In this document: positions 1 through 64,000 of the stretch, in pieces
Numbering within the stretch: position 1 is the stretch's first letter
Layout: each line of letters begins with the position of its first letter
NCBI GenBank assembly: GCA_049679945.1
Contig: JBAUGW010000063.1
Location: 272-64,271 of the forward strand
Direction of reading: 5' to 3'
DNA length: 64,000 nucleotides
Source: Pyrinomonadaceae bacterium
GTDB taxonomy: Bacteria > Acidobacteriota > Blastocatellia > Pyrinomonadales > Pyrinomonadaceae
Notes under the pieces: generated by a model
Seen by the model: only the letters and a program-made list of their open reading frames with translations
Database searches by the model: none
Told to the model about the DNA's origin: nothing
Made by a program: the position numbers and the translations under genes

Positions 1-75
1 AAGGAAAAGGAAATCCCCATCACTCGCCATTTCGGTTAACAAATTCAGTGCGGAAATCGTGTGGACGACGATCTG

Positions 76-186
76 TTAGTCATCCGTTCGGCCTTCAGAC
101 GCGAATGGAGACATCATCGTCAAGAAGCAGCCAGCAATGACGAGGAGCATTACTGCGATTCCCACCAAAAACACGAAGTTTTTCAT
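76..186 (-). CDS. possible 36-aa small lipoprotein/membrane peptide
   Basis: Hand translation is MKNFVFLVGIAVMLLVIAGCFLTMMSPFASEGRTDD, with a signal-like N-terminus and a lipobox-like IAGC. The ATG overlaps the TAA of the upstream small ORF (TAATG, 184-188). It is below the ORF-track size cutoff. Confidence 0.3.
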   Translation of the reverse strand: MKNFVFLVGIAVMLLVIAGCFLTMMSPFASEGRTDD

Positions 187-374
187 TATTTTCGGGACGC
201 CTCCGCTGTTCTCGTCATGTAAGAGCCTAAACTCAAAATTGAGGGCACCCACAGCCCGACAAAAATACCCGCGTCCTCATTACCGGGACCGAATACACCA
301 AACCAAAGCGCAATCGAAAAAAGAAAAGACAAAAACGCTGCCGCAAAAATTAAATATGTACCTTTACTAAACAT
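186..374 (-). CDS. small two-helix membrane protein, unknown function
   Basis: 62-aa ORF with two hydrophobic segments (LIFAAAFLSFLFSIALWFGVF and IFVGLWVPSILSL). It is translationally coupled to the downstream 36-aa ORF. Confidence 0.4.
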   Translation of the reverse strand: MFSKGTYLIFAAAFLSFLFSIALWFGVFGPGNEDAGIFVGLWVPSILSLGSYMTRTAEASRK

Positions 375-660
375 AAGATGCTCCGAAATTTGTTGAATAG
401 TTGTAATTTGTCGATCTGGCGTTAAACCTTACAAGGCCAGATCATTTCTTACAGCTTTTTTACCAACGAAACCTATTTCGCCAACCTCGCCCCAGTGGAT
501 TCAAGACCTAAAATTCTTTTCACGCACGGTTCACGCTTAAAAGAATCTCCAGTGATTGTGATTGCCGGTTTTCGGATGTCCGCGACCTCGTATATCCTAA
601 AAATTGAACAAAATATTCGTAATATTCTCAGGTAGATTTTTACCAAAGCGGAGAGTTTGA

Positions 661-2205
661 TTGCAGCACGAAATTATAATAATCCTCGATTTTGGCTCGC
701 AGTACACACAACTCATTGCACGGCGCGTACGTGAGCAAGGTGTTTACTGCGAAATCCATCCGTTTCATCTATCGGTTGATGAAATAGTGAAAAGGCGGCC
801 AAAAGGCGTGATCTTGTCGGGCGGTCCGTCGAGCGTGACTGACGAAGACGCGCCACGGGTGACGAGTAATTTTTTCGACAAGGTCGATGTGCCGATACTC
901 GGCATTTGCTACGGCATGCAGCTCGCGGCGCATCATCTTGGCGGAGCAAGCGAACCTGCGGCACGACGCGAATACGGGCACGCAAAGCTCAAGGTGTTGA
1001 GCGGCAAGACGGCATTATTTGACGAGCTTCCGTTTGAACTCGACGTGTGGATGAGCCACGGCGATCACGTGACGCGGCTGCCCGACGGCTTTACGACGAC
1101 GGCGACAACCGGCGATGTCGTGACGGCGATGGAGAACGAGAGCCGCGGCATCTACTGCGTGCAGTTTCACCCTGAGGTATCGCATACGCCGCTCGGCAAA
1201 GAGATACTTCGAAATTTCATATTCAAAATTTGCGGCTGCCAGGGCGACTGGACGCCGGCGAGCTTTATCAAAGAAGAGATCGAGAAGATTCGCTCGATTG
1301 TCGGCGACACGGACAAAGTTGTTTGCGGTCTGTCGGGCGGCGTCGATTCGACCGTCGCGGCGGTGCTTGTGCACGAAGCGATCGGCGACAGGCAGACGTG
1401 CGTTTTCGTCAACAACGGCCTGCTGCGTTATCGCGAATTCGAGGACACGCTTCGTGCTTACAAAGACAACCTGCAGCTGAATGTGCGCGGCGTCGATGCG
1501 ACAGCAGAATTTTACCCGGTGCTCGCCGGCGTCGCGGATCCGGAAGCCAAACGCAAAGCGATCGGTGCAAAATTTGTCGACGTCTTCGACGCCGAGGCGC
1601 ACAAGATCGGGGACGTAAAATGGCTCGTGCAGGGCACGCTTTACCCGGACGTGATCGAATCCGTCAGTTTGCGCGGGAGCTCGGTGACAATAAAAACTCA
1701 CCACAACGTCGGCGGTTTGCCGGAAAAGATGAAGTTGAAGCTAATCGAGCCGCTGCGGGAACTCTTTAAGGACGAAGTGCGATTGATCGGCCGCGACCTC
1801 AACATTCCGGACGAAATTCTGCAACGCCATCCATTTCCCGGCCCCGGCCTCGGCGTGCGCATCCTCGGAGACATAACGCCCGAAAAGGTCGAACTGCTTC
1901 AAAAAGCCGACCGCATTTTTATCGAAGAACTCCAATCGCACGATCTCTACAAAGATGTGTGGCAGGCGTTCGCCGTACTGCTGCCGATACAGAGCGTAGG
2001 CGTGATGGGCGATTTTCGCACGTACGAGAAAACCGTTGCGCTTCGCGCCGTGACCTCGACCGACGGGATGACCGCCGACTGGGCTCGTCTGCCGCATGAT
2101 TTTCTCGCACGAGTTTCGTCGCGCATCACCTCAGAAGTCCGCGGCGTCAACCGCGTCGTTTATGACATTTCGTCCAAACCGCCGAGCACAATCGAATGGG
2201 AATGA
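661..2205 (+). CDS. guaA: GMP synthase (glutamine-hydrolysing)
   Basis: 514 aa. N-terminal glutamine amidotransferase (GICYGMQ, HPE), ATP-pyrophosphatase P-loop SGGVDS, and a conserved C-terminus ending in PPSTIEWE. TTG start. Confidence 0.97.
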   Translation: MQHEIIIILDFGSQYTQLIARRVREQGVYCEIHPFHLSVDEIVKRRPKGVILSGGPSSVTDEDAPRVTSNFFDKVDVPILGICYGMQLAAHHLGGASEPAARREYGHAKLKVLSGKTALFDELPFELDVWMSHGDHVTRLPDGFTTTATTGDVVTAMENESRGIYCVQFHPEVSHTPLGKEILRNFIFKICGCQGDWTPASFIKEEIEKIRSIVGDTDKVVCGLSGGVDSTVAAVLVHEAIGDRQTCVFVNNGLLRYREFEDTLRAYKDNLQLNVRGVDATAEFYPVLAGVADPEAKRKAIGAKFVDVFDAEAHKIGDVKWLVQGTLYPDVIESVSLRGSSVTIKTHHNVGGLPEKMKLKLIEPLRELFKDEVRLIGRDLNIPDEILQRHPFPGPGLGVRILGDITPEKVELLQKADRIFIEELQSHDLYKDVWQAFAVLLPIQSVGVMGDFRTYEKTVALRAVTSTDGMTADWARLPHDFLARVSSRITSEVRGVNRVVYDISSKPPSTIEWE

Positions 2206-2939
2206 TGGCTGGATTAGAATCGATTGTCGAATTTCAAGATGTGTCGTACCAGATCGACGGCGCGCGAATACTCGATGATTTAAATTTTAAGATCGCATCC
2301 GGCGATGTTCTAGTTCTTCTCGGCGAGTCCGGCTGTGGAAAGACGACAACTCTGAAGCTCATTAACCGCCTTATCGAACCGACCGCAGGCGAAGTCATTG
2401 TCGAGGGCAGATCGACAATCAGTTGGGACGCGATCGAACTGCGTCGACGCATCGGTTACGTGCTGCAGGACGGCGGGCTGTTTCCGCATTTGAGCGCAGC
2501 GGCGAATGTCGGCTTGCCGCTCACCCTCACAGATACAAACTCATCGCTGTCAAAAAATCGTTGTGATGAAATGCTCTCGCTCGTCGGTCTCGATCCGGCG
2601 AAGTTTGCGGCGCGTTATCCGCACGAGCTTTCAGGCGGTCAACGCCAGCGTGTCGGCGTGGCACGGGCGCTTTGCGCCGATCCCGACTTGTTATTGCTCG
2701 ACGAACCTTTCGGTGCGCTCGACGCAATTACACGCAATAATCTACAAAAAGAATTCGCCCGGCTCGTGCGCGAGCTCGGCAAAACGGCCGTGTTTGTCAC
2801 GCACGACCTGCACGAAGCGATGATTCTCGCAACGCGCATCGCGCTGATGGATAACGGCAAAATTATTTTGAATGACACGCCCGAGAATTTTCGCGCGTCC
2901 GACTTGCCGCTTGCACGTGAATATCTGGCAACGGTTTAG
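2196..2939 (+). CDS. ABC transporter ATP-binding protein, osmoprotectant (ProV/OpuC-A-like) type
   Basis: Walker A GESGCGKTT, signature LSGGQRQR, Walker B LLLLDEP, and a KLINRLIEPT motif typical of betaine/choline-type importers. Overlaps the guaA stop by 10 nt. Confidence 0.9.
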   Translation: MGMMAGLESIVEFQDVSYQIDGARILDDLNFKIASGDVLVLLGESGCGKTTTLKLINRLIEPTAGEVIVEGRSTISWDAIELRRRIGYVLQDGGLFPHLSAAANVGLPLTLTDTNSSLSKNRCDEMLSLVGLDPAKFAARYPHELSGGQRQRVGVARALCADPDLLLLDEPFGALDAITRNNLQKEFARLVRELGKTAVFVTHDLHEAMILATRIALMDNGKIILNDTPENFRASDLPLAREYLATV

Positions 2940-3703
2940 TATGGAAGGTTTTCAATCATTCGGCGTGTAAACACTTTTTTGATCTCACTCGAAGATGTTT
3001 CGATTAACGATTCCTCTGCGAAAATTCCAACCACGACAGATTCTCCTGCAATATCTAAAGTGATTTTGAGTTCAGTTCTTTTTCCATTGAGGATTTTTAC
3101 ATTTTTGTAAACCGCTTTTTTGAATCCGAGGAAAGTCACTTCAGTTTTGTAAGTTCCTTCAGCGAGATTTCTAAAACTAAATACTCCGTTGTCGTCCGAT
3201 TTAGTTTTAAGGGGCTTTTTGTCATTATTCTTGTAAAGTTTAATAGTCGCACCTGCAATAATCGCACCGTGTGGATCCAAAATCGTTCCGCTGAGTTCAT
3301 TTTCATCACTCTCGAGGTCGGTTAGCTCAATATTCGTTGACGGGACAGGGTTTGTTTTTGAGTCCTTACTTTGGCTGTATGAAATTGATACAAGGCTAAG
3401 TAATGCAGCGAAGACAGCACTGACAAACTTGCTGGCTCGTTTTCGAACTGCTCGGAGACCGACCGGACAGTCTTTCGTCAATACGGTTCCGTCATAGCGT
3501 CGGTAAAGACGAATGCAGAGTCTACCTTCACGATTTCGTATAAGCGTTTCGACTTCCTTTTGTGTCATCTCTGCCGTGTTGTAAATATCTAATCGGCATG
3601 AATGACAATGACGCATACGCTCGTCGCCACTCATGCTTTCCCAACCGACTGAGCAAGGAGAAGCCACACGCATACTATTTACATTAAATTTCTGTTTGTC
3701 CAT
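2936..3703 (-). CDS. membrane-anchored protein: Cys-rich N-terminal domain, one TM helix, CarboxypepD_reg-like beta-sandwich
   Basis: Cys/His cluster (CSVGW...RHCHSCRL...LCIRL...DCPVG), a TM segment FVSAVFAALLSLVSISY, and a C-terminal GTILDPHGAIIAGATIKLY...GVFSFRNLAEGTYK motif typical of carboxypeptidase-regulatory-like domains. ATG at 3703 chosen; the track start at 3769 is TTG. Visibly AT-richer than its neighbours. Confidence 0.6.
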   Translation of the reverse strand: MDKQKFNVNSMRVASPCSVGWESMSGDERMRHCHSCRLDIYNTAEMTQKEVETLIRNREGRLCIRLYRRYDGTVLTKDCPVGLRAVRKRASKFVSAVFAALLSLVSISYSQSKDSKTNPVPSTNIELTDLESDENELSGTILDPHGAIIAGATIKLYKNNDKKPLKTKSDDNGVFSFRNLAEGTYKTEVTFLGFKKAVYKNVKILNGKRTELKITLDIAGESVVVGIFAEESLIETSSSEIKKVFTRRMIENLPY

Positions 3704-3789
3704 TGTGATAAAGATACCGTACCGATTTTTCGGATGCGTCGTGTTTACGTGAAAGTTGCATTGCGCCAAGATGTTCCTTTAAGACGCAG

Positions 3790-5346
3790 ATGTGGAAATT
3801 CATTCATTTCTTACAAAATAATGGACAAGATCTGCTCGTGTTGACCCGCGAGCACATCTTTCTCGTTCTCGTATCGACCAGCGCCGCGATCCTGATCGGC
3901 GTGCCGCTTGGCGTTTTGCTGACACGTATCAAATCATTGCGCACGCCGGTGCTCGGCTTTGCAAATGTAATGCAAACGGTGCCGAGCCTTGCGCTCTTTG
4001 GCCTGCTGATACCGATTCCGTTTATCGGCGGCATCGGCGCCCGAACGGCCATCATCGCGCTCGCGCTTTATGCCCTGCTGCCCGTCATTCGCAACACGGT
4101 CACAGGAATCTTGGGCATTGACCCAAAACTGATCGAGGCGGCGGATGCGCTTGGCATGACCGGTTTGCAGCGTTTGAAGATGGTCGAATTGCCGCTTGCG
4201 ATGCCCGTAATTCTGACAGGCATTAGAGTTGCGGTCGTGATATCGGTCGGCGTTGCCACAGTGGCAGCGGCGGTTGGCGCGGGCGGTCTCGGTACATATA
4301 TCTTTCGCGGGCTTCGGCAAAACGACAACAACTTGCTAATTGCAGGAGCTCTTGCCGCTGCAATTTTGGCGCTGCTGTGCGATTTCGCGCTCGGACAATT
4401 TGAAAAATCTTACAAGATCGGTCAGAAAGCCTTCGCCGGACGTCGAAAAATGCTTGCAGCATTTGTCATAGCAGTATTCGCGGGCGTGATTGGTTTTAGT
4501 TACCTGCCCAGCAACAAAACGCCTGACTCAGATCGAGCAGTTGTAGGACCAAATGCGAAAACGATAATCGTAGGTTCAAAAGATTTCACCGAGTCGGTGA
4601 TTCTCGCTGAGATACTCTCGCAGATGCTCGAAAAGCGAGGCGTGGCGGTAACGCGACAATTCGAGCTTGGCGGCAATCTCGCGCACGAGAGTTTGCTGTC
4701 GCGGGCAGTCGACGTTTACCCTGAATATACGGGCACGGCCTTCACCGCGATTCTCAAACACGCGCCCGTGACCGATCCGAAACAAGTTTATGAACAGACA
4801 AAAGCCGAGTATTCAGACCGATTTAATCTCTCGGTCAGTCCTCCGGTTGGCTTTTCAAACGATTTTGCGATTCTCGTTCGCGGCGATGTGGCCCGCAAAA
4901 ATAATCTAAAGACGATCTCCGAAGCGGTCCAGTTTGCAAAAGACTGGCAAGCCGGATTTGGCCAGGATTTTATGTCGCGGGCCGATGGTTACACAGGGTT
5001 TGTAAGGGCGTACGGCCTTAGTTTTGCCAAAAACCCGCGTGAGATGGACCTCTCGCTGACATACCGTGCCTTGCAATCCGGCGAGCTCGACATCATCGCC
5101 GGCAACTCGACCGATGGTCTTATCAGCGCTCTCGATCTGTTCCAATTAGAGGATGACCGGCGCTACTTTCCGCCGTATCAGGCCGTCTTTATTGCCCGAA
5201 ATGGGATCGCAGCGGATCTTGCAGAGGTCTTTGCAGCTCTCAACAACGCGATCTCAACCGACGAGATGCGACGGCTGAACTACGAGGTTGACGGCAACAA
5301 ACGAACCCCGAAAGAAGTCGCGGCAGACTGGGTTGCGAATAATTAG
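3790..5346 (+). CDS. osmoprotectant ABC transporter, fused permease / substrate-binding protein
   Basis: 518 aa. The N-terminal ~210 aa form a multi-TM permease with a binding-protein-dependent transport signature. The C-terminal ~290 aa form a periplasmic glycine-betaine/choline-binding type domain (VGSKDFTESVILAEI...YPEYTGT). Confidence 0.9.
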   Translation: MWKFIHFLQNNGQDLLVLTREHIFLVLVSTSAAILIGVPLGVLLTRIKSLRTPVLGFANVMQTVPSLALFGLLIPIPFIGGIGARTAIIALALYALLPVIRNTVTGILGIDPKLIEAADALGMTGLQRLKMVELPLAMPVILTGIRVAVVISVGVATVAAAVGAGGLGTYIFRGLRQNDNNLLIAGALAAAILALLCDFALGQFEKSYKIGQKAFAGRRKMLAAFVIAVFAGVIGFSYLPSNKTPDSDRAVVGPNAKTIIVGSKDFTESVILAEILSQMLEKRGVAVTRQFELGGNLAHESLLSRAVDVYPEYTGTAFTAILKHAPVTDPKQVYEQTKAEYSDRFNLSVSPPVGFSNDFAILVRGDVARKNNLKTISEAVQFAKDWQAGFGQDFMSRADGYTGFVRAYGLSFAKNPREMDLSLTYRALQSGELDIIAGNSTDGLISALDLFQLEDDRRYFPPYQAVFIARNGIAADLAEVFAALNNAISTDEMRRLNYEVDGNKRTPKEVAADWVANN

Positions 5347-5663
5347 CTTGCTAATAATCGAAAAACCCTGTAGGGTAAAGGTTTGACAATTCCGTATCTC
5401 TTCGTCGACGGTAAAGGCGCACTCAATGTGAGCGGCGCCCAAGGATAGTTCGAGGCACGGTTCGTTTAATACTGTTAGAAGCGGTTCGCATGTAAATGCG
5501 CTACCCTCGAACGTAGGTCCTTCCTTGCTACCGTTACACTGAAGATCACTCCGCGTTAGTAACTTCTTATTACATCCAGAAGAATTTGTCAGAACTAGAG
5601 TTGCGTTCACGCGCAGCGGTTTTGAAATGAAATCTTCCGTGACACGAGATTGATCTTAGATAA

Positions 5664-6872
5664 ATGAATTTTAAAGACTTAGGCCTTGCGTCCGTACTTA
5701 CGGACAAATGCGCCTCCATGGGTTACACAGAGCCTACACCCATTCAAAAGCAGGCTATTCCGCTTCTCATGAGCGGCCGCGACATGATCGCTTGTGCCGA
5801 GACCGGCACGGGCAAAACTGCAGCATTTTTGCTGCCAATACTAAACAAACTTATCGAAGGGCCAAAAGGTCCCGGCACACGCGTGCTCGTGCTTTCGCCG
5901 ACGCGTGAGCTTGCAAATCAAACCGAGGAGTTTTGTCGCCAGTTTTCGCCGAAGGGAATTACCTGCACGGCGATCATCGGCGGCTCGGGCTACAAGCGAC
6001 AGATGGACAGCCTGCGGCGCGGTGCGAATATTATCATTGCGACGCCCGGCCGGCTGATCGACTTTATGGATCAGGGGCTGATCGACTTTCGAGGCCTGAC
6101 GACACTCGTTTTGGACGAAGCCGACAGAATGCTCGATATGGGCTTTTTGCCGTCGATAAGGCGTATCGCCAGATCGATTCCGGAAAAACGTCAGACGCTC
6201 CTTTTCTCGGCGACAATGTCGGCCCAGATCGAAGGGATAGCACACAAAATGCTGACCAATCCTGAGATGATCGAGGTCAGTCCCCGCGGTAAGGCCGCAC
6301 GGCTCGTTGAGCAAACGGCGTACTCGGTTGCACCGAACTCGAAGATGGTTTTGCTGCTCGATCTGCTCGAAAAAGATGCGCTCAAGCGCGTTCTCGTCTT
6401 CACACGCACAAAACGCGGTGCCGACCGTCTCGCACACGTGCTCGAGAAACGCGAGCACAGCAGCAACCGGATTCACGGCGACCGTTCGCAGGCACAGCGC
6501 GACGCGGCGCTCAATGCGTTTAAGGCCGGCAAGACAAATGTGCTGGTCGCGACCGATGTCGCCGCACGCGGTATCGACATCGATTCGGTCCAGCATGTCA
6601 TCAATTACGACATTCCTGAGGCTCCGGAGGATTACGTTCACCGCATCGGCCGAACGGGTCGCGCCGGCAATAAGGGCAAGGCGATTACAATCTTCACACT
6701 CGCCGAGGAACACTCGATGCGTGCGATCGAACGCCTCACGGGCGAAAAGGTCGAGCGCGTCGTGCATCCTGAATTTGGCGGACAGGCATTTTCTGATAAC
6801 AATTCGTTTAAAAAACAAACGCCCGCGACGAAACGCAACTTTCGCTCGTTCCGCTCGCGGCGTGGACGGTAG
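5664..6872 (+). CDS. DEAD-box ATP-dependent RNA helicase (RhlE-like)
   Basis: Q-motif TPIQ, AETGTGKT, DEAD, SAT, HRIGRTGR, and a basic C-terminal tail. Confidence 0.95.
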   Translation: MNFKDLGLASVLTDKCASMGYTEPTPIQKQAIPLLMSGRDMIACAETGTGKTAAFLLPILNKLIEGPKGPGTRVLVLSPTRELANQTEEFCRQFSPKGITCTAIIGGSGYKRQMDSLRRGANIIIATPGRLIDFMDQGLIDFRGLTTLVLDEADRMLDMGFLPSIRRIARSIPEKRQTLLFSATMSAQIEGIAHKMLTNPEMIEVSPRGKAARLVEQTAYSVAPNSKMVLLLDLLEKDALKRVLVFTRTKRGADRLAHVLEKREHSSNRIHGDRSQAQRDAALNAFKAGKTNVLVATDVAARGIDIDSVQHVINYDIPEAPEDYVHRIGRTGRAGNKGKAITIFTLAEEHSMRAIERLTGEKVERVVHPEFGGQAFSDNNSFKKQTPATKRNFRSFRSRRGR

Positions 6873-6883
6873 AGGTAAAAAAA

Positions 6884-7240
6884 ATGATCAAGAAAAAACC
6901 AGTTTTTGCAGTCGGGGACACCCTCGAAATGATGTGTGCCGCATGCGACACTGAGCAAATGCACCGCATCGACACGGTTACCAAACAAGGCGTTGTAACA
7001 AAAGCCGTTTGCGAGGCGTGCGAGACGGTCAGCACGTTTACACGCGGCGTAAAAACCGCCGTTTCAATGGGCACCGGCAAAAACGCCGCGCCATATGACC
7101 GCATGCGCAAATATAAAAAAGGCCAGGCAATGACCCACGACAAATTTGGCCGTGGCGAGGTCACCGAGGTCATCGAGCCGCGAAAGATCAACGTGCTCTT
7201 CGGCGATCAGGTCAGGCGTCTGATACACGAGCAGGTTTAA
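6884..7240 (+). CDS. zinc-ribbon protein with C-terminal UvrD/PcrA-tail-like (DUF3553-like) domain
   Basis: CAAC...CEAC pairs at the N-terminus. The C-terminal HDKFGRGEVTEVIEPRKINVLFGDQVRRLIH resembles the small beta domain at helicase C-termini. Starts 12 nt after the helicase stop. Confidence 0.55.
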   Translation: MIKKKPVFAVGDTLEMMCAACDTEQMHRIDTVTKQGVVTKAVCEACETVSTFTRGVKTAVSMGTGKNAAPYDRMRKYKKGQAMTHDKFGRGEVTEVIEPRKINVLFGDQVRRLIHEQV

Positions 7241-7265
7241 CTTAACGTAAAATTGGCGCGAGAAA

Positions 7266-7289
7266 GGCGGCCCGTAAGTGCGAGCCGCC
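7266..7289. terminator. weak GC hairpin between convergent genes
   Basis: GGCGGC...GCCGCC stem between the stop at 7240 (+) and the stop at 7327 (-). Confidence 0.35.
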
Positions 7290-7326
7290 CACCCGTAACT
7301 ATTATCTGAAATCTCCGATTGTCGAT

Positions 7327-7683
7327 TTATTTTCGACCGCCGCGGAGGATCAATCCCAGCACCAAGCCGACTGCGGCTGAGATCAGGATCGTTTGACCGG
7401 GCTTTTGACGTGCAAACTCTTTTGCGTCGTCGACGAGCTCTTTCGGGTCCTTATTCGACAGCTCTTTGAATTTATCGCCAGCCTGCGTGAATTTATCATT
7501 TGCAAAATCGCTCGCGCGCTTTGCCGCGTCTTGTACCTTGCCCGCGTATTCCTGTGCTTGCATCTTCAAATTTCCTAAAAACTCATCGTCCGTAACCTTG
7601 TCCGAAAAACCGTCTCCGACCGGCACGAGGCTCTGTTCCAATTCCTTTTCCGCTTTTTTAACTTCTGCTTCAAATTCCGACAT
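7327..7683 (-). CDS. DUF883/ElaB-YqjD family membrane-anchored stress protein
   Basis: 118 aa. Charged helical body with a C-terminal anchor QTILISAAVGLVLGLILRGGRK, which is the typical family layout. Confidence 0.8.
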   Translation of the reverse strand: MSEFEAEVKKAEKELEQSLVPVGDGFSDKVTDDEFLGNLKMQAQEYAGKVQDAAKRASDFANDKFTQAGDKFKELSNKDPKELVDDAKEFARQKPGQTILISAAVGLVLGLILRGGRK

Positions 7684-7818
7684 TATGACACTTCCTCCGA
7701 ATATGTAATTTAATTGCCTAGGCGAATTTTGGCCCGCCCACTTGTGCGACGCTTCTGATGATGACCCGCCGCTGAATGGTTGTAACGAATCAACATTCTT
7801 TTAGTTCATACTTTTTGC

Positions 7819-7939
7819 TAAGTGAACACTTACATTAATAAACCTAATAATATAAGTAAATAGCTCGCTAGTAAAATTGATCTTGACAAATAAAGCTCCA
7901 AACGGCAGAGTCTATTGTTAAAGTTAGTAAGCACTTACT
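7819..7939. promoter_or_regulatory. two related palindromes, candidate TetR operators
   Basis: TAAGTGAACACTTA (7819-7832) and AGTAAGCACTTACT (7926-7939). Both share TAAG..CTTA half-sites. The second ends 3 nt before the ATG at 7943. Confidence 0.35.
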
Positions 7940-7942
7940 TAA

Positions 7943-8608
7943 ATGGTTGGCAAAAAATTGATCAGCGACATTCTAAAATGCGACCCGACAGGCCGTATGA
8001 AGGCGGACGAGCGTCGTGAGCAAATCCTGCACACAGCGATCGAATTGTTTTCTCAGAAAGGTTTTAGCGGGACGACGACAAAAGAGATCGCCCGCGCGGC
8101 GGGCGTGTCCGAGGCGATCATTTTCCGGCATTTCTCAAAGAAGAGTGACATTTATCACGCAATTCTGGACGACAAGGCTCGTCACGACGGGATGAAGTTT
8201 CCATGGGAAGAGGACGCCGAGCTTCTCGACGCGATTCGCCGAAAAGATGATAAAGCCGTTTTTTACAGACTGGCGATCAACGCATTGAACAAACAGCAAT
8301 CTGATGTCGGTTTTCTGCGACTGTTGATGTATTCGGCGCTTGAGGAGCATGAGCTTGCCGAGCGGTTTTTTAGCGAGTTTGTCGCCCGCATCTACGGTTT
8401 TATCGGCGGATATATCGAGGAACGGCAACGCGACGGGGCGATGAGGGTGATGGACCCGCGAATTGCCGTTCGAGCGTTTTTGGGCATGCTGATTCACCAC
8501 TCGCTGAATGTGATCTTGTGGGACAAAAAGCGCTCTCTTCTTAACATTACGAACGAAGAGGCTGCGGAGAATTTTGCCGGAATTTTGCTTCGAGGCATCA
8601 GGGCATAA
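7943..8608 (+). CDS. TetR/AcrR family transcriptional regulator
   Basis: N-terminal HTH (RREQILHTAIELFSQKGFSGTTTKEIARAAGVSEAIIFRHF), located directly upstream of the efflux genes. An alternative start at 7997 is possible. Confidence 0.9.
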   Translation: MVGKKLISDILKCDPTGRMKADERREQILHTAIELFSQKGFSGTTTKEIARAAGVSEAIIFRHFSKKSDIYHAILDDKARHDGMKFPWEEDAELLDAIRRKDDKAVFYRLAINALNKQQSDVGFLRLLMYSALEEHELAERFFSEFVARIYGFIGGYIEERQRDGAMRVMDPRIAVRAFLGMLIHHSLNVILWDKKRSLLNITNEEAAENFAGILLRGIRA

Positions 8609-8610
8609 CG

Positions 8611-9915
8611 ATGACAAAGAGAGACTTAACAAACGCGTTAATTGCAGTTTCGGTTGCGACCGCATCGATCGTTTTGTCGGCCTGCGGTTCAAAGGCCGAG
8701 AGTGCGAATGCGAACGCAAATAATCAGCCGACGATTGTCGATGTCGCGACGACGCAAGCCGTGGTCAGGCAGATACCTACATATTTTGAGGCGACGGGTA
8801 ATCTGGCGAGCGACGCCGCGACCGATGTTGCTCCGGCAATCGGCGGAAAGATCGTTGAGGTAAATTTTGACGTCGGCAGCTATGTGAACAAGGGCAGCGT
8901 GCTTTTGCGACTCGATTCCCGCGACGCACAGATTAGATTAGAGACGGCTCAGGCACAAGTTCAGCAGCAGCAAAAAGCGCTTGGCCAGGCAGTCGCGGCT
9001 TTGCGACAGGCGCAGGCGAGGCTCGGCGTTCGCGACGGCGAGACGTTTGATATCGACAAGTTCTCGCAGGTGAAATCGGTGAGAGCAAATCTCGAACTTG
9101 CGGAGAAGGAGCTTATTCGAACCGAGCGGCTTTACAACACGGGCGATGTTTCAAAATCTGCTCTCGATCAGCGACGTGCGCAGCGGGATGCACTACTCGG
9201 ACAACTGGACGAGGCTCGTTCTAACGCCGCCGTTGCCATAAAAGCAATCAACTCTGCCGAGGCGCAGGTTGCATCTGCGCGAGCCGCAATCACAACTGCT
9301 CAAACGCAAGTCGATCAGGCACGCAAATCATTGAATGACACGGCGGTGCTCGCGCCCATCAGTGGTTATATCTCGGAACGCACGGCAGATCTCGGTGAGT
9401 TCATAAGCCCAAGCGTGCCAAATGCAAAGATCGCGACCATAATTCGCACTTCAAGCCTGCGTTTGAAGATCGATGTTCCAGAAGCTTCGATCGGCAAGGT
9501 CGCGACCGGTCAAAGCATAAGTTTGCAAACGAGCGCATATCCCGACCGCAATTTTACCGGAACCGTCGTCCGCATTTTGCCGAGCCTCAATCAACAGGCA
9601 CGCACATTAACAGTCGAAGCCGAAGTTCCAAACGGCGACGGTTTGCTAAAACCAGGACAATTTGCGACGGTTCGCATTACGCAATCAAAACCTGAGAATG
9701 CAGTGATGATACCGGCGTCGGCCGTAAAAGCCGAGGGCGATGTCAGCAAGGTTTACGTAGTTAAAGACGGCGCTGCGCGCGAGCGACTCGTCCAACTCGG
9801 TTTGCTCGAGGGTGAAAGTATCCAAGTAAAACAAGGGCTAAACGAGGGCGAGCTGATAGCGACGAATAATCTTGCGGAGCTGTACGACGGCGTACTAGTT
9901 CGCGTTGCAAACTAA
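8611..9915 (+). CDS. efflux RND periplasmic adaptor (MFP/HlyD family)
   Basis: Lipoprotein-like signal (LSAC), a long coiled-coil hairpin, and beta-barrel motifs (VLAPISGYISER). Confidence 0.9.
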   Translation: MTKRDLTNALIAVSVATASIVLSACGSKAESANANANNQPTIVDVATTQAVVRQIPTYFEATGNLASDAATDVAPAIGGKIVEVNFDVGSYVNKGSVLLRLDSRDAQIRLETAQAQVQQQQKALGQAVAALRQAQARLGVRDGETFDIDKFSQVKSVRANLELAEKELIRTERLYNTGDVSKSALDQRRAQRDALLGQLDEARSNAAVAIKAINSAEAQVASARAAITTAQTQVDQARKSLNDTAVLAPISGYISERTADLGEFISPSVPNAKIATIIRTSSLRLKIDVPEASIGKVATGQSISLQTSAYPDRNFTGTVVRILPSLNQQARTLTVEAEVPNGDGLLKPGQFATVRITQSKPENAVMIPASAVKAEGDVSKVYVVKDGAARERLVQLGLLEGESIQVKQGLNEGELIATNNLAELYDGVLVRVAN

Positions 9916-10373
9916 GTTCCAAGTTGCAAGTTCCAAGTTCCAAGGCATGGGTTTATGGCGAGATTTGAACGATTTGAAGAGATAGAAGGGTGGAAACTGG
10001 CGCGGCAAGTGACGAACCAAGTGTACGAGCTCAGTTCTGCTCCTGAATTCAGCCGAGATTTTGCGCTCGTAAATCAAATGCGCCGTGCATCAGTTTCAAT
10101 TATGTCGAATATTGCCGAAGGTTTCGAACGAGATGGCAACAAAGAATTTCTTCAATTTCTTTCGATAGCAAAGGGTTCGTGCGGAGAAGTGCGTTCCCAG
10201 CTATACGTTGCACTCGACAGAAAATACTTAGACGATAGACGATTTCATTCGGTCAGCTCGTTATTGATCGAAACATCAAAAGTGCTCTCAGGTCTAATGA
10301 AATATCTGAAACAGTCTGAAGAACGAGGGCGAAAATTCAAATAACTTGAAACATGGAACTTGAAACCTGGAAC
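9916..10373 (+). mobile_element. hairpin-bounded cassette carrying a four-helix-bundle gene
   Basis: Inverted heptamer-repeat arms at 9916-9945 and 10345-10373 (25/29 complementary by hand). They bracket the CDS at 9955-10344 and fill the MFP-RND gap exactly. Confidence 0.55.
9955..10344 (+). CDS. four helix bundle protein (23S rRNA intervening-sequence protein family)
   Basis: 129 aa. WKLARQVTNQVYEL...QMRRASVSIMSNIAEGFERDGNKEFLQFLSIAKGSCGEVRSQLYVA matches the family consensus as I recall it. Confidence 0.9.
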   Translation: MARFERFEEIEGWKLARQVTNQVYELSSAPEFSRDFALVNQMRRASVSIMSNIAEGFERDGNKEFLQFLSIAKGSCGEVRSQLYVALDRKYLDDRRFHSVSSLLIETSKVLSGLMKYLKQSEERGRKFK

Positions 10374-10382
10374 TAGATAGTT

Positions 10383-13300
10383 ATGCAGTGGTTAGCCGAA
10401 GTTTGTGTAAAGCGTCCTGTGTTTGCGACGATGCTGATCTTGTCGCTGGTCGTAGTCGGCGCGTTTTCGTTTCTGAGTCTCGGCGTCGATCTGTTTCCAA
10501 AGATCGACTTTCCGACGATCACAGTCACGGTCGTGAATCCCGGAGCGTCGCCGCAGGAGATCGAGACCGAGATCACCGAAAAGATCGAGGAGGCCGTCAA
10601 CACGATCAGCGGCATCGACGAATTGCGTTCGACATCGATCGAAGGCATCTCGCAAGTGTTTGTGCAGTTCGTGCTTGAGAAGGATGTTAATGTCGCCGCA
10701 CAAGAGGTCGAGAATCGCGTTCAGACCGTAATTCCAACCTTGCCGCAGACCGCTAAACAGCCGACTGTTCAAAAACTCGACACCGATGTCGCGCCGATCT
10801 TGCGTGTTTCGATTTCGGCGCCACGCTCGCTTCGCGAAGTCACTGAGACCGCAAAAAATAAAGTCAAGGAACGCATCGAGTCGGTAAACGGCGTCGGCCA
10901 GATCACGATCATCGGCGGCGTCGACCGGCAGATAAATGTGTGGGTCGATCCCGACAAGATGCGCTCCTATAACGTGACGCCGGCTGAGATCTCGGGCGCG
11001 CTTGCCGTGCAGAACATGGAGTTTCCGAGCGGAAGACTCGATGAAGGCCAAAAAGAAACGAGCGTTCGCACCATCGGGAAAATTCAAAAGGCTGAGGAAT
11101 TTAACGACCTCATCGTCGCAAATCGCGGCGGTTATCAAGTAAAAGTAAAAGATCTCGGCTATGTCGAGGACGGAGCCGAAGAGGCGCGTTCTGAAGCTCG
11201 TTTGAACGGACAGCCGGCCGTGACGCTAATCGTCTCAAAACAATCGGGACAAAATACCGTCGCCGTCGCACGCGAGATAAAAGAGCGACTCAAAGAGATC
11301 GAGCCGACTATGCCAAAAGATTTTCAGATGCGCATTATCGGCGACAACTCGATCTTTATCGAGAACAGTTTGCGCAATATCGAGGAGCACTTGATCGTCG
11401 GCTCAATCCTTGCGGCGATAGTGGTTTTTTTCTTCCTGTGGAATTTCCGGGCAACGTTCATCGCCGCAATAGCGATCCCAACCTCAATTATTTCAACATT
11501 TGCCCTGATGTATGCGATGGGTTACACGCTCAACTCGATCACGATGTTGTCGCTCACGCTGATGGTCGGCATCGTGATCGACGACGCGATCGTCGTACTC
11601 GAGAACATCTACCGCTTTGTCGAAGAGAAGGGCATGAACCCGTTTCAAGCCGCGATCGAAGGCACGCGTGAGATCGGCCTTGCCGTGCTGGCGACAACGC
11701 TTTCGCTGATGGCGGTGTTCGTTCCGATTGGTTTTATGCAGGGCATCGTCGGCAGATTTATGTCGTCGTTCGGGCTGACGGCGTCGTTCGCGGTCGCGGT
11801 TTCGCTGATCGTTTCGTTCACGCTGACGCCGATGCTCGCCGCGAGGCTTATTAAGAAGTCCAAAGTCCAAGGTCCAAAGTCCAAAGCCGTTAACGACGAA
11901 ATCCACGGAGACGGAATGTTATCGGAGGACGAGAAACCCAGGACTTTGGACATTGGCCATGAGACTTCGGACTCGCATTATACCGGCTGGTTTAGACGTG
12001 TCGACGGTGTTTACGCGTGGCTGCTGCGCTTTTCAATGTCGCATCGCTGGGTGATCGTCACGCTTTGTGCTCTTGTCTTTTTGAGCATTGTGCCGCTGTT
12101 TATGTTCGTCGGCAAAAACTTTTTGCCGGTCGATGACCAATCGCAATTCGAGATATCGGTTCGAGCGCCCGAGGGTTCGAGTCTCGGACAAACTTCGCAG
12201 ATCTTTGAGCAGATCGCGTCCGAGATTCGCAAGATTCGCGGCGTAACCGACACGCTCGCAACGGTCGGCGGCGGCCAGCAGCAAGTCGTCAACGCCGGCA
12301 CGATTTACGTCAAATTGTCCGACATAAAGACGCGCCCAAAATCGCAGGAGCTAATGATGGATGATGCGCGTGAGCTGTTAAAACAGTTTCCACCGGAGCT
12401 GCGAACCGGCGTTCAGCAGGTGCAGGCGTTCTCGGGCGGCGGTTTTCGCAACGCGAACGTGCAGTTCCTGATTGCCGGACCTGACATTGCAAAGTTAACG
12501 GAATACTCGGAAAAGATCGCCGCGAAAATGAAGACGGTTCCCGACGCCGTCGATGTCGATTCAACACTCATCGGCGGCAAGCCCGAGGTGCAGCTCGAAG
12601 TCGATCGTGACACGGCGGCCGATCTCGGCGTTCGTGTCGGCGATGTTTCACAGGCGCTCAACACTCTGATCGCGGGCCAGCAAGCTACGACATTCAACCA
12701 GGGAACCGACCAATACGAAGTGCGAGTTCGCGCGATCAATACATATCGCACGAGTATCGAGGGATTGAAACGCGTGATTGTTCCATCGACAAAACTCGGT
12801 TGGGTGACGCTCGACCGTGTCGTAAAAGCAAAGAGCGGCACCGGCCCGAGCGCCATCGACCGCACAAATCGCCAACGCCAAGTCACGCTGCTTGCCAACA
12901 CGCGTCCCGGCGGTTCGGCGGCGAGCATTACGGCCGCGATCGACAGTTACATCAAAGAGCTAAATCTTCCCACAGGTTATCGCACCGGTTACGTCGGCCA
13001 GTCGAAGGAGATGGGCAAGGCTGGATTTTATTTTCTGCTCGCGTTCGCGCTGTCATTCATCTTTATGTACATCGTGCTCGCCGCGCAATTCGAGTCGTTC
13101 ATTCACCCGGTGACGATCTTGCTGACGCTGCCGCTGTCGGTGCCGTTTGGGATTTTGAGCCTTTTGGTTGCGGGACAAACCGTGAACATCTTTTCCGGTC
13201 TCGGCCTGCTGCTGCTCTTCGGCGTCGTTAAGAAAAACGCGATCTTGCAGATCGATCATACGAACACGCTTCGATCACGCGGAATGTCGCGTTACGACGC

Positions 13301-13616
13301 GATCATCCAGGCAAATCGCGACCGTCTGCGCCCCATCCTTATGACTACGATCGCTCTCGTCGCCGGAATGATACCGCTCGTCGTAGGCTCGGGCGCCGGA
13401 GCCGGAACAAACCGTTCGATCGGAACGCTTGTCGTCGGCGGACAAACTTTGTGTTTACTCCTCACACTGCTGGCCGTGCCGGTTTTCTATTCGATATTCG
13501 ACGATCTCGCCGAGCTGCGTTTGTTTAGATACGTCAACCGTTTTGCAACCTCGCTCTTTGGCGGGTTAAAGCGACGCGTGGCAACGGCGACAAACTCAAT
13601 ATTCAGTAAACAATAA
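10383..13616 (+). CDS. efflux RND transporter permease (AcrB/HAE family)
   Basis: 1077 aa. Twelve-TM layout with two large periplasmic loops and a conserved N-terminus ([20 protein letters not shown]). Confidence 0.95.
11858..11972. repeat. heptamer-repeat inverted arms (GTCCAAA units) inside the RND CDS
   Basis: Left arm GTCCAAAGTCCAAGGTCCAAAGTCCAAAG (11858-11886). Right arm GGACTTTGGACATTGGCCATGAGACTTCGGAC (11941-11972). 54-nt spacer. Read in frame as SKVQGPKSK...[11 protein letters not shown]. Confidence 0.65.
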
Positions 13617-13627
13617 TCGCGTTTTAT

Positions 13628-15337
13628 ATGTTTCGCTTTTTTTCTATCATCGCTCTCACTGTGCTCGCTTTGGCGGCAGGCATGCGGGCGCAAACGCCGA
13701 TGCCCTCGCCGGAAAATGTGCCGGGTGTGCCCGATATCGCGCCGAATTATAGATCCGACGAACGCGGTTTGCCTGAATTAATGCGCGTCGGCGTCGATGT
13801 AACGCAGCAAAAAGCCTTGACCCTGAATGACGCGATAACGCTCGCGCTTGAGAACAACCGCGACATCGAAGTCACGCGAAAGACGGCGACGATCGCCGAG
13901 TTCGATCTGCGCGCGGCGCGCGGCTTTTATCAGCCACGGCTTTCGGGACAAACTTACTATGACCGCTCGACGACGCCGAACGTCAGCATCTTCAGCAGCA
14001 ATCAAAAGACGACAGTCGGCACGCTGCTCGGTAACGTCGCGCTTAATGCGCCGCTGACGAACAACGGAACCGTGCTGTCCGGCGGATTTAACAACCAACG
14101 CGTGACGACCGATAATCCAATCTCGATACTTAGTCCGCAACTAAATTCGAGTCTTAGCTTTTCTGTGACGCAGCCGTTGTTTCGGGGTCGACGAATCGAT
14201 CAGCCACGACGCACGATCGAGATCGCGAAGAAAAATATCGAGCTTACCGAAACACAATTTCGTCAGCGAACAATCGAAACTGTTGCGACTGTCGAGAAAG
14301 CTTATTGGGATCTGACATACGCGCTGCGCAATTTACAGGTCCAGCGTGACGCTGTTCGCGACGCGCGGCGGCAGCTCGAACACAATCGGCGATTGGTTAA
14401 CGAAGGCCAACTCGCCCCGATCGACATCGTCGCGGCCGAGACGCAAGTTGCAAACTTCGAGCAGTCGGTTTACGACGCGCTCAACACGGTCAATCTCGCT
14501 GAGAATGTTCTGAAAAATCTGATCTCGCCAAATCGCTCAAACGAAATTTGGAACGTCGCGCTCATGCCGGTCGAACCTGTCGAGGTCGCGATCCCGAATT
14601 CGACATTGGGCGAAGCCGTCGAACTTGCGCTCGACAATCGCCCCGAGCTTGAACTCAACAAAAAGCAAAAAGACATCAACTCAATTGACCGACGTTTCTA
14701 TCGCGATCAACAGCGGCCGCAGATTGATTTTTTTGCGAGCTACTCCTCAGCGGGAATCGGCGGCAGTCTTAATCCGAATTTCAGCAGCCCGTTTTGCGCG
14801 AACAGTCCCACGCCAGCGCTTTGCCAAGCTGGTGTGCAGACTCAACTACAGACATTTCTGTCTCAAATCGGAGGTAGCACTACGGCCGTAGCCGATATTT
14901 TTGTGAGAAAGTATCCCGTATTCCGTTTTGGTGTTAATTTCAATCTGCCGCTGTTTGGCGACAAAACTGCTTCGGCGCAATATGGCAAGTCCCTTGTCGA
15001 GGCCGAGCGGCTCGATGCTCAACGTGAGCAGATCGAGCAAGGGATTCAGGTCGAGGTTCGCAATGCGCTGCAATCGATACGCACCGCCGAAGCGCGGCTT
15101 CGCGCCGCCGCGATCGTTCGCGAAAATTCAATAAAGCAATACGAGTCCGAACAACGCAAACTCGACGAAGGCCAGTCGGACGTTTACCGCGTGCTTGAGC
15201 GCCAAACCGCGCTCACCATCGCGCGCAGCAACGAACTCCGCGCACGAATCGAATTGAACAAAGCCGTCACTGAGCTGACGCGTGCGACCGGCAACACGTT
15301 AAAAGCAAACAACATCGAGCCAAAGGTAAAGAAATGA
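13628..15337 (+). CDS. TolC family outer-membrane efflux protein
   Basis: Signal peptide followed by a duplicated OEP repeat architecture (LTLNDAITLALENNRDIE...). Confidence 0.9.
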   Translation: MFRFFSIIALTVLALAAGMRAQTPMPSPENVPGVPDIAPNYRSDERGLPELMRVGVDVTQQKALTLNDAITLALENNRDIEVTRKTATIAEFDLRAARGFYQPRLSGQTYYDRSTTPNVSIFSSNQKTTVGTLLGNVALNAPLTNNGTVLSGGFNNQRVTTDNPISILSPQLNSSLSFSVTQPLFRGRRIDQPRRTIEIAKKNIELTETQFRQRTIETVATVEKAYWDLTYALRNLQVQRDAVRDARRQLEHNRRLVNEGQLAPIDIVAAETQVANFEQSVYDALNTVNLAENVLKNLISPNRSNEIWNVALMPVEPVEVAIPNSTLGEAVELALDNRPELELNKKQKDINSIDRRFYRDQQRPQIDFFASYSSAGIGGSLNPNFSSPFCANSPTPALCQAGVQTQLQTFLSQIGGSTTAVADIFVRKYPVFRFGVNFNLPLFGDKTASAQYGKSLVEAERLDAQREQIEQGIQVEVRNALQSIRTAEARLRAAAIVRENSIKQYESEQRKLDEGQSDVYRVLERQTALTIARSNELRARIELNKAVTELTRATGNTLKANNIEPKVKK

Positions 15338-16317
15338 AAGCGGTTTACATAACCGAATTTGACGGCACGAGCATAGAGCTGCGCGACGTTCCCGATCTTG
15401 CGAAACCGACGGTTGAGCAAGTACTGGTCCGCGTTCAGGTTGCTGGTTTGAATCGCGCTGATCTGCTGCAAGCTCGTGGGCTCTATCCGCCGCCGGCCGG
15501 TTACTCGCCGAACGTTCCCGGTCTCGAGTTCGCGGGCGAGATCGCGGCTGTTGGCGACGATGTAAAAAATTTACAGGCAGGTGAGCGTGTATTCGGAATA
15601 ACTGCGGGCGAGGCGCAGGCTGAGTATTTGTTGATCGATGCAAGTTTGTGCGCCAAGATTCCCGACAATTTGTCTTTCGCACAAGCTGCTGCAATTCCCG
15701 AGGCGTTCATCACGGCGCACGACGCGATAATTACGCAAGGTGATCTGAAAAGCGGCGAGACATTACTGATACATGCCGTCGGTTCTGGCGTCGGTCTTGC
15801 AGCATTGCAGATAGCAAAATCAAAAGACGTAACCGTCGTCGGCACATCGCGAACCGCGGACAAGTTAGCGCGCTGTGACGAGTTTGGACTTGATGTCGGA
15901 ATTTTAACTGATAAAGAAATTCAGTTTGCAGAACAGATCGCCGACATCACCGACGGCAAAGGTGCAGACGTTATACTCGACCTTGTCGGTGCGGCACACT
16001 TTGAACAAAATGTTGCGAGTCTCGCACAAAAAGGAAGATTGATGTTGGTTGGTCTGACATCGGGTCGCACCGCTGAATTCAACCTCGGCATCGCTCTGCA
16101 AAAACGCGCTCACATCATCGGCACTGTCTTCCGTTCTAGATCGACGGAAGAAAAAGCTACGGCGACGCGCAGATTTGCCGACGAAATCGTTCCGCTGATC
16201 GCAGCCGGCATCATTCGTCCAAACCTCGATCGTGTTTTCGCAGCCGCAACCGTGGTCGATGCTCACAAATATCTTGAGTCTAACGAGAGTTTTGGAAAGG
16301 TCGTGTTGGAGTTTTAG
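15334..16317 (+). CDS. NAD(P)H:quinone oxidoreductase (zinc-type ADH superfamily, PIG3-like)
   Basis: MDR fold with the nucleotide-binding motif LIHAVGSGVGLAALQIAK. Confidence 0.9.
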   Translation: MKAVYITEFDGTSIELRDVPDLAKPTVEQVLVRVQVAGLNRADLLQARGLYPPPAGYSPNVPGLEFAGEIAAVGDDVKNLQAGERVFGITAGEAQAEYLLIDASLCAKIPDNLSFAQAAAIPEAFITAHDAIITQGDLKSGETLLIHAVGSGVGLAALQIAKSKDVTVVGTSRTADKLARCDEFGLDVGILTDKEIQFAEQIADITDGKGADVILDLVGAAHFEQNVASLAQKGRLMLVGLTSGRTAEFNLGIALQKRAHIIGTVFRSRSTEEKATATRRFADEIVPLIAAGIIRPNLDRVFAAATVVDAHKYLESNESFGKVVLEF

Positions 16318-16634
16318 ATTGCAATGTGCGCCGCGGCCGCGTCGGTGACGATGCAAAGTCCGGAGACACCGTTCACATCGAGTTCACCGATTAATTTGGC
16401 GGCTTGCGCATAAGTCAGGCCGCCGGCCTCGAGCTTGTCGAAAGAAACAACAGACCACATAGGTCGTTCGATATCGCAACCGATCACTTCAGGTTCATCC
16501 GACTCGATAAACTTCGACAGCGACTCGATAAAAGCCTCTTTTGCGATTCTATCGCCAAAAACATTATTCTGTCCGGCGACCGCCCGTCTTTTACGAAGAT
16601 GCGGCAGCCCGGACCTCATTTCCTGAATTCTCAT
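16314..16634 (-). CDS. hypothetical protein
   Basis: ORF with ATG at 16634 (the track TTG is at 16655). No motif recognised. Its 3' end overlaps the convergent gene by 4 nt. Confidence 0.45.
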   Translation of the reverse strand: MRIQEMRSGLPHLRKRRAVAGQNNVFGDRIAKEAFIESLSKFIESDEPEVIGCDIERPMWSVVSFDKLEAGGLTYAQAAKLIGELDVNGVSGLCIVTDAAAAHIAI

Positions 16635-16709
16635 ACAAACGTCGAGCGCAGCCAAACTTTATCATAGCCCCAAAAGTGATGTAAATACTTTTTTGTTTCG
16701 ACAGATTTA

Positions 16710-16875
16710 GCCACGAATGCACGAATGAATCGGAGTCAGTTCAAATTTTGTGGTGCTTTGCGTGCTTTGCGGCTTCGCGTGATAACAATGTGGTTTCACG
16801 CAAAGACGCTAAGATCGCAAAGTCTCGAACAGCATTAACGCCACATGCTCTGCTTTTTATTCGTGCATTCGTGGC
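16710..16875. repeat. nested empty double hairpin (CACGAAT arms enclosing GCAAAG arms)
   Basis: Outer arms are GCCACGAATGCACGAATGAA (16710-16729) and TTATTCGTGCATTCGTGGC (16857-16875). Inner arms are 16756-16782 and 16796-16822 (about 21/27 complementary). No ORF inside. Confidence 0.8.
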
Positions 16876-16913
16876 AAATTTCTTTAGCGACTTGGTAAAA
16901 TAAAATTCCGTTT

Positions 16914-17984
16914 ATGCTTTACCGCGAATCGTTTTTTATCACAGGCTTTCCGGGCTTTATCGCAAGCCGGCTTGCCGAGCAGCTAGTCGGGCCAGAGCGG
17001 CAGATGTTTCTGCTCGTCGAGCAGAGGTTCGTCGAGCTAGCGATGGAAGAGGTTGAGCAGATCGCCGAAGCCACCGCAACCCCGCTCGATAATTTTGTGA
17101 TCGTCGAGGGCGACATCACGCTGCCTAAGCTCGGAATCTCGGACGCCGATCTCGAGGTGATTCAAATCGAGACTACCGATATCTTCCATCTTGCTGCAGC
17201 GTACGATCTCGCAGTGGCGAAGGACATCGCGTTTGATGTAAATCTTCTCGGTACGCGGCACGTGAACGATCTTGCTTGTTCGATAAAAAATCTGCGGCGA
17301 TATCATTATGTCTCGACTTGTTACGTCGCCGGAAAACGGACGGGACAGATTCTCGAAACAGAACTGGAACACAGCGCCGGTTTTCGCAACTTTTACGAGG
17401 AAACAAAATATCTCGCCGAGCAAGAAGTTGAAAAATTAAAAAGCCACTTGCCGGTGACGATATATCGTCCGTCGGTCGTCGTCGGGGATTCGCAGACCGG
17501 CGAAACCGCAAAGTACGACGGCATATATCATTTGATCCACTATTTGCGAATGGCGCCTTTCCTGCTGCGCGTCGTAAACGTCGGCAACAACGACGTGCGA
17601 CTCAATCTCGTGCCCGTCGATTTTGTCGTCGATGCGATTGCAACTTTGGCATTCGATGAAGCGGCGCTCGGCAAGACGCTTGCGATCGCCGACGCCGCGC
17701 CGCTGACGACCGCTGAACTTTTTGACGTGCTTGCAAAAGAACTAACTGGCCGCAAATCCGAGTACACGCCGCCGACAAAAATTGTCGAGTGGTTTCTCAA
17801 CTTATCGATCTCGCCCGCGCTCACCGGCCTGCCAAATCACGGCGTGCCGTACTTTTTTCTCTCGCAAAATTACGATACGAGCATCGCCGACGAGCTTCTG
17901 AAAAAACACGACGTAATCTGTCCGCGATTTCAAGACTATGCCGGCAACTTGCTCGATTTTGTCGATGAGTTTCCGAAGCTTTGA
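16914..17984 (+). CDS. SDR-family NAD-dependent reductase (thioester/acyl reductase-like)
   Basis: N-terminal ITGFPGFIASRL Rossmann motif and a YEETK catalytic YxxxK. Confidence 0.8.
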   Translation: MLYRESFFITGFPGFIASRLAEQLVGPERQMFLLVEQRFVELAMEEVEQIAEATATPLDNFVIVEGDITLPKLGISDADLEVIQIETTDIFHLAAAYDLAVAKDIAFDVNLLGTRHVNDLACSIKNLRRYHYVSTCYVAGKRTGQILETELEHSAGFRNFYEETKYLAEQEVEKLKSHLPVTIYRPSVVVGDSQTGETAKYDGIYHLIHYLRMAPFLLRVVNVGNNDVRLNLVPVDFVVDAIATLAFDEAALGKTLAIADAAPLTTAELFDVLAKELTGRKSEYTPPTKIVEWFLNLSISPALTGLPNHGVPYFFLSQNYDTSIADELLKKHDVICPRFQDYAGNLLDFVDEFPKL

Positions 17985-18004
17985 TTTCATTGCGTTAATC
18001 GCAG

Positions 18005-18045
18005 CTTTGCGTGAGATTTCCCGCAAAGACGCAAAGACCGCAAAG
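18005..18045. repeat. GCAAAG-class repeat/hairpin
   Basis: CTTTGCG...CGCAAAG stem followed by ACGCAAAGACCGCAAAG tandem units, just after the stop at 17984. Confidence 0.55.
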
Positions 18046-18080
18046 CAAATGAATTCAAGTTTCGAGCATCATACTGCCGA

Positions 18081-19214
18081 ATGTTATTTAAGTCTGTATC
18101 TATAAAGACATTATTTTGTCTCGGTTTAATGGCCACCTCAGCGATTCTTGCTAGTGCGCAGAGTGGTCGCATTACTGCGACGCCGACCGCGACGCCGCCG
18201 GACGAAACTCTGCGAATCGACACCGAGGAGATCAAATTAAATGTCCTCGCATTTGACGAACGCGGCGAATTTTTTCGCGACGTGACTGCAAACGACCTCG
18301 TCATTTCAGAGAACAATATTCTGCATCCGCCGACGAGTGTGCGTCGCATTGCTGCAAATGTTTTGATAGTGATGGACACGGGCGGCGAACTCCGCAGCGT
18401 AAAAACTCTGGACCAAACACGAAAGGTAGCACGCGGCGTAGTTGAGAGTTTACGTCCGGGCGACTCGTTTTCCCTCATTAGTTACGCCGACAAGGCTGAG
18501 GTCGTCGGCGAGTGGACAAGCGACAAACAGCAAGCGCTCGCCGCGATAAAGCGGACGAATTTTGGCCGCCGCTCGGTCTTTGTCGATGCACTGAAACTCG
18601 CGACCGTTTTTTTGGAACGCTCAGGGCTCGATAACAAACACCTTGTCTTAATAACCGACGGCACCGACAGTCTCGGACGCTCGTCGCAGAAATTCGACGC
18701 GTTGCAGCGGCTGATGGCGACAGACGTCAGCGTTCATGTGATCAGTTACACCTCGATGGAAGCGGTTGCGATTGAGCCGCGAACCAAACGGACTTCGACG
18801 ACTCCGCCGCCTAAAGCTCTTCCGCCGGAGGTCGTCGATCAATTGCCTAACGACGTTAAGATCGCTGCCAAACGCCCAAAGATCGGCCCGACCATCAACA
18901 TGGACCGCACGCTGATCAAACGCATGAAAGCTCGCAAGGCCGAACTCGAAGCCGCACAAGAACAGCTCGAAAAGCTCGCCGAGAACACGAACGGCGAATT
19001 CATCCTGCCCGAAACCGTTGACGAAATGGTCGAGAAAGCCTCGCTTGTCGCACGCATGATCGACTCGTCATACGTCGTCACCTATATGCCAAAAATTTCC
19101 GTCGCCGAAACCCGAGGGCTAGCCGAGCGTAACATCGAGGTCACCTCAAAACGCCCCGGCCTCATCGTGCAGTCTCGACGCAAGCTGCTTATTCAGGCAG
19201 AAAAGAAGAATTAG
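18081..19214 (+). CDS. secreted VWA domain-containing protein
   Basis: Signal peptide, and a vWA core with a MIDAS-like VLIVMDTGGE...LISYADKAEVV...LVLITDGTDS. Confidence 0.85.
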   Translation: MLFKSVSIKTLFCLGLMATSAILASAQSGRITATPTATPPDETLRIDTEEIKLNVLAFDERGEFFRDVTANDLVISENNILHPPTSVRRIAANVLIVMDTGGELRSVKTLDQTRKVARGVVESLRPGDSFSLISYADKAEVVGEWTSDKQQALAAIKRTNFGRRSVFVDALKLATVFLERSGLDNKHLVLITDGTDSLGRSSQKFDALQRLMATDVSVHVISYTSMEAVAIEPRTKRTSTTPPPKALPPEVVDQLPNDVKIAAKRPKIGPTINMDRTLIKRMKARKAELEAAQEQLEKLAENTNGEFILPETVDEMVEKASLVARMIDSSYVVTYMPKISVAETRGLAERNIEVTSKRPGLIVQSRRKLLIQAEKKN

Positions 19215-19286
19215 CCACAGATGAACACGGATAAACTCAGATCAAGTTATTGATCTTATCTGTTTCCATCTGTGTTTATCTGTGGC
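19214..19286. repeat. CACAGAT-class hairpin between convergent genes
   Basis: GCCACAGATGAACACGGATAA ... TTATCTGT..CATCTGTGTTTATCTGTGGC. Likely a bidirectional terminator. Confidence 0.7.
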
Positions 19287-19294
19287 AAATATTC

Positions 19295-19780
19295 TTAGAT
19301 TAGCGGTCGGCTCGTGAAAACCCAATACAAAATAAACCCGCTCGCAATGATCGAACTGATGAGCAGCAAGACCAGCAGCCCGATCAACCCAAATACAAAA
19401 ATGTAATCACTCGTCTTGCCTTTGCCGTGGCCCGCGGCGCGTGTGCGGATGAGGTTCATGTTCTGTTTGTTGGCCTTCCAGACAAAATCGAACGCGTCGC
19501 CGACGAATGGCACCATTCCGACTACGTAATCGAGCCCGATATTAAACGCCATTCGTAGCAGCGTGATCTTTGGCACGCCGTAGCGAACGCCTGCGAACAA
19601 AATATAAAACGACGCGAATGACGTAAGCGTGTCGCCTACATTCGGCACGAGCCCGATCAGCGAATCAAGCCCAAACCGCCATCCCGTGCCCGGAATGCGA
19701 AACAGTCCGTCGAGATAATGCGACAGATCTTCAAGGCCTTCTTCGATCTCGATCTGACGTTTAGTTTGAATTTCCTTCAT
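19295..19780 (-). CDS. DUF4112 domain membrane protein
   Basis: FRIPGTGWRFGLDSLIGLVPNVGD...VPFVGDAFDFVWKANKQN matches the family motif from memory. Confidence 0.8.
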   Translation of the reverse strand: MKEIQTKRQIEIEEGLEDLSHYLDGLFRIPGTGWRFGLDSLIGLVPNVGDTLTSFASFYILFAGVRYGVPKITLLRMAFNIGLDYVVGMVPFVGDAFDFVWKANKQNMNLIRTRAAGHGKGKTSDYIFVFGLIGLLVLLLISSIIASGFILYWVFTSRPLI

Positions 19781-19787
19781 AAGAACT

Positions 19788-20195
19788 CGCCACAGAGAAC
19801 ACAGAGGTCACAGAGAAATGCGCTTAACTCCTTCGCGGAGCATCTTTGCGCCAAAGTTGATTAAGAGCCCACGTTTAAGACCGGTTGCTTTTAGATAAGA
19901 CAGAATCTGGGCGGTTGAGACGTCGGGGAGTTTACTGAGTGATTTGATCTCAACTATCACTTCTTCTTCAACGAGTATATCGATCCGCTGGCCTTTAATA
20001 ACTTTGTCTTTGTAAATGACATCTATCTCAAGCTGTCTCGAATAACGAATACCTCGCAAATCGAATTCATGACAAAGAGCTTCTTCATAAATCGACTCGA
20101 GCAAACCCGGACCGAGTGTTCAGTGAACTTCGATAGCTGCACCAATGATCTTCTGCGTAAGTACATCGTTTTCCTTCTCTGAGTTCTCTGTGGCG
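19788..20195 (-). mobile_element. hairpin-bounded cassette carrying a GxxExxY-family gene remnant
   Basis: Arms are CGCCACAGAGAACACAGAGGTCACAGAG (19788-19815) and CTCTGAGTTCTCTGTGGCG (20177-20195). 18/19 complementary over the shared part. Confidence 0.55.
19808..20173 (-). pseudogene. GxxExxY protein (PD-(D/E)XK-like) with in-frame TGA
   Basis: The track ORF starts at an internal TTG (LESIYEEALCHEF...). Reading upstream in the same frame gives ENDVLTQKIIGAAIEVH-TGA(20120-20122)-TLGPG, which is the family N-terminus. No in-frame ATG was found. Confidence 0.7.
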
Positions 20196-20197
20196 AA

Positions 20198-22468
20198 CTA
20201 TCTTCCGACTATCTTCACGGATAAGATTTTATCGCCGCGCACGATTTTATCTACGATCTTCATATCTTTTTCGCTGACGCGGCCGAATACCGTGTAGCCG
20301 CCGTCGAGGTGCGGCTGAGGGCTATGCGTCACAAACCACTGCGAACCGCCGGTGTCTTTTCCGCTCAGGGCCATGCCGACCGCGCCGCGTTCGTATGGCA
20401 GCATGTTTACTTCACAGCGGATCGACCAACCCGGACCGCCGTTGCCGTCGCCACGCGGATCGCCGTCCTGCATCACAAAGTTCGGCACGACGCGATGGAC
20501 TTCGAGGCCGTTGAAATACTTGCTTCGTGCAAGCTTTACAAAATTATCGACCGTCAGCGGCGCCTGTTCAGGATAAAAATCGATGGTGAACGTGCCTTTC
20601 TCTGTCGTCAGCATCGCCTTAACCGAGCCGTTTTTGCGCGACAACGCACGTCGATAATCCGAGTCAGTATTCAAAACCTGCCCAAGCTTTGTGCGTAGAG
20701 CCGCTACATACGGTAAAACCTGATCCCTGTGCAGTCCGCGGGCATTATTGACCGCCGTTTGGGTACCTACAGGGTTCTCTTGTTTCTGCGTCTCATCGAG
20801 CGATTCGAACGCCTTTTTGCGGACAAGGTAATCGGGGGCGTTCAGGGCGAGAAGAAACATTCGAACGGATCCCATCTTGTCGACCTTGAAAAGTGCGTCA
20901 AGGATCGAAAGCTGCGCGTCGTTTTCGGTCTTATCGGTCAGAAGTGCTTTTGTGAATGCGGCTTTCAATTCGTTCACATTTTCTTTTGATGCCGGGAGAT
21001 CCGCCAGCAGATTCGCGGCCGTTGCGCGTATCTGAACGTCGCTATGTTGTAAGTGTCGCCGCAAAACCTCGCCCAGATCAATTGGCTTGAAGGCAGCATA
21101 GGCGGTCAGCACATCCGGCACCGCCATAGGCGAAAGTCCTTTGTCGGCCATTAACAAACGCAAGATCTGCTGAGCCTCAGTCTTATATCTTTCAAGGTTT
21201 TCCGGATATTTCTCCTTTGGCAAAGTTGCTAGAGTGCCAAGCCCCTGCGCGATGCTCGATGCGCTGCGCCAATCCTTGAATATCGGCGAAGGAGCCGATG
21301 TAAAACGCCCCAGCATGCCGAGCATCAAAAGCTGCGGATCAACTTTTGCCCTAGCTATCGACGTTTCGGGCGCGTTCATTATCAACTGCAACAGACGTGG
21401 AGGAGCAGACTCATAGAGCGTTCCGCCCGCACTGCTTGGCGGAATATTTTTTTTCCCGGCCAAAATATTTCCTAATGCGGTTCCGATCTCAAGCCACTCG
21501 CTCAGTTCCGGGGGCGATGCATAATATTTTGTCGCGGCAAGACTTTTCCCATCACGCCGTATGACCTGCGTGATCGTCGCGGCTTGGTAATCTTCTAAGG
21601 GTCGCACAGCACGTTCATCCCTCAAATTGCCCAATGCCCTGACCGCCGAAACGCGCACGCGCGAGTCACTGTCGCTGGTTGCTGCTTTAATAAGAAGGTC
21701 AACCGCTTCGTTATCTTCGGCGGCGCCGAGGACGCGGGCGGCGTTGGCACGGACGACGGCGTCGCCGTGAGTTTTCAGCAGTTCGCGTGCTTCGACGTTG
21801 GCATTTTTTGCTCGCAGGCGGGCCAGTGTGTTTAGCGCGTCGGCAACGACAGCCGGGTCGGAGTAACGCAAAAACTTACGAGCGACATCTTCACCGCCCT
21901 GTGGTTTCGCTCTGAGGATGGCAGTCATGCCGAGTCGGATGATCTCAGTCGATGGAACAGAGCGTTTTGCGCTGTCAAAATCAACGGCTTTTAGAATCGC
22001 GGCACCGAGCTCTTTTGATCTCTCGTTTTTAGCGTTTACAGCGGCAATCTTGCCGGCTGCCTCGACAAGCCGCGCAACGACACTCGCCGGTTTCATCCCC
22101 GCGTCATTCTCGTTCAGCAACTCCGTTCCCGAACCAGGTCTTAACGCGTCAACGATCACATCGGCGCTTTTCACCGATTCGATCTCGCCCAGAGCGAAGG
22201 CGGCCATGACGCGAACTTTCTCCGATGCGTCGTTTGCTAGCAGGTTGGCGAGTGCTGGAATCGCTTCGTCGCGGCCAATGCGCCCGGCGGCGAGCGCGGC
22301 TCGCTCGCGCACTTCGGCGTTGGGCGATTTCATCAAATCTTCGAGCGTTTTGTCGTAGCGTCGCGCGTCTTCGGCTTTTAGGATTTGGATGCCGATGTTT
22401 AAGGGAATCTGCGCAGGAATCGCAACGGCGAAACAAATTAGAGCGATGAGTGATGCAAAGTACTTCAT
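20198..22468 (-). CDS. HEAT-repeat protein fused to C-terminal cyclophilin-type peptidyl-prolyl isomerase
   Basis: Signal peptide, about 550 aa of HEAT-like repeats (VRERAALAAGRIG, VRVMAAFALGEI, VRVSAVRALGNL), then a cyclophilin core (FYPEQAPLTVDNFVKLA...GGSQWFVTH). Confidence 0.85.
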   Translation of the reverse strand: MKYFASLIALICFAVAIPAQIPLNIGIQILKAEDARRYDKTLEDLMKSPNAEVRERAALAAGRIGRDEAIPALANLLANDASEKVRVMAAFALGEIESVKSADVIVDALRPGSGTELLNENDAGMKPASVVARLVEAAGKIAAVNAKNERSKELGAAILKAVDFDSAKRSVPSTEIIRLGMTAILRAKPQGGEDVARKFLRYSDPAVVADALNTLARLRAKNANVEARELLKTHGDAVVRANAARVLGAAEDNEAVDLLIKAATSDSDSRVRVSAVRALGNLRDERAVRPLEDYQAATITQVIRRDGKSLAATKYYASPPELSEWLEIGTALGNILAGKKNIPPSSAGGTLYESAPPRLLQLIMNAPETSIARAKVDPQLLMLGMLGRFTSAPSPIFKDWRSASSIAQGLGTLATLPKEKYPENLERYKTEAQQILRLLMADKGLSPMAVPDVLTAYAAFKPIDLGEVLRRHLQHSDVQIRATAANLLADLPASKENVNELKAAFTKALLTDKTENDAQLSILDALFKVDKMGSVRMFLLALNAPDYLVRKKAFESLDETQKQENPVGTQTAVNNARGLHRDQVLPYVAALRTKLGQVLNTDSDYRRALSRKNGSVKAMLTTEKGTFTIDFYPEQAPLTVDNFVKLARSKYFNGLEVHRVVPNFVMQDGDPRGDGNGGPGWSIRCEVNMLPYERGAVGMALSGKDTGGSQWFVTHSPQPHLDGGYTVFGRVSEKDMKIVDKIVRGDKILSVKIVGR

Positions 22469-22487
22469 GTTAAGCGTCTGTTCTGTC

Positions 22488-22568
22488 GCCCGCTAAGCGG
22501 GCTCTGGTAAATTATTGCGTTTTCCCCCACGCTTCGCATGGGGCTAAATTCCGTCGCTGCTCCGCAGC
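22488..22568. repeat. cluster of three short GC hairpins
   Basis: GCCCGCTAAGCGGGC (22488-22502), CCCCACGCTTCGCATGGGG (22525-22543) and GCTGCTCCGCAGC (22556-22568), between two same-strand genes. Confidence 0.4.
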
Positions 22569-22993
22569 TAAGAAGTTTCGATAATCTCATAGCTCGTCGT
22601 GATCGTCGCGGTTGGTCTAACGGTGGCGGCGACGGAGCAGTATTTTGTGTCGGAGAGTTCGACGGCGTCCGCGACGGCTTTGTCGGAAACGTTGCGGCCA
22701 TGCACGATATGGTGGACGTGAAAGGTGACGAATTTACGCGGATGATCGTCGGCGCGCGTGCCCGTGATATCGACTCGATAATCAGTCACGTCCTGTCGTT
22801 TTTTGAGCAAGATCGAGATCACATCCGCCGCCGTGCAGCCCGCGACAGAGACGAGCAGCATTTCGACCGGCGTCGGCGCCGAGTGTCTATCTCCTTTTAC
22901 GTCAATAGCTTGCGAATAACCGCTCGATGTCGTGCCGATAAAAAATTCGTCGCCTGCGTAATGGATCGAGGCTTTGTATTCATTTGCCGCCAT
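22568..22993 (-). CDS. OsmC/Ohr family peroxiredoxin-like protein
   Basis: 141 aa. Two conserved Cys contexts (SVAGCTAADV and KYCSV). Confidence 0.9.
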   Translation of the reverse strand: MAANEYKASIHYAGDEFFIGTTSSGYSQAIDVKGDRHSAPTPVEMLLVSVAGCTAADVISILLKKRQDVTDYRVDITGTRADDHPRKFVTFHVHHIVHGRNVSDKAVADAVELSDTKYCSVAATVRPTATITTSYEIIETS

Positions 22994-23064
22994 AATTTTA
23001 TTGTCTGTTATGACGCGATTTTAACATAATCTTGGCTGGGATAGCCGAACCCGCGAACAACCCT

Positions 23065-23080
23065 TGGCACGGAATATGCT
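23065..23080 (+). promoter_or_regulatory. candidate sigma54 (-24/-12) promoter
   Basis: TGGCACGGAATATGCT compared with the consensus TGGCAC-N5-TTGCW has one mismatch. It lies about 50-60 nt upstream of the next start codon. Confidence 0.35.
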
Positions 23081-23138
23081 TCATAACGCGCACGACGGGT
23101 AATTGTGCCCGATTCTCTAAATAATAAGGATGGCCATT

Positions 23139-24731
23139 ATGAAAAAGCTGACCAATACAGTTGTTTATGTTGCTCTCTTCACAGCATTTATTTTAGGTTT
23201 TGCAGACACGGCTGACGCGCAAAAGCGGAATGAGCGCGACATTCGCGACGCAGTTCGCAGTCTCAATTCGAAGCTTGACGATTTTGAATATAACCTTCGT
23301 AATCAGATGCAGAATAATTCTGATTCGAAGGATGAGCTCGCGACGGTCGACGATGAGATTCGCGCGCTGCGTAACGCGATCTTCGACTTTCAAGAAAATT
23401 ACGACCGCAAACGCGAAAATCGCGACGACGTTAGTAAGATTGTGCAGGCCGCACAGACGATCAACGACGGCGTCGGACGCGCCCAGCTCAATCGCCGCGT
23501 CGAAGACGACTGGAAAGCGGCGCGAGCGCAGATTGACCGCTTGAGCGCGAATTACGGCGTAGTCAATAAGTGGGACGGATCGAGTTCACCGCAGTATTCG
23601 CCACCGGTTTCGACGAGTGGAACTTTTAATGTTGGTTTGTCCGGCACATATGATCTCGACCGAGGCCGCAGCGAAAACATCGACGACGTTGTTTCTGACA
23701 CAAACCTCGGCAACGACCAGCAGCAGGATCTCAAGAGCAAACTCGAGGCGCCCGAGCAGATCGCGATCGACATTCGCGGAAACCAAGTTACGCTCGCGAC
23801 GACGAACGCTTCGCCGGTGACTTTTATCGCAGACGGTCGTGACAAAGTCGAAAAGAGTCCAAACGGCGCGACGATTCGACTGCGTGCGACGCTGAGCGGC
23901 AATGCTCTGACCGTCGCGTCGCTCGGCGGCGAAACAGATTACACAATTACGTTCACATCGGTGAGCAATGGTCGCGGGATGAAGGTCTCGCGACGCATAA
24001 CGACTGACTATCTCAATCAAACCGTTTTCGCCGAGAGCGTTTATAACAAGAGCGACTCGGTCGCGCGGCTTGGCATTCCGGCAGGCGGCAATGCGCCGAC
24101 CGATCCAAACGGCGGTTACTCCGACAACGATCAATCGGGCAACGTCAATAACGGCGGCGCTCCGAGCATCGTGACGACAAAGCCGGGCAATTACGTCGTG
24201 CCGAACGGCGTTGTAATAACCGGTCGTCTCGACAACGAGATCAACACAAAGATCTCGCAGAACAACGACCGCTTTCGAATGACGGTGCAGTCGCCGGATG
24301 AGTTTCGCGGCGCGACAGTCGAGGGTTACATTTCGGGCATCAATCGCTCGGGCAAAGTTACGGGACAGTCAAAACTTACGCTAAATTTTGAGCGAATAAC
24401 TCTGCGTAACGGACAGACGTATGATTTCGCCGGCAATTTGCAAGCAGTTCAGGACACAAACGGCAAAGTCGTAAAGATCGACAACGAAGGCACGGTTAAA
24501 GGCGACAGCCAAACCAAGGAAACCGCAAAACGCGGCGGCATCGGCGCCGGTGCCGGAGCAATTCTCGGTGCGATCATCGGCGGTGCGAAAGGCGCTGCGA
24601 TCGGCGCCGTTATCGGCGGCGGTGCAGGTGCAGGCTCTGTGGTTGTTACCGGCAAAGAAGACATTCGCTTGATGCAGGGCTCGATGATCACAGTGCAATC
24701 TTCGTCACCGGCAAACACCGGGCCAAGATAA
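23139..24731 (+). CDS. secreted hypothetical protein with C-terminal glycine-zipper segment
   Basis: Signal peptide KKLTNTVVYVALFTAFILGFADTADA. C-terminal GIGAGAGAILGAIIGGAKGAAIGAVIGGGAGAG. ATG at 23139 is preferred because AAGGA lies 8 nt upstream; the track start is 23130. Confidence 0.7.
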   Translation: MKKLTNTVVYVALFTAFILGFADTADAQKRNERDIRDAVRSLNSKLDDFEYNLRNQMQNNSDSKDELATVDDEIRALRNAIFDFQENYDRKRENRDDVSKIVQAAQTINDGVGRAQLNRRVEDDWKAARAQIDRLSANYGVVNKWDGSSSPQYSPPVSTSGTFNVGLSGTYDLDRGRSENIDDVVSDTNLGNDQQQDLKSKLEAPEQIAIDIRGNQVTLATTNASPVTFIADGRDKVEKSPNGATIRLRATLSGNALTVASLGGETDYTITFTSVSNGRGMKVSRRITTDYLNQTVFAESVYNKSDSVARLGIPAGGNAPTDPNGGYSDNDQSGNVNNGGAPSIVTTKPGNYVVPNGVVITGRLDNEINTKISQNNDRFRMTVQSPDEFRGATVEGYISGINRSGKVTGQSKLTLNFERITLRNGQTYDFAGNLQAVQDTNGKVVKIDNEGTVKGDSQTKETAKRGGIGAGAGAILGAIIGGAKGAAIGAVIGGGAGAGSVVVTGKEDIRLMQGSMITVQSSSPANTGPR

Positions 24732-24739
24732 ACCAAGCT

Positions 24740-24878
24740 CTCCTCCTTACGAAGGAGGAGTCCGGCTTTAGCCGGGAGGTGGTTCTTTGGTCAGCAAGAT
24801 TCTATGTCTGCTAACAAAAGAACCACCCCGTCATCCCGACAAAGACGTCGGATGCCACCCCTCCTTTGTAAGGAGGGG
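24740..24878. repeat. symmetric multi-hairpin palindromic element
   Basis: Hairpins at 24740-24760, 24762-24775, a long stem 24778-24788/24817-24827, then about 24835-24851 and 24858-24878. The two ends are near reverse complements of each other. Confidence 0.7.
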
Positions 24879-24916
24879 AGCCTTTTTCTAACTTAAATTA
24901 CTTGTCGGACTTCTCT

Positions 24917-24952
24917 GAAAATCTGCCAGATGACGGCAGATTTTCTTCTTGT
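24917..24952 (+). terminator. intrinsic terminator candidate
   Basis: Perfect 11-bp stem GAAAATCTGCC/GGCAGATTTTC with a 7-nt loop and a T-rich tail. Confidence 0.5.
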
Positions 24953-24986
24953 TATCATGCCTTATCTGTTTTTATCTGTGTGATCT

Positions 24987-25793
24987 GTGGCCATTTCTTT
25001 CAAAACACTTCCTGAGAAGTTCGAACAGTACCGCGACCGCAAATGGCGGCGTGATGATTCTTTGAAGATCGATTCCGCCGAAGAAGTCGAGGCCATGGTC
25101 GAGGAATTGGGTTTTTGTCTCGGCTTAACGGATGCGCGCAAAATGATGCCTTCGGTTTACATTGCCGTCTGCGGTCGCCGCGACGCGCACATGCCGCGAA
25201 ATGTGCAGAAAGATTTCGAGGCGAGCCGCGCGTGGGTTTTGAAGGACGAGGTTATTGCACGCGGAAAAGTTTATTACGCAAAACTGGTAAAAGGACATTC
25301 GATGTTCCTCGCCCCGCGAATGATCCCTGTCTTCAATACCATCTGGGGCGTGCCGAAAACCCGCGAGGCAAAAGACCTTTCAGGCAGCGCCAACAAGATA
25401 CTAAAAGTGCTGCGCAAAGAATGGGAAATGGGCTCGGCCGACCTTCGCGCCGCGGCGCAGATCACGACCCGGCCGCGATTCACAAAAGCGATGGACAAAC
25501 TGCAGAAGACGATGAAGGTCCTGCCGCAGGAAGTTCTATACTCGCCCAAGTTCACATACATCTGGACGCTCGCCGAAGCGCGTTTTCCTGAAGAGCTAAA
25601 AATAAAAATGAAACGCGAGACGGCCGTTCGCGAACTCGCACGAACATACTTGCAAATGTGCGGAATGACGCTGCTAGGCGATCTTTCGCGCACATTCGGT
25701 TTCTATCGTTGGGAATCTGGTAAGGCAAATCACGAGCTTGTGGATGAAGGTTTTGCGGAGCGTCTGACAACCGGTGTTTATAAGTTAAGATAA
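24987..25793 (+). CDS. hypothetical protein (possibly winged-helix-like)
   Basis: 268-aa ORF with a GTG start that lies inside the CACAGAT-class repeat. No confident motif. Repeat arms on both sides. Confidence 0.55.
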   Translation: MAISFKTLPEKFEQYRDRKWRRDDSLKIDSAEEVEAMVEELGFCLGLTDARKMMPSVYIAVCGRRDAHMPRNVQKDFEASRAWVLKDEVIARGKVYYAKLVKGHSMFLAPRMIPVFNTIWGVPKTREAKDLSGSANKILKVLRKEWEMGSADLRAAAQITTRPRFTKAMDKLQKTMKVLPQEVLYSPKFTYIWTLAEARFPEELKIKMKRETAVRELARTYLQMCGMTLLGDLSRTFGFYRWESGKANHELVDEGFAERLTTGVYKLR

Positions 25794-25795
25794 CT

Positions 25796-25874
25796 CACCA
25801 CAGAGCCACAGAGAGTGCAGAGACCACTGAAAAAAACAAAGCAATTCTTCGATGTTCTCTGTGGGCTCGGTGGC
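25796..25874. repeat. CACAGAG-class hairpin between convergent genes
   Basis: CACCACAGAGCCACAGAG ... CTCTGTGGGCTCGGTG. The right end overlaps the stop codon of the M20 peptidase gene. Confidence 0.65.
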
Positions 25875-27418
25875 TAATTCTTCATTGTCATTAGACTCGC
25901 AAAAATCTCAATGCCGTCCCAGAGATTCTGCAAACGAATGTTCTCGTTTTCTGCGTGCTGGTTGTTGTCGTAGTTTGCGATGGGAACGGTGATCGTCGGC
26001 TGGTTTAGCACCTCGACGACGATGGACAATGGAAGGCTGCCGCCTAGCGTAGGCATTCGGACGATCGGGTCGGTTGACGTTGCCTGCACTGCGTCGATGA
26101 CGGCCAGCGAGATGGGAAGGTCCATTCTTGTTCGCTGCGCGTTGTAGCCGCCGGATCGCGCGGTGAGTTTTGCAATGAAGGGATGCTTGAGACGCTCGGC
26201 GGCGGTCGGTTCATGGTCAATAATATGAAAACCTTGCGACTCGATGTGCCGTCTTAGTTTCTCGACCTGTCGCACGTGGTCGTTGCCTTTGACGAGCCGC
26301 AGATCGAGCACAGCGCTCGCCGATGACGGGATCACATTTCGTGCCAATTCTCCGACGTCGCCGCTTTTGAATCCGTTGATATTTAGCGACGGTTGGTTGA
26401 TCAGATCGAGAAGACTTTTTCCGCCGCCTTCCGTGTAAGCGATCCCAAGCTGCCGTTTTATCTCTTCGTCATACTGCGGCGCATCCTTGATCGCCTGAAG
26501 CTCCACGGCCCCAAGCGGTTCGACATCGTCCGCCCAACCTTTGACAGTGATATTGCCGCGGTCGTCCTTCATCGACGACAATAGCCGGGCAAGCGTCAGG
26601 GCCGGGTTAGGCGACCAATTGCCGTAATGCCCGCTGTGCAGCGGCCGGTTTGCCCCGTAAACGGTGAGATCGACATTCACGTCACCCCGAACGCCAAAGA
26701 CAACTTGCTTCCGCCACGACTGATGCACCGGCCCGTCGCAGACGATAAATGCATCGGCTTTGAGCAGGTCTTTGTGCTTTGTGAGTATCTCTCTCAGGTT
26801 CGGCGAACCCGCTTCTTCTTCGCCCTCGAAAAAGAATTTGATATTGACCGTTGGCTTGATGCCTTTGGCGATCAGCGCGTCGAACGCGGTGAGGATCGCA
26901 AACACTCCGGCCTTATCGTCCGACGTCGAGCGTCCGTAAAGCCGCCATTCCGGGTCGATCTTTTCACCCGCTGCCGGAAAAGGAATCATCTTCCCGCCAT
27001 TCTCCAGCGACGCGCTACGCAAAACCGGCACCCACGGCTCGCTTCCCGTCCAATCTGCCGCATTTGTCGGCTGGCCATCATAATGAGCGTAAAAGATGAC
27101 CGTCTTCGTTGCACCCGGCGTTATCCATTCACCATAAACCACGGGCGGAACTTTGTTGTCTTGTGCTTCAAGTAGCCGCGGGTTCAAACCGCGCCGTTTC
27201 ATAAATCCGACAAGATAATCGGCATTTCGCTTGATGCTCGGAGTATCGGCGGCAACATTCGGGATGGCGAGGATCTCAACAAACTCGCTTAGGAGTTGGT
27301 GCTCGTTGGCGGTGCGGTATTCGCGAACGAGTTTTGAAACGGTGTTTTGACTAGAACAAACCGGCGAAAGAAGAAGAACCAAAACCAGAATAAGCGAGGA
27401 TCGGCGAAACAGGTGCAT
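25874..27418 (-). CDS. M20 family metallopeptidase (dipeptidase-like), secreted
   Basis: The start at ATG 27418 gives a signal peptide MHLFRRSSLILVLVLLLSPVCS. Also has the YGRSTSDDKAG metal-binding motif. The longer track ORF overlaps the upstream gene. Confidence 0.9.
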   Translation of the reverse strand: MHLFRRSSLILVLVLLLSPVCSSQNTVSKLVREYRTANEHQLLSEFVEILAIPNVAADTPSIKRNADYLVGFMKRRGLNPRLLEAQDNKVPPVVYGEWITPGATKTVIFYAHYDGQPTNAADWTGSEPWVPVLRSASLENGGKMIPFPAAGEKIDPEWRLYGRSTSDDKAGVFAILTAFDALIAKGIKPTVNIKFFFEGEEEAGSPNLREILTKHKDLLKADAFIVCDGPVHQSWRKQVVFGVRGDVNVDLTVYGANRPLHSGHYGNWSPNPALTLARLLSSMKDDRGNITVKGWADDVEPLGAVELQAIKDAPQYDEEIKRQLGIAYTEGGGKSLLDLINQPSLNINGFKSGDVGELARNVIPSSASAVLDLRLVKGNDHVRQVEKLRRHIESQGFHIIDHEPTAAERLKHPFIAKLTARSGGYNAQRTRMDLPISLAVIDAVQATSTDPIVRMPTLGGSLPLSIVVEVLNQPTITVPIANYDNNQHAENENIRLQNLWDGIEIFASLMTMKN

Positions 27419-27422
27419 AAAA

Positions 27423-27662
27423 TTATTCGACAGTCTCACCTTCTTCGTAAAGAGTCTCCGGTGCAATATCGGCGCCGTTTGGCCATGAGATCGTCCACCC
27501 GTCGACAAAAAATGTCTTGAAATATTTTTTGTCCTTGAGCGGTTTATACACACCCCGACCGAGGCCCCACTTAGAAAAGTCGGCGATCCGTTCTTCGCCG
27601 TTATTGAATACAACGTGAATCTTGTAGTCAGAGACATATTTCGCGTCAATGACCACCGGCAT
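27423..27662 (-). CDS. DUF2442 domain protein
   Basis: MPVVIDAKYVSDYKIHVVFNNGEERIADFS...WPNGADIAPETLYE. ATG at 27662. Confidence 0.8.
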   Translation of the reverse strand: MPVVIDAKYVSDYKIHVVFNNGEERIADFSKWGLGRGVYKPLKDKKYFKTFFVDGWTISWPNGADIAPETLYEEGETVE

Positions 27663-27682
27663 ATAATTCTTATTTCTGGCAA

Positions 27683-27943
27683 CTAGTCGAGCGGATCGAT
27701 TTTGCGAACCTCGCTGAGTTTTTGCGCTCGTTGCCAGTTTGCCGTTAGTTCGTTTTTGTGTAATTTGGCCCATTTCTTAATAAGCGACTTGGCCGTTCGC
27801 GATTTCATTCTGCCTTCGACCATATTACCATCAAGGTCAAACTTTGCCTTCTGTCCCTGATATTCCGCATGAAAGTGTGGCGGATTGTGATCATTGTGAA
27901 ACATCCGAATAATAATCCCGAAGAAGAAAGATACATACGGCAT
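27683..27943 (-). CDS. DUF4160 domain protein
   Basis: FFGIIIRMFHNDHNPPHFHAEYQGQKAKF is the family hallmark. Confidence 0.85.
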   Translation of the reverse strand: MPYVSFFFGIIIRMFHNDHNPPHFHAEYQGQKAKFDLDGNMVEGRMKSRTAKSLIKKWAKLHKNELTANWQRAQKLSEVRKIDPLD

Positions 27944-27944
27944 A

Positions 27945-30227
27945 TCAATACTTCATCAATGCCTGCACAGCAACCTCAACATCTTCCGATTGCGGCAGGA
28001 TGAAATCTTCCAATTGCGGGGCGTAGCCGACGAATGTGTCGGTGGCGCCGACGCGGCGGACGGGAGCGTCGAGGTATTCGAAGAGTTCGTCCGAGATGCG
28101 GGCGGCGATCTCGGCGCCGTAGCCGTATGAGATCGGGTCCTCGTGAGCGACGATGACGCGGGAAGTTTTCTTGACGGACTCAGCGACGGCTTCCCAATCG
28201 TAAGGGACGAGCGTGCGAAGATCGATAATCTCGACCGAGATTCCCTGCTGTTCGAGACGTTTGGCGGCCTGATTTGAACGCTCAACAAGCGCGCCGTAGG
28301 TGACGATGGTTACATCTTGCCCAGCGCGAACGGTTTTTGCTTTGCCGAACGGTATCAGAAATTCACTCGACGGATATTGCGACTTGTTGTAGATCTGGCG
28401 ATATAGATGTTTGTGCTCTAAAAATAAAACAGGATCGTCGCAACGAATCGCCGTTCGCAATAAACCGCTTGCATCGAGCGCCGTTGACGGATAAACGATC
28501 ATCAAACCCGGCGTGTGCGAAAAAAGTGTCGTACCAGATTGCGAGTGATAAACGGCGCCGCCTTTCAGATAACCGCCGACCGGAACACGCATGACCATCG
28601 GGCATTTTGTATCGCCGTCGCTTCTCCATCTGGTCAGCGCGACCTCGTTGCGAATCTGCATCATCGCCGGAAAGATGTAATCGAAGAACTGAATCTCGAC
28701 GACCGGTTTTAAATTGCGGATCGCCATGCCGACTGCTCGGCCGACGATATTCGCCTCGGCAAGCGGTGTGTTAAATACGCGCGCGCCGCCAAACTTTCGC
28801 TGTAGATTTGCAGTCACCTTGAACACACCACCTTTGCCTTTGACGGTTTCGAGATACTGCTCACGCGAACAGTCGGCCACGTCCTCGCCAAAGACGACGA
28901 TGCGCGGGTCGCGTTCCATCTCTTCGTGCATGCAGCGGTTGATGAGATCGACCATCGTGCCGGCGTTGCCGCTCAACTCGGCGCCGTCCTCGGTGTCGAA
29001 CAAATTGCGATCGGTCGGATCGACGTCCGGCGAAAAGACGTTGCGCAATGCAGTCTCCGGTGCAGGCTGCGGCGTTTCTATCGCGATGTCGGCGGCTTTG
29101 TTTATCTCCGCATCGACCTCTTTTCGCAAAGCCTCAAGCTGCTCGCTCGACGCGATCCCCTCGTTCATCAAAAACTCGGCGTAAGTCTTTATCGGGTCAA
29201 TCGCCGCGTCGCGTTCACGCTCTTCGTCGGGGCGATAGAGTTTTTCATCGTCCGAGAGCGAGTGCGAATACGGACGAATAACCTTTGCGTGTATGAACGC
29301 CGGGCCTTTACGTTTGCGGCAACGCTCGACAGCTTTTTTGAACGCGGCGTACGACGCAAGCGGGTCGGTGCCGTCAACCTTTTGCACAAATAGATTTGGA
29401 AATCCCGAGATCAGTTTCGAAATGTCGCCGCCGGCCGTACCGACCTCGACCGGAACGCTGATCGCGTAGCCATTGTCCTCGACGCAGAAGATAACCGGCA
29501 GCTTGAGATTACACGCGGTGTTGAGAGCTTCCCACCATTCGCCCTCGCTCGTTGTGCCGTCGCCGACCGACATATAGACGACCTCGTCGCCCTTGAATCC
29601 GGTAACTTTATCGCGCAATTCCTTGACCAGCGAAGCGCGATAGCTCGCCTCGGCGGCGCCCACCGCGTGCAAAGCCTGCGTGCCAGTGCACGACGATTGC
29701 GAAGGAACATTCAGATCTTTGTGACCCCAATGCGACGGCATCTGACGCCCGTGCGAGTTCGGGTCGATCTCGGCCCCGACCGCCGAATACAACATCTCTT
29801 GCGCCGTCATGCCAAGAGCGAGCATCAACGCGCGGTCGCGATAGTAAGGGAAAAACCAGTCGTATGCGGGTTTCATCGCGAGCGCCGCGCCGACCAAAAC
29901 AGCTTCGTGACCGGCGCCCGAGATCTGAAAGTAGATCTTATTCTGCCCCTTGAGCTGAATCTCCTTGTCGTCAACGCGCCGCGACAAATACATCGTGTGG
30001 TAGATACCGATCAGCGTTTTTTCGTCTAATCCGTGTCGATCTTGCGTGACCTTTGAGTCAAATGGTGTCGAAACCTTTGGCGTCTCGGCACCGTCAGCCG
30101 CAGCTTTCGCCGTCGAGTGTACCTTTTCGTCCGCCGAGTAGCCGTCGGCCTCCATGGTTTTCTCACGCTCGGCAACCACCGACCTCGCTTCGCCCTTCGG
30201 CACAAGTTTTCTTACAGTTGTGGACAT
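27945..30227 (-). CDS. 2-oxoacid (branched-chain type) dehydrogenase E1 component, fused alpha/beta subunits
   Basis: 760 aa. N-terminal TPP-binding alpha part ([15 protein letters not shown]) and a C-terminal transketolase-like beta part. Confidence 0.92.
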
Positions 30228-30339
30228 ACCTTAGCCCTTTTCGAATCAGCTAACTTAGTTGAATCGCAAGTTTTAAAGATAGCAAATCGCAGGAAAGGCG
30301 GCAATTTTGAAGAGGTGAGACAACGAACAAGCACGGAAT

Positions 30340-30561
30340 GTCGCCAACGGCGACGGACATTAAAGCCTAGGGTAGAGTGAGCATCGCGAACGGCACCCTA
30401 GGACTGGTTGGAAGATTGATTCCGACGCTGAAGGCGTCGAACAATTTGCGGCGTGGTTGTTCTTCCCCTTCAGGGAAGGCAATTTGGTCGGGCATTTTCC
30501 TAGGGTTCCAATCGCGTCGCTCTTTGCACCCTAGGCTTTAATGTTTGTCGCCGTTGGCGAC
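30340..30561. repeat. MITE-like element with 34-bp terminal inverted repeats
   Basis: GTCGCCAACGGCGACGGACATTAAAGCCTAGGGT (30340-30373) against the reverse complement of 30528-30561 is 32/34 identical. Internal hairpins CGACGCTGAAGGCGTCG and CTTCCCCTTCAGGGAAG. No ORF inside. Confidence 0.8.
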
Positions 30562-30572
30562 TAAACCATCGA

Positions 30573-32255
30573 TCATTGCGCTTTTAAAACCCAGCCGTTT
30601 GGGTCAACGGCCGGTATGGCTCCCGTAAATGTAAGGCCGCCCGTCCCGTTCTTCATCTCGATTCTCTGAGCCTTGCCGTTGACGACGACCTCGATCGGCA
30701 TTGGGAACGGCATATTATCGGGCGTTTCCCATCGGAGAATCATCTGCCGGGGTAATGTAGTCGCACTTCCATCGGCGGGTCCCGAGGCCATCACAGTGAG
30801 TCTTGGTAATTTTGGTTGACGCAGATACATCTCAAAAAACCAATCAAGCTCGCATTTGCATTCGGTCTCCGCGATTGTGAGAAAATCGTCTGTATTCACG
30901 AGGCGTTCCTGGCGGCCGTCGGTGAGGCGTTCCATTTCTTTTGTCGGATAGGCCATGCGGCGCAGCGCGCGAAAGAACGCGTCGTCGCCGATCAAATATC
31001 GCAGCGTGTGCAGGACGACCGCGCCTTTGCCGTAGATATCACCGTCTGATTTTAGGTAATCTGGCTCGGCCATATAGACCTGATACGCGATCTTCGCTTC
31101 GCGCGGTGCGACAGGCTGCATATCGCGAGTAGCCTTAGCGCGGGTTTTCATGGCGGTAAAGTACGCCTCTTTGCCTTTTGTCTCTTCGACATAGAGAGTG
31201 TCCATGAACGACTGAAAACCCTCGTGAATCCAGAAGTCGCGCCAGTCTGAGGCCGTGACGAGATTTGCCCACCATTCGTGGCCGTATTCGTGAAACATCA
31301 GCCAGTCAAAACCGTCCGGGGCAAAGCGATATTTGTTGCCATAGGCAATGTTTGTCGAATGTTCCATCCCCAGATGCGGCGTCTCGACAATGCCGAGCTT
31401 GATCGCACGGAATGGATACGGGCCGAGATATTTTTCAAAGAAAGCGTTGTATTTTTTCGTCTCGGCGATGAGCTTTGCACCTTTATCAAAGTTTTCAGGC
31501 AAGATGTAAAACTTTATCGGGATCATTTCGCCGGTCACACTTTTAACTTTGTCCTCGATCAGTTTGTACGGCGCGGCGTTAAAGACGAGCGAGTAGTTTG
31601 CGATCGGATTTGTCATGTGCCACGAATACGTTGTGTATTCGTTATTCGGCTTTTTTGTACCCGCAAATTTGCCAGGGCCGACGGCTACGAGGCCGTTTGG
31701 CACAGAGATATTCATTGTCGCCGTCGCCGGTTTGTCAGATGGATGATCTTTGCACGGGAAGAGCAGGTCGGCGCCGTCATTTTGCAACGCGACCGAAACC
31801 CAATCCGCCCCGCTTGGTGTTTTCGCCCACATAAAACCGCCGATCCACGGCGGATTCGGCGCAACGCGAGGCGTGCCCGCGTAACGAATCATCGCCTTTA
31901 TTTCGTCGCCGACTTGCTTTGTCATCGGGAACCAAATCCAGATTTTGCCGCCTCGCCGCTCGTATTTAAGGGCGCTTTTACCGTCGCCGACGTACTCGAT
32001 GTTGTACGGCGTGTCGAGATCGAGCACGATCACGTTAGTCGGAATCACGGTGCGGGCGATCATCGTCGTCGCACCCGAGATCGTCTTTGACTGCGGAAAA
32101 ACATTTAGATTTACCTCGTAAGACTGTACGTCGAACGCGGCTTGCTCGAACATCAACGGGCCGCCGGTCTCGGTCGGACGCGCGGGATGTTCACGTTGTG
32201 CGAGTAAATTTAAGCTGCTGAAAACGACAAAAGCAATTGCGATGATCTTGTTCAT
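30573..32255 (-). CDS. M1 family metallopeptidase (aminopeptidase N-like), secreted
   Basis: Signal peptide, and HEYGHEWW...x18...E (HEXXH-E) zinc motif. Confidence 0.9.
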   Translation of the reverse strand: MNKIIAIAFVVFSSLNLLAQREHPARPTETGGPLMFEQAAFDVQSYEVNLNVFPQSKTISGATTMIARTVIPTNVIVLDLDTPYNIEYVGDGKSALKYERRGGKIWIWFPMTKQVGDEIKAMIRYAGTPRVAPNPPWIGGFMWAKTPSGADWVSVALQNDGADLLFPCKDHPSDKPATATMNISVPNGLVAVGPGKFAGTKKPNNEYTTYSWHMTNPIANYSLVFNAAPYKLIEDKVKSVTGEMIPIKFYILPENFDKGAKLIAETKKYNAFFEKYLGPYPFRAIKLGIVETPHLGMEHSTNIAYGNKYRFAPDGFDWLMFHEYGHEWWANLVTASDWRDFWIHEGFQSFMDTLYVEETKGKEAYFTAMKTRAKATRDMQPVAPREAKIAYQVYMAEPDYLKSDGDIYGKGAVVLHTLRYLIGDDAFFRALRRMAYPTKEMERLTDGRQERLVNTDDFLTIAETECKCELDWFFEMYLRQPKLPRLTVMASGPADGSATTLPRQMILRWETPDNMPFPMPIEVVVNGKAQRIEMKNGTGGLTFTGAIPAVDPNGWVLKAQ

Positions 32256-32302
32256 ATTGGTTCTACTTTACACTCGATTCGAGTTAGCCGAAAATATCGT
32301 CA

Positions 32303-32968
32303 ATGCGGTGTAGTGTGACTTATACGGTAATTTGCCTTGCGCTGTTTACGGCGGTGTCGCTCGGACAGGATGTGTCGGCGACGCCGGTAGTGAAAAAAGC
32401 AAACGCACGGCCAGCGGAAGCCCCGGTCGCAAGCGCCGAGCCCTTTGACCGGGCGGATGTCAAAACAATGGCGTCGAAATGCGTTACGCTTGAAACCGAA
32501 GCCGGCATCATCGAGATCGAACTCTTTCCCGAAAGCGCGCCGGAATCTGTGCGCAACTTCCTGAATCTAACGGCTTTAGGACTGTTTGATGCGACTACGT
32601 TTCAGCGCGTCGTTCCCGGCTTTGTGATTCAGGGTGGCAGTCTGTGGACGCGAGACGGCGGTTTAACTCAAGCACAAGCGGCGCGTGCCCGGCGGGCATT
32701 GCAAGACGAGCCGAACAAGATCCTTCACGAACGCGGCATCGTCTCGATGGCCCGCGGTGACGAAGCGAACAGCGCGAAAACCAGCTTTTTCATTCTCGTC
32801 GGCCAAGGCGAGCATCTCGACGGCAAATTCGCTGCGTTTGGCCGCGTAACTCGCGGCATAGAAGTCGCCGATGCGATAAATAAAGCGCCGGTCACGGATG
32901 AAAAACCCGAAAAACCTGTGCGTGTCAAAAAGGCGTCGGTCGTAACCTGCACTACGCAAAATCAGTAG
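32303..32968 (+). CDS. peptidyl-prolyl cis-trans isomerase (cyclophilin type), exported
   Basis: Signal peptide. Core motif FPESAPESVRNFLNL...FQRVVPGFVIQGG...SFFILVG. Confidence 0.92.
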   Translation: MRCSVTYTVICLALFTAVSLGQDVSATPVVKKANARPAEAPVASAEPFDRADVKTMASKCVTLETEAGIIEIELFPESAPESVRNFLNLTALGLFDATTFQRVVPGFVIQGGSLWTRDGGLTQAQAARARRALQDEPNKILHERGIVSMARGDEANSAKTSFFILVGQGEHLDGKFAAFGRVTRGIEVADAINKAPVTDEKPEKPVRVKKASVVTCTTQNQ

Positions 32969-32975
32969 TCGAAGC

Positions 32976-33353
32976 TTACAGTTCCCTCGCAAAAGCAAGC
33001 ACGTGGCCCGAAATATCTATTGAATAGGCTGCTTCATGTCCCCAATCGCGCGTCGAAAGCGGGCTTACTTCTTTTGCTCCGGCTGCGATTGCCCTCGCAT
33101 GATAAGCCGACGGTTCATCAACGATAAGATAAATTTCAGCACATGGGTTTTGCTGAAGATTTGACGTGTCGATTTTGCTTTCGAGTAGCCGCGAGGCGCT
33201 TTGTTCAGGCATTAGACCGAGCACCGCGCCGTCATTTAGCTCAAATTCCGTCATCCCGGGAACATTCAAACGAGGCCCGACGCCGAGCACGGCAGCATAA
33301 AAATCGGTCACAGCCTGTTGGTCGGAAACGTAAAGAATAAAATATGATTTCAT
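32976..33353 (-). CDS. VOC/glyoxalase family protein
   Basis: ATG at 33353 (MKSYFILYVSDQQAVTDFY...). The track's N-terminal extension overlaps the upstream gene. Confidence 0.7.
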   Translation of the reverse strand: MKSYFILYVSDQQAVTDFYAAVLGVGPRLNVPGMTEFELNDGAVLGLMPEQSASRLLESKIDTSNLQQNPCAEIYLIVDEPSAYHARAIAAGAKEVSPLSTRDWGHEAAYSIDISGHVLAFAREL

Positions 33354-33360
33354 CAGTGTT

Positions 33361-33678
33361 TTATTCGCTGAAATCCAGATCGAGCGTAATTTGATATTCA
33401 TTTGCCATCGATGGATGACCGTGCGCTATAGAGACTTCAATGCCGCGTTTGTAGGTCGCGGTAGCTTTTTCGCGATCGCCGTTTTGCGCGTATGCGTTTG
33501 CAAGCACGCCGTATGCGTTGCCCTCATCATCAAATTTTAAAAGATAACTTTCGAGCAAGTCGATGACTTTCGCGTGGTTGCCGGTCTTCTCGTATTCCTT
33601 TGCGAGGCCGAACATCACCATCGTATTGTCGGGCTCGGCAGAGAGCATTTGTTCAAAAACTTCGATGCGATTTTGCAT
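33361..33678 (-). CDS. tetratricopeptide repeat protein
   Basis: 105 aa with TPR-like repeats (FGLAKEYEKTGNHAKVIDLLE, VLANAYAQNGDREKATATYKRGIE). Confidence 0.7.
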   Translation of the reverse strand: MQNRIEVFEQMLSAEPDNTMVMFGLAKEYEKTGNHAKVIDLLESYLLKFDDEGNAYGVLANAYAQNGDREKATATYKRGIEVSIAHGHPSMANEYQITLDLDFSE

Positions 33679-33693
33679 ATTGTTAGGAGTTTA

Positions 33694-33777
33694 AACGCAA
33701 AGTCGCAAAGTCGCCAAGACGCAAAGAAACCTAAATAACAAATCTTTGCGGCTTATGCATCTTTGCGACTTTGCGTT
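33694..33777. repeat. GCAAAG-class hairpin, perfect 17-bp arms
   Basis: AACGCAAAGTCGCAAAG (33694-33710) and CTTTGCGACTTTGCGTT (33761-33777). Further GCAAAG/CTTTGC pairs lie inside. The right arm overlaps the radical SAM gene stop codon by 2 nt. Confidence 0.8.
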
Positions 33778-34825
33778 AAAAAAGTCTTTGCTGAAGTGCA
33801 ACCGGTGCAGTTTCGATCTCGACCGATTTTTCGCGCTGATTAAAACCAAGCCGCTCGGCGTGAAAATTAAAGAGTTTTACTGTCATGTCCCACTGCTCGG
33901 TTTTGCCAAGCCCTCGTTCCTTGTACGTGCGATGACGAAGCGTACCGTTGCGCTCGCGTTTTATCGTGTTGATGATCTTCGCCACGCGTGTCGGCGGCAG
34001 GCGTTCGTGCATTTTTTGGACAAAATACTCCTCGATCGAATCGGTATCGAGATGCAGCATCGACATAAACGCACGCGTCGCCCCGCAATCTTTTGCCCTC
34101 TCTAACAGACCCGGAATGTCTGATTCGTTATATCCGGGAATTACGGGCGCAACACCGATGCCGACGGGAATACCGGCATCGGCAACCGCTTTCATGGCGC
34201 GAAAACGCGCTTCGGGGACAGGTGTGTATGGTTCGAAGGGATTTGATTTTTCCTTTGTGAGAAACGGCAGCGAGAAAAATACGGTGACCTTGTTCAGCTT
34301 TTTTAGAATATCGATGTCGCGCGTCACAAGCGGCGATTTTGTGATGACGGCAACCGGCACGCGAAACTCGGCGCAGACTTCGAGGCATTGGCGCGTGAGT
34401 TTGTATTCGGCTTCGAGCGCGATGTACGGGTCGGTCGCGAAAGAAAAATCGAGATGCGGCATTTTGTCACGGCACTTTTTTAACTCAGCGCGCAACAATT
34501 GCGGAGCGTTTGGTTTTACCACGATCTTTGTCTCAAAATCGGTTCCGGCGCCGTAGCCGAGATATTCGTGATACTGCCGAGCAAAACAATATGTACAGCC
34601 GTGAACGCAGCCGCGATAGCAGTTAACCGTGTAACGCCAGCCACCTTCCCAGTCGGACGAGAATGCTTTAGTAATAATTTTTTTTGTCGCGGTCTCTTCA
34701 AAGATCTCGAGCTTTGTCGGCGGCGGCTCGCCGATGTACTCGGCTGAATATTTGTTGTAGGGATTTGGCGGGTTTTTGATGTGTCGCACAGATGAAACGA
34801 TAGTCCATCGTCGGGCAAAGTGCAA
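33776..34825 (-). CDS. radical SAM protein (PA0069/SplB-like family)
   Basis: CVHGCTYC (CxxxCxxC) cluster. Start uncertain: TTG at 34825, with a GTG 12 codons downstream also possible. Confidence 0.85.
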   Translation of the reverse strand: MHFARRWTIVSSVRHIKNPPNPYNKYSAEYIGEPPPTKLEIFEETATKKIITKAFSSDWEGGWRYTVNCYRGCVHGCTYCFARQYHEYLGYGAGTDFETKIVVKPNAPQLLRAELKKCRDKMPHLDFSFATDPYIALEAEYKLTRQCLEVCAEFRVPVAVITKSPLVTRDIDILKKLNKVTVFFSLPFLTKEKSNPFEPYTPVPEARFRAMKAVADAGIPVGIGVAPVIPGYNESDIPGLLERAKDCGATRAFMSMLHLDTDSIEEYFVQKMHERLPPTRVAKIINTIKRERNGTLRHRTYKERGLGKTEQWDMTVKLFNFHAERLGFNQREKSVEIETAPVALQQRLF

Positions 34826-34830
34826 GATTA

Positions 34831-34897
34831 GCCACTAATGACACGAATAGCACTAATAAATGCACTTCTAATTCGTGACATTCGTGCTATTCGCGGC
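34831..34897. repeat. CACGAAT-class imperfect hairpin
   Basis: GCCACTAATGACACGAATAGCACTAAT and ATTCGTGACATTCGTGCTATTCGCGGC, about 20/27 complementary. Confidence 0.6.
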
Positions 34898-35415
34898 TAA
34901 ATTTCTTTCTGCATGAGCAGATCGGTTTGGGGATCAGAACCGAGTTGAAAAGTGTGCTTGCCGACGACACGGAAGCCATTTTTTTCATAAAACCGGTGTG
35001 CCCGCGGGTTGTATTCCCACACTCCAAGCCACATGACATCGCGATTCTCGACGCGTGCGCGCTCGAAACACGCATCCATCAAATCCTGCCCGACGCCTTT
35101 GCCGATATATTCCTGGTGCGAATAAAGCCGCGCTAACTCGACCGGCCGTTCCGCGGTGATGCCGGGCTCGATGTTGTCGATTACAATTTTTGCGTAGCCC
35201 GCCGCCTTTGCGTCGATCTCACCGATCAGAAAGATGTTCTTCTCATCGGCAAGCTCGGCCTCGATCTGTTCGAGACTAAACGCCTGCCGCATATAGTGAG
35301 CAAGATCGTCGGGCGCATTTTTAGGATGGTGTGCAAAAGCGTCCCAAAACGTCGTGTACGAAAGATCGGTCAGCAGTTTCGCATCGTCAACGGTTGCTTG
35401 GCGGATCGCGTTCAT
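34897..35415 (-). CDS. GNAT family N-acetyltransferase
   Basis: Acetyl-CoA binding motif QEYIGKGVGQDLM. The start overlaps the VapC stop (ATGA). Confidence 0.9.
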   Translation of the reverse strand: MNAIRQATVDDAKLLTDLSYTTFWDAFAHHPKNAPDDLAHYMRQAFSLEQIEAELADEKNIFLIGEIDAKAAGYAKIVIDNIEPGITAERPVELARLYSHQEYIGKGVGQDLMDACFERARVENRDVMWLGVWEYNPRAHRFYEKNGFRVVGKHTFQLGSDPQTDLLMQKEI

Positions 35416-35792
35416 AACAAAGCGACTCCGTAAGCGGCGAAATGTGGATCCGATGTAATAATCGGTATATTCTCAGCCAGCGCTTGTGCAATTATCAGTC
35501 GGTCGAATGGGTCTTTGCGATGAAATTGAAGTTCGGCGACCCGAATCAAATGTCTTGAATCGATTGGCAAGAGCGAGGTTGTTGATTCTTCTATTGCCCC
35601 AACAATATTATCTAAAGATGAGGATAATTTTAATTTATCGAGGCTTTGCTTGATGGCGATTTCCCAGAGACTGGCAAAGCTGACGAGAGGTTCATTATCG
35701 GGGTCGTCAATAAATGCGCTTCGTTCCAAGGTAAGTTGTGCATCGTCCTCAAAATGCCAAATTAGAACGTGCGTATCAATAAGGAATCGCAT
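35412..35792 (-). CDS. vapC: type II toxin-antitoxin system VapC family toxin (PIN domain)
   Basis: MRFLIDTHVLIW..., with conserved acidic residues and a DPFDRLIIAQA motif. Confidence 0.9.
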   Translation of the reverse strand: MRFLIDTHVLIWHFEDDAQLTLERSAFIDDPDNEPLVSFASLWEIAIKQSLDKLKLSSSLDNIVGAIEESTTSLLPIDSRHLIRVAELQFHRKDPFDRLIIAQALAENIPIITSDPHFAAYGVALL

Positions 35793-36001
35793 TACATGTA
35801 TTCATTAAAGTCGTCGAGCGGCGCATCAAAATCATCGGCGATGTAAAGCACCAAACCTTTCATGCAGCCGCGCTGCAGAGGCTGTTTCTTACTGCCGTTA
35901 CTGTTGGCCGGCTTTGAGATCTTGATCAACTTATCATTGGCCATCTCGTCAAGCATCTGCTCGGCTTTTGGTTCTAAAATTTCGACTTCGTACGTCAACA
36001 T
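35792..36001 (-). CDS. putative antitoxin (DUF2281-like)
   Basis: 69 aa. C-terminal DDFDAPLDDFNEYM is typical of this antitoxin type. 1-nt overlap (TAATG) with vapC. Confidence 0.7.
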   Translation of the reverse strand: MLTYEVEILEPKAEQMLDEMANDKLIKISKPANSNGSKKQPLQRGCMKGLVLYIADDFDAPLDDFNEYM

Positions 36002-36038
36002 AGAAGCGATTTTATCACAAGTTATTTAGTCAAATTGA

Positions 36039-37217
36039 CTATTTGCCGCTCGTAATCAGCTTTGCAATAGTTTGCAGCTGCATGTTCGACGTGCCTTCGT
36101 AGATGGAGCCGATCTTCGAATCGCGCCAGTATTTTTCGACCGGATAATCTTTGACGTAGCCGTAACCGCCGTAGAGTTCGATTGCTGTTGACGAAACGCG
36201 TTCGGCGCAGCGAGACGAAAAGAGTTTTGCGATGGCGGCTTCTTTCAAAAACGATTTTCCCGCGTCTTTTAGACGAGCGGCGTTGTATACGAGCAGTCGC
36301 GTCGCCTCGATCTCGACGGCCATCTCGGCGAGTTGGAATTGTACGGCCTGAAAACCGTTGAGCGCCGAGCCAAACTGCTCACGCTCAGCCGTGTATTTCA
36401 GAGCGGCTTCGTACGCGCCTTGCGCGATGCCGAGCATTTGTGCCGCGATACCGATACGGCCTTCGTTGAGAGTTTCGATCGAGACCTTGTAGCCTTTACC
36501 GATGTCACCGAGGACGTTTTCTTTCGGGACTTTGCAGTTATCGAGAATGAGTTCAGTTGTTGAAGAAGCTCGTATTCCGAGCTTGTCTTCTTTTTTGCCG
36601 ACGCTAAATCCTTCGAAACTTTTTTCCACGATGAACGCTGTGATGCCTTTGTAACCGGCTTCGGGATCGATGGTCGCAAAGACCAAAAAGATCTCGGCCT
36701 CGTTCCCGTTTGTGATCCAGAGCTTTTGACCGGTGAGTTCCCAAGTGTCGCCCTTATCGACCGCGCGTGTTTTTAACGCAAAAGCATCCGAGCCCGAACC
36801 GGCTTCGCTCAGCGCATACGCACCGACCTTACCGCTCGCCATTTGTGTCAGATACTTTTTCTTCTGATCGTCGTTTGCCCAACGCATAAACGCGTTTGTC
36901 ACGAGTGTGTTGTGAACATCGACAAAGACGGAAACTGAGGCATCGACGCGGGCCAGCTCTTCGATTGCGAGAATAGCGTTGAAGATCGTCGAGCCTGCGC
37001 CGCCATATTCCTCAGGCGACTCGATCGCCATCAAACCCAGATCAAAGCACTGTTTGATAAGGTCAGGGTCGAGTTTCGAGGCGTGCTCCATCTGCTCGAC
37101 CTTTGGGCGAACCTCGCCCTCGGCAAACTCGCGCACGGACGCGCGAAACATTTCTTCATCTTCGGATAAAACGGTCAGACCGGCGTTTGTCATAACGGTT
37201 CCTGTTGCTGTTGTCAT
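36039..37217 (-). CDS. acyl-CoA dehydrogenase (short/branched-chain type)
   Basis: 392 aa with ACAD N/M/C domains. The conserved C-terminus reads YEGTSNMQLQTIAK. Confidence 0.95.
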   Translation of the reverse strand: MTTATGTVMTNAGLTVLSEDEEMFRASVREFAEGEVRPKVEQMEHASKLDPDLIKQCFDLGLMAIESPEEYGGAGSTIFNAILAIEELARVDASVSVFVDVHNTLVTNAFMRWANDDQKKKYLTQMASGKVGAYALSEAGSGSDAFALKTRAVDKGDTWELTGQKLWITNGNEAEIFLVFATIDPEAGYKGITAFIVEKSFEGFSVGKKEDKLGIRASSTTELILDNCKVPKENVLGDIGKGYKVSIETLNEGRIGIAAQMLGIAQGAYEAALKYTAEREQFGSALNGFQAVQFQLAEMAVEIEATRLLVYNAARLKDAGKSFLKEAAIAKLFSSRCAERVSSTAIELYGGYGYVKDYPVEKYWRDSKIGSIYEGTSNMQLQTIAKLITSGK

Positions 37218-37243
37218 AAAGTAAACTGAGTGTCAGTAGTATC

Positions 37244-37319
37244 GTGTCCGTAGCCCCCACGTAAGTAAGGGCTATCGTGGCTCCACAGGAGCCCTTACTT
37301 ACGTGCGGGCTACAGACAC
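37244..37319. repeat. 30-bp-stem hairpin in a divergent promoter region
   Basis: GTGTCCGTAGCCCCCACGTAAGTAAGGGCT (37244-37273) against the reverse complement of 37290-37319 is 28/30. 16-nt loop. Confidence 0.8.
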
Positions 37320-37357
37320 TACATTTTAGACAGCATATCGGCATAAGGCAACGTAAA

Positions 37358-38410
37358 GTGAATCCACCAATCGACCCCGCAGACACGCATTCTCGAAAAT
37401 ACAGCAGGCTGAAGTTGCTGGCCGTTTTGCTGACGCTTTTGGGGATTGGGTTGTTCGGGTATTTTATCTACGCCGTCGGTTTTAGTGAGATCGTCGATGG
37501 CGTTGTGCGATTTGGTGTCGCGGGTTTTGCAGTAATTCTTGTGCTTTACTTTCTGCGACTCATCACGCGAGCGCAGACGTGGAAGATGTGCGTTCACGAG
37601 CCCGACGAATTGCGATTGCGAGATACTGTTCCCGCCGTCATCATCGGCGAGGCATTGAGCAGCACAATACCGCTCGGCATCCTTGTAAGCGGCACGTCGA
37701 AGGCGATCGCTGTGAGAAAAAAAATTTCGCTCGTCGCGGGCCTTTCGTCCGTCGCCACCGAAAATCTTTTTTACAGCTTAATCACGAGTTTGTTTTTGAT
37801 CGCAGGTGCGGCGGTGATGCTGCGAACTTACGCGGTTGACGAGAGTTTGATCGTGACGGTAAATATTCTCATCGTCTCCGTCGCGCTCCTGCTGCTGCTG
37901 GGAATTTTCATGGTCGTGCGTCAGTGGCATTTTGCGAGCGTGACCTGCAACTGGCTTTTCGAAAAAGGTTTTCTGACGCGGCTGCTCGAAAACGGGCGTG
38001 GCGAAGTGCGTCGATTCGAGGATTTTATTTACGGCTTTTATCGAAAGTATCCGCGACGCTTTTTGCCGATTTGTTTTTTCGAGTTTATTTATCACGTGCT
38101 CGGCATCGCCGAAGTTTGGTACATCCTCAGCCGCATCACTGACGGCTCGCCCAGTTTGCTCACCGCATTTTTACTCGAATCAGTCAGCCGGCTCGTAACA
38201 ATAATTTTCAAACTCGTGCCTTTTGTGATCGGCGTTGACGAGGCGGGCGCGCAGTTCGTTGGCGAAACGGTCGCACTTGGTGCCGGTGTCGCCGTCACGC
38301 TCGCGATCATCCGCAAAGGGCGGATCCTGTTCTGGACCGCGATCGGTGTCGTGCTAATTATCAAGCGTGGTTTCTCAATAAAAGAAATTTCCGCCGCGCT
38401 CGATGAATAA
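37358..38410 (+). CDS. lysylphosphatidylglycerol-synthase-TM-region (UPF0104/flippase-like) family membrane protein
   Basis: About 350 aa and multi-TM. GTG at 37358 is preferred because the track's ATG at 37277 lies inside the hairpin. The family call comes from overall topology and the C-terminal motif, so it is moderate. Confidence 0.6.
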   Translation: MNPPIDPADTHSRKYSRLKLLAVLLTLLGIGLFGYFIYAVGFSEIVDGVVRFGVAGFAVILVLYFLRLITRAQTWKMCVHEPDELRLRDTVPAVIIGEALSSTIPLGILVSGTSKAIAVRKKISLVAGLSSVATENLFYSLITSLFLIAGAAVMLRTYAVDESLIVTVNILIVSVALLLLLGIFMVVRQWHFASVTCNWLFEKGFLTRLLENGRGEVRRFEDFIYGFYRKYPRRFLPICFFEFIYHVLGIAEVWYILSRITDGSPSLLTAFLLESVSRLVTIIFKLVPFVIGVDEAGAQFVGETVALGAGVAVTLAIIRKGRILFWTAIGVVLIIKRGFSIKEISAALDE

Positions 38411-38415
38411 AAAAA

Positions 38416-38438
38416 GGCGGCTCAAAATCCGAGCCGCC
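38416..38438. terminator. bidirectional hairpin terminator
   Basis: GGCGGCTC-AAAATCC-GAGCCGCC flanked by an A-run and then AAAGG, between convergent genes. Confidence 0.6.
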
Positions 38439-38475
38439 AAAGGGGACGTTACCGTCGAAAACATCTAATCAAATG

Positions 38476-39714
38476 TTACGGAACATCGGGACTCCCGATT
38501 GGAATATCGCCGTTGGCGCCCCAAGGGAACGAGAAGAAAGAGTTATTGCTGCTTCGCAGCACAAAGTAATTGCCGTTGGCAGGCCGCCAGAACGCGATGT
38601 CGGTCTTGCCGTCTTTGTCGAAGTCCCCGGGTTGCGGTTTGTCACCTGTTTGTCCAAACTGTGAAGCACTAATTGAGCCGTTGGAACTCTTTTGTATCCA
38701 CCACTCACCTACACTCGGTCGGAAAATAGCTACATCCGCTCGTTTGTCGCCATCAAAATCACCTTCGACAGGAACATCTCCGGCGATTCCGAAGGGAACG
38801 CTATCTACGGTATTGCTGCCCGTGTTCAAAACAAAGAAAACTCCGGCGGAGGGACGAAAAACTGCGGGGTCTTTGAACCCATCACCATCGAAATCACCTT
38901 CGTGAAATTGTGCGGCACGCGGCTCGCCGTAGATAAAGTCATCCATTGCGACGACATCAACGCCGCTCACACCGTCATTATTAGTTGATGAAAGCGCGGC
39001 ATTGCCGCTTTCGATCACGACCCGTGCAATGCGTTCGCCCGCGTTAAAGGAAATGCCGACAAACGACAATCCGTTGTCAAGAACCGGCGCGGAGGCGGCG
39101 GAAAGCTGCCTGCCGTCAACGCCATAAACGCGAATTAGTGAGCGACCGCCGCCTGTAGAGGAATCAACATCGCAAAAGACGACGCCGAAACCGCTGACGG
39201 TTGCCGGAATATTCGTGCCGGGAACGAGGAAATTTACTTCCAAAATGTGTGCGTTTCGCACCGTAAACAGACGTTGTGCGCTGAAGGTTGTAAAAATCGT
39301 CGAATAACTCGCATTGATACTACCGAAACGCACCGGCACACCCGAAGCCGTAGTTGAACTGACGGCAAAATCGTTCAAAGCCGCACCCGTTTCGTCTTCG
39401 ATAGCATTAAAGATAACTCCGCGCGGACTATTGACATTAAAAAAGTCCTCGGGCAAATTGTTCGGTTCGGAAAAGCCGTCCGGCACGCCGTCCCAGTTGA
39501 TTTCGCGTCTGCCCGAGATGAACGAACCGCCGACACCGTTATTTGCGCCGCCCAAATCTGCGCGGAACTGGTCAACGATTGCCTGAAGTGCCGCCGCGTT
39601 TGCGCCTGACCCTTGTCTGACAACTGGCGCGGCCGGTGCGATGTTCGTGATAAACAAAATCGCCACTAACGTGGAGGCAACGTTTCTGATAGTTCTAACA
39701 TTAAAGTTCTTCAT
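38476..39714 (-). CDS. secreted FG-GAP/VCBS repeat protein
   Basis: Signal peptide. Repeated GDFDGDGxxDxAxFRP motif in four copies at the C-terminus. Confidence 0.8.
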   Translation of the reverse strand: MKNFNVRTIRNVASTLVAILFITNIAPAAPVVRQGSGANAAALQAIVDQFRADLGGANNGVGGSFISGRREINWDGVPDGFSEPNNLPEDFFNVNSPRGVIFNAIEDETGAALNDFAVSSTTASGVPVRFGSINASYSTIFTTFSAQRLFTVRNAHILEVNFLVPGTNIPATVSGFGVVFCDVDSSTGGGRSLIRVYGVDGRQLSAASAPVLDNGLSFVGISFNAGERIARVVIESGNAALSSTNNDGVSGVDVVAMDDFIYGEPRAAQFHEGDFDGDGFKDPAVFRPSAGVFFVLNTGSNTVDSVPFGIAGDVPVEGDFDGDKRADVAIFRPSVGEWWIQKSSNGSISASQFGQTGDKPQPGDFDKDGKTDIAFWRPANGNYFVLRSSNNSFFSFPWGANGDIPIGSPDVP

Positions 39715-39894
39715 AGTTTTATTCTCGATTCTTTTTTGTTTTTATACTTCTTTAGTAGTTGTGACGCTCCCAAACGCGGCTAAGAGTTTATGGCGCAATG
39801 AAGAACCAGCGCCTACGTGATAGTTTAACGCAGCCTATCAACTATACAGAGTCGCAGATGCCCATCTTCAACCGCCCACTGCAGTTGGCGTATC

Positions 39895-40062
39895 ATCACA
39901 ATTCTCTTCAAACTCGTGCCGTTCGTCATCGGCGCCGGTGTCGCCGTCACGCTCGCGATAATACGCAAAGGGCGAATTCTGTTCTGGACCGCGATCGGCG
40001 TGATCCTAATTATCAAGCGCGGCCTTTCGATAAAAGAAATTTCCGCCGCCTTCGATGCATAG
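39895..40062 (+). pseudogene. orphan 3'-end fragment homologous to 38201-38410
   Basis: Hand alignment: the last 128 nt are 111/128 identical to 38283-38410. It lacks 48 nt (16 codons) relative to the intact gene, stays in frame and ends in TAG. No upstream body of the gene is present. Confidence 0.8.
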
Positions 40063-40143
40063 ATAGCAACTCAATTAGAAACTCACAAATCATGCCTCGA
40101 TAGCAGCTATTTTGCGTGATAGACTAAAAATAAATAAAACAAT

Positions 40144-41682
40144 ATGAACAGGCTTCGAAAACTAGTATTTTTTCTATTAATTGTTCCTACTTTTCTTCAA
40201 GCGCAGACGTTCGACGAAAAGCTCAAAGAGATCGACGATTACGGAAACACGGTCATGCAGACGTGGAAAGGCCCGGGCATGGCAATCGCGGTCATCAAAG
40301 ACGACAAGGTCGTGTTTCAGAAAGGCTATGGCACACGCGAGCTTGGCAAAGAGGCGCCGGTCGACAAAGACACACTTTTCGCTATTGCATCGAACTCAAA
40401 AGCGTTCACAACCGCGAGCCTCGCGATTCTCGTCGACGAAAAAAAGCTGGCGTGGGACGACAAAGTGTCGAAGTATCTGCCCGATTTTCAGATGTACGAT
40501 CCGTGGGTGACGAGCGAGTTGACGGTTCGCGATCTCGTGACGCATCGAGTTGGGCTCGATACGTTCAGCGGCGACCTGCTGTGGTATGAGACGACGTATT
40601 CCGCGGATGAGATTTTGCGACGCACGCGGCATCTCAAGCCGGTTTCGAGTTTTCGCACTCGGTACGGTTATCAAAATCTGATGTTCATTGCAGCCGGCAA
40701 GGTCGTTGAGAAGATTTCAGGTAAGTCGTGGTGCGAATTTGTGACGGCGCGAATCCTAACACCGCTCGCAATGACGCGAACAACCTGCAGCGTAAACAAT
40801 CTGCCCGACGGCAACGCCGCGTGGCCGCATAACGAGTCGGGCGGCGCGCTGCGGCGTCTTCATCGCGGCAACGTCGATGGTTCGTCGTCCGCCGCGGCCC
40901 TCAATTCATCCGTCGCCGATCTTTCAAAGTGGGTGAGAACGCAATTGGGACGCGGTAAATTTGAGGGCAAACAGATTTTTAGCGAGGCGCAAAGCTGGCA
41001 AATGCACCAGCAATGGCTAGCGCAACAAGTTGGCCCGTCAAACACGCCGGGCATACAACCGCGGCATTTTAGCGGCGTCGGTATGGGCTGGTTTGTTTAC
41101 GATTATATGGGGCGCAAGATTATAAATCACAGCGGCGGCCTCGACGGTATGTTGTCCTACACGGTGCTGATTCCTGAGGAGAACGCGGGTTTTGTTGTGC
41201 TCACGAATAACGAGTCGCCGTCGTTTGCGGTTATGACGAGCAAGATTCGCGATGTGCTCGTCGGCGCGCCCAAACGCGACTACAACGACGAAGCAGTCAA
41301 ACGCATCGCCGATAATAAAAAATCGGACGCCGACGCGGCAAAAAAGGTCGACGACGCGCGCGTTGTGAACACGAAGCCGTCACTCGTTCTGAGCAGCTAC
41401 GCGGGAACGTACTCGGACAAAATGTACGGCGACGTTACCGTCGCAGAAGAAAACGGCAAGCCCGTGATGCGCTTTTCTCCCTCGCCAAATTTCGTCGCCG
41501 ATCTCGAACACTGGCATTACGACACGTTCGTCATCAAATGGCGACCGTCGGTCGCGTACAACTTTCCCCGAGGTTTTGTTACGTTCACCATCGACAAAGA
41601 CGGTAAGACCGACGTGCTAAAAGTTGATCAGCCAAACAACGACTTTTGGTTCTACGAGCTTGATCTGCATCGAGTGAAATAG
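40144..41682 (+). CDS. serine hydrolase, beta-lactamase (class C/PBP4-like) family
   Basis: Signal peptide. SxxK motif IASNSKAF. A C-terminal extra beta domain, as in many such hydrolases. Confidence 0.9.
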   Translation: MNRLRKLVFFLLIVPTFLQAQTFDEKLKEIDDYGNTVMQTWKGPGMAIAVIKDDKVVFQKGYGTRELGKEAPVDKDTLFAIASNSKAFTTASLAILVDEKKLAWDDKVSKYLPDFQMYDPWVTSELTVRDLVTHRVGLDTFSGDLLWYETTYSADEILRRTRHLKPVSSFRTRYGYQNLMFIAAGKVVEKISGKSWCEFVTARILTPLAMTRTTCSVNNLPDGNAAWPHNESGGALRRLHRGNVDGSSSAAALNSSVADLSKWVRTQLGRGKFEGKQIFSEAQSWQMHQQWLAQQVGPSNTPGIQPRHFSGVGMGWFVYDYMGRKIINHSGGLDGMLSYTVLIPEENAGFVVLTNNESPSFAVMTSKIRDVLVGAPKRDYNDEAVKRIADNKKSDADAAKKVDDARVVNTKPSLVLSSYAGTYSDKMYGDVTVAEENGKPVMRFSPSPNFVADLEHWHYDTFVIKWRPSVAYNFPRGFVTFTIDKDGKTDVLKVDQPNNDFWFYELDLHRVK

Positions 41683-41748
41683 ACAAAATGTGAGTTGTTG
41701 TGTCAGAATTTCGTTTCTGCAATTTTGTTTAGGAGATTATTGTTTTAG

Positions 41749-41949
41749 ATGTCAGAAGAAACAGCACCGGCCGCTGAGGCCACGCCCGAGCAGAGCGCGA
41801 GCAATGAGGACATGCATTATCAGGCGGTCGAAAAAGAAGGCGTCGTAACGGCGATCTGGGAAATGCAGGGCCAAAAGCACATTCGCACCATCGACCCGCG
41901 TTCGGCCGAGGGCAAACAGATACTCGCTCTTTTCGAAACCGCGGGTTAA
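41749..41949 (+). CDS. small acidic hypothetical protein
   Basis: 66-aa ORF followed by a strong terminator. No motif recognised. Confidence 0.5.
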   Translation: MSEETAPAAEATPEQSASNEDMHYQAVEKEGVVTAIWEMQGQKHIRTIDPRSAEGKQILALFETAG

Positions 41950-41960
41950 GAAAAGATTTA

Positions 41961-42015
41961 GCCACGAATCGACACGAATGTTCACGAATGAAGTTCGTGA
42001 GTGTTCGTGTTTTTT
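41961..42015 (+). terminator. CACGAAT-class hairpin with T-run (intrinsic terminator)
   Basis: ACACGAATGTTCACGAA-TGAAG-TTCGTGAGTGTTCGTGT forms a 17-bp stem that includes three G-U pairs, followed by TTTTTT. Confidence 0.7.
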
Positions 42016-42760
42016 AGTTTCGCAAGTATTTCAATATCTCATGCGATGATTCGAGGAGATCGCGACCGTCAAAACGTGACGCTTCGACGATCCCGATACC
42101 AGCAGACGTTAGGAATATCGCAGCGGCGCTGTCGAGCTCATTGATCGCAACTTCGACCTCTTCGCAGTCGATGTTTTCCAAAACAAACTCACGTGTCGTT
42201 CCCGCGAGACAGCCAGTCGATAAAGCCGGCGTGATAAGTTTATCGCCTTTAAGCCAGAAAATATTTGCCATCGACGCGCTTGTGATGTGACTTCGCTCGT
42301 TTAAACGAACGGCCTCGTGAAAGCCGCGACTCTTGGCTTCGTCGAGCGCCAAGATGTTTTCGAGATAGTTGCACGACTTCACGCCGGCGAGCGGCGAGCT
42401 TGAATTTACCTGATAAGGCGAGACGGTTAGCCTGAACGGCTGCGGCACAACGCGGCGTTCGGCGACGATGATCGACAATTCTGTTTTACTCTCAACATCG
42501 CCCGGCCACATTTTGCTTGGGCTATCATCGAGAAAAGTTATTCGAGCGCGTCCGTCTGCGATGCCGCTCGTCGCAATCGATCTTTCGAGAGCGTCACGTG
42601 TTGATCGTTCGGTATGCCCGGCGAGATCTACGCCGACCCTCGTGGCATTGTCTGTCAGCCGCCGCCAATGTTTTTCCCACAGAAACGCTTTGCCGCTGCT
42701 AAAAGCAATCGTGGAAAAGATACCTTTACCGTATAACGAGGCGTTCGATGTTTGCATCAT
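42014..42760 (-). CDS. class IV aminotransferase family protein (aminodeoxychorismate lyase-like)
   Basis: 248 aa, fold-type IV PLP enzyme layout. Confidence 0.8.
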   Translation of the reverse strand: MMQTSNASLYGKGIFSTIAFSSGKAFLWEKHWRRLTDNATRVGVDLAGHTERSTRDALERSIATSGIADGRARITFLDDSPSKMWPGDVESKTELSIIVAERRVVPQPFRLTVSPYQVNSSSPLAGVKSCNYLENILALDEAKSRGFHEAVRLNERSHITSASMANIFWLKGDKLITPALSTGCLAGTTREFVLENIDCEEVEVAINELDSAAAIFLTSAGIGIVEASRFDGRDLLESSHEILKYLRN

Positions 42761-43758
42761 GCCTCGATTTTTGCGAAATCGGCGTCGCGTTTGCTCAATT
42801 TGCTTTTCTTATCGTGACAAAACTCGCTGACGATCTCGCAAAACAATTTGCTGCACTCTTCATGCGGAACATGGCCGCAATTTTTTAGAACGACGAGACG
42901 AGCGTGCAAGATCGCGTCGTGAAGCTTGTGACCGTCCGATGCGGGAATTACGGCATCGTCTTCGCCCCAGATGACTAGAGTTGGATGATTGATGAGATGC
43001 GCGTCGTGCTCGATGCGATTTGCGTTCCAGTTGCGCGACGTGGCGAGCAGACTGTGATGACCGTCGGCCGCGTGTAGAGGACGGCGGATCGAATCGATAC
43101 GTTCCTCGGTTACCATGTGACGATTTGCCCGAGCAAATGTGCCGTTCATGCGGTAACGCATGAATGTTTTTGAGTCTGAGAGAAATGGCGTGATGACTTC
43201 GCCGACGCCGGGGATCGAAGCGAGTTTGAGTATTGGATGCGATTGCAGATCGTCATTAATAACTGCATCGACGAGAACGAGCTTCTCGACTCGTTCGGGA
43301 TAATCGAGCGTGAGCGTTGCCGCAATCGCGCCGCCATACGAACTGCCGACAACGATGGCGCGCCCCAAACCGAGGCGATCCATAAATCGCTCGATCATGC
43401 GCGTCTGAGCAGTTATCGAATATTCAAACCAACGCGGTTTATCCGTATAACCAAAACCGACGAGATCGACCGCGAGCACGCGAAACCCCGCCTTTGCGAG
43501 CAGCGGCGCCGCCGTTTTCCAAACATAAACGGACGCCGTGTAGCCGTGGATCAGGATCATCGGCGGATCCGCGGCATTGCCAAACTCCTGATAATGAACG
43601 CGAATGCCGTCGACGCTGATAAATCGCGAGCGATTGGCGTGAATGACACGATCGGCGACGTCGTCGAAATTCACCGTCGCGGCGCGCGTTAGCATCTTGA
43701 CGGCTACCGCCGCACCGGCTGCACCGACAAATGCGATGGCGAGGTTGCGCTTTTTCAT
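42757..43758 (-). CDS. alpha/beta hydrolase
   Basis: HG oxyanion motif LIHGYTAS, nucleophile elbow GSSYGG, and a membrane-anchor-like N-terminus from ATG 43758. Confidence 0.9.
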   Translation of the reverse strand: MKKRNLAIAFVGAAGAAVAVKMLTRAATVNFDDVADRVIHANRSRFISVDGIRVHYQEFGNAADPPMILIHGYTASVYVWKTAAPLLAKAGFRVLAVDLVGFGYTDKPRWFEYSITAQTRMIERFMDRLGLGRAIVVGSSYGGAIAATLTLDYPERVEKLVLVDAVINDDLQSHPILKLASIPGVGEVITPFLSDSKTFMRYRMNGTFARANRHMVTEERIDSIRRPLHAADGHHSLLATSRNWNANRIEHDAHLINHPTLVIWGEDDAVIPASDGHKLHDAILHARLVVLKNCGHVPHEECSKLFCEIVSEFCHDKKSKLSKRDADFAKIEA

Positions 43759-43811
43759 AAACGGTCCGGGCTTCGCCCTCATTGCGGACAAGAGTGCCCG
43801 CGTTCCTGATT

Positions 43812-44711
43812 TTATACCAAAACGATCTTCGGACGAATAGATTTTTCCTCCGCGTCGTAGAATCCGACGGCGATCAGATTTTGCTTTTCGTCCACCATAC
43901 TCACCGCTTCATTGTCAGCAAACTGCGCTTCGTGCACCCGCGTAGAAAGCCCGCTCTTTGTTTTCTCAACTCGCGTCGCGTCTAAAATTATCGACGGCAG
44001 ATGCCCGACGGCGATTTCTTTTGGTAAAAGAGCGGTTGACGGATCGGCGTGCTGCTCTAATTCGTCGAGCGTCGCGCTTTGTGATAAATCGAAACATCCC
44101 GCTCGCGTGCGACGCAGTTCTGCGAGATGGGCGCCGACACCGATAGCTCGGCCAATATTTTCAGCGAGCGTGCGGATGTATGTTCCCGCAGAACACGCCA
44201 CTCGAAGCCCCATGTCCAAAGTCCCGAGTTCCAAGGTTTCAGTTAATTCACTTGTGATCTCAAGTTTAGAAATCGTGACTGTCACAGCTTTACGTTCGAT
44301 CTCGATACCTTTGCGGGCATGTTCATACAGCTTTTTCCCCGCGACCTTTTTCGCCGAAAACATCGGCGGAACCTGCTCGATCACTCCGAGAAACTGCGGC
44401 AAAACGCCAACTACATCATCCTCCGTTATCTGACTTTGCCTTTTTACTTTTTCCTTTTGGCTTCCGGTGCGATCACCGGTATCTGTCTCAAAACCAAACC
44501 GCACAACAGCTTCATACTCTTTTTCGTCTTTGTCGAGAAACTGCGCGAGTCGAGTTGCCTTACCAACAACCACGACCATCACGCCGGTCGCAAACGGATC
44601 GAGCGTTCCGGTGTGGCCGACACGGCGGGTTTGCAAGATTCGCCGTACGCGATTTACAACATCGTGCGATGTTATTCCCGCGGGCTTATCGATTATGAGT
44701 ATGCCGTCCAT
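43812..44711 (-). CDS. truB: tRNA pseudouridine(55) synthase
   Basis: GILIIDKPAGITSHDVV...GHTGTLDPFATG catalytic Asp motif. Confidence 0.95.
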   Translation of the reverse strand: MDGILIIDKPAGITSHDVVNRVRRILQTRRVGHTGTLDPFATGVMVVVVGKATRLAQFLDKDEKEYEAVVRFGFETDTGDRTGSQKEKVKRQSQITEDDVVGVLPQFLGVIEQVPPMFSAKKVAGKKLYEHARKGIEIERKAVTVTISKLEITSELTETLELGTLDMGLRVACSAGTYIRTLAENIGRAIGVGAHLAELRRTRAGCFDLSQSATLDELEQHADPSTALLPKEIAVGHLPSIILDATRVEKTKSGLSTRVHEAQFADNEAVSMVDEKQNLIAVGFYDAEEKSIRPKIVLV

Positions 44712-44755
44712 CGACTAATTTTAGAATGGGCTGGTGCATAATGCACAATTGAAAC

Positions 44756-45301
44756 GTGGCGTGGCAAAAACGAGTCAGAAAGATCGAAGAAAGTGATCGG
44801 GTTGTGAACGACGAAGTTCGTTCACGCGAGCGCACCATGAACCGCGCAGTTAAGTTGCTCGCCGCAAAGCCGCGTTCGGTCACAGAGCTGCGCGAACGCC
44901 TTCTTGAAAAGCTATGGACAAACGAGCAAATTGTTGACGCTGTCATCGAAAAGCTAAAAGAATACAAATACCTCGACGACGAGCAGTTTGCACGCGATCT
45001 TGCGCTCTCAAAACTGCGTCAAAAGCCGCAAGGGAAACGAAAGTTGCAGCAAACGATGTCGCAGAAAAAGCTTGATAAATCAGTCGTTGACGACGCGATC
45101 ACAGAAGCTTTTGAAAAGATGCCCGAGGCCGATTTGATAAATAGCGCTATCGAAAAACGCCTACGTCTCAAGGGCGAGCCAACAACACGCGAAGACACAA
45201 AAAAATTCTACGACCATCTTCTACGGCAGGGATTCTCTTACGACTTGATACGCGAAAAGCTGTCTGCAATAGCGAGCGGTCGATTCGAACATGATGAATA
45301 G
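44756..45301 (+). CDS. recX: recombination regulator RecX
   Basis: A three-repeat helical protein. AVKLLAAKPRSVTELRERLLEK is typical. GTG start. Confidence 0.85.
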   Translation: MAWQKRVRKIEESDRVVNDEVRSRERTMNRAVKLLAAKPRSVTELRERLLEKLWTNEQIVDAVIEKLKEYKYLDDEQFARDLALSKLRQKPQGKRKLQQTMSQKKLDKSVVDDAITEAFEKMPEADLINSAIEKRLRLKGEPTTREDTKKFYDHLLRQGFSYDLIREKLSAIASGRFEHDE

Positions 45302-45388
45302 ACGGCAAATCCGGGCTTGAAGAATTTCAGAAACTGATATAGATTCGTCTCGTATATTTTTTTATGTGGGTGACGCAAATTTGGGCCG

Positions 45389-45934
45389 TTGGCGGCTGAT
45401 TTGCGATCCGTAAAGATGCTTCTGCTAATTGCAGTTTTGGCTTTTCTGTCGGCTGCGTTTCTGCTGTTTCGCTTCACGAGACGGCACGATCCCGGATTTT
45501 CCGCTCAAAATACGATCCCGCTCGAACCGCCGTTAAATGCTCGGCCGTTGTTTGCTCCATCGGAAGATGAACTTCGCCGCGAGGAAACTAGAACGCTGGC
45601 ACGTAAGATTGCTCGGCGAGAGTATCGTGCAAAAGCGGCGGCTCGTGCAACCATTGATGAGGCTTTGTCCAATTGGCGCAGTGTTAGCGACCTAAAAAAT
45701 ACGTCGGAATTGCTGCGAGTATCGGCCGAAGCCGGACAGATTGGCGATTTTTCGCGAGCCGCGAACGAGATCATCGAAGTGTTTCGGAAATCCGGTATCG
45801 ATGGTCTGACGCGCGGCGATTTAGCTGCATTGTTGGACAGCCATTACAGGCTGCTTCCATCGGGAGAGCAAGCTTCGGGCGAGCTTTTTTGGCTGAGGGA
45901 AGAAATAGCCAAACTCGCGCAAGTAAACGTTTGA
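45389..45934 (+). CDS. hypothetical membrane-anchored protein
   Basis: N-terminal TM LLLIAVLAFLSAAFLLF. No motif recognised. Confidence 0.5.
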   Translation: MAADLRSVKMLLLIAVLAFLSAAFLLFRFTRRHDPGFSAQNTIPLEPPLNARPLFAPSEDELRREETRTLARKIARREYRAKAAARATIDEALSNWRSVSDLKNTSELLRVSAEAGQIGDFSRAANEIIEVFRKSGIDGLTRGDLAALLDSHYRLLPSGEQASGELFWLREEIAKLAQVNV

Positions 45935-45973
45935 ATTATGGGATAAACTATTGTTTACCCCGAGGAAATTGAT

Positions 45974-48172
45974 ATGGAAACTTCTGTGCCGTTGATCATA
46001 GTTGGCGTTATCGCAGTCGTCGGTTTGTTTTTGCTTTGGTATATCGTGACCCGATTTCTGGTCAATATCGGTGCTAAAGAAGTCGGTATTAAGGAGCGTC
46101 GCTACTTAGGACGTAGAATGCCGCAGGGCCGCGTCGTCGCAACTGACGGCGAGGTCGGTTTGCAGGCCGATGTTCTAAAGCCGGGACTTCATTTCGTCAT
46201 GTATCCGGTCGAGCGTGTCGTGCAAAAGGTGCCGCTGGTTGAGATCGGAGCAGATGAACTCGGCGTGATAGAGGCCATCGACGGCGAACCGATGCCTATG
46301 GGCAGTATATTTGCCCCTGACCGCGCGCAAAATGCTCACAATAACTTTCAAGACCCGATCGCGTTTATAAAACAGGGCGGGGTAAAGGGCATACAGCTTC
46401 GCACGCTGCCGCCGGGAAAATGGGCGATTCACCCATATCTTTTTCGTGTTTCGATAGCTCAGACAACGGTAATTCCGCCTGGAAAAGTAGGCATTATTAC
46501 TGCCGCTGACGGCGAACCGCTCGACGCCGGACGTTTGCACGGTAAGGCGATTGCCGATCATAAGAATTTTCAGGATGCCGAGGCGTTTATCTGCAACGAC
46601 GGGCAAAAAGGCCCGCAGGTTGAGATACTCACGCCCGGAACATACCGGATTCATACAGAATCAATCTCGGCCGAAGATAGTTCTGCGCAAGCTGGTCTGT
46701 TCAATGTCCGCATGTTCGACGCGACGATGATAACTGAAAATCAGATCGGCCTTGTCGAAGCTCTCGACGGCGCGCCGCTCGACCCAAAAGATTACGTGGC
46801 GTCACCGGTCACGGGACACGACAATTTTCAGGACTCAAACACCTTTATCACCGCCGGCGGTCAGCGTGGGCCGCAGAAAGATATACTTCTCCCCGGAACT
46901 TATTACATCAATCCGCTGCTGTTTAAGGTCATCCTCGAATCAGCGAAAGAGGTCAAACCGGGCGAGGTCGCGGTCATAGTTTCGAATACAGGCAAAGATC
47001 CGTCCGAAGAAATCCGTCAGGCGATGGCCCGCAAGATTCGTGAGCGGCTTGAGCAGGAAGAGAACGAACAGATGGAGATTGCGGCCGAAAAGCTCGATCA
47101 GGTCGATGGCGAAAAAGCTACGCTTGAGGATATCAAGGCCGAACTTTTGTCGGGCGATCCGGCTGATAAACGCCTCGACAGCGGTGCTCACGAGGCATAT
47201 GTCGTGCCCGAAGGCTATCGCGGTATTCAGGAAACTGTCGTCGGTCCCGGTCGCTATTACGTCAACACCTTGGCCGTGTCCCCGATCGTTATCCCGACGA
47301 CAAATCAGACGGTCGAGTGGACGGCGGGCGAAGTTGCTAACACGTTCGACCCGTTTGAGGTCATTTCGAAAGACGGTTTTACGATGCAACTCGAAGTGCG
47401 TGTCGTCTTTCGCGTTAAGCCGGAAGATGCGCCGTTTATGGTCGCGAAGATCGGCGACGTAACCCGCTTGATCCAGAACGTAATGCACCCGCTGATCGAC
47501 TCAATCTTTAGAAATCAGGCATCGGAAAGCTCGGCGATGGCATATTTACAGAACCGCCACGAAGAACAGGAACGCGCCGAAGCACGCGTACGCATGCACC
47601 TTTTGAAGTATCACGTTGATGTCGTGAACGTGCTGATCTGTCACATTCATTTACCCGAAGAACTAATGAAAACCCAGACCGAGAAAATTCTTGCCGAGCA
47701 GCGGCAGAATATGTACAACGCGCAACGCGAAGCCGAGGTCAAACGCATCGAACTCGAACGGACAAGCTCGCAGGCGGACAATCAGAAGAGCCTGATGGAA
47801 GCAACCGTCGGCGTGGACATCGCCGGCAAGCGTTCGGAACAACGCAAGAAGGAAGCTGAGGGCGAAGCTTACTATATAAGCGAAACCGGCAAGGCTGAGG
47901 CCGAAAAGATGCGGCTTATCGGTGAAGCTCAGGGCGTCGCTTACAACGAGCAGGTCAAGGCTCTCGGCGGCAGCAATATCGCAATGATCGAGACGCTAAA
48001 GGTAATCGGCGAAAAGGGCGTGCGTATCACGCCGGACATTCTGGCATCCGGCGGCAACGGCTCGGGTGATGGCGGCGGCATCGGCACGCTGTTGCTGCTA
48101 AACCTTTTCAAGGACCAGCTGAAAAACGGTAAGCCGCCGGCCGGTGATCCGATACACGGCGATAAAAGCTAA
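45974..48172 (+). CDS. SPFH/band-7 (flotillin-like) protein with triplicated N-terminal module
   Basis: N-terminal TM, three ~60-65-aa repeats (DG.PL...NFQD...F...GG.KG.Q...L.PG.Y.I.P), an SPFH core, and a long EA-rich coiled coil. Confidence 0.85.
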   Translation: METSVPLIIVGVIAVVGLFLLWYIVTRFLVNIGAKEVGIKERRYLGRRMPQGRVVATDGEVGLQADVLKPGLHFVMYPVERVVQKVPLVEIGADELGVIEAIDGEPMPMGSIFAPDRAQNAHNNFQDPIAFIKQGGVKGIQLRTLPPGKWAIHPYLFRVSIAQTTVIPPGKVGIITAADGEPLDAGRLHGKAIADHKNFQDAEAFICNDGQKGPQVEILTPGTYRIHTESISAEDSSAQAGLFNVRMFDATMITENQIGLVEALDGAPLDPKDYVASPVTGHDNFQDSNTFITAGGQRGPQKDILLPGTYYINPLLFKVILESAKEVKPGEVAVIVSNTGKDPSEEIRQAMARKIRERLEQEENEQMEIAAEKLDQVDGEKATLEDIKAELLSGDPADKRLDSGAHEAYVVPEGYRGIQETVVGPGRYYVNTLAVSPIVIPTTNQTVEWTAGEVANTFDPFEVISKDGFTMQLEVRVVFRVKPEDAPFMVAKIGDVTRLIQNVMHPLIDSIFRNQASESSAMAYLQNRHEEQERAEARVRMHLLKYHVDVVNVLICHIHLPEELMKTQTEKILAEQRQNMYNAQREAEVKRIELERTSSQADNQKSLMEATVGVDIAGKRSEQRKKEAEGEAYYISETGKAEAEKMRLIGEAQGVAYNEQVKALGGSNIAMIETLKVIGEKGVRITPDILASGGNGSGDGGGIGTLLLLNLFKDQLKNGKPPAGDPIHGDKS

Positions 48173-48197
48173 AAAATATACCGACCCCACTGGCTCT

Positions 48198-48231
48198 ATC
48201 GTGGTGGCATATTGCCGCCACGATTTTTTTT
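48198..48231 (+). terminator. intrinsic terminator
   Basis: ATCGTGGTGGC-ATATT-GCCGCCACGAT stem followed by a T8 run. Confidence 0.75.
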
Positions 48232-48315
48232 GAATCCATTTTCACACCACCCTCGAAAACTACTCCAAAGGCAAAGAAAACCTTTTCTTAGATAAAACAA
48301 GGGGAGAAATTTGAA

Positions 48316-48882
48316 ATGAAATCATTAGTTACTTTATTTGCGTTGACGCTTGGTTTGGCGGTCGGAGTTACGGCTCAGGACATGGGCATGAAGTCGGACG
48401 TCAATCCTATGGTCGGCGGAGCGGCGATGTACAAGACAAAGAACATCGTCGAGAACGCTGTTAATTCAAAAGATCACACGACGCTCGTTGCTGCGGTTAA
48501 GGCTGCTGGCTTGGTCGAAACGCTGCAGAGCGCAGGGCCGTTCACCGTGTTTGCACCGGTCAATAGTGCGTTCGACAAACTGCCCGCGGGCACGGTCGAG
48601 ACTCTTCTCAAGCCGGAGAACAAGGCGGTGCTCACAAAGGTCTTGACTTATCACGTCATCGCCGGCAACTACGATTCAAAATCGATTGCAAAGGCGATCA
48701 AGATGGGCGGCGGCAAAGCTGAATTCACGACAGTCGCGGGCGGCAAGCTCACGGGCTCGATGGACGGTAAGAACCTGATCCTGACCGACGAAAAAGGCGG
48801 CAAATCGATGGTCACGATCGCGGATGTTCGCCAGTCGAACGGCGTGATCCACGTCATCGACACGGTCGTGTTGCCCAACTAA
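48316..48882 (+). CDS. fasciclin (FAS1) domain protein, exported
   Basis: Signal peptide, and FTVFAPVNSAFDKLP...LTYHVI...NGVIHVIDTVVLP. Confidence 0.92.
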   Translation: MKSLVTLFALTLGLAVGVTAQDMGMKSDVNPMVGGAAMYKTKNIVENAVNSKDHTTLVAAVKAAGLVETLQSAGPFTVFAPVNSAFDKLPAGTVETLLKPENKAVLTKVLTYHVIAGNYDSKSIAKAIKMGGGKAEFTTVAGGKLTGSMDGKNLILTDEKGGKSMVTIADVRQSNGVIHVIDTVVLPN

Positions 48883-48899
48883 CACGTTGTTTTAACTTT

Positions 48900-49004
48900 C
48901 GCCCGACGATCGAGGGCAATCTATCAAGGTTTTGGTTGACGCAGCATTTTCTGGAGGGGGGATGCCGCAGCAACCAAAAGGGTAAGACCTTCGATCATCG
49001 GGCG
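48900..49004. repeat. multi-hairpin palindromic element
   Basis: Outer arms CGCCCGACGATCGAGGG (48900-48916) and CCTTCGATCATCGGGCG (48988-49004) are 15/17 complementary. Inner arms are TTTTGGTTG/CAACCAAAA. Confidence 0.65.
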
Positions 49005-49027
49005 AATTTATGTTTAAACTTAAAGTT

Positions 49028-49612
49028 ATGAATTACAAAATCATTTTTACGTCGATTGCATTCGTTTTATATGCGGGTTTTGCTTTCATCGTCAGCCCGA
49101 TCGGTTTTGCCTCGGCCGCGACCGAGACATCGATCGCAGCGACCGCGACGCCAAAGCCAAAACAGAAAAGCGTAAAGACCGTTCGCGAGATCACTTTTAT
49201 CGACAGCGAATTCGACGGGGTGAGTTTAACCACAACCGACGCCGAATGGAAGAAGATACTTACGCCAACCGAGTTTTACATCATGCGGCAGGAAGGCACC
49301 GAGCAGCCTTACACCGGCGCGTTGACCGACAATAAAAGGGCGGGCACTTATCATTGCGCGGCGTGCGGTCTGATACTTTTCAAGTCAGACGCGAAGTACG
49401 ATTCTCAAACCGGCTGGCCGAGCTTTTACGACGTGGCATTCAAAAAGAACGTCGCTGAAAAAGAGGATCGCGCTCTCGACGAAGTTCGCACCGAGGTCGA
49501 ATGCGCACGCTGCGGCGCACACATCGGCCACGTATTCGACGACGGCCCGCAGCCGACCGGCTTGCGATATTGTATTAACTCTCCCGCTCTGAGATTCAAA
49601 GAATCAAAGTAG
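49028..49612 (+). CDS. msrB: peptide-methionine (R)-S-oxide reductase MsrB, exported/membrane-anchored
   Basis: Two CxxC pairs (CAAC, CARC), GWPSF, and RYCINS active site. Hydrophobic N-terminus. Start at 49028 or 49010. Confidence 0.9.
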   Translation: MNYKIIFTSIAFVLYAGFAFIVSPIGFASAATETSIAATATPKPKQKSVKTVREITFIDSEFDGVSLTTTDAEWKKILTPTEFYIMRQEGTEQPYTGALTDNKRAGTYHCAACGLILFKSDAKYDSQTGWPSFYDVAFKKNVAEKEDRALDEVRTEVECARCGAHIGHVFDDGPQPTGLRYCINSPALRFKESK

Positions 49613-49623
49613 TTACCCTTTCA

Positions 49624-49776
49624 GGCTTGCCGTCTATTTGCGGAAAAGCTCTGCTTTTCCGCCAAATTCAAATCATTTATTGAGGCTGTGCCTCCGCTGA
49701 TAGGCGGCGCAGCCGCATTTGTTTTTAGTCAATCTTTCGGTGAAGCACAGCTTCACCGCAAATAGAGCGGCAAGCC
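49624..49776. repeat. multi-hairpin palindromic element
   Basis: Outer arms are GGCTTGCCGTCTATTTGCGG and CCGCAAATAGAGCGGCAAGCC. Inner hairpins are GCGGAAAAG..CTTTTCCGC and GGTGAAG..CTTCACC. Confidence 0.75.
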
Positions 49777-49809
49777 GCATGAATGCAGTTCAACTGTACG
49801 TTATGTTAG

Positions 49810-50860
<1,051 letters not shown>

Positions 50861-50864
<4 letters not shown>

Positions 50865-51496
50865 ACGAACTACAAACTGCGATGACCGACTATGCAGAGG
50901 CGCTTACATCCGGTGAGAGCGAGGTACTTCGCGAGCTTCGCGAACATTGCAATGCTCACTACGACGACAGGGCGATGTTGTCCGGTTTTTATCAAGGCCG
51001 AGTTTTGTCCATGCTCTCGCACATGATCAAACCCAAAGTCGTACTTGAGATCGGCACATATCTCGGCTATTCGGCACTCTGCCTTGCCGAAGGTTTAGCA
51101 GACGGCGGCAAGGTGATAACGCTCGATGTAAACGAGGCGACGAACCGAGTCGCGAGTCTCTTTGTCGAGCGAACCGATTACAAAGACAAGATCGATTTTC
51201 ACCTCGGAAGCGCGATCGACATCATCCCAACGCTGCCCGAGACTTTCGATCTCGTGTTCATCGACGCCGATAAACCTAATTATTCCAACTATTACAACCT
51301 TGTCTTCGACCGCGTCCGCCAAAGTGGTTTTATCGTCGCCGACAATGTGCTGTGGAGCGGCAAAGTACTCTTAGCCGCAAAAGATGAAGAGACACAGGCG
51401 CTCTACGATTACAGCAAGATGGTTATGGCGGATGAGAGAGTTGAGAATGTCCTGCTGCCCATCCGCGACGGATTAATGATCGCGAGAAAGAAATAA
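50861..51496 (+). CDS. class I SAM-dependent O-methyltransferase (caffeoyl-CoA OMT-like)
   Basis: VLEIGTYLGYSALCLA...DLVFIDADK...GFIVADNVLW motifs. The ATG overlaps the upstream stop (ATGA). Confidence 0.9.
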
Positions 51497-51531
51497 CCTC
51501 GCTTCGCAAAAACTGCTAAGATATTTTCATA

Positions 51532-53802
51532 ATGCTAACGCGTGAGTTGGAAGAAACTTTGAGCTATGCGGTTGATGAGGCCGTAAAGCACAAACACGAG
51601 TACGTGACGCTCGAACACCTGCTATTTGCGCTGCTCGAGGACGCAGCGGCGCGCGAGATATTGTTCAACTGCGGCGCCGAGATTGACGAACTCGCCCGCG
51701 CGCTCACCGAGTATTTTGACAATGTGCTCGAGAAAATTCCTTCGGATGTTAAGACGATGCCCGAACTCACTTCCACGTTCCAGTCGACTATTAGTTACGC
51801 CGTCCTTCAGGCCGAGGGCAGTGGTCAGCCAGCTGTTGACGGCGGTAATATACTCGCTGCGTTGTATCAGGCCGAGCAGTCTTACGCAGTTTATCTGCTC
51901 AATCAACAAGGTGTTACGCGGCTGGATATTTTGAATTACATCGCGCACGGCATCTCAAAGGTCGATCGCGGTGGGCCATTACCAGACGGAATCGATGACG
52001 AGGACCTCGATCCGGAAGGAACTCCGCAACGCAAAAAACCACTCGAGAGTTTTACGACAGAACTCGTCGCGCTCGCACGCGAAGGCGGCATTGACCCGAT
52101 TGTCGGCCGCTTGGCTGAGATCGAGCGCACGATACAGGTTCTGTGCCGCCGTAAGAAAAATAATCCGCTTTATGTAGGCGAGCCGGGCGTCGGAAAAACT
52201 GCCCTGGCCGAAGGCCTCGCATTAAAAATCAGCGAAGGCAATGTGCCCGAAGTTTTGAAGGACGCGAAAGTTTTTGCACTCGACATGGGCGCGGTGCTTG
52301 CGGGAACGCGTTATCGCGGCGATTTTGAACAGCGGTTCAAGGCGATCATCACCGAACTTAAAAGCCAAGAGAACGCCATACTTTTTATCGACGAGATTCA
52401 TACGATAGTTGGCGCCGGTGCGGTTTCCGGCGGCTCGATGGATGCGTCAAATATTCTAAAACCGGCGTTAGCGGCGGGAGATCTGCGTTGTATCGGCTCG
52501 ACAACGCACGCCGAGTACAAAGCCGCGTTCGACCGTGACCGCGCGCTTGCACGACGCTTTCAGCGAATCGAGATCAACGAACCGACCGTTGACGAGACGT
52601 ATGAGATTCTCAAGGGCCTGCGTAAATTTTACGAGCAGCATCACGGCGTAAAATACTCTGATGAGAGTTTGAGAACGGCGTCGGAACTCGCGGGTAAATA
52701 CATTAACGACCGCTTTTTGCCGGACAAGGCGATCGACGTCATCGACGAGGTCGGCGCGTCGGTCAAGCTGCTGCCCGCAAGCCGACGCCCGAAAAAAGTA
52801 TCGGTGCAGATGGTGGAGAATACGATCGCTCGCATGGCTAAGATTCCGCCAAAGACCGTCGTTGCCGATGAAAGGACGCGGCTCAAGACTCTTCGCGAGG
52901 ACATAAAGAAATTTATTTTCGGCCAGGACGAAGCCATCGATGCCATCGTCGATGCGATACAGATCTCGCGTGCGGGACTAGGTCACGAAACAAAACCTGT
53001 CGGTTCGTTTTTGTTCTCAGGCCCGACCGGTGTCGGTAAAACTGAAGTGTCAAAACAGCTCGCCGAACAACTTGGCATCGAGTTCATACGCTTTGACATG
53101 AGCGAGTATGCCGAGCCGCACACGGTTTCGCGCCTCATCGGCGCTCCGCCGGGTTATGTCGGTTTCGATCAGGGCGGTTTGCTAACCGAGGCGATCATGC
53201 GAACGCCGCACGCGGTGCTCGTGCTCGACGAGATCGAGAAGGCTCATCCAAATCTTTTTAACCTGCTGCTGCAAGTGATGGACTCAGCGACGCTGACCGA
53301 CAACAACGGCAAGAAGGCAGATTTTCGAAATGTAATTCTAATCATGACGACAAACGCCGGCGCTCGTGAATTGTCGTCGGGCGGAATGGGATTTCGCAAC
53401 TCGTCCGATACAAAGGGCAACGCAAAAGGCGTGATCGAGCGGACGTTTATGCCGGAGTTTCGTAATAGGCTCGACGCGTGGGTGCCGTTCAAGGCGCTCG
53501 ACATCGACGTTATCAAATTGATCGTCGATAAATTTATCAACGAACTTAACGGCCAGCTTGCCGAGAAGCGTGTGCTTGTAAAACTCACTGACGATGCGCG
53601 CGAGTGGCTCGCGAAAAACGGCTTCGATGCACGTTACGGCGCCCGTCCGATGTCGCGACTGATTCACGTGCAAGTCAAACAACCGCTCGCTAACGAAATT
53701 CTTTTCGGCAAACTCACCGATGGCGGCAGCGTTAGCATCGAGGTCAAAAACGACAGCCTCAGTCTCGACATCGGCAAACAAAAGATCCTCGCAGACGCGT
53801 AA
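51532..53802 (+). CDS. clpA: ATP-dependent Clp protease ATP-binding subunit ClpA
   Basis: 756 aa. Clp N-domain, two AAA+ modules (GEPGVGKT, GPTGVGKT), and no ClpB-like middle domain. Confidence 0.95.
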   Translation: MLTRELEETLSYAVDEAVKHKHEYVTLEHLLFALLEDAAAREILFNCGAEIDELARALTEYFDNVLEKIPSDVKTMPELTSTFQSTISYAVLQAEGSGQPAVDGGNILAALYQAEQSYAVYLLNQQGVTRLDILNYIAHGISKVDRGGPLPDGIDDEDLDPEGTPQRKKPLESFTTELVALAREGGIDPIVGRLAEIERTIQVLCRRKKNNPLYVGEPGVGKTALAEGLALKISEGNVPEVLKDAKVFALDMGAVLAGTRYRGDFEQRFKAIITELKSQENAILFIDEIHTIVGAGAVSGGSMDASNILKPALAAGDLRCIGSTTHAEYKAAFDRDRALARRFQRIEINEPTVDETYEILKGLRKFYEQHHGVKYSDESLRTASELAGKYINDRFLPDKAIDVIDEVGASVKLLPASRRPKKVSVQMVENTIARMAKIPPKTVVADERTRLKTLREDIKKFIFGQDEAIDAIVDAIQISRAGLGHETKPVGSFLFSGPTGVGKTEVSKQLAEQLGIEFIRFDMSEYAEPHTVSRLIGAPPGYVGFDQGGLLTEAIMRTPHAVLVLDEIEKAHPNLFNLLLQVMDSATLTDNNGKKADFRNVILIMTTNAGARELSSGGMGFRNSSDTKGNAKGVIERTFMPEFRNRLDAWVPFKALDIDVIKLIVDKFINELNGQLAEKRVLVKLTDDAREWLAKNGFDARYGARPMSRLIHVQVKQPLANEILFGKLTDGGSVSIEVKNDSLSLDIGKQKILADA

Positions 53803-53816
53803 GACAAGACCCGTTG

Positions 53817-53879
53817 GCCACGAATGAACACGAATAGCACGAATAAGATCAAATCGTGTTATTCGTGTCCATCCGTGGC
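53817..53879. repeat. CACGAAT-class hairpin between convergent genes
   Basis: GCCACGAATGAACACGAATAGCA against the reverse complement of TGTTATTCGTGTCCATCCGTGGC is about 20/23. Likely a bidirectional terminator. Confidence 0.75.
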
Positions 53880-55075
53880 TAATTCCTCTTCTTTCTTAAT
53901 GTAACCAGTATCGCATCGCCCACCTTTCTCTCGCCTTCTTTGTCTGACGGACGATTGACCACTTTGCCGTCGAGAAACATCGTCGTCGAGCCGCCGCCGT
54001 CGAGATTCATCGCGTCCATCGCACCAAGCTCGAGCATGTATTTTGCGAGATCGTAAAGATCAAGCCCCGCACTCTGCTCCGTACGTCCATCGACCGTTAT
54101 CATCAGAAATTTGCCGTCTTTCAACTTCGCCACCGCCGTGCGCGGATGCCGCGTCTCGACAAACGACTTCGACGCCTTTTCCTGCTCCCAGGTAATATCG
54201 ATCTTGCCGTTTTTGATAAGCTGCGGAACGCCAGCAACAATATCTTCTGCTTCAGGAAAGAAACTGTTCTTTGGGGCCGGAAGCGGTCCGATACCGATAA
54301 CAACTCTTAGATCGACCCTCTCCTTCACGTGGTAAAGGATATTATTGGACTTTTCTAGAGCGTTCTTCCCAATCGAGATAACATAGCCACCTGTCGGAAT
54401 TACCGAATTTCCTTTGCCATTGGAAATCTCAGCCTTAAAGCACCTTTTCTGCATTCCGTTATTCGCGCAATCTCTGAGAATCAATTCCGTTCCGCTATCG
54501 TCGGTCAGTGTAGTGCGGTTGAAATCGGGCGTGTATAGAATAATCTCATCAATTTTCCGCTCACGATTCACACCCGCAAACCAGAATTCAGTATCGACGC
54601 CAAACCCGACGACGCTAATGGAATGGAGGTGTCCAAACTTTGCTTCTGTCTTGTCCTTTTCGTTTGCGATAGCGAGTGCGACTCGATTGTTGGTGCTTTC
54701 GCTCAATAACTTGTGATCAATCATCAAGACACCTGCCGCATCGCCTGCCCAGATACTGTTGTCGAGTCTGAAAAACCCCGCATTTATCGCCGCGAATGCA
54801 CTGTGGCGCGTGGCGATGGACGAGGTTTTTTCCGTGCCGATGGCCATGTCCATTGCGTGGTGGACGTCGAGACGGACTTTTTTTAGATCGAGGCGGAGAA
54901 GGTTGATATTGACGGGCTTACCGCTGAATTCACGCGCTACTCGCGCATACTCAACGCCGTCGGCGACGGCTTTCCACTCCTGAGCGAAGATATTCACCAC
55001 AGAGGCACAGAGAACACAGAGGGTAAAAATCAGGCGGGTTGGTCGAACTGACGGTTTATTTAAATAGAATTTCAT
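53879..55075 (-). CDS. phosphodiester glycosidase (NAGPA/DUF2233) family protein, secreted
   Basis: The start at ATG 55075 gives a signal peptide MKFYLNKPSVRPTRLIFTLCVLCASVVNIFA. C-terminal NLDGGGSTTM motif. Confidence 0.8.
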   Translation of the reverse strand: MKFYLNKPSVRPTRLIFTLCVLCASVVNIFAQEWKAVADGVEYARVAREFSGKPVNINLLRLDLKKVRLDVHHAMDMAIGTEKTSSIATRHSAFAAINAGFFRLDNSIWAGDAAGVLMIDHKLLSESTNNRVALAIANEKDKTEAKFGHLHSISVVGFGVDTEFWFAGVNRERKIDEIILYTPDFNRTTLTDDSGTELILRDCANNGMQKRCFKAEISNGKGNSVIPTGGYVISIGKNALEKSNNILYHVKERVDLRVVIGIGPLPAPKNSFFPEAEDIVAGVPQLIKNGKIDITWEQEKASKSFVETRHPRTAVAKLKDGKFLMITVDGRTEQSAGLDLYDLAKYMLELGAMDAMNLDGGGSTTMFLDGKVVNRPSDKEGERKVGDAILVTLRKKRN

Positions 55076-55120
55076 GTTTCTTTTGGCTTTCTCCGTGATC
55101 TCTGTGCCTCTGTGGTGAAT
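54992..55120. repeat. CACAGAG-class hairpin enclosing the start codon of the glycosidase gene
   Basis: Perfect 21-bp arms ATTCACCACAGAGGCACAGAG (54992-55012) and CTCTGTGCCTCTGTGGTGAAT (55100-55120), with partial extension. The loop contains the ATG at 55073-55075. Confidence 0.85.
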
Positions 55121-55142
55121 TCCTTTTATAATAACTAAGAAA

Positions 55143-56522
55143 ATGCGGATCAACGAAAGAGTCGTCGCTCTCAATGACAAGCCGGTGAATCAACGTGCGC
55201 GCTACGTGCTCTATTGGATGCAGATGTTCAAGCGCGTCGACAACAACCACGCGCTCGTTTGGGCGATACGCAAGGCGAATGAACTCAAGCTGCCGCTCGT
55301 CGTTTACGAAGGTTTGAAATATTACTACCCGTGGGCTAGCGATCGCATTCACACATTCATACTCGAAGGCGTCGAAGAAAAACAGCGTGAGTTCGCTTCG
55401 CGAGGCATCCGATATCTCTTTTATTTACAGAAAGATAAGTCGTCACCCCAAAATACCGTTGCAACGCTCGCACGCGACGCGGCGTTGATCGTCACCGATG
55501 ACTTTCCGTGCTTTATCATTCCCGAACACAATCGCCGCATCGCCGAGAGAGCAGAGATCGCGGTTTACGCAGTCGATTCGAACGGCGTGATTCCGATGTC
55601 GAAATTCGACAAAGAAAATTACGCCGCATACGCGATCCGTCCGAAGATCAATAAGCTGCTCGATCATTATCTGGTGCCGGTCGACAACGAAACACTGGAA
55701 TGTTCCAGCATCGGCATCGATCTCGATTGCGACTTCGAAACTATCGTGACTTCCGAAACTATCACGAAACTTGTCGCCGAGTGCGACATCGATCACACGG
55801 TTGTGCCGTCACAGATCTATCACGGCGGCACAACGAACGGACGTGCGCGTTTGAAAAAATTCGTCGATGAAGTTTTGGGGGATTACGACAAGGCGCGCAG
55901 CAAGCCGGACCGCGACGGCTCGTCACGGCTATCCTCTTACTTACATTTTGGTTTTTTGTCGCCGCTTGAGATCGCGCTTGCCGTGCGCAACGCGGATGCT
56001 CCGCAAGAGTCAAAGGCCGCCTATCTCGAAGAGTTGATCGTCCGCCGCGAGCTGTCGTACAACATGACGCACTTCAATGCGAATTACGATTCGCTTACGG
56101 CTTTGCCTGATTGGGTGCACAAAACCATGCGCGAGCACGCCGGCGACGAACGCCAGTATCTCTATTCATTGGAACAATTAGAGGCTGCCGAAACGCACGA
56201 CGAGCTTTGGAACGCCGCGCAACGTGAGATGGTTCAAACCGGCGAGATGCACAATTATGTTCGGATGCTGTGGGGCAAAAACGTGATCGCGTGGTCGCCG
56301 AGTTACGAGGTTGCTTTTGAGACCTTAGTGCATCTCAACAATAAATACTGTCTCGACGGCCGCAATCCGAATAGCTACGCCGGCATCTTGTGGTGCTTTG
56401 GCAAACACGATCGTCCGTGGTTCGAGCGGCCCGTTTTCGGCAAGATCCGCTATATGGCGAGCCATAGCACGGGTAAAAAGTTCAATTCGAAAAAATATAT
56501 TGCGTGGACAAAGTCGCTTTAA
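55143..56522 (+). CDS. deoxyribodipyrimidine photolyase, class II
   Basis: 459 aa. The N-terminal YVLYWMQ...NHAL and C-terminal FAD-binding region (RMLWGK...W...KHDRPW) are typical of class II CPD photolyases. Confidence 0.9.
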   Translation: MRINERVVALNDKPVNQRARYVLYWMQMFKRVDNNHALVWAIRKANELKLPLVVYEGLKYYYPWASDRIHTFILEGVEEKQREFASRGIRYLFYLQKDKSSPQNTVATLARDAALIVTDDFPCFIIPEHNRRIAERAEIAVYAVDSNGVIPMSKFDKENYAAYAIRPKINKLLDHYLVPVDNETLECSSIGIDLDCDFETIVTSETITKLVAECDIDHTVVPSQIYHGGTTNGRARLKKFVDEVLGDYDKARSKPDRDGSSRLSSYLHFGFLSPLEIALAVRNADAPQESKAAYLEELIVRRELSYNMTHFNANYDSLTALPDWVHKTMREHAGDERQYLYSLEQLEAAETHDELWNAAQREMVQTGEMHNYVRMLWGKNVIAWSPSYEVAFETLVHLNNKYCLDGRNPNSYAGILWCFGKHDRPWFERPVFGKIRYMASHSTGKKFNSKKYIAWTKSL

Positions 56523-56529
56523 CAGCAAG

Positions 56530-57204
56530 TTACTGACCGCCGTACGGCTGCCATTCACCGCGCCAGTCGTAACACTCGAGTGCCGCAAATCGCTTTTTGT
56601 AATCGTAAAACGACGGTCCGACATAAGCGTAGCCGGGATAGTAGTAGAGCATGCCATGCGAGGTCGCCCACTCGATAACTTTTAACATCGTGAAAACACC
56701 GAGGCTGCGTTTTTCCTCGTTCGGGTCAAAACAGGCGTAGATCGCTGAGACACTGTCAACACCGCGATCAAAAAAGCTAACCGCTATGATCTTGCCGTCA
56801 AGCTTGGCAGTCAGTTGATAAAGATCCGTCGGAATTTTTGAGTGCCGCGAAATGAACGTGTAGATCGTCTCAGGCACGTGATCTGTAAATCGCCCTTTGT
56901 GACGCTCAAACAGATTGACAACTTTTTTCGTTATTGCCGGTGCGGTGATCGCGACATCGATATCGAGATTTTTATTCAGAACACGAGTCTGGCTCTTCGA
57001 CAGGCGAAAATCTCGCAGCCGCACTCTCAGCGGAAGCACCTGACGAACTTCATCTCTGTGAATACCAAGATTGTAGCGTGTGAAGTACGTGCCAAAATGT
57101 CGCCAGCCGTCAGCGAGCAGGTGGTCGAAAACACGGGGAAGAATCGGCGCGTCGGCGTCGAAATATTCGTTAATAAAATTTAGCTCAGACTCTCTCTGCT
57201 CCAT
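56530..57204 (-). CDS. arginyl/leucyl-tRNA--protein transferase (ATE/Bpt) family protein
   Basis: GWRHFG...PLRVRLRDFRLSKSQTRVLNKN and a C-terminal acyltransferase-like domain. It lacks the N-terminal Cys motif of classic members. Confidence 0.7.
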   Translation of the reverse strand: MEQRESELNFINEYFDADAPILPRVFDHLLADGWRHFGTYFTRYNLGIHRDEVRQVLPLRVRLRDFRLSKSQTRVLNKNLDIDVAITAPAITKKVVNLFERHKGRFTDHVPETIYTFISRHSKIPTDLYQLTAKLDGKIIAVSFFDRGVDSVSAIYACFDPNEEKRSLGVFTMLKVIEWATSHGMLYYYPGYAYVGPSFYDYKKRFAALECYDWRGEWQPYGGQ

Positions 57205-57223
57205 TTTTTGAAAGGCTCGTCAA

Positions 57224-58084
57224 CTAGAGGCCCGCATACCAGTCGTAACCGCTCTCGGCCCAATAATCACGCGGCCTGACGGCGGTGAATTCTATTCTGC
57301 CAATGCGCTTGATCTGTTTTATGCCGTATTTGGTCGGTGATGCAAGTCTGAGCGGCGCGCCGTGCTCGGGCCTGAGCGGTTCGCCGTTCATCTCAAACGC
57401 GAGCAGCGTCTGCGGGTGCATGATCGACTCGATGTCCCAACCGACGAAATAGTTTTTGTCAGGCGTTGTCATCGAGACGTATGCCGGCAACTTATCAAGC
57501 GAGATGTCGGGCATGACCTTTGCGACAAGGTCAGAAAACCTGATGCCAGCCCAATTGACGATCGTACTCCAGCCCTCAATGCACTTAAATTCGGTCGTCA
57601 TCTCGGTTCGCGGCAGTTGTTTGATGTCATCGAGCGTGAGAATGAGGTCGTCCGAGCGGTTTGCGAGACCGCTGACGGTGAGCCGCCAGCTTGTCGCGTC
57701 GAATTCGCCAGTCATTCCAAGATCGCCGTTGACGCGGTTAGGTTTTGTGACCTGCGATTGTGCAAATTCGGGTGCGAGACGCGACGGTTTGTAGAATATC
57801 TGACTGACGCGTTCGTTAAACCCGAACGTGCTGCGCAGCAGTTTGTACTTTGTTTCATCCGGCATCCAGCGCCAGCCGAACACCCCGATCAGAGCAGCCG
57901 CGCCGCCCACAATAAACCCGCGGCGTGACGACGCTGACATCCGACGACGAGCTTCGTCAGCACTCAAAGGTTCGGACAAGTGTCGCTTTTCGCCCAGGAT
58001 TTGTGCTGTGTTTTCGTCGTCAATCGTTTTATTGTCGAGTTCTCGTACGCGTTCGACGAGGATTTCGTCTTTGTTATCGCTCAT
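57224..58084 (-). CDS. molybdopterin-dependent oxidoreductase (sulfite-oxidase/YedY-MsrP-like), Tat-exported
   Basis: Twin-arginine signal SSRRGFIVGGAAAL. FKCIEGWS motif of the Mo-binding domain. Confidence 0.88.
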   Translation of the reverse strand: MSDNKDEILVERVRELDNKTIDDENTAQILGEKRHLSEPLSADEARRRMSASSRRGFIVGGAAALIGVFGWRWMPDETKYKLLRSTFGFNERVSQIFYKPSRLAPEFAQSQVTKPNRVNGDLGMTGEFDATSWRLTVSGLANRSDDLILTLDDIKQLPRTEMTTEFKCIEGWSTIVNWAGIRFSDLVAKVMPDISLDKLPAYVSMTTPDKNYFVGWDIESIMHPQTLLAFEMNGEPLRPEHGAPLRLASPTKYGIKQIKRIGRIEFTAVRPRDYWAESGYDWYAGL

Positions 58085-58800
58085 GCTTTTACCTCCGTTT
58101 CAGTCGCAATCGGCTGTTCGGCGTCGACGATCTCGTGGCCTGTAATCATCGAGCGAAAATTGCTCCACCCGGCGAGAATTACCTGAACAATATGCACGAC
58201 AAAAAATGTAACAAACACTATCGTCAGCCAAAAATGCAGCCATCTCGCCCACTGATAGCCGCCGAACATCGCGGTTAGCCATGCGAGCTGCAGCGGTTTG
58301 TAGATCGCGAGACCGGTCAGCAACGACAGCGCGCCCATCGCGATCACACTTGTATATGCGATTCGCTGAGCGTCGTTGTATTTACCTTGTGGCGGTTTGG
58401 TTTTGAGAATATGCGCGTCGTAAAGAGCCACGCGAGCGGCCCGTTTTAGCGACGATGGAATTGGTAATATAGAGCGCCATTCGCCGGAGAAAATCGTGTA
58501 AAAAACATACGCGACGCCGTTCGCCGCGAACAGCCACATAAAAAAGAAGTGAAACTGCAGGCCCTCGGCAAGGCGAAACGGCAACCCAAGCGCCTCGTTA
58601 AACCAAGCTGGAAAAAAGTGAAACAACTCATAGCTCCCGATCCAAATACCGTAAACCGGACTTGCCCAGTAGATGAGCAGCCCGCTCCAGATCATAACGA
58701 CCAGCAGAGGAAAGTTGATCCAGTGCATCCATCTGGTCGCGAGCGAATGTTTTCTCTCAAGCTGTTTTGCCATTACAAGCAGTAATTCCTTGTCAGTCAT
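58081..58800 (-). CDS. cytochrome b (b561/Ni-hydrogenase b-type family) membrane subunit
   Basis: Four to five TM helices with conserved His (RWMHWINF, WLHFWL). 4-nt overlap with the Mo enzyme gene. Confidence 0.85.
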   Translation of the reverse strand: MTDKELLLVMAKQLERKHSLATRWMHWINFPLLVVMIWSGLLIYWASPVYGIWIGSYELFHFFPAWFNEALGLPFRLAEGLQFHFFFMWLFAANGVAYVFYTIFSGEWRSILPIPSSLKRAARVALYDAHILKTKPPQGKYNDAQRIAYTSVIAMGALSLLTGLAIYKPLQLAWLTAMFGGYQWARWLHFWLTIVFVTFFVVHIVQVILAGWSNFRSMITGHEIVDAEQPIATETEVKA

Positions 58801-58916
58801 TTCGTATTCCCTGATTATTTAGTTTCAGAACGATAAAAGCAACGAAACCGGAATAAAGCGACAGACGAACTGGATATATGCACGGAGTATTGATTTTGTT
58901 TGATAAGGTAATAATT

Positions 58917-59975
58917 ATGAAGTACGTAAGTTTGGTTGCGGTTTTTACAGTCTTTCACGTTGTTTTTGCGACCAGTTGTTCGCGGCTCGCATCGTCTGAG
59001 TCTGTTGCGACGTCGCCGGTCGTCTCGACCGATGAAACATCCTTCGCCGGGCTCGCGGTTGATGAAACGGTCGCTGCCGACGCCGAAGATGCGTTTATCT
59101 CAGCGGCGAAAGCAAAAACGGCGCCCTCGCTCATCGAAGGCAAGTGGTTAAACTCCGACGCAATGACGCTTGAGGGTTTGCGAGGCCGCGTCGTGTTCGT
59201 CGAGTTTTGGACGTTCGGCTGTTACAACTGCATTAACACGCTGCCCGCGGTTAAAGGTTTTGACGCTAGGTATCGCGACAAAGGATTGACGGTCATCGGC
59301 ATTCAGTCACCCGAATTCGAGCGCGAAAAAATATTTGAGAACATCGTCGCCGCCGTCAATAAACACGAGATCAAATATCCGATCCTGATCGACAACGACA
59401 TGAAAAACTGGAACGCCTTCGGCGTCAACGCGTGGCCGACGATCTTCATAGTCGATAAACAAGGGCGAATCCGCTACAAGCAACTCGGCGAAGGCAATTA
59501 CGACATGCAAGAGAAGATTATCAAAACATTGCTTGCCGAAGGCGAGGCGAAGACAGTCAGCTCGAAAGACGAAGTGTTCGACGGTGCAAAGGTTGTGAAA
59601 ACCGAGGCAGAGTGGAAATCGCTACTCACGCCCGAGCAGTTCCACATCCTGCGCGAAAAAGGCACCGAGATTGCCGGCACGGGCGAGTACGCGGACGACC
59701 ACGACGACGGCGATTATTACTGCCGAGCTTGTCACCTAAAACTCTTCAGCTCAAAAACAAAGTTTGAATCGGGAACCGGTTGGCCGAGTTTCTACGCACC
59801 AGTGAACAAAACGAACGTCACGGAAATTACCGATCGAGCTTACGGAATGGTGCGAACGGAGGTCGTCTGCAGCCGCTGCGGCGGGCATCTCGGCCACGTC
59901 TTTGACGACGGGCCGGAGCCGACGGGACTGCGATACTGTATGAACTCGGCGTCGCTGAAGTTTGAGAAGAAATGA
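58917..59975 (+). CDS. exported thioredoxin-like (TlpA/redoxin) - MsrB fusion protein
   Basis: Lipobox-like ATSC, redoxin motif FWTFGCYNC, then an MsrB domain (CRAC, CSRC, GWPSF, RYCMNS). Confidence 0.9.
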
Positions 59976-59976
59976 C

Positions 59977-60029
59977 GGAACTCAGGCTGCCAGCCTGCAA
60001 GTCACACGCTGGCAAGCTACCTGCGTTCC
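59977..60029. repeat. short palindromic element between convergent genes
   Basis: GGAACTCAGG...CCTGCGTTCC outer arms with an inner CAGGCTG/CAGCCTG. Probable terminator. Confidence 0.45.
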
Positions 60030-60032
60030 GAC

Positions 60033-60326
60033 TTACCAGTTAACCTTTCCTTCTTGCGAGGTGTCGATCTGCGTTAGCTCGACGCCTTCGTTAAAGAGAA
60101 AGATCTTCATGTTGTCGAAAAGAAAGTCGTGCGAGTCGGGATTCGATACATCGAGACCGAAGTGATTGATGAGCTGCATCTGTTTTGTCTGCCACTCTTT
60201 CCAACATCCCTGACAGATCTCGTCAAATACACGCTGGCCGAGCTCTGTCGGTATAGGCGCAAACGCGAGTTTGTCGCCTTTGCCGCTGCAGCGTGTGCAT
60301 TCAAATTTGTCACCAAAAATAGCCAT
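60033..60326 (-). CDS. YggX-like Fe(2+)-trafficking / oxidative-damage protection protein
   Basis: From ATG 60326: ...ELGQRVFDEICQGCWKEWQTKQMQLINHFGL...FLFNEG parallels the YggX consensus. Confidence 0.8.
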   Translation of the reverse strand: MAIFGDKFECTRCSGKGDKLAFAPIPTELGQRVFDEICQGCWKEWQTKQMQLINHFGLDVSNPDSHDFLFDNMKIFLFNEGVELTQIDTSQEGKVNW

Positions 60327-60379
60327 AACTAGATTCAAGCCAGATTCTGGCAAAAAAATACTTGCCAGTGCTAAAGCCT

Positions 60380-60441
60380 AACACAGATGAATACAGATAT
60401 TAATTCAACCAAAATCTGAGTTTATCTGTGTCCATCTGTGG
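60380..60441. repeat. CACAGAT-class hairpin
   Basis: AACACAGATGAATACAGATA and TTTATCTGTGTCCATCTGTGG, about 16/18 complementary, between two same-strand genes. Confidence 0.65.
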
Positions 60442-60447
60442 TTAGTC

Positions 60448-61038
60448 TCACTCTTTGGATTTTATCTTTGCAGGCTTCATACCTTTGCTTTTGCCTTTGG
60501 GCGAATATTTGCTTGCGACTTCTTTTGGCGCGACCTCGCGTGCGAGCTGCCACGTGAAATCCATTTCGGTGTTGACGGTCGCGGTCGCCATGCGCGTCTC
60601 GAGCAGCATCAACATGCTTCCCCAAAACAAAAACATAATGCCGACAATGCCGATCGGTATCGGCACCCAGCGATACGTGCTAAAGAACGCGGCAATCGCG
60701 ATCGTCACGCTTGTGAGCACAAAAAAACCGAGACCGTAATAAAATGCCTGCATCGCCCGCTGCAAAATGCGCGAGCGGCTCGTAACTTTGTCGAGCAGAT
60801 CGACTATCACTTCGACACGTTTGTCGTAGAGTGGCACGTCATTTTTGTCTTCGAGATAAATGAGTTCGCTGAGGCGGTCTTCTAGCTGTCGCACACGGTC
60901 AACAACGCGCCCCAGTCGTGTCGATGTAGAGAGCACCAGCGAACCCGTCGCCGAGATCAACAACGCCGGCGTGACCATCGCCGTCAGAAACTCAATCGTC
61001 GACCCAAGCGCGTCAGGATTTACGAGATCGTTCGCCAT
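60448..61038 (-). CDS. DUF2721 domain membrane protein
   Basis: From ATG 61038: TPALLISATGSLVLSTSTRLGRVVDRVRQLE plus C-terminal TM helices. Confidence 0.75.
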   Translation of the reverse strand: MANDLVNPDALGSTIEFLTAMVTPALLISATGSLVLSTSTRLGRVVDRVRQLEDRLSELIYLEDKNDVPLYDKRVEVIVDLLDKVTSRSRILQRAMQAFYYGLGFFVLTSVTIAIAAFFSTYRWVPIPIGIVGIMFLFWGSMLMLLETRMATATVNTEMDFTWQLAREVAPKEVASKYSPKGKSKGMKPAKIKSKE

Positions 61039-61075
61039 GTTCCCTATCTTACCGCGAAAGGACGAAAAACTCAGA

Positions 61076-61444
61076 TCATTTGATGAGCTTAAATTTTGTG
61101 AGGCAAACGTGCTTACGCAGTTTGGACGCGGGAATGAGAACCGCATCTGTCTTGCCGTATGGCTCGCCGGTCTCGATATCGAGGTCCTCTTTGAAGCTGC
61201 CTTTTTTGTAGGTCTTTTCGCAGTCGCCAAACTTATTGCAAACCTCGAGCTTTGTGCAAATGACCTTGCCGTCGCGTTCGTAAATGTAATATGTCGCCCC
61301 CGAATACGGCGGCCGAGGATAATTCTCGGTCCTCACAAAAGTCTGTTTCTTGTGCCCGAGTTTGTCCGCTTGGACGATGTCGCCAAAAGTTAAAGTTGCC
61401 GCCGCAGCGATTATTGTTGCCAGAACCAAGGTTTGCGTTTTCAT
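61076..61444 (-). CDS. secreted hypothetical protein
   Basis: Signal peptide MKTQTLVLATIIAAAATLTFG. Four Cys. No motif recognised. Confidence 0.55.
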   Translation of the reverse strand: MKTQTLVLATIIAAAATLTFGDIVQADKLGHKKQTFVRTENYPRPPYSGATYYIYERDGKVICTKLEVCNKFGDCEKTYKKGSFKEDLDIETGEPYGKTDAVLIPASKLRKHVCLTKFKLIK

Positions 61445-61779
61445 ATTCTTGCCTCTTGTTGATTGCCATTGACACGTTCGACCTCACGCGTCATGCGGCC
61501 CGTGATCATATACCACATCATTTTGTAGTCGGAGATAAACGACCAAAGCGGATGTTTGAAGGTCGCCGGCTTGTTTTTTTCGATCGCAAAATGCGATACC
61601 CACGCGAAAAAGTAACCGACGACAAAACACAAAGGGAAGTAATACCACGTGCCGCGCACGATAAACCATGCAAGTAGGATCAAAGCCGCAGACGTTCCTA
61701 CAAAATGCAGGATGCGCGTCAGTGGCTTCGAGTGCTCTCGCACGTAAAAGTCCCAAAATTCTGAGTAATTGTCGATCAC
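61441..61779 (-). CDS. DUF962 (Mpo1-like) membrane protein
   Basis: YVREHSKPLTRILHFVGT...FAWVSHFAIEKNKPATFKHPLWS is the family signature. Confidence 0.85.
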   Translation of the reverse strand: MIDNYSEFWDFYVREHSKPLTRILHFVGTSAALILLAWFIVRGTWYYFPLCFVVGYFFAWVSHFAIEKNKPATFKHPLWSFISDYKMMWYMITGRMTREVERVNGNQQEARI

Positions 61780-61782
61780 AAG

Positions 61783-62115
61783 CTATAAGTTTACCCGTAC
61801 AATCTCCGCGATCCCAATGCCGATGAAAACGCACACGACCTTGAGTATGGCACCAACAACAAAAAACACCGGCACGGCGATCAAGGCGGCGGCCGCACTG
61901 CTGAATTCCCGTTTGATCAAATAACCCGTTAGCAAAAAAGCACCAAGACTCATCGATATCGTGACGACGACGGCGAGCACGATATACGTGATCAGCGCGG
62001 CTTGTCCGGGTCTCGCGCTAAAGCCGTTCAACGAGATCACAAGGATCGACAAGACGACAACGCTAATCGCGAGATTTAGCACGCACGTGATGATAGCTGC
62101 AACGATCCTCGCCAT
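61783..62115 (-). CDS. small three-TM membrane protein
   Basis: 110 aa, strongly hydrophobic. Abuts the upstream gene stop. Confidence 0.55.
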   Translation of the reverse strand: MARIVAAIITCVLNLAISVVVLSILVISLNGFSARPGQAALITYIVLAVVVTISMSLGAFLLTGYLIKREFSSAAAALIAVPVFFVVGAILKVVCVFIGIGIAEIVRVNL

Positions 62116-62925
62116 CTATTTGCCGATTTGTACCCAACTGCCGTCCGTCGGCTTGATGCGATAGAGGTTGCCGTCGAATTCGATTGAGTAGAGTGACGTT
62201 CCCGCCCCGAAAAGAAAATCAATCCTAGCGAATTCTTTCTTCCCAAGCTGTTTCCAGACACCCGTCAGCGGATCTGTTTCGTAGAGTGCGCCACCCTCGG
62301 TCGAGTACAGCTTGCCGTTGTGCATAGTGCTGCGATTTGTATTGAGCCAGTCGTTCGACGTGCCGATCCTCTGCCACGAGCCTGTGATCGGGCTGATCGA
62401 ATAAAAACTGCCGTCGTGCTCGATCGAGTAAAGGCGATCGCCGCCGGCGTAAAAAAATTTTGTCCGAATGAAGTCCGCTTTGCCGATCTGTCGCCACCTG
62501 CCGCTCAAAGTGCTCGTCTCATACAACGCGCCTTCCGACTCGACAGTGTAGAGTTTGTCGCCGATCATCGCGCCGAGCATCGTGTTCTTCCAATCGCCCG
62601 CTTTCCCAGCGCGGCCCCACGAACCGTCAGCCGCGCTCACGCGATAGAGACTGCCATCCGATTCGATCGTGACCAGATTCTCGGCGCCGGCAAATAAAAA
62701 CTTCGTGTTGCCGAACTCCACCTTGCCAATCTGCAGCCATTTGCCGCTCGGAAGCTCCGTGACGTAAAGCGCCCCGCTCTTCTCAATCGTGTAGAGCTTG
62801 CCGTTGTAGACGACCGCATGCTTCGTGTCAGCCCAGTCACCGGCGCGAACTTGCGAAACCGCACCGATCATCACGCCGACCAATGCCGCCCAAACAAACT
62901 TGCGCACTTTCTTCTTGAACAACAC
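62116..62925 (-). CDS. secreted repeat (beta-propeller-like) protein
   Basis: Signal peptide, then five to six ~47-aa repeats of the form G.LY.IE.DG.LY......G.W.QIGK..F. GTG start. Confidence 0.7.
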   Translation of the reverse strand: MLFKKKVRKFVWAALVGVMIGAVSQVRAGDWADTKHAVVYNGKLYTIEKSGALYVTELPSGKWLQIGKVEFGNTKFLFAGAENLVTIESDGSLYRVSAADGSWGRAGKAGDWKNTMLGAMIGDKLYTVESEGALYETSTLSGRWRQIGKADFIRTKFFYAGGDRLYSIEHDGSFYSISPITGSWQRIGTSNDWLNTNRSTMHNGKLYSTEGGALYETDPLTGVWKQLGKKEFARIDFLFGAGTSLYSIEFDGNLYRIKPTDGSWVQIGK

Positions 62926-63097
62926 TGATTTCCTCCGTTGGTCTAAAAATTAATCCGCAAACACAACGCTGAGCTGTTTTAGTTTCATCGAGTCGCTTTT
63001 GTCGATGTCGTCGACTCCGTCGCGGTTGATGTAATTGTAGAGAATGTCGCGTTGCTGTGGTATAAAGCCGGTTTTGCGAATATTGCCGCAAAGGTCG

Positions 63098-64000
63098 TCA
63101 CCTAATCGGCCTCAGGTACTTCGCCGCCGCGAGCTCGCCGATCTGTTTGCCCATGGCAGTGCCGACTTCGGTGGAGTTTCGGTAATGAACGCCATCGTAA
63201 ATGCGGCCGTTTGCCACCTCCTGCATAAAATCTTCAATGTTTGACCACGTTCGCGTCGCGCCGTCGGCCGTGGGGCTTGTAGTGGTCAATTTCGGCATTC
63301 GACCACCGCCGACCTCAGCTTGCAGCACAGTGCCGACAGCACCCGATACGATGCAGTGCGCACAAGGGTACTCGGGGTGCATAGGGGTTTCGATAAACGG
63401 CCGCCATGCCGGATCGCGCGTCGTGGCGTCGTTGCCGTCGATATCGGCGTTGCGGATCGCGGTTATAGGGCGCCAAAAATTGTAATGATATTTTGCATCA
63501 AAGACAGCGATCATTGCGTCATCGATGGCTTGCGTGACTGCCATCAACAAACGCGCGTTTTGCGTTATTTCACGACCGGGAACATCGGCGACCGAGCGGA
63601 CGACGCCGTGATATATCGCGGGGCCGGTAACTTCCCAAAACCGGGCGATCGAGGTTTGCTCCTGAGTGCGGCGAGAGCCTTCCTTGCTCCCGAGCATCTT
63701 GACTTCATCGTAGTCGCGGGCCCAAAGATCACTGGTCAGTTTGGGTGGCGGCCCGGGGCGAAACTGTGCGGGGCCTGTCATCAACCAGGGCTTGCGTTGC
63801 GGCCACTGCGGAACAGCAGGTACGACCGTCGGTACGTAGACACCTGCGATCGCGTGCGGCCGGTACGTCTCGACGAGGCCGGCTCCATCATCAAAACGCA
63901 ATGATAGGATCGCCTCCGCCGCCTTTTCGCCAACGGCAATGCCGTCCGTCTTTGGCCGGCCGTCAGCGATCTTAGCCAGGGCCGCCCGGTAGGCGGATTC
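63098..64000 (-). CDS. PAP2 / vanadium-haloperoxidase-like phosphatase superfamily protein (5' partial)
   Basis: HPEYPCAHC...GRIYDGVHYRNS active-site motifs. The frame stays open upstream of the track TTG to the window edge. Confidence 0.85.
   Translation of the reverse strand, partial: ESAYRAALAKIADGRPKTDGIAVGEKAAEAILSLRFDDGAGLVETYRPHAIAGVYVPTVVPAVPQWPQRKPWLMTGPAQFRPGPPPKLTSDLWARDYDEVKMLGSKEGSRRTQEQTSIARFWEVTGPAIYHGVVRSVADVPGREITQNARLLMAVTQAIDDAMIAVFDAKYHYNFWRPITAIRNADIDGNDATTRDPAWRPFIETPMHPEYPCAHCIVSGAVGTVLQAEVGGGRMPKLTTTSPTADGATRTWSNIEDFMQEVANGRIYDGVHYRNSTEVGTAMGKQIGELAAAKYLRPIR

Follow-up and report, generated by a model that had tools for sequence, protein, structure and literature searches.

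A stranded gene end beside an FG-GAP gene in a Pyrinomonadaceae genome: a probable scar of recombination between gene-order haplotypes

We analysed a stretch of 64,000 nucleotides from a Pyrinomonadaceae bacterium (hereafter, the window), in which the 3' end of a membrane-protein gene occurs twice, once as the functional end of the intact gene (copy G) and again as a stranded fragment (copy R) next to a beta-lactamase-family gene. The locus was compared with 94 related Pyrinomonadaceae loci, referred to below by L numbers. Its features are as follows.

37358-38410, plus strand: intact membrane-protein gene, 350 aa, of the LPG_synthase_TM / flippase-like family (Pfam PF03706, E 1.3e-13; 1544 homologues)
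38187-38410, plus strand: copy G, the functional 3' end of the membrane gene (last ~74 codons and a TAA stop)
38235-38282, plus strand: 48-nt segment (16 codons, VDEAGAQFVGETVALG), present in G and all orthologues examined, missing from R
38416-38438, minus strand: intrinsic terminator of the FG-GAP gene, formed by a hairpin rich in GC and then a run of T on the minus strand; collinear with type-B loci (defined below)
38476-39714, minus strand: gene for an FG-GAP/VCBS-repeat secreted protein, 412 aa (Pfam PF13517/PF01839)
39751-39886, no strand: filler or upstream DNA, about 136 nt, between the promoter-proximal region of the FG-GAP gene and R
39887-40062, plus strand: copy R, the stranded 3' end of the membrane gene, with a TAG stop, lacking the 16 codons and with no coding sequence upstream
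40144-41682, plus strand: beta-lactamase-family / DUF3471 gene (Pfam PF00144, E 1e-66), the conserved right-hand neighbour

The copies form a direct repeat, spaced 1.7 kb apart on one strand, and between them lie the terminator, the FG-GAP gene (the only gene in this interval) and the filler. A repeat search returned them as two matches (38268-38409 with 39920-40061, 142 nt, 85%; 38193-38234 with 39893-39934, 42 nt, 81%), and overall 148 of the 176 aligned nucleotides are identical (P about 5e-50 for random matching at p = 0.30), a divergence of 16%. An earlier description made from the letters alone (the sequence-only reading) had placed this repeat at 38201-38410 and 39895-40062; the repeat is real and lies on one strand, but the homology, in register with the orthologues, starts at about 38187 and 39887, so that the left edge of the remnant is about 39887 and not 39895. 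The MAFFT alignment of the copies contains a single clean gap of 48 nt, in frame, at 38235-38282, with the translation exactly as that reading gave it, and we obtained the same count of 17 differences over the final 128 nt. The edges of the 48-nt segment carry an imperfect repeat (TCGGCG / TTGGTG), and the 16-codon-deleted junction of R, searched as a degenerate 29-mer, had no match in metagenome contigs. By the Nei-Gojobori method, G and R show 17.5 synonymous differences over 43.2 sites and 6.5 non-synonymous differences over 118.8 sites (dN/dS about 0.10, Fisher P 1e-7), from which we conclude that both ends diverged as parts of functional genes. The sequence-only reading had offered this synonymous bias as a test of its own account, and the bias is there.

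At 25 sites R differs from G, and at all but 4 of these the base of R is also found in an intact orthologue (L091, L090, L094 or L021). One exception, 40058, is private to this strain alone, with L081 and L084 retaining the ancestral GAA. The C-terminus of one full-length protein (P0005) is identical to that of R at 40 of 41 residues. Since the R-specific bases are nearly all present in intact orthologues, R is a recently displaced allele end and not a decayed local duplicate.

R is nevertheless a pseudogene fragment. We found no ATG and no recognisable promoter in it; its 48-codon ORF (39916-40062) starts with GTG, and the 55-aa and 48-aa remnant translations had no match in a Pfam search, in contrast to the intact gene, which matches the LPG_synthase_TM profile. 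In annotation the interval 39887-40062 is best labelled a pseudogene fragment, with no gene called at the 48-aa ORF. It is highly improbable that R is alive, either as a small membrane peptide or as one of two arms, with G, for reversible loss of the FG-GAP gene. Its frame is open, with a stop at the end and none inside, and a crossover in the 128-nt segment 3' of the deletion would excise the FG-GAP gene and rebuild an intact chimeric gene, as for icd-icdC (PMC13626634). The synonymous bias, however, is fully explained by a past in a full-length gene, the conserved 16-residue core of the family is gone, the single polymorphism in R among three strains is non-synonymous, and the deleted form is found nowhere else. 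The longest identical runs shared by G and R (25, 20 and 20 nt) all lie in that same 128-nt segment and are at or below the usual minimum for efficient RecA recombination. If the FG-GAP gene did form a reversible cassette between diverged gene ends, a crossover of G with R giving a chimeric membrane gene whose C-terminus is that of R, the scar would not be dead debris but a lasting switch that turns a secreted FG-GAP protein on and off; we regard this as very unlikely, and its variant, in which the 48-codon ORF is expressed as a small membrane peptide, as weaker still.

Two gene orders occur among the relatives. In type A (L021, L091-L093) the membrane gene is followed directly by the beta-lactamase gene, an arrangement that the sequence-only reading had predicted. 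In type B (L090, L082/L083) a convergent FG-GAP gene and three more genes lie between the two; the full four-gene cluster (FG-GAP gene, an ORF of ~106 aa, DUF7948/SBBP and a Trans_reg_C-hydrolase) is seen in L090, with the FG-GAP gene first, and L083 has ORF107 as a neighbour. The interval from membrane gene to beta-lactamase gene is a hotspot of variable content, from 0 to ~8 kb. In the left flank, type-A L021 and type-B L082 are 96-100% identical, indicating that a single population carries both gene orders.

The window is a hybrid of the two types, with G, the terminator and the FG-GAP gene collinear with type B, and R, the spacer and the beta-lactamase gene collinear with type A. Starting at about 38245, and across the stop codon, the terminator and the 3' half of the FG-GAP gene, the window is 95-100% identical to L083; the two agree at 9 of the 10 informative sites in 38245-38368 and at all of those in 38410-38470. 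Copy G matches L083 at 40/40 and 123/128 nt and groups with the FG-GAP-bearing haplotype L082/L083, apart from a small L021-like patch (38383-38407). The intact end and the FG-GAP gene match this other haplotype, as expected of the segment with its own gene end that the sequence-only reading had proposed. To the right of R the run is collinear through a type-A spacer into the beta-lactamase gene; R, spacer and beta-lactamase gene are 91-94% identical in nucleotides to L021 and L091-L093, and the beta-lactamase gene is 94% identical to that of L021, collinear from 39929 onward. The closest relative is type-A L021 (ACAD 99%, BLAC 95% aa), to which the flanks of the window on both sides are nearest.

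The same scar, remnant and deletion together, is present in L081 and L084 (99.3-99.5% nucleotide identity) and is otherwise restricted to this lineage, being found in none of the 88 other loci; the remnant is likewise absent from the further loci L082, L083, L090, L091 and L094. An assembly artefact is rejected on the strength of L081 and L084, in which remnant and deletion were assembled from two other samples. The sister strains are only 0.5-0.7% from the window, which makes the event recent relative to the divergence of G and R. A remnant of a deleted tandem paralogue was also rejected. As the sequence-only reading required, relatives hold no second full-length paralogue: across 80 genome loci, each has one membrane-gene match and one remnant-peptide match, the latter being the end of its own gene.

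These comparisons also bear on a local tandem duplication in one genome, with decay of the downstream copy and no recombination between genomes. Such an event would leave direct repeats like these, 1.7 kb apart on one strand. It is hardly credible here, since the copies are 16% diverged with a dN/dS of 0.10 although the event is recent by the measure of the sister strains, G and R sit in distinct conserved contexts (type B for G, type A for R), and decay cannot yield R-specific states that are nearly all alleles of intact genes elsewhere. The sharing of those states with intact orthologues effectively refutes it.

The FG-GAP gene itself is ordinary. Such genes are common among Pyrinomonadaceae, and the encoded protein is 88% identical to its L082 orthologue, which was also the best non-self match in a search of a 5.8-billion-protein set, where 82% matches lie in unrelated contexts. 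Nucleotide identity to L083, 95-100% over the 3' end of the gene, drops to ~70% over the 5' end. The GC content of the gene, 0.51-0.55 against 0.50-0.55 in its neighbours, shows no anomaly, so the comparison of composition suggested by the sequence-only reading revealed nothing remarkable, and its claim of a foreign, horizontally acquired segment was overstated: both partners belong, as haplotypes, to a single species-level population with a high rate of recombination. The terminator that it had noted between the copies is present, but with its T-tail on the minus strand it serves the FG-GAP gene.

Upstream of the FG-GAP gene, alignment to type B stops near 39750, and homology to the membrane-gene allele begins abruptly at ~39887. 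The filler between (39751-39886) matched only the conspecific L081/L084 in a BLAST search against all 94 loci, had no exact 24-mer match in metagenome contigs, no second copy within the window, no Rfam family above noise and no promoter-like site, and tblastn detected no remains of the type-B ORF106/107 in the window. The joint near 39886/39887 is non-homologous, that is, illegitimate. One homologous and one illegitimate crossover, as had been proposed, is thus largely right, with a homologous side and a non-homologous joint; the native 3' end, however, was displaced and not replaced.

We considered whether a small site-specific mobile element, carrying a replacement 3' end for its target as e14 does for icd in E. 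coli and since decayed to one cargo gene, could have produced this structure. The topology is that of icd / e14 / icdC (PMC13626634), and the site is a variable hotspot. No integrase, recombinase or transposase gene, however, lies in the 1.5-kb interval or among the neighbouring genes, which are housekeeping genes, and on this ground we reject an integrase-borne element. The insert is moreover chromosomal DNA of unexceptional composition, collinear with type-B genomes that have no flanking remnant, and a second gene end occurs in none of the 88 other loci. Such an origin is very improbable.

The region is pervaded by blocks of 99-100% identity alternating with blocks of 65-80%, which indicates very frequent recombination. 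The membrane gene is itself a mosaic by sliding identities and informative sites: L021/L083-like up to 37807, a divergent block specific to the window at 37808-38107, L021-like at 38108-38173, and L083-like from 38245. The change from L021-like to L083-like sequence in G falls between 38173 and 38245, across the repeat edge at 38187, with no matching switch in R, and neither copy contains a visible hybrid switch of the kind left by a single crossover in mid-repeat. In the right flank, tracts resembling L021, tracts resembling L091 and private tracts are finely interspersed. Informative sites revealed no clean tract end either left of G or right of R, both sides being finely mosaic. Between the block 37808-38107 and R lies an L021/L083-like tract (38108-39060), and the block and R order nine close relatives alike (L094 > L090 > L091 > L001 > L021 > L083/L082), a ranking built on small differences and not significantly correlated over all 85 loci (rho 0.12, P 0.26).

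Based on these data, we suggest that the locus is very probably the scar of a single aberrant recombination, in either direction, between gene-order haplotypes, with one illegitimate end. Types A and B co-circulate in one Pyrinomonadaceae population, and their exchange would normally proceed by homologous crossovers in both flanking genes. In an ancestor of this strain, recombination would have been homologous on one side only, and the other side would have been sealed by the illegitimate joint at about 39886/39887, connecting sequence that lies 5' of the FG-GAP gene with a position some 74 codons ahead of the stop codon in another allele of the membrane gene. The product would be an intact membrane gene with end G, a terminator and an FG-GAP gene of type-B ancestry, which also retains R as a displaced, promoter-less allele end attached to the type-A spacer and beta-lactamase gene; R would afterwards have lost 48 nt between short imperfect repeats.

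Gain of the FG-GAP gene by a type-A chromosome and truncation of the four-gene type-B cluster would leave an identical product, and every model requires at least one extra mosaic boundary. Gain, with R as the native end, stands at about even chances, with a slight lean towards it. The relative ranking shared by the block 37808-38107 and R, on either side of the tract 38108-39060, leans in the same direction, which was also that of the sequence-only reading. The mirror-image sub-case of the same recombination is possible but doubtful. A full type-B ancestor would here have received type-A DNA (the last ~74 codons of the membrane gene, the spacer and the beta-lactamase gene) that recombined homologously on the right and was joined illegitimately upstream of the FG-GAP gene, so that about 5.4 kb of the cluster was lost and R deposited. 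On this account the native sequence would include G, the terminator and the FG-GAP gene, in keeping with their unbroken collinearity with L082/L083, and the full cluster does exist at the same site in L090, with ORF107 as a neighbour in L083. Type-A strains with R-like alleles (L091-L093) share a sample series with the scar-bearing L081/L084, and the first 65 nt of R are mostly L091-like; R as a whole, however, is at most 88-90% identical to any sampled allele and only 90% to L091. Truncation would also require that the incoming fragment bypassed ~220 nt homologous to G. On the right, no clean end can be made out for an imported tract, and both flanks of the window are closest to type-A L021.

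As to the molecular route, a linear fragment could have entered by homology-facilitated illegitimate recombination (HFIR), or a circularised fragment of ~1.7 kb could have integrated by a single crossover. HFIR is described for naturally transformable bacteria (de Vries & Wackernagel 2002; Prudhomme et al. 2002; Meier & Wackernagel 2003, as cited in PMC5361080). As there, a homologous anchor would lie on one side, the membrane-gene or the beta-lactamase side, with a non-homologous joint on the other, and a segment of ~1.5 kb that the partner haplotype lacks is captured beside the anchor. The homologous borders are seen in the collinearity with L082/L083 on the left and with L021/L091 on the right, and the illegitimate joint in the homology edges at ~39750 and ~39887, the ~136 nt between them being unmatched outside the conspecific L081/L084. 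The classical product is, however, an insertion-deletion, whereas here ~220 nt of the anchor region are duplicated; a deletion at the anchor is lacking in the gain direction, while in the truncation direction the ~5.4-kb loss would supply it. The partners here are also close relatives and not foreign DNA.

Single-crossover integration of a circularised fragment is a route that the sequence-only reading had not raised, and a flanking duplication is its reported signature (PMC3240628): in experiments with E. coli, insert-flanking duplications of 109-950 bp were the commonest outcome of integration with one-sided homology (PMC3240628). As in such Campbell-type integration, the insert lies between direct repeats, of ~176-224 nt in our case, but these are 16% diverged, no reciprocal hybrid junction is visible inside them, and the circular intermediate is hypothetical.

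The layout resembles icd / e14 / icdC of E. coli K-12 (PMC13626634) in that the 3' end of the intact gene belongs to the inserted DNA, that a displaced, mostly synonymously diverged 3' end remains as a pseudogene beyond the insert, and that recombination between the ends could remove the insert, giving a chimeric gene. By contrast, the 15-kb prophage e14 encodes a site-specific integrase and has a defined att site, while our insert consists of a single ordinary chromosomal gene, brings no recombinase and stems from an event confined to one lineage; recurrence of the e14/icd type is not seen, as the independent genomes examined hold no remnant at the site. Orphan 3' ends in Rhs / CDI / T6SS effector loci, for which HFIR is the proposed mechanism (PMC5361080), similarly arise when an incoming module with its own gene end displaces the resident end downstream. 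Our locus differs in having no toxin-immunity logic, array, variable C-terminal domain or selective rationale for the orphan, and both of its ends encode nearly the same peptide.

Overall, the locus is best explained as a real but ordinary scar of recombination between two gene-order variants of one bacterial population. It reveals no new mechanism and no new gene family, and its value is that of a clean natural case, in an uncultured soil Acidobacteriota lineage, of recombination with one homologous and one illegitimate end, whose parental haplotype types both still turn up in samples of one population. Presence/absence polymorphism of accessory genes at a hotspot between two core genes is occasionally resolved aberrantly, and such accidents leave datable scars, in this instance a displaced gene end with almost no private mutations.

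The last part of a plus-strand membrane-protein gene (37358-38410) has a second copy, in the same orientation, about 1.7 kb further downstream. Here we call the intact 3' end G (38187-38410) and the downstream copy R (39887-40062).

Features at the locus (proteins assigned with Pfam)
Upstream of the membrane-protein gene: acyl-CoA dehydrogenase gene
37358-38410, plus strand: membrane protein of 350 aa, LPG_synthase_TM (PF03706), host gene of G
38416-38438, minus strand: hairpin with T-run, terminator of the FG-GAP gene
38476-39714, minus strand: secreted FG-GAP/VCBS-repeat protein, between G and R
40144-41682: beta-lactamase-family/DUF3471 protein, next gene after R

The hairpin is assigned to the FG-GAP gene because its T-run lies on the minus strand; Pfam gave no signal for R. 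A repeat search of the window recovered two pairs, 38268-38409/39920-40061 (142 nt, 85%) and 38193-38234/39893-39934 (42 nt, 81%), and MAFFT placed one clean 48-nt gap in R, opposite 38235-38282. Both bear out the sequence-only reading, which had described a repeated gene end with a 48-nt in-frame gap and whose translation of R matches exactly. In register with the orthologues, the homology starts at ~38187 in G and ~39887 in R, and 148 of the 176 aligned nucleotides are identical (P ~5e-50), with 17 differing positions in the final 128 nt, as had been counted earlier. By Nei-Gojobori counts, 43.2 synonymous sites hold 17.5 differences and 118.8 non-synonymous sites hold 6.5 (dN/dS = 0.10, Fisher P 1e-7), in agreement with the claim that the two ends diverged as functional genes, mostly by synonymous change. 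R and its deletion also occur in L081 and L084, two assemblies from other samples with 99.3-99.5% identity to the window over 37.1-40.9 kb; therefore, the duplicated gene end is a real structure, carried by a small clade of strains.

At all but 4 of the 25 sites where G and R differ, the base in R is found in at least one intact orthologue (loci L091, L090, L094 and L021), and one of these four, 40058, is private to the window strain, with L081 and L084 retaining the ancestral GAA. The full-length orthologue in L090 (P0005) ends in ...KRGLSIKEISAAFDK, where 40 of 41 residues match R. From these shared bases and this C-terminus, R is the former 3' end of an ordinary allele that once functioned, one that falls just outside the cluster of G, L021 and L083, and it was stranded recently. 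Its synonymous bias is inherited history and no sign of present selection on R. The sole clear post-stranding lesion common to all three strains is the 48-nt deletion, which takes out the conserved VDEAGAQFVGETVALG segment (edges TCGGCG and TTGGTG). Local duplication followed by decay was ruled out, since the states of R are alleles of other genomes. A remnant of a tandem paralogue was likewise ruled out, as no relative has two copies: two full-length paralogues were sought in 80 genome loci and none was found, and outside the clade of the window no surveyed locus carries the gene end twice. A degenerate search of metagenome contigs gave no match to the 16-codon-deleted junction.

The loci related to the window all come from metagenome-assembled genomes of Pyrinomonadaceae (Acidobacteriota), and gene order was surveyed by tblastn over the 80 genome loci and in the contexts of close protein matches. 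In one order (type A), the dehydrogenase and membrane genes are followed immediately by the beta-lactamase gene; this arrangement, predicted by the sequence-only reading, was seen in L021, in L091-L093 and, among remoter loci, in L016, L019, L025 and L061. L021 is the closest relative of the window (acyl-CoA dehydrogenase 99%, beta-lactamase-family protein 95% aa). In the other order (type B), the membrane gene is followed by a convergent FG-GAP gene, a ~106-aa ORF, a DUF7948/SBBP gene, a Trans_reg_C-hydrolase regulator and then the beta-lactamase gene, complete in L090 and partial on the short contigs L082 and L083, with similar spacing in L001. L021 and L082 are 96-100% identical across the dehydrogenase gene and the membrane gene's 5' half, so the presence/absence polymorphism lies within one species-level population. 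The sequence-only reading overstated the foreignness of the segment, and a 'foreign' origin is rejected: its GC content is unremarkable, and homologues of the FG-GAP gene number in the thousands in Pyrinomonadaceae, the closest being the L082 copy adjoining the membrane gene (88%); copies at 82% lie in other genomic contexts beside the same cluster partners. The FG-GAP gene normally belongs to a conserved four-gene set (L090 3771-10372; L086; L087) with a ~100-107-aa ORF beginning MAPH..REIVIEFEKVQMIRKRAR, a ~960-aa DUF7948/SBBP protein and a regulator with Trans_reg_C and alpha/beta-hydrolase domains. This set occupies differing chromosomal sites among different Pyrinomonadaceae; the window keeps the FG-GAP gene only.

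The window is 95-100% identical to L083 from ~38245 onward, past the stop codon and terminator and across the 3' half of the FG-GAP gene; near the variable end that encodes the signal peptide, identity is down to ~70%, and weak homology runs on past the start codon, ribosome-binding site and a T-rich tract, ending at ~39750. Collinearity with L021 begins at 39929 (94%) and with L091 at 39931 (91%), a stretch that includes the greater part of R with its TAG stop, then the 81-nt spacer and the beta-lactamase gene. The ~136 nt at 39751-39886 matched only conspecific assemblies when compared with related loci, the rest of the window and metagenome contigs. With a type-B-like left, a type-A-like right and this unmatched stretch, the window is a hybrid of the two orders; the event was homologous on one side and left a non-homologous joint on the other. 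On the type of event the sequence-only reading was largely right, having proposed a recombination scar in which one end is homologous, the other illegitimate, and a gene end is left stranded.

The data require that a type-B-like chromosome recombined with a type-A-like one and that one end of the exchange was illegitimate. Either (i) the recipient was type A, with R as its native end, and a type-B donor supplied the gene end and terminator together with the FG-GAP gene and the upstream region, or (ii) the recipient was type B, obtained a gene end with the spacer and beta-lactamase gene from type-A DNA, and lost the other three cluster genes. Both yield an identical product and fit the data; the earlier reading had assumed its direction. 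Known routes are classical homology-facilitated illegitimate recombination (HFIR) with a linear fragment (see the summary in PMC5361080) and single-crossover integration of a circularised fragment, the predominant outcome in E. coli, whose specific trace is a duplication of the homologous segment, 109-950 bp long, flanking the insert (PMC3240628). The flanking duplication fits the single-crossover route, missed by the earlier reading, or an HFIR joint landing inside the anchor.

G is L021-like at 14 of 15 informative sites in 38101-38173 and L083-like at 9 of 10 in 38245-38368, with the repeat's left edge inside the switch interval. The L021/L083-like tract sits between R and a divergent, window-specific block at 37808-38107 (63-83% to L021/L083 in 60-nt windows), and block and R rank nine close relatives identically. 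From the switch and the ranking we lean weakly toward direction (i). The lean is weak because the correlation between block and R is not significant over all loci, the right flank shows fine patchwork instead of a clean tract end, and, throughout the neighbourhood, blocks of 99-100% identity to L021 alternate with blocks of 65-80%. Given this alternation, later recombination probably overwrote the original breakpoints. Within 35400-45300 the blocks measure 100-500 nt (for example 37808-38107, 41954-42173, 42399-42698 and 44049-44573), a pattern that indicates that related lineages very often exchange short tracts by homologous recombination.

Other sites nearby also vary. Between the dehydrogenase and membrane genes, a ~100-nt near-perfect palindrome (37231-37332; RNA MFE -58 kcal/mol, z -8.4) stands in place of the L021/L082 sequence; its core, CCCTTACTTACGTG, recurs at the same spot in L001 and L017 and at a different spot in L056. 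It resembles a REP/MITE-like hairpin element dispersed among Pyrinomonadaceae, and a comparison with Rfam returned just one spurious sub-threshold miRNA match. Another variable cassette is a PIN-domain toxin with a small antitoxin-like ORF (35412-36001), between acetyltransferase and dehydrogenase genes and also in L094; at that position L082, L091 and L092 instead encode a DUF6036 protein next to an ORF of 117 aa. In L094, the last ~63 nt alone of the beta-lactamase gene remain (3726-3788, window 41621-41683), directly after the membrane-gene stop, a second scar at this hotspot, left by an independent deletion. L084, otherwise 99.3% identical, departs from collinearity beyond 3773 (window 40868), mid beta-lactamase gene (truncated to 326 aa), and runs on into DNA that the 64-kb window does not contain; this is either a further rearrangement or the chimeric end of a contig. 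The break is preceded by a tight SNP cluster (40621-40725). Relative to L021, a ~3-kb insertion at 45264-48225, between a recX gene and a fasciclin-domain gene, carries a 181-aa ORF (no Pfam match) and a 732-aa SPFH/Band 7 protein, and no integrase was seen.

The topology matches that of e14/icd (PMC13626634), but an integrase-borne element of this type was rejected, as neither the interval between the copies nor the neighbouring genes include a recombinase, the insert is ordinary chromosomal DNA and the event is non-recurrent. The scar is a new instance of an already known kind, comparable to icd/icdC and to the orphan 3' ends of Rhs/T6SS loci. It is of modest general interest, with some value as a natural example from Acidobacteriota that is well documented.

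Follow-up and report, generated by a model that had tools for sequence, protein, structure and literature searches.

A heptamer-repeat hairpin encodes the predicted signal-peptide core of a phosphodiester glycosidase family gene in Pyrinomonadaceae, and its untranslated arm co-evolves with the coding arm

In a 64,000-nt stretch of DNA (hereafter, the window) from a soil acidobacterium of the Pyrinomonadaceae, we analyzed the 5′ end of a minus-strand gene of the phosphodiester glycosidase (NAGPA) family. The gene lies in an ORF spanning 53879-55180 and matches PF09992 at 129.6 bits, against a gathering cut-off of 25. The locus carries the following features.

53879-55075, minus strand: phosphodiester glycosidase (NAGPA, PF09992) family gene, 398 codons (Pfam E = 1.8e-37)
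55073-55075, minus strand: start codon ATG, with an equivalent ATG in orthologues, 0-15 nt past the 5′ arm
54983-55075, minus strand: signal-peptide coding region, codons 1-31, MKFYLNKPSVRPTRLIFTLCVLCASVVNIFA; predicted cleavage after A31, before QEW
54987-55021, minus strand: hairpin 3′ arm CTCTGTGTTCTCTGTGCCTCTGTGGTGAATATCTT, translated; perfect core 54992-55012
55022-55090, minus strand: loop of 69 nt with the start codon, preceded by an A-rich leader and followed by codons 2-18, which form the n-region KFYLNKPSVRPTRLIFT
55091-55125, minus strand: hairpin 5′ arm AAGGAATTCACCACAGAGGCACAGAGATCACGGAG (mRNA sense), untranslated; perfect core 55100-55120
55127-55132, plus strand: TATAAT hexamer, a possible -10 box, 10 nt ahead of the photolyase ATG
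55143-56522, plus strand: divergent photolyase-like gene (PF00875, E = 9e-10)

The 21-nt segment ATTCACCACAGAGGCACAGAG (54992-55012) is the exact reverse complement of CTCTGTGCCTCTGTGGTGAAT (55100-55120), as a first-pass annotation of the sequence had proposed, and the partial extension described there amounts to arms of 35 nt each (54987-55021 and 55091-55125) that are 89% complementary and lie 69 nt apart. A 21-nt match between arms never occurred in shuffled windows. The minus-strand RNA of 54975-55140 folded at -61.4 kcal/mol, compared with -30.9 ± 3.8 kcal/mol for shuffled sequences (z = -8.0), and none of the 200 shuffles equalled it. An assembly artefact was ruled out by the identical layout in dozens of independent MAGs, and Rfam matches to the element were spurious plant miRNA precursors, all under threshold and due to the long stem. 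The start codon, read from 55075 to 55073, falls within the 69-nt loop, 15 nt past the 5′ arm, where the first-pass annotation had placed both the ATG and a putative Shine-Dalgarno sequence. Only the former was found there: the stretch of the loop before the ATG is merely A-rich, and the sole Shine-Dalgarno-like letters, the GGAG of a CACGGAG unit, belong to the inner part of the stem. As a Shine-Dalgarno sequence, the GGTGA with which the arms end was also rejected, its spacing of 9-23 nt to the ATG ruling it out.

Read in the frame CTC TGT GTT CTC TGT GCC TCT GTG GTG AAT ATC TT., the 3′ arm encodes LCVLCASVVNI(F). The stem would pair with the coding sequence where it had been said to, with corrected codon numbers: 19-30 for the extended arm and 22-28 for the perfect core, instead of about 17-27. 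Direct reading of the N-terminus gives the features of a signal peptide, with four K/R within residues 1-14 (K2, K7, R11 and R14), a hydrophobic run of 13 residues, LIFTLCVLCASVV, and I-F-A at positions -3 to -1 before Q. Orthologue N-termini likewise comprise a K/R-rich n-region, an LCxLC h-region and the junction A/Q-[DE]-[WFY] (the slash marks the predicted cleavage), the last of which is kept in all orthologues. Codons 19-30 coincide with the h-region and LCxLC is kept in orthologues, in agreement with the initial suggestion that the arm encodes the hydrophobic core; the 3′ arm of the repeat is in coding use as the h-region of a predicted signal peptide. A lipoprotein reading of the Cys residues was rejected, the sequence being without a [LVI][ASTVI][GAS]C lipobox.

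The inverted repeat at this locus belongs to a family of heptamer-repeat hairpins that is abundant in Pyrinomonadaceae, and is a copy that has been domesticated. A family arm consists of about three tandem heptamers (CACAGAG or CGCAGAG) with 8-9 nt spacing, and polarity is constant, with a purine-rich 5′ arm, a pyrimidine-rich 3′ arm and the termini TTCACC...GGTGAA. The focal 5′ arm is made of three purine-rich heptamers (CACAGAG, CACAGAG and CACGGAG), and the focal arms are in register with at least 17 other arm pairs of the genome. Genome-wide, there were 38 near-copies of the arm, 166 heptamer dimers versus 19 for a control pattern, and 318 long hairpins, 204 of them intergenic according to crude gene calls. 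Most hairpins lie between cistrons or at the 3′ ends of genes, and few separate divergent genes (15, versus 43 for convergent genes). Between the arms of some full copies there is a small PF13366 or PF05635 gene; in the window, CACAGAG arms surround a PF13366 gene (19788-20195; E = 3e-31) and arms of another heptamer type surround a PF05635 gene (9916-10373; E = 1e-34), with no transposase in these ORF-bearing copies. Unlike them, the focal copy encloses no separate ORF.

Measured against known classes of small repeats, the focal element shares terminal inverted repeats with MITEs, and by-eye inspection of the flanks of 17 pairs revealed no direct repeat that would mark a target-site duplication; no TA duplication or IHF site was seen either. 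The arms are direct heptamer arrays, not palindromes, and have no GTAG/CGTC tag of the REP/BIME kind. As with Rickettsia palindromic elements (RPEs), translation of one copy of a dispersed palindromic repeat yields part of a host protein, and the frame is kept.

The comparison covered one orthologue from each of 56 Pyrinomonadaceae species and, as the outgroup, four orthologues from four other families. Both arms are kept in at least 36 of the 56 species, about ten more have the coding arm only, and the LCxLC signature is found in at least 46 of 60 orthologues. An open frame begins in 56 species at an ATG situated 0-15 nt past the 5′ arm (0-3 nt from the stem end in most relatives), or 50-60 nt past it where a second palindrome is inserted. 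The loop varies in sequence and in length (49-105 nt) among orthologues, with the frame open every time. The partner arm remains complementary in dozens of related species, so the gene start appears to have been enclosed by a long stem-loop over a very long period.

Had orthologues without the repeat carried the same signal peptide, recruitment of the repeat would have been hard to maintain; instead, the repeat-less orthologues G008 and G003 and the four out-of-family ones all have unrelated signal peptides. Those of the four out-of-family orthologues are ordinary as well, and the repeat-coded signal is therefore derived and old. With the arm translated in frame and ordinary signal peptides in the outgroups, the view that a repeat element was recruited into the coding sequence stands. 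A rooted tree of 60 orthologues has two-arm copies in all of its major clades, on state calls that were automatic and crude and wrongly scored L061, L071, L043 and L078 as 'none', and the arrangement appears to trace to the common ancestor of the sampled Pyrinomonadaceae. The 5′ arm has been lost or has decayed at least ten times with the gene retained, and the stem is therefore dispensable.

Comparison of the arms across species indicated joint change. With kinship ignored, 94% of cells were paired and double-sided change was seen in 9 of 22 pairs, with none of 500 shuffles as high. The local-alignment score of an arm was 33.9 with its own partner and 26.1 with the arm of another species (p ≤ 5e-5), in species picked without reference to complementarity. 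These scores took the place of a between-species duplex-energy matrix, which was uninformative because heptamer arms all pair in shifted registers; an RNAduplex run on 57 loci gave over-extended duplexes and was discarded. The correspondence extends to synonymous Cys codons, in which TGT faces A in the untranslated arm in 54 cases and TGC faces G in 16, with 5 mismatched (70 matched versus 5, Fisher 1.6e-11, kinship ignored), and the TGC:G state is present in at least four separate clades. Conservation of the untranslated arm (0.67) exceeds that of its flanks (0.54-0.56) and is near the coding level. In genome G016, a CATAG variant (ACATAG..ACATAG motif) occurs at this locus only, once in the genome; the arm match was therefore not copied from other family members, which rules out ectopic conversion from such copies as its source in G016. 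From these alignments we conclude that the untranslated arm and the coding arm co-evolve. Because the untranslated arm tracks the coding arm, synonymous Cys positions included, the stem is probably more than a relic. On the sense strand, G·U and A·C mismatches stood at 48:44 in 34 loci and at 87:86 genome-wide, with no asymmetry between them that would point to selection on RNA rather than DNA; a ratio of 15 to 7 in 14 loci, considered as a sign of RNA-level selection, vanished at 34 loci.

On the far side of the 5′ arm, the photolyase-like gene is divergent and close to the arm, as first described, and the gap to its ATG at 55143 is 22 nt, not 23. A photolyase-like neighbour is found at about 11 of 20 same-genus loci, and the arm is retained where the neighbour differs. 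The complement of the TATAAT hexamer is a conserved TATTATA directly upstream of the 5′ arm, and conservation of TATAAT is limited to loci that retain the photolyase neighbour. A strict promoter and terminator scan returned nothing at the element. A minus-strand TTGATC-17-TATAAA read by hand fails the criteria of that scan and is a lead only.

The pattern recurs in this genome beyond the NAGPA-family gene. Hairpin arms encode, wholly or in part, the signal peptides of about nine further secreted proteins, and at a second gene the repeat type is swapped between near-identical species.

We consider it likely, as a whole, that a domesticated heptamer hairpin encodes the h-region, that its arms co-evolve, and that a proposed mRNA stem encloses the start codon and affects expression. 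The comparisons above show the coding use of the arm, its derived state and the co-evolution of both arms, whereas the stem in the mRNA and its effect are inferred. In the ancestor of the clade, a heptamer element at the 5′ end of the NAGPA-family gene would have displaced an older signal peptide. The pyrimidine-rich 3′ arm would place T at second codon positions, the frame CTC-TGT-G.. would yield a Leu/Cys/Val h-region, and the flank after the arm would supply the A/Q cleavage site. An mRNA stem of about 33 bp would then enclose the start codon and lower or time expression. Ribosomes would load only with the stem open, either on nascent RNA before the 3′ arm is made or with a ribosome on the arm, and RNase III, the gene for which is present in this genome, would find a double-stranded substrate in the closed stem. 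In the MS2 maturation gene, through delayed folding, and in hok mRNA, through fold-back, a long-range stem closes the start and only nascent or unfolded RNA is translated; both serve here as an analogy only, for the proposed gate.

A broader proposal, which we regard as speculative and rather doubtful, is that heptamer hairpins are portable start-plus-signal-peptide modules and that the stem is a co-transcriptional gate coupling the synthesis of secreted proteins to transcription. Such a module would combine a purine-rich arm, an A-rich loop able to carry its own ATG and a pyrimidine-rich arm open in two of three frames, and its read-through with fixed polarity would give a charged n-region followed by a hydrophobic h-region. 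Export signals of Pyrinomonadaceae would be rebuilt repeatedly from heptamer hairpins, and the gate would restrict translation to mRNA that is nascent or held by a ribosome, while closed molecules would be cleared by RNase III.

Several alternative explanations were weighed. If the true start lay at or after the arm (GTG GTG, 55001-54996), the hairpin would be a 5′-UTR element and the protein cytoplasmic; two in-frame GTG codons do lie inside the arm, and most copies of the family are not translated, stopping 10-20 nt short of a start codon. This is scarcely credible, however, given that in 56 species an open, signal-peptide-like frame is kept from the upstream ATG beside the 5′ arm, contrary to the downstream start that the first-pass annotation had named as a threat to its reading. 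Outgroup family members are secreted, and GTG starts would drop the export signal; apart from these two GTG codons there is no in-frame start between the ATG and Met75, so candidates past both begin at Met75 and cut into orthologue-conserved sequence. Heptamer gain or loss in the coding arm might also act as a slipped-strand switch that shifts the frame and turns the secreted enzyme on or off, since the arms are tandem short repeats and LCx units number 1 to 4 across species. We give this hardly any weight: there are just three imperfect units with 8- and 9-nt spacing, the species differences are all frame-keeping, and no frameshifted allele occurs in 60 loci. It is very improbable, too, that the arms control both divergent promoters as a DNA site, be it an inverted repeat bound by a protein or a cruciform. 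The arm pair stays with the NAGPA gene under other neighbours (G022, G012, G017 and G013), its inter-arm spacing is variable (69-105 bp) and one arm is coding, even though the 5′ arm adjoins the TATAAT located 10 nt ahead of the photolyase ATG.

Another explanation, which we judge unlikely and yet worth serious consideration, accepts the exaptation and holds the stem to be functionless, with complementarity kept or renewed at the DNA level by arm-to-arm templated repair or replication template switching. As part of the same explanation, and with the same reservation, whatever influence the stem had on expression would be neutral or slightly harmful. The symmetry of G·U and A·C mismatches fits this explanation, as do the repeated loss of the 5′ arm with survival of the coding arm and the location of hairpins mostly at gene 3′ ends or between cistrons, with few between divergent genes. 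At other loci, the heptamer type is swapped wholesale between species, both arms together, even at 96% protein identity, which favours an active process that generates or replaces heptamers over selection at the individual site. However, the untranslated arm here is about as conserved as coding sequence and well above its flanks, and it persists in G016, a genome almost without the family.

The preferred account, a domesticated hairpin with a stem that may affect expression, has partial parallels in other bacteria. REP/BIME units and the Correia elements of Neisseria are abundant intergenic palindromes that are co-transcribed and affect mRNA stability, and Correia stems are cut by RNase III. 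The stems of intervening sequences (IVS) are excised by RNase III. A REP/BIME unit is a RAYT-linked imperfect palindrome of 20-40 nt with a GTAG or CGTC tag (PMC3733652), whereas the arms here are not self-palindromic and such tags are absent. Intervening sequences of 23S rRNA can carry ORFs (PF05635, 'S23p'; Coxiella IVS, PMC4990558), and stem-bounded cassettes of this genome similarly contain PF05635 and also PF13366 genes; the focal copy, by contrast, is ORF-less, lies outside rRNA and is translated within a host gene. In Haemophilus influenzae hmw1A/hmw2A, a 5′-UTR heptanucleotide repeat hairpin is processed by RNase III and sets expression (PMC12721329). There, and here as predicted from the sequence, the mRNA of an exported protein has a long 5′ hairpin with an arm built of tandem 7-nt repeats. 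The hmw hairpin, however, is wholly within the UTR, its repeats pair with a G-rich region, its unit number varies and gives phase variation, and its cleavage raises expression, whereas the present stem has the start codon between its arms, one of which is coding, and its cleavage would part the start from the gene body.

Intergenic TAACTGA heptamer direct repeats of Beggiatoaceae, Cyanobacteria and Bacteroidetes, for which a post-transcriptional role has been proposed (MacGregor 2015, PMC4679880), are also tandem heptamers a few nt upstream of the start codons of many unrelated genes. In contrast to the present arms, they are direct, with one indirect among 170 repeat sets, and signal-peptide coding is not reported for them (PMC4679880). 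The closest comparison in coding use is with Rickettsia palindromic elements, pneumococcal BOX, RUP and SPRITE and betaproteobacterial BRE, small palindromic repeats that can be fused in frame (Delihas 2011, PMC3184786). Like the present family, they are multi-copy, hairpin-forming, non-autonomous and mainly intergenic, with some copies forming internal, 3′ or 5′ protein extensions. Here, by contrast, the translated arm gives a defined module, the h-region of a predicted cleavable signal peptide, and the loop contains the start codon; the partner arm co-evolves family-wide, and the arms are tandem heptamers rather than unique sequence. The review makes no mention of signal peptides (PMC3184786), and our literature searches found no report of a repeat-coded signal peptide. 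The signal-peptide use is a new variant of in-frame repeat exaptation, which is itself already known.

In this gene, structural or selfish repeat DNA has become part of a protein, the core of a predicted signal peptide, and the ancestral state is still visible in the outgroups. The leader, which is untranslated, and a segment of coding sequence change together, even at synonymous codon positions. This is unusual, and such pairing between UTR and coding sequence is easily missed by gene annotation and by codon-based selection tests. Hairpins may land preferentially in signal peptides, as sites that tolerate them, and may thereby provide a route of export-signal turnover. If the stem does gate translation or RNase III decay, it would represent an undescribed layer of control over secreted enzymes in a major soil phylum.

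The gene under study (NAGPA) encodes a phosphodiester glycosidase (PF09992, E = 1.8e-37), and its 5' end lies in a hairpin whose untranslated 5' arm is purine-rich and whose translated 3' arm is pyrimidine-rich.

Features of the NAGPA 5' end
53879-55180, minus strand: NAGPA open reading frame
AAGGAATTCACCACAGAGGCACAGAGATCACGGAG, mRNA sense: 5' arm, first in order
15 nt between the 5' arm and the ATG: A-rich stretch
55075-55073, minus strand: start codon ATG, then codons 2-18
CTCTGTGTTCTCTGTGCCTCTGTGGTGAATATCTT, mRNA sense: 3' arm, codons 19-30

The first-pass annotation had described a perfect 21-bp inverted repeat, and 54992-55012 and 55100-55120 are indeed exact reverse complements of 21 nt each, with no match in shuffled windows. 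A repeat finder extended them to 54987-55021 and 55091-55125 (35 nt, 89% complementarity, 69 nt in between). Folded as RNA, the stretch reached -61.4 kcal/mol, compared with -30.9 +/- 3.8 for shuffles (z = -8.0). The ATG lies between the arms as proposed; the Shine-Dalgarno sequence placed with it in the loop does not, since the only similar letters (GGAG) form the inner end of the stem. NAGPA reads the 3' arm in the frame CTC TGT G.., which is open throughout, and the protein begins MKFYLNKPSVRPTRLIFTLCVLCASVVNIFA/QEW (the slash marks the junction). The 3' arm is thereby translated as the h-region of the predicted signal peptide, in agreement with the earlier proposal except that it spans codons 19-30 and not about 17-27.

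The divergent photolyase-like gene (PF00875), on the opposite strand, begins close to the 5' arm, at 22 nt and not the 23 nt first given. A TATAAT lies 10 nt ahead of its ATG (window 55127-55165), which suggests a nearly leaderless mRNA. Its first eight codons (ATGCGGATCAACGAAAGAGTCGTC) are nearly invariant in DNA across the genus in the start-region alignment, and because of this they may double as promoter sequence of the divergent gene.

We compared the locus with its orthologues; every genome compared was a MAG. The NAGPA gene was found in 19 of 24 same-genus genomes at 48-65% identity. Their start regions carry both arms, an ATG just past the 5' arm and an A/Q-[DE] junction in register; the loop itself cannot be aligned. 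In 14-16 of 20 loci (the window's and 19 relatives), the ATG is enclosed by a stem of 22-33 bp. A wider sample comprised 66 loci, one per GTDB species, from Pyrinomonadaceae or unclassified Acidobacteriota MAGs, with signal peptides of the form ...LCVLCASVVN..AQD[FWY] and variants. In 36 of 56 loci, the 150 nt preceding the ATG were more complementary to the signal-peptide codons than in the highest of 168 controls (the same leader against downstream gene segments); two more paired loci outside these 36 (L041 and L059) were missed solely because they had been scored from an ATG ahead of the arm. About 10 further loci retain the LCxLC coding arm without its 5' partner, which has been lost.

In most loci 0-3 nt separate the 5' arm from the ATG; some, the window's among them, have 8-15 nt, and an inserted second, GC-rich palindrome (CAGAACCGCCTGCGTnAGCGGGCGGCCAGT) widens the spacing to 50-60 nt. 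In L009/L070, L051, L069 and L058 this small self-palindromic sequence, a second, REP-like repeat family, follows the 5' arm ahead of the ATG or takes the arm's place. In the orthologue of one species, G006 (L016/L091), the heptamer 5' arm is absent, and the start codon is enclosed by a perfect 31-32-bp GC-rich pair (GTCAGAACCGCCTGCGTCAGCGGGCGGCCAGT) whose 3' copy falls within the signal-peptide codons (RTGRPLTQAVLT).

The start thus does not lie downstream of the arm. In four other families of the class, the orthologous proteins carry signal peptides of ordinary, unrelated sequence, so the possibility that repeat-less orthologues share the same sequence is not borne out, and the repeat-coded signal peptide is a derived state. 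In a tree rooted with four out-of-family orthologues, two-armed copies are spread over every major clade, earliest branches included, on crude arm-state calls. The simplest history is a single origin in the clade's ancestor, within the sample, and at least 10 subsequent losses or decays.

Several comparisons, with covariation tests uncorrected for phylogeny, bear on whether the pairing is maintained. Among mini-hairpins from 14 same-genus orthologues, in which the loop was swapped for GAAA, 94.4% of cells were paired and 9 of 22 pairs showed two-sided changes; none of 500 shuffles gave pairing values as high, and slid registers paired only 29-58%. Across 31 species, picked by heptamers on each side separately and without regard to complementarity, leaders scored 33.9 against their own arm and 26.1 against those of other species (permutation p <= 5e-5). 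The third base of the Cys codon in the coding arm, a synonymous site, follows the leader base (TGT:A 54, TGC:G 16, mismatched 5; Fisher 1.6e-11), and the TGC:G state appears in at least four separate tree clades. In genome G016, where the repeat family is almost absent (5 heptamer dimers only), both NAGPA arms carry a CACATAG/CTATG variant. Because ACATAG..ACATAG occurs in that genome only once, at this locus, the match is local and not copied from other members. Conservation was 0.67 in the untranslated arm, 0.71 in the coding windows and 0.54-0.56 in the flanks, for loci selected for having arms. We regard a real constraint on arm pairing as probable.

The hairpin belongs to a dispersed family with arms of tandem heptamers. 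In the genome of the window (100 contigs, 3.64 Mb, 52% G+C; window at C63:272-64271), the 21-mer has 38 near-copies, inverted pairs of CACAGAG or CGCAGAG type number at least 17, and there are 166 heptamer dimers versus 19 with a control pattern. A general search for hairpins (arms of 20 nt or longer) returned 318. Many consist of other tandem heptamers, CACGAAT, CGCAAAA, CACAGAT and AAGTGAA among them. Rfam contains no family matching the heptamer hairpin. In every family member the purine-rich arm is 5' and the pyrimidine-rich arm 3', on both strands alike because the element is palindromic. By crude gene calls, 139 hairpins lie between co-directional genes, 68 overlap a CDS end, 46 lie within a CDS and 7 are intergenic with one flanking gene missing; long hairpins are threefold rarer between divergent (15) than convergent (43) genes, and they sit tight against stop codons. 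Untranslated copies typically end 10-20 nt ahead of a start codon. A degenerate CACAGAG-type hairpin (ACTCACCACAGAGCCACAGAGAGTGCAGAG ... GTTCTCTGTGGGCTCGGTGGCTAA) occupies an intergenic gap at window 25790-25880, and another heptamer hairpin forms part of the reading frame of a membrane glycosyltransferase-like gene (C99:~4100-4200; ...GKSIATGVTEKSKAVFSVFSVSSEAVSFANW...). The 21.3-kb contig C6 is in its entirety a giant perfect palindrome whose arms measure 10.6 kb. It is almost certainly an artefact of assembly, and all its features are doubled (e.g., a cassette at 1573-2049 and 19258-19734).

In two of the window's copies, the arms flank a small gene.

Gene-bearing copies in the window
19788-20195, minus strand: PF13366 gene inside CACAGAG arms (E = 3e-31)
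9916-10373: PF05635 gene enclosed by a hairpin copy (E = 1e-34)

The PF13366 gene (PD-(D/E)XK, GxxExxY-like) has its ATG 8 nt past the 5' arm and takes its stop, TGA, from the 3' arm in the frame TCT CTG TGA; the NAGPA frame is the neighbouring one, and the third frame of the 3' arm is likewise open. An in-frame TGA lies 14 codons past this ATG, ahead of a long ORF beginning at TTG. For NAGPA, a hairpin element may have been placed at the 5' end of the gene, its loop giving, or later gaining, the start codon. The PF13366 copy makes a donated start plausible, with its ATG 8 nt past the arm and no stop in the adjoining frame across the 3' arm.

Hairpin arms also encode all or part of the signal peptide in about nine more secreted or lipoprotein genes of this genome, with several heptamer types in use.

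Arm-coded signal peptides elsewhere in the genome (C, contig)
C9:22009-22121, minus strand
C4:12309-12435, plus strand
C91:48083-48192
C19:39470-39598, minus strand
C44:18774-18859, minus strand
C52:9832-9943, plus strand
C82:33606 (33530-33700), plus strand
C50:51590, minus strand, solo arm
C47:~93850, plus strand, solo arm

At all of these but C91, the arms code the h-region and sometimes the n-region, with A/Q-type junctions after the signal peptides; one has a lipobox (LSSC). The C91 gene encodes a 658-aa secreted BNR/Ycf48-like repeat protein; the loop of a CGCAAAA-type hairpin contains the start codon, and the 3' arm codes for the h-region (TFASFALFCGY). Orthologues from 16 species (L112-L127) carry differing types at the same place (CGCAGAG, CACAGAT, CGCGAAA, CAGGAT or GAGAAGAG), and even the closest relative, L112, with 96% mature-protein identity, has a different one; this signal peptide has been remade again and again from differing repeats. 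Similarly, most syntenic species (L025-L039) have a heptamer hairpin upstream of mnmE, in the space that separates it from an R3H/Jag-like gene (C70:41137-41214), and the hairpin type differs by species (CACAGAG, CAGGATA, AAGTGAA, CAGTAGA), both arms switching together. The NAGPA locus stands out in having a single heptamer type across the whole clade.

How the pairing is maintained can be read in two ways. If transcribed, the leader would form a stem of about -60 kcal/mol that shuts right beside the ATG, so that initiation would be tied to the time before the 3' arm is synthesized, or to a ribosome keeping the arm open, and closed mRNA molecules would become RNase III substrates. The genome encodes an RNase III gene, and the Haemophilus influenzae hmw 5'-UTR heptamer hairpin, which is cut by RNase III (PMC12721329), is a documented parallel to such cleavage. 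The main rival is a stem without function, kept by DNA processes intrinsic to palindromes. The NAGPA arms co-evolve locally, which fits selection on an RNA stem or DNA-level arm correction alike. Sense-strand G.U and A.C appositions are equally frequent at the NAGPA locus (48:44), as they are in the 139 co-directional intergenic hairpins (87:86), and this symmetry speaks against selection on RNA specifically. Repeated loss of the 5' arm and wholesale swapping of heptamer type at other sites also favor a functionless stem. We consider the gate and RNase III mechanism possible but less likely than not.

In-frame fusions of small palindromic repeats to genes, 5' ends included, have been described (Delihas 2011, PMC3184786), and the NAGPA hairpin resembles them as a repeat joined in frame to a gene. 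Heptamer repeats directly upstream of start codons (PMC4679880) are also known, as are stem-bounded PF05635 cassettes in 23S rRNA (PMC4990558). Our literature search returned no case in which a repeat arm forms the core of a signal peptide, and none in which the two arms of such an element are a leader and a coding segment that evolve together. At the NAGPA locus, we consider it very likely that a repeat arm has been exapted as a signal peptide.
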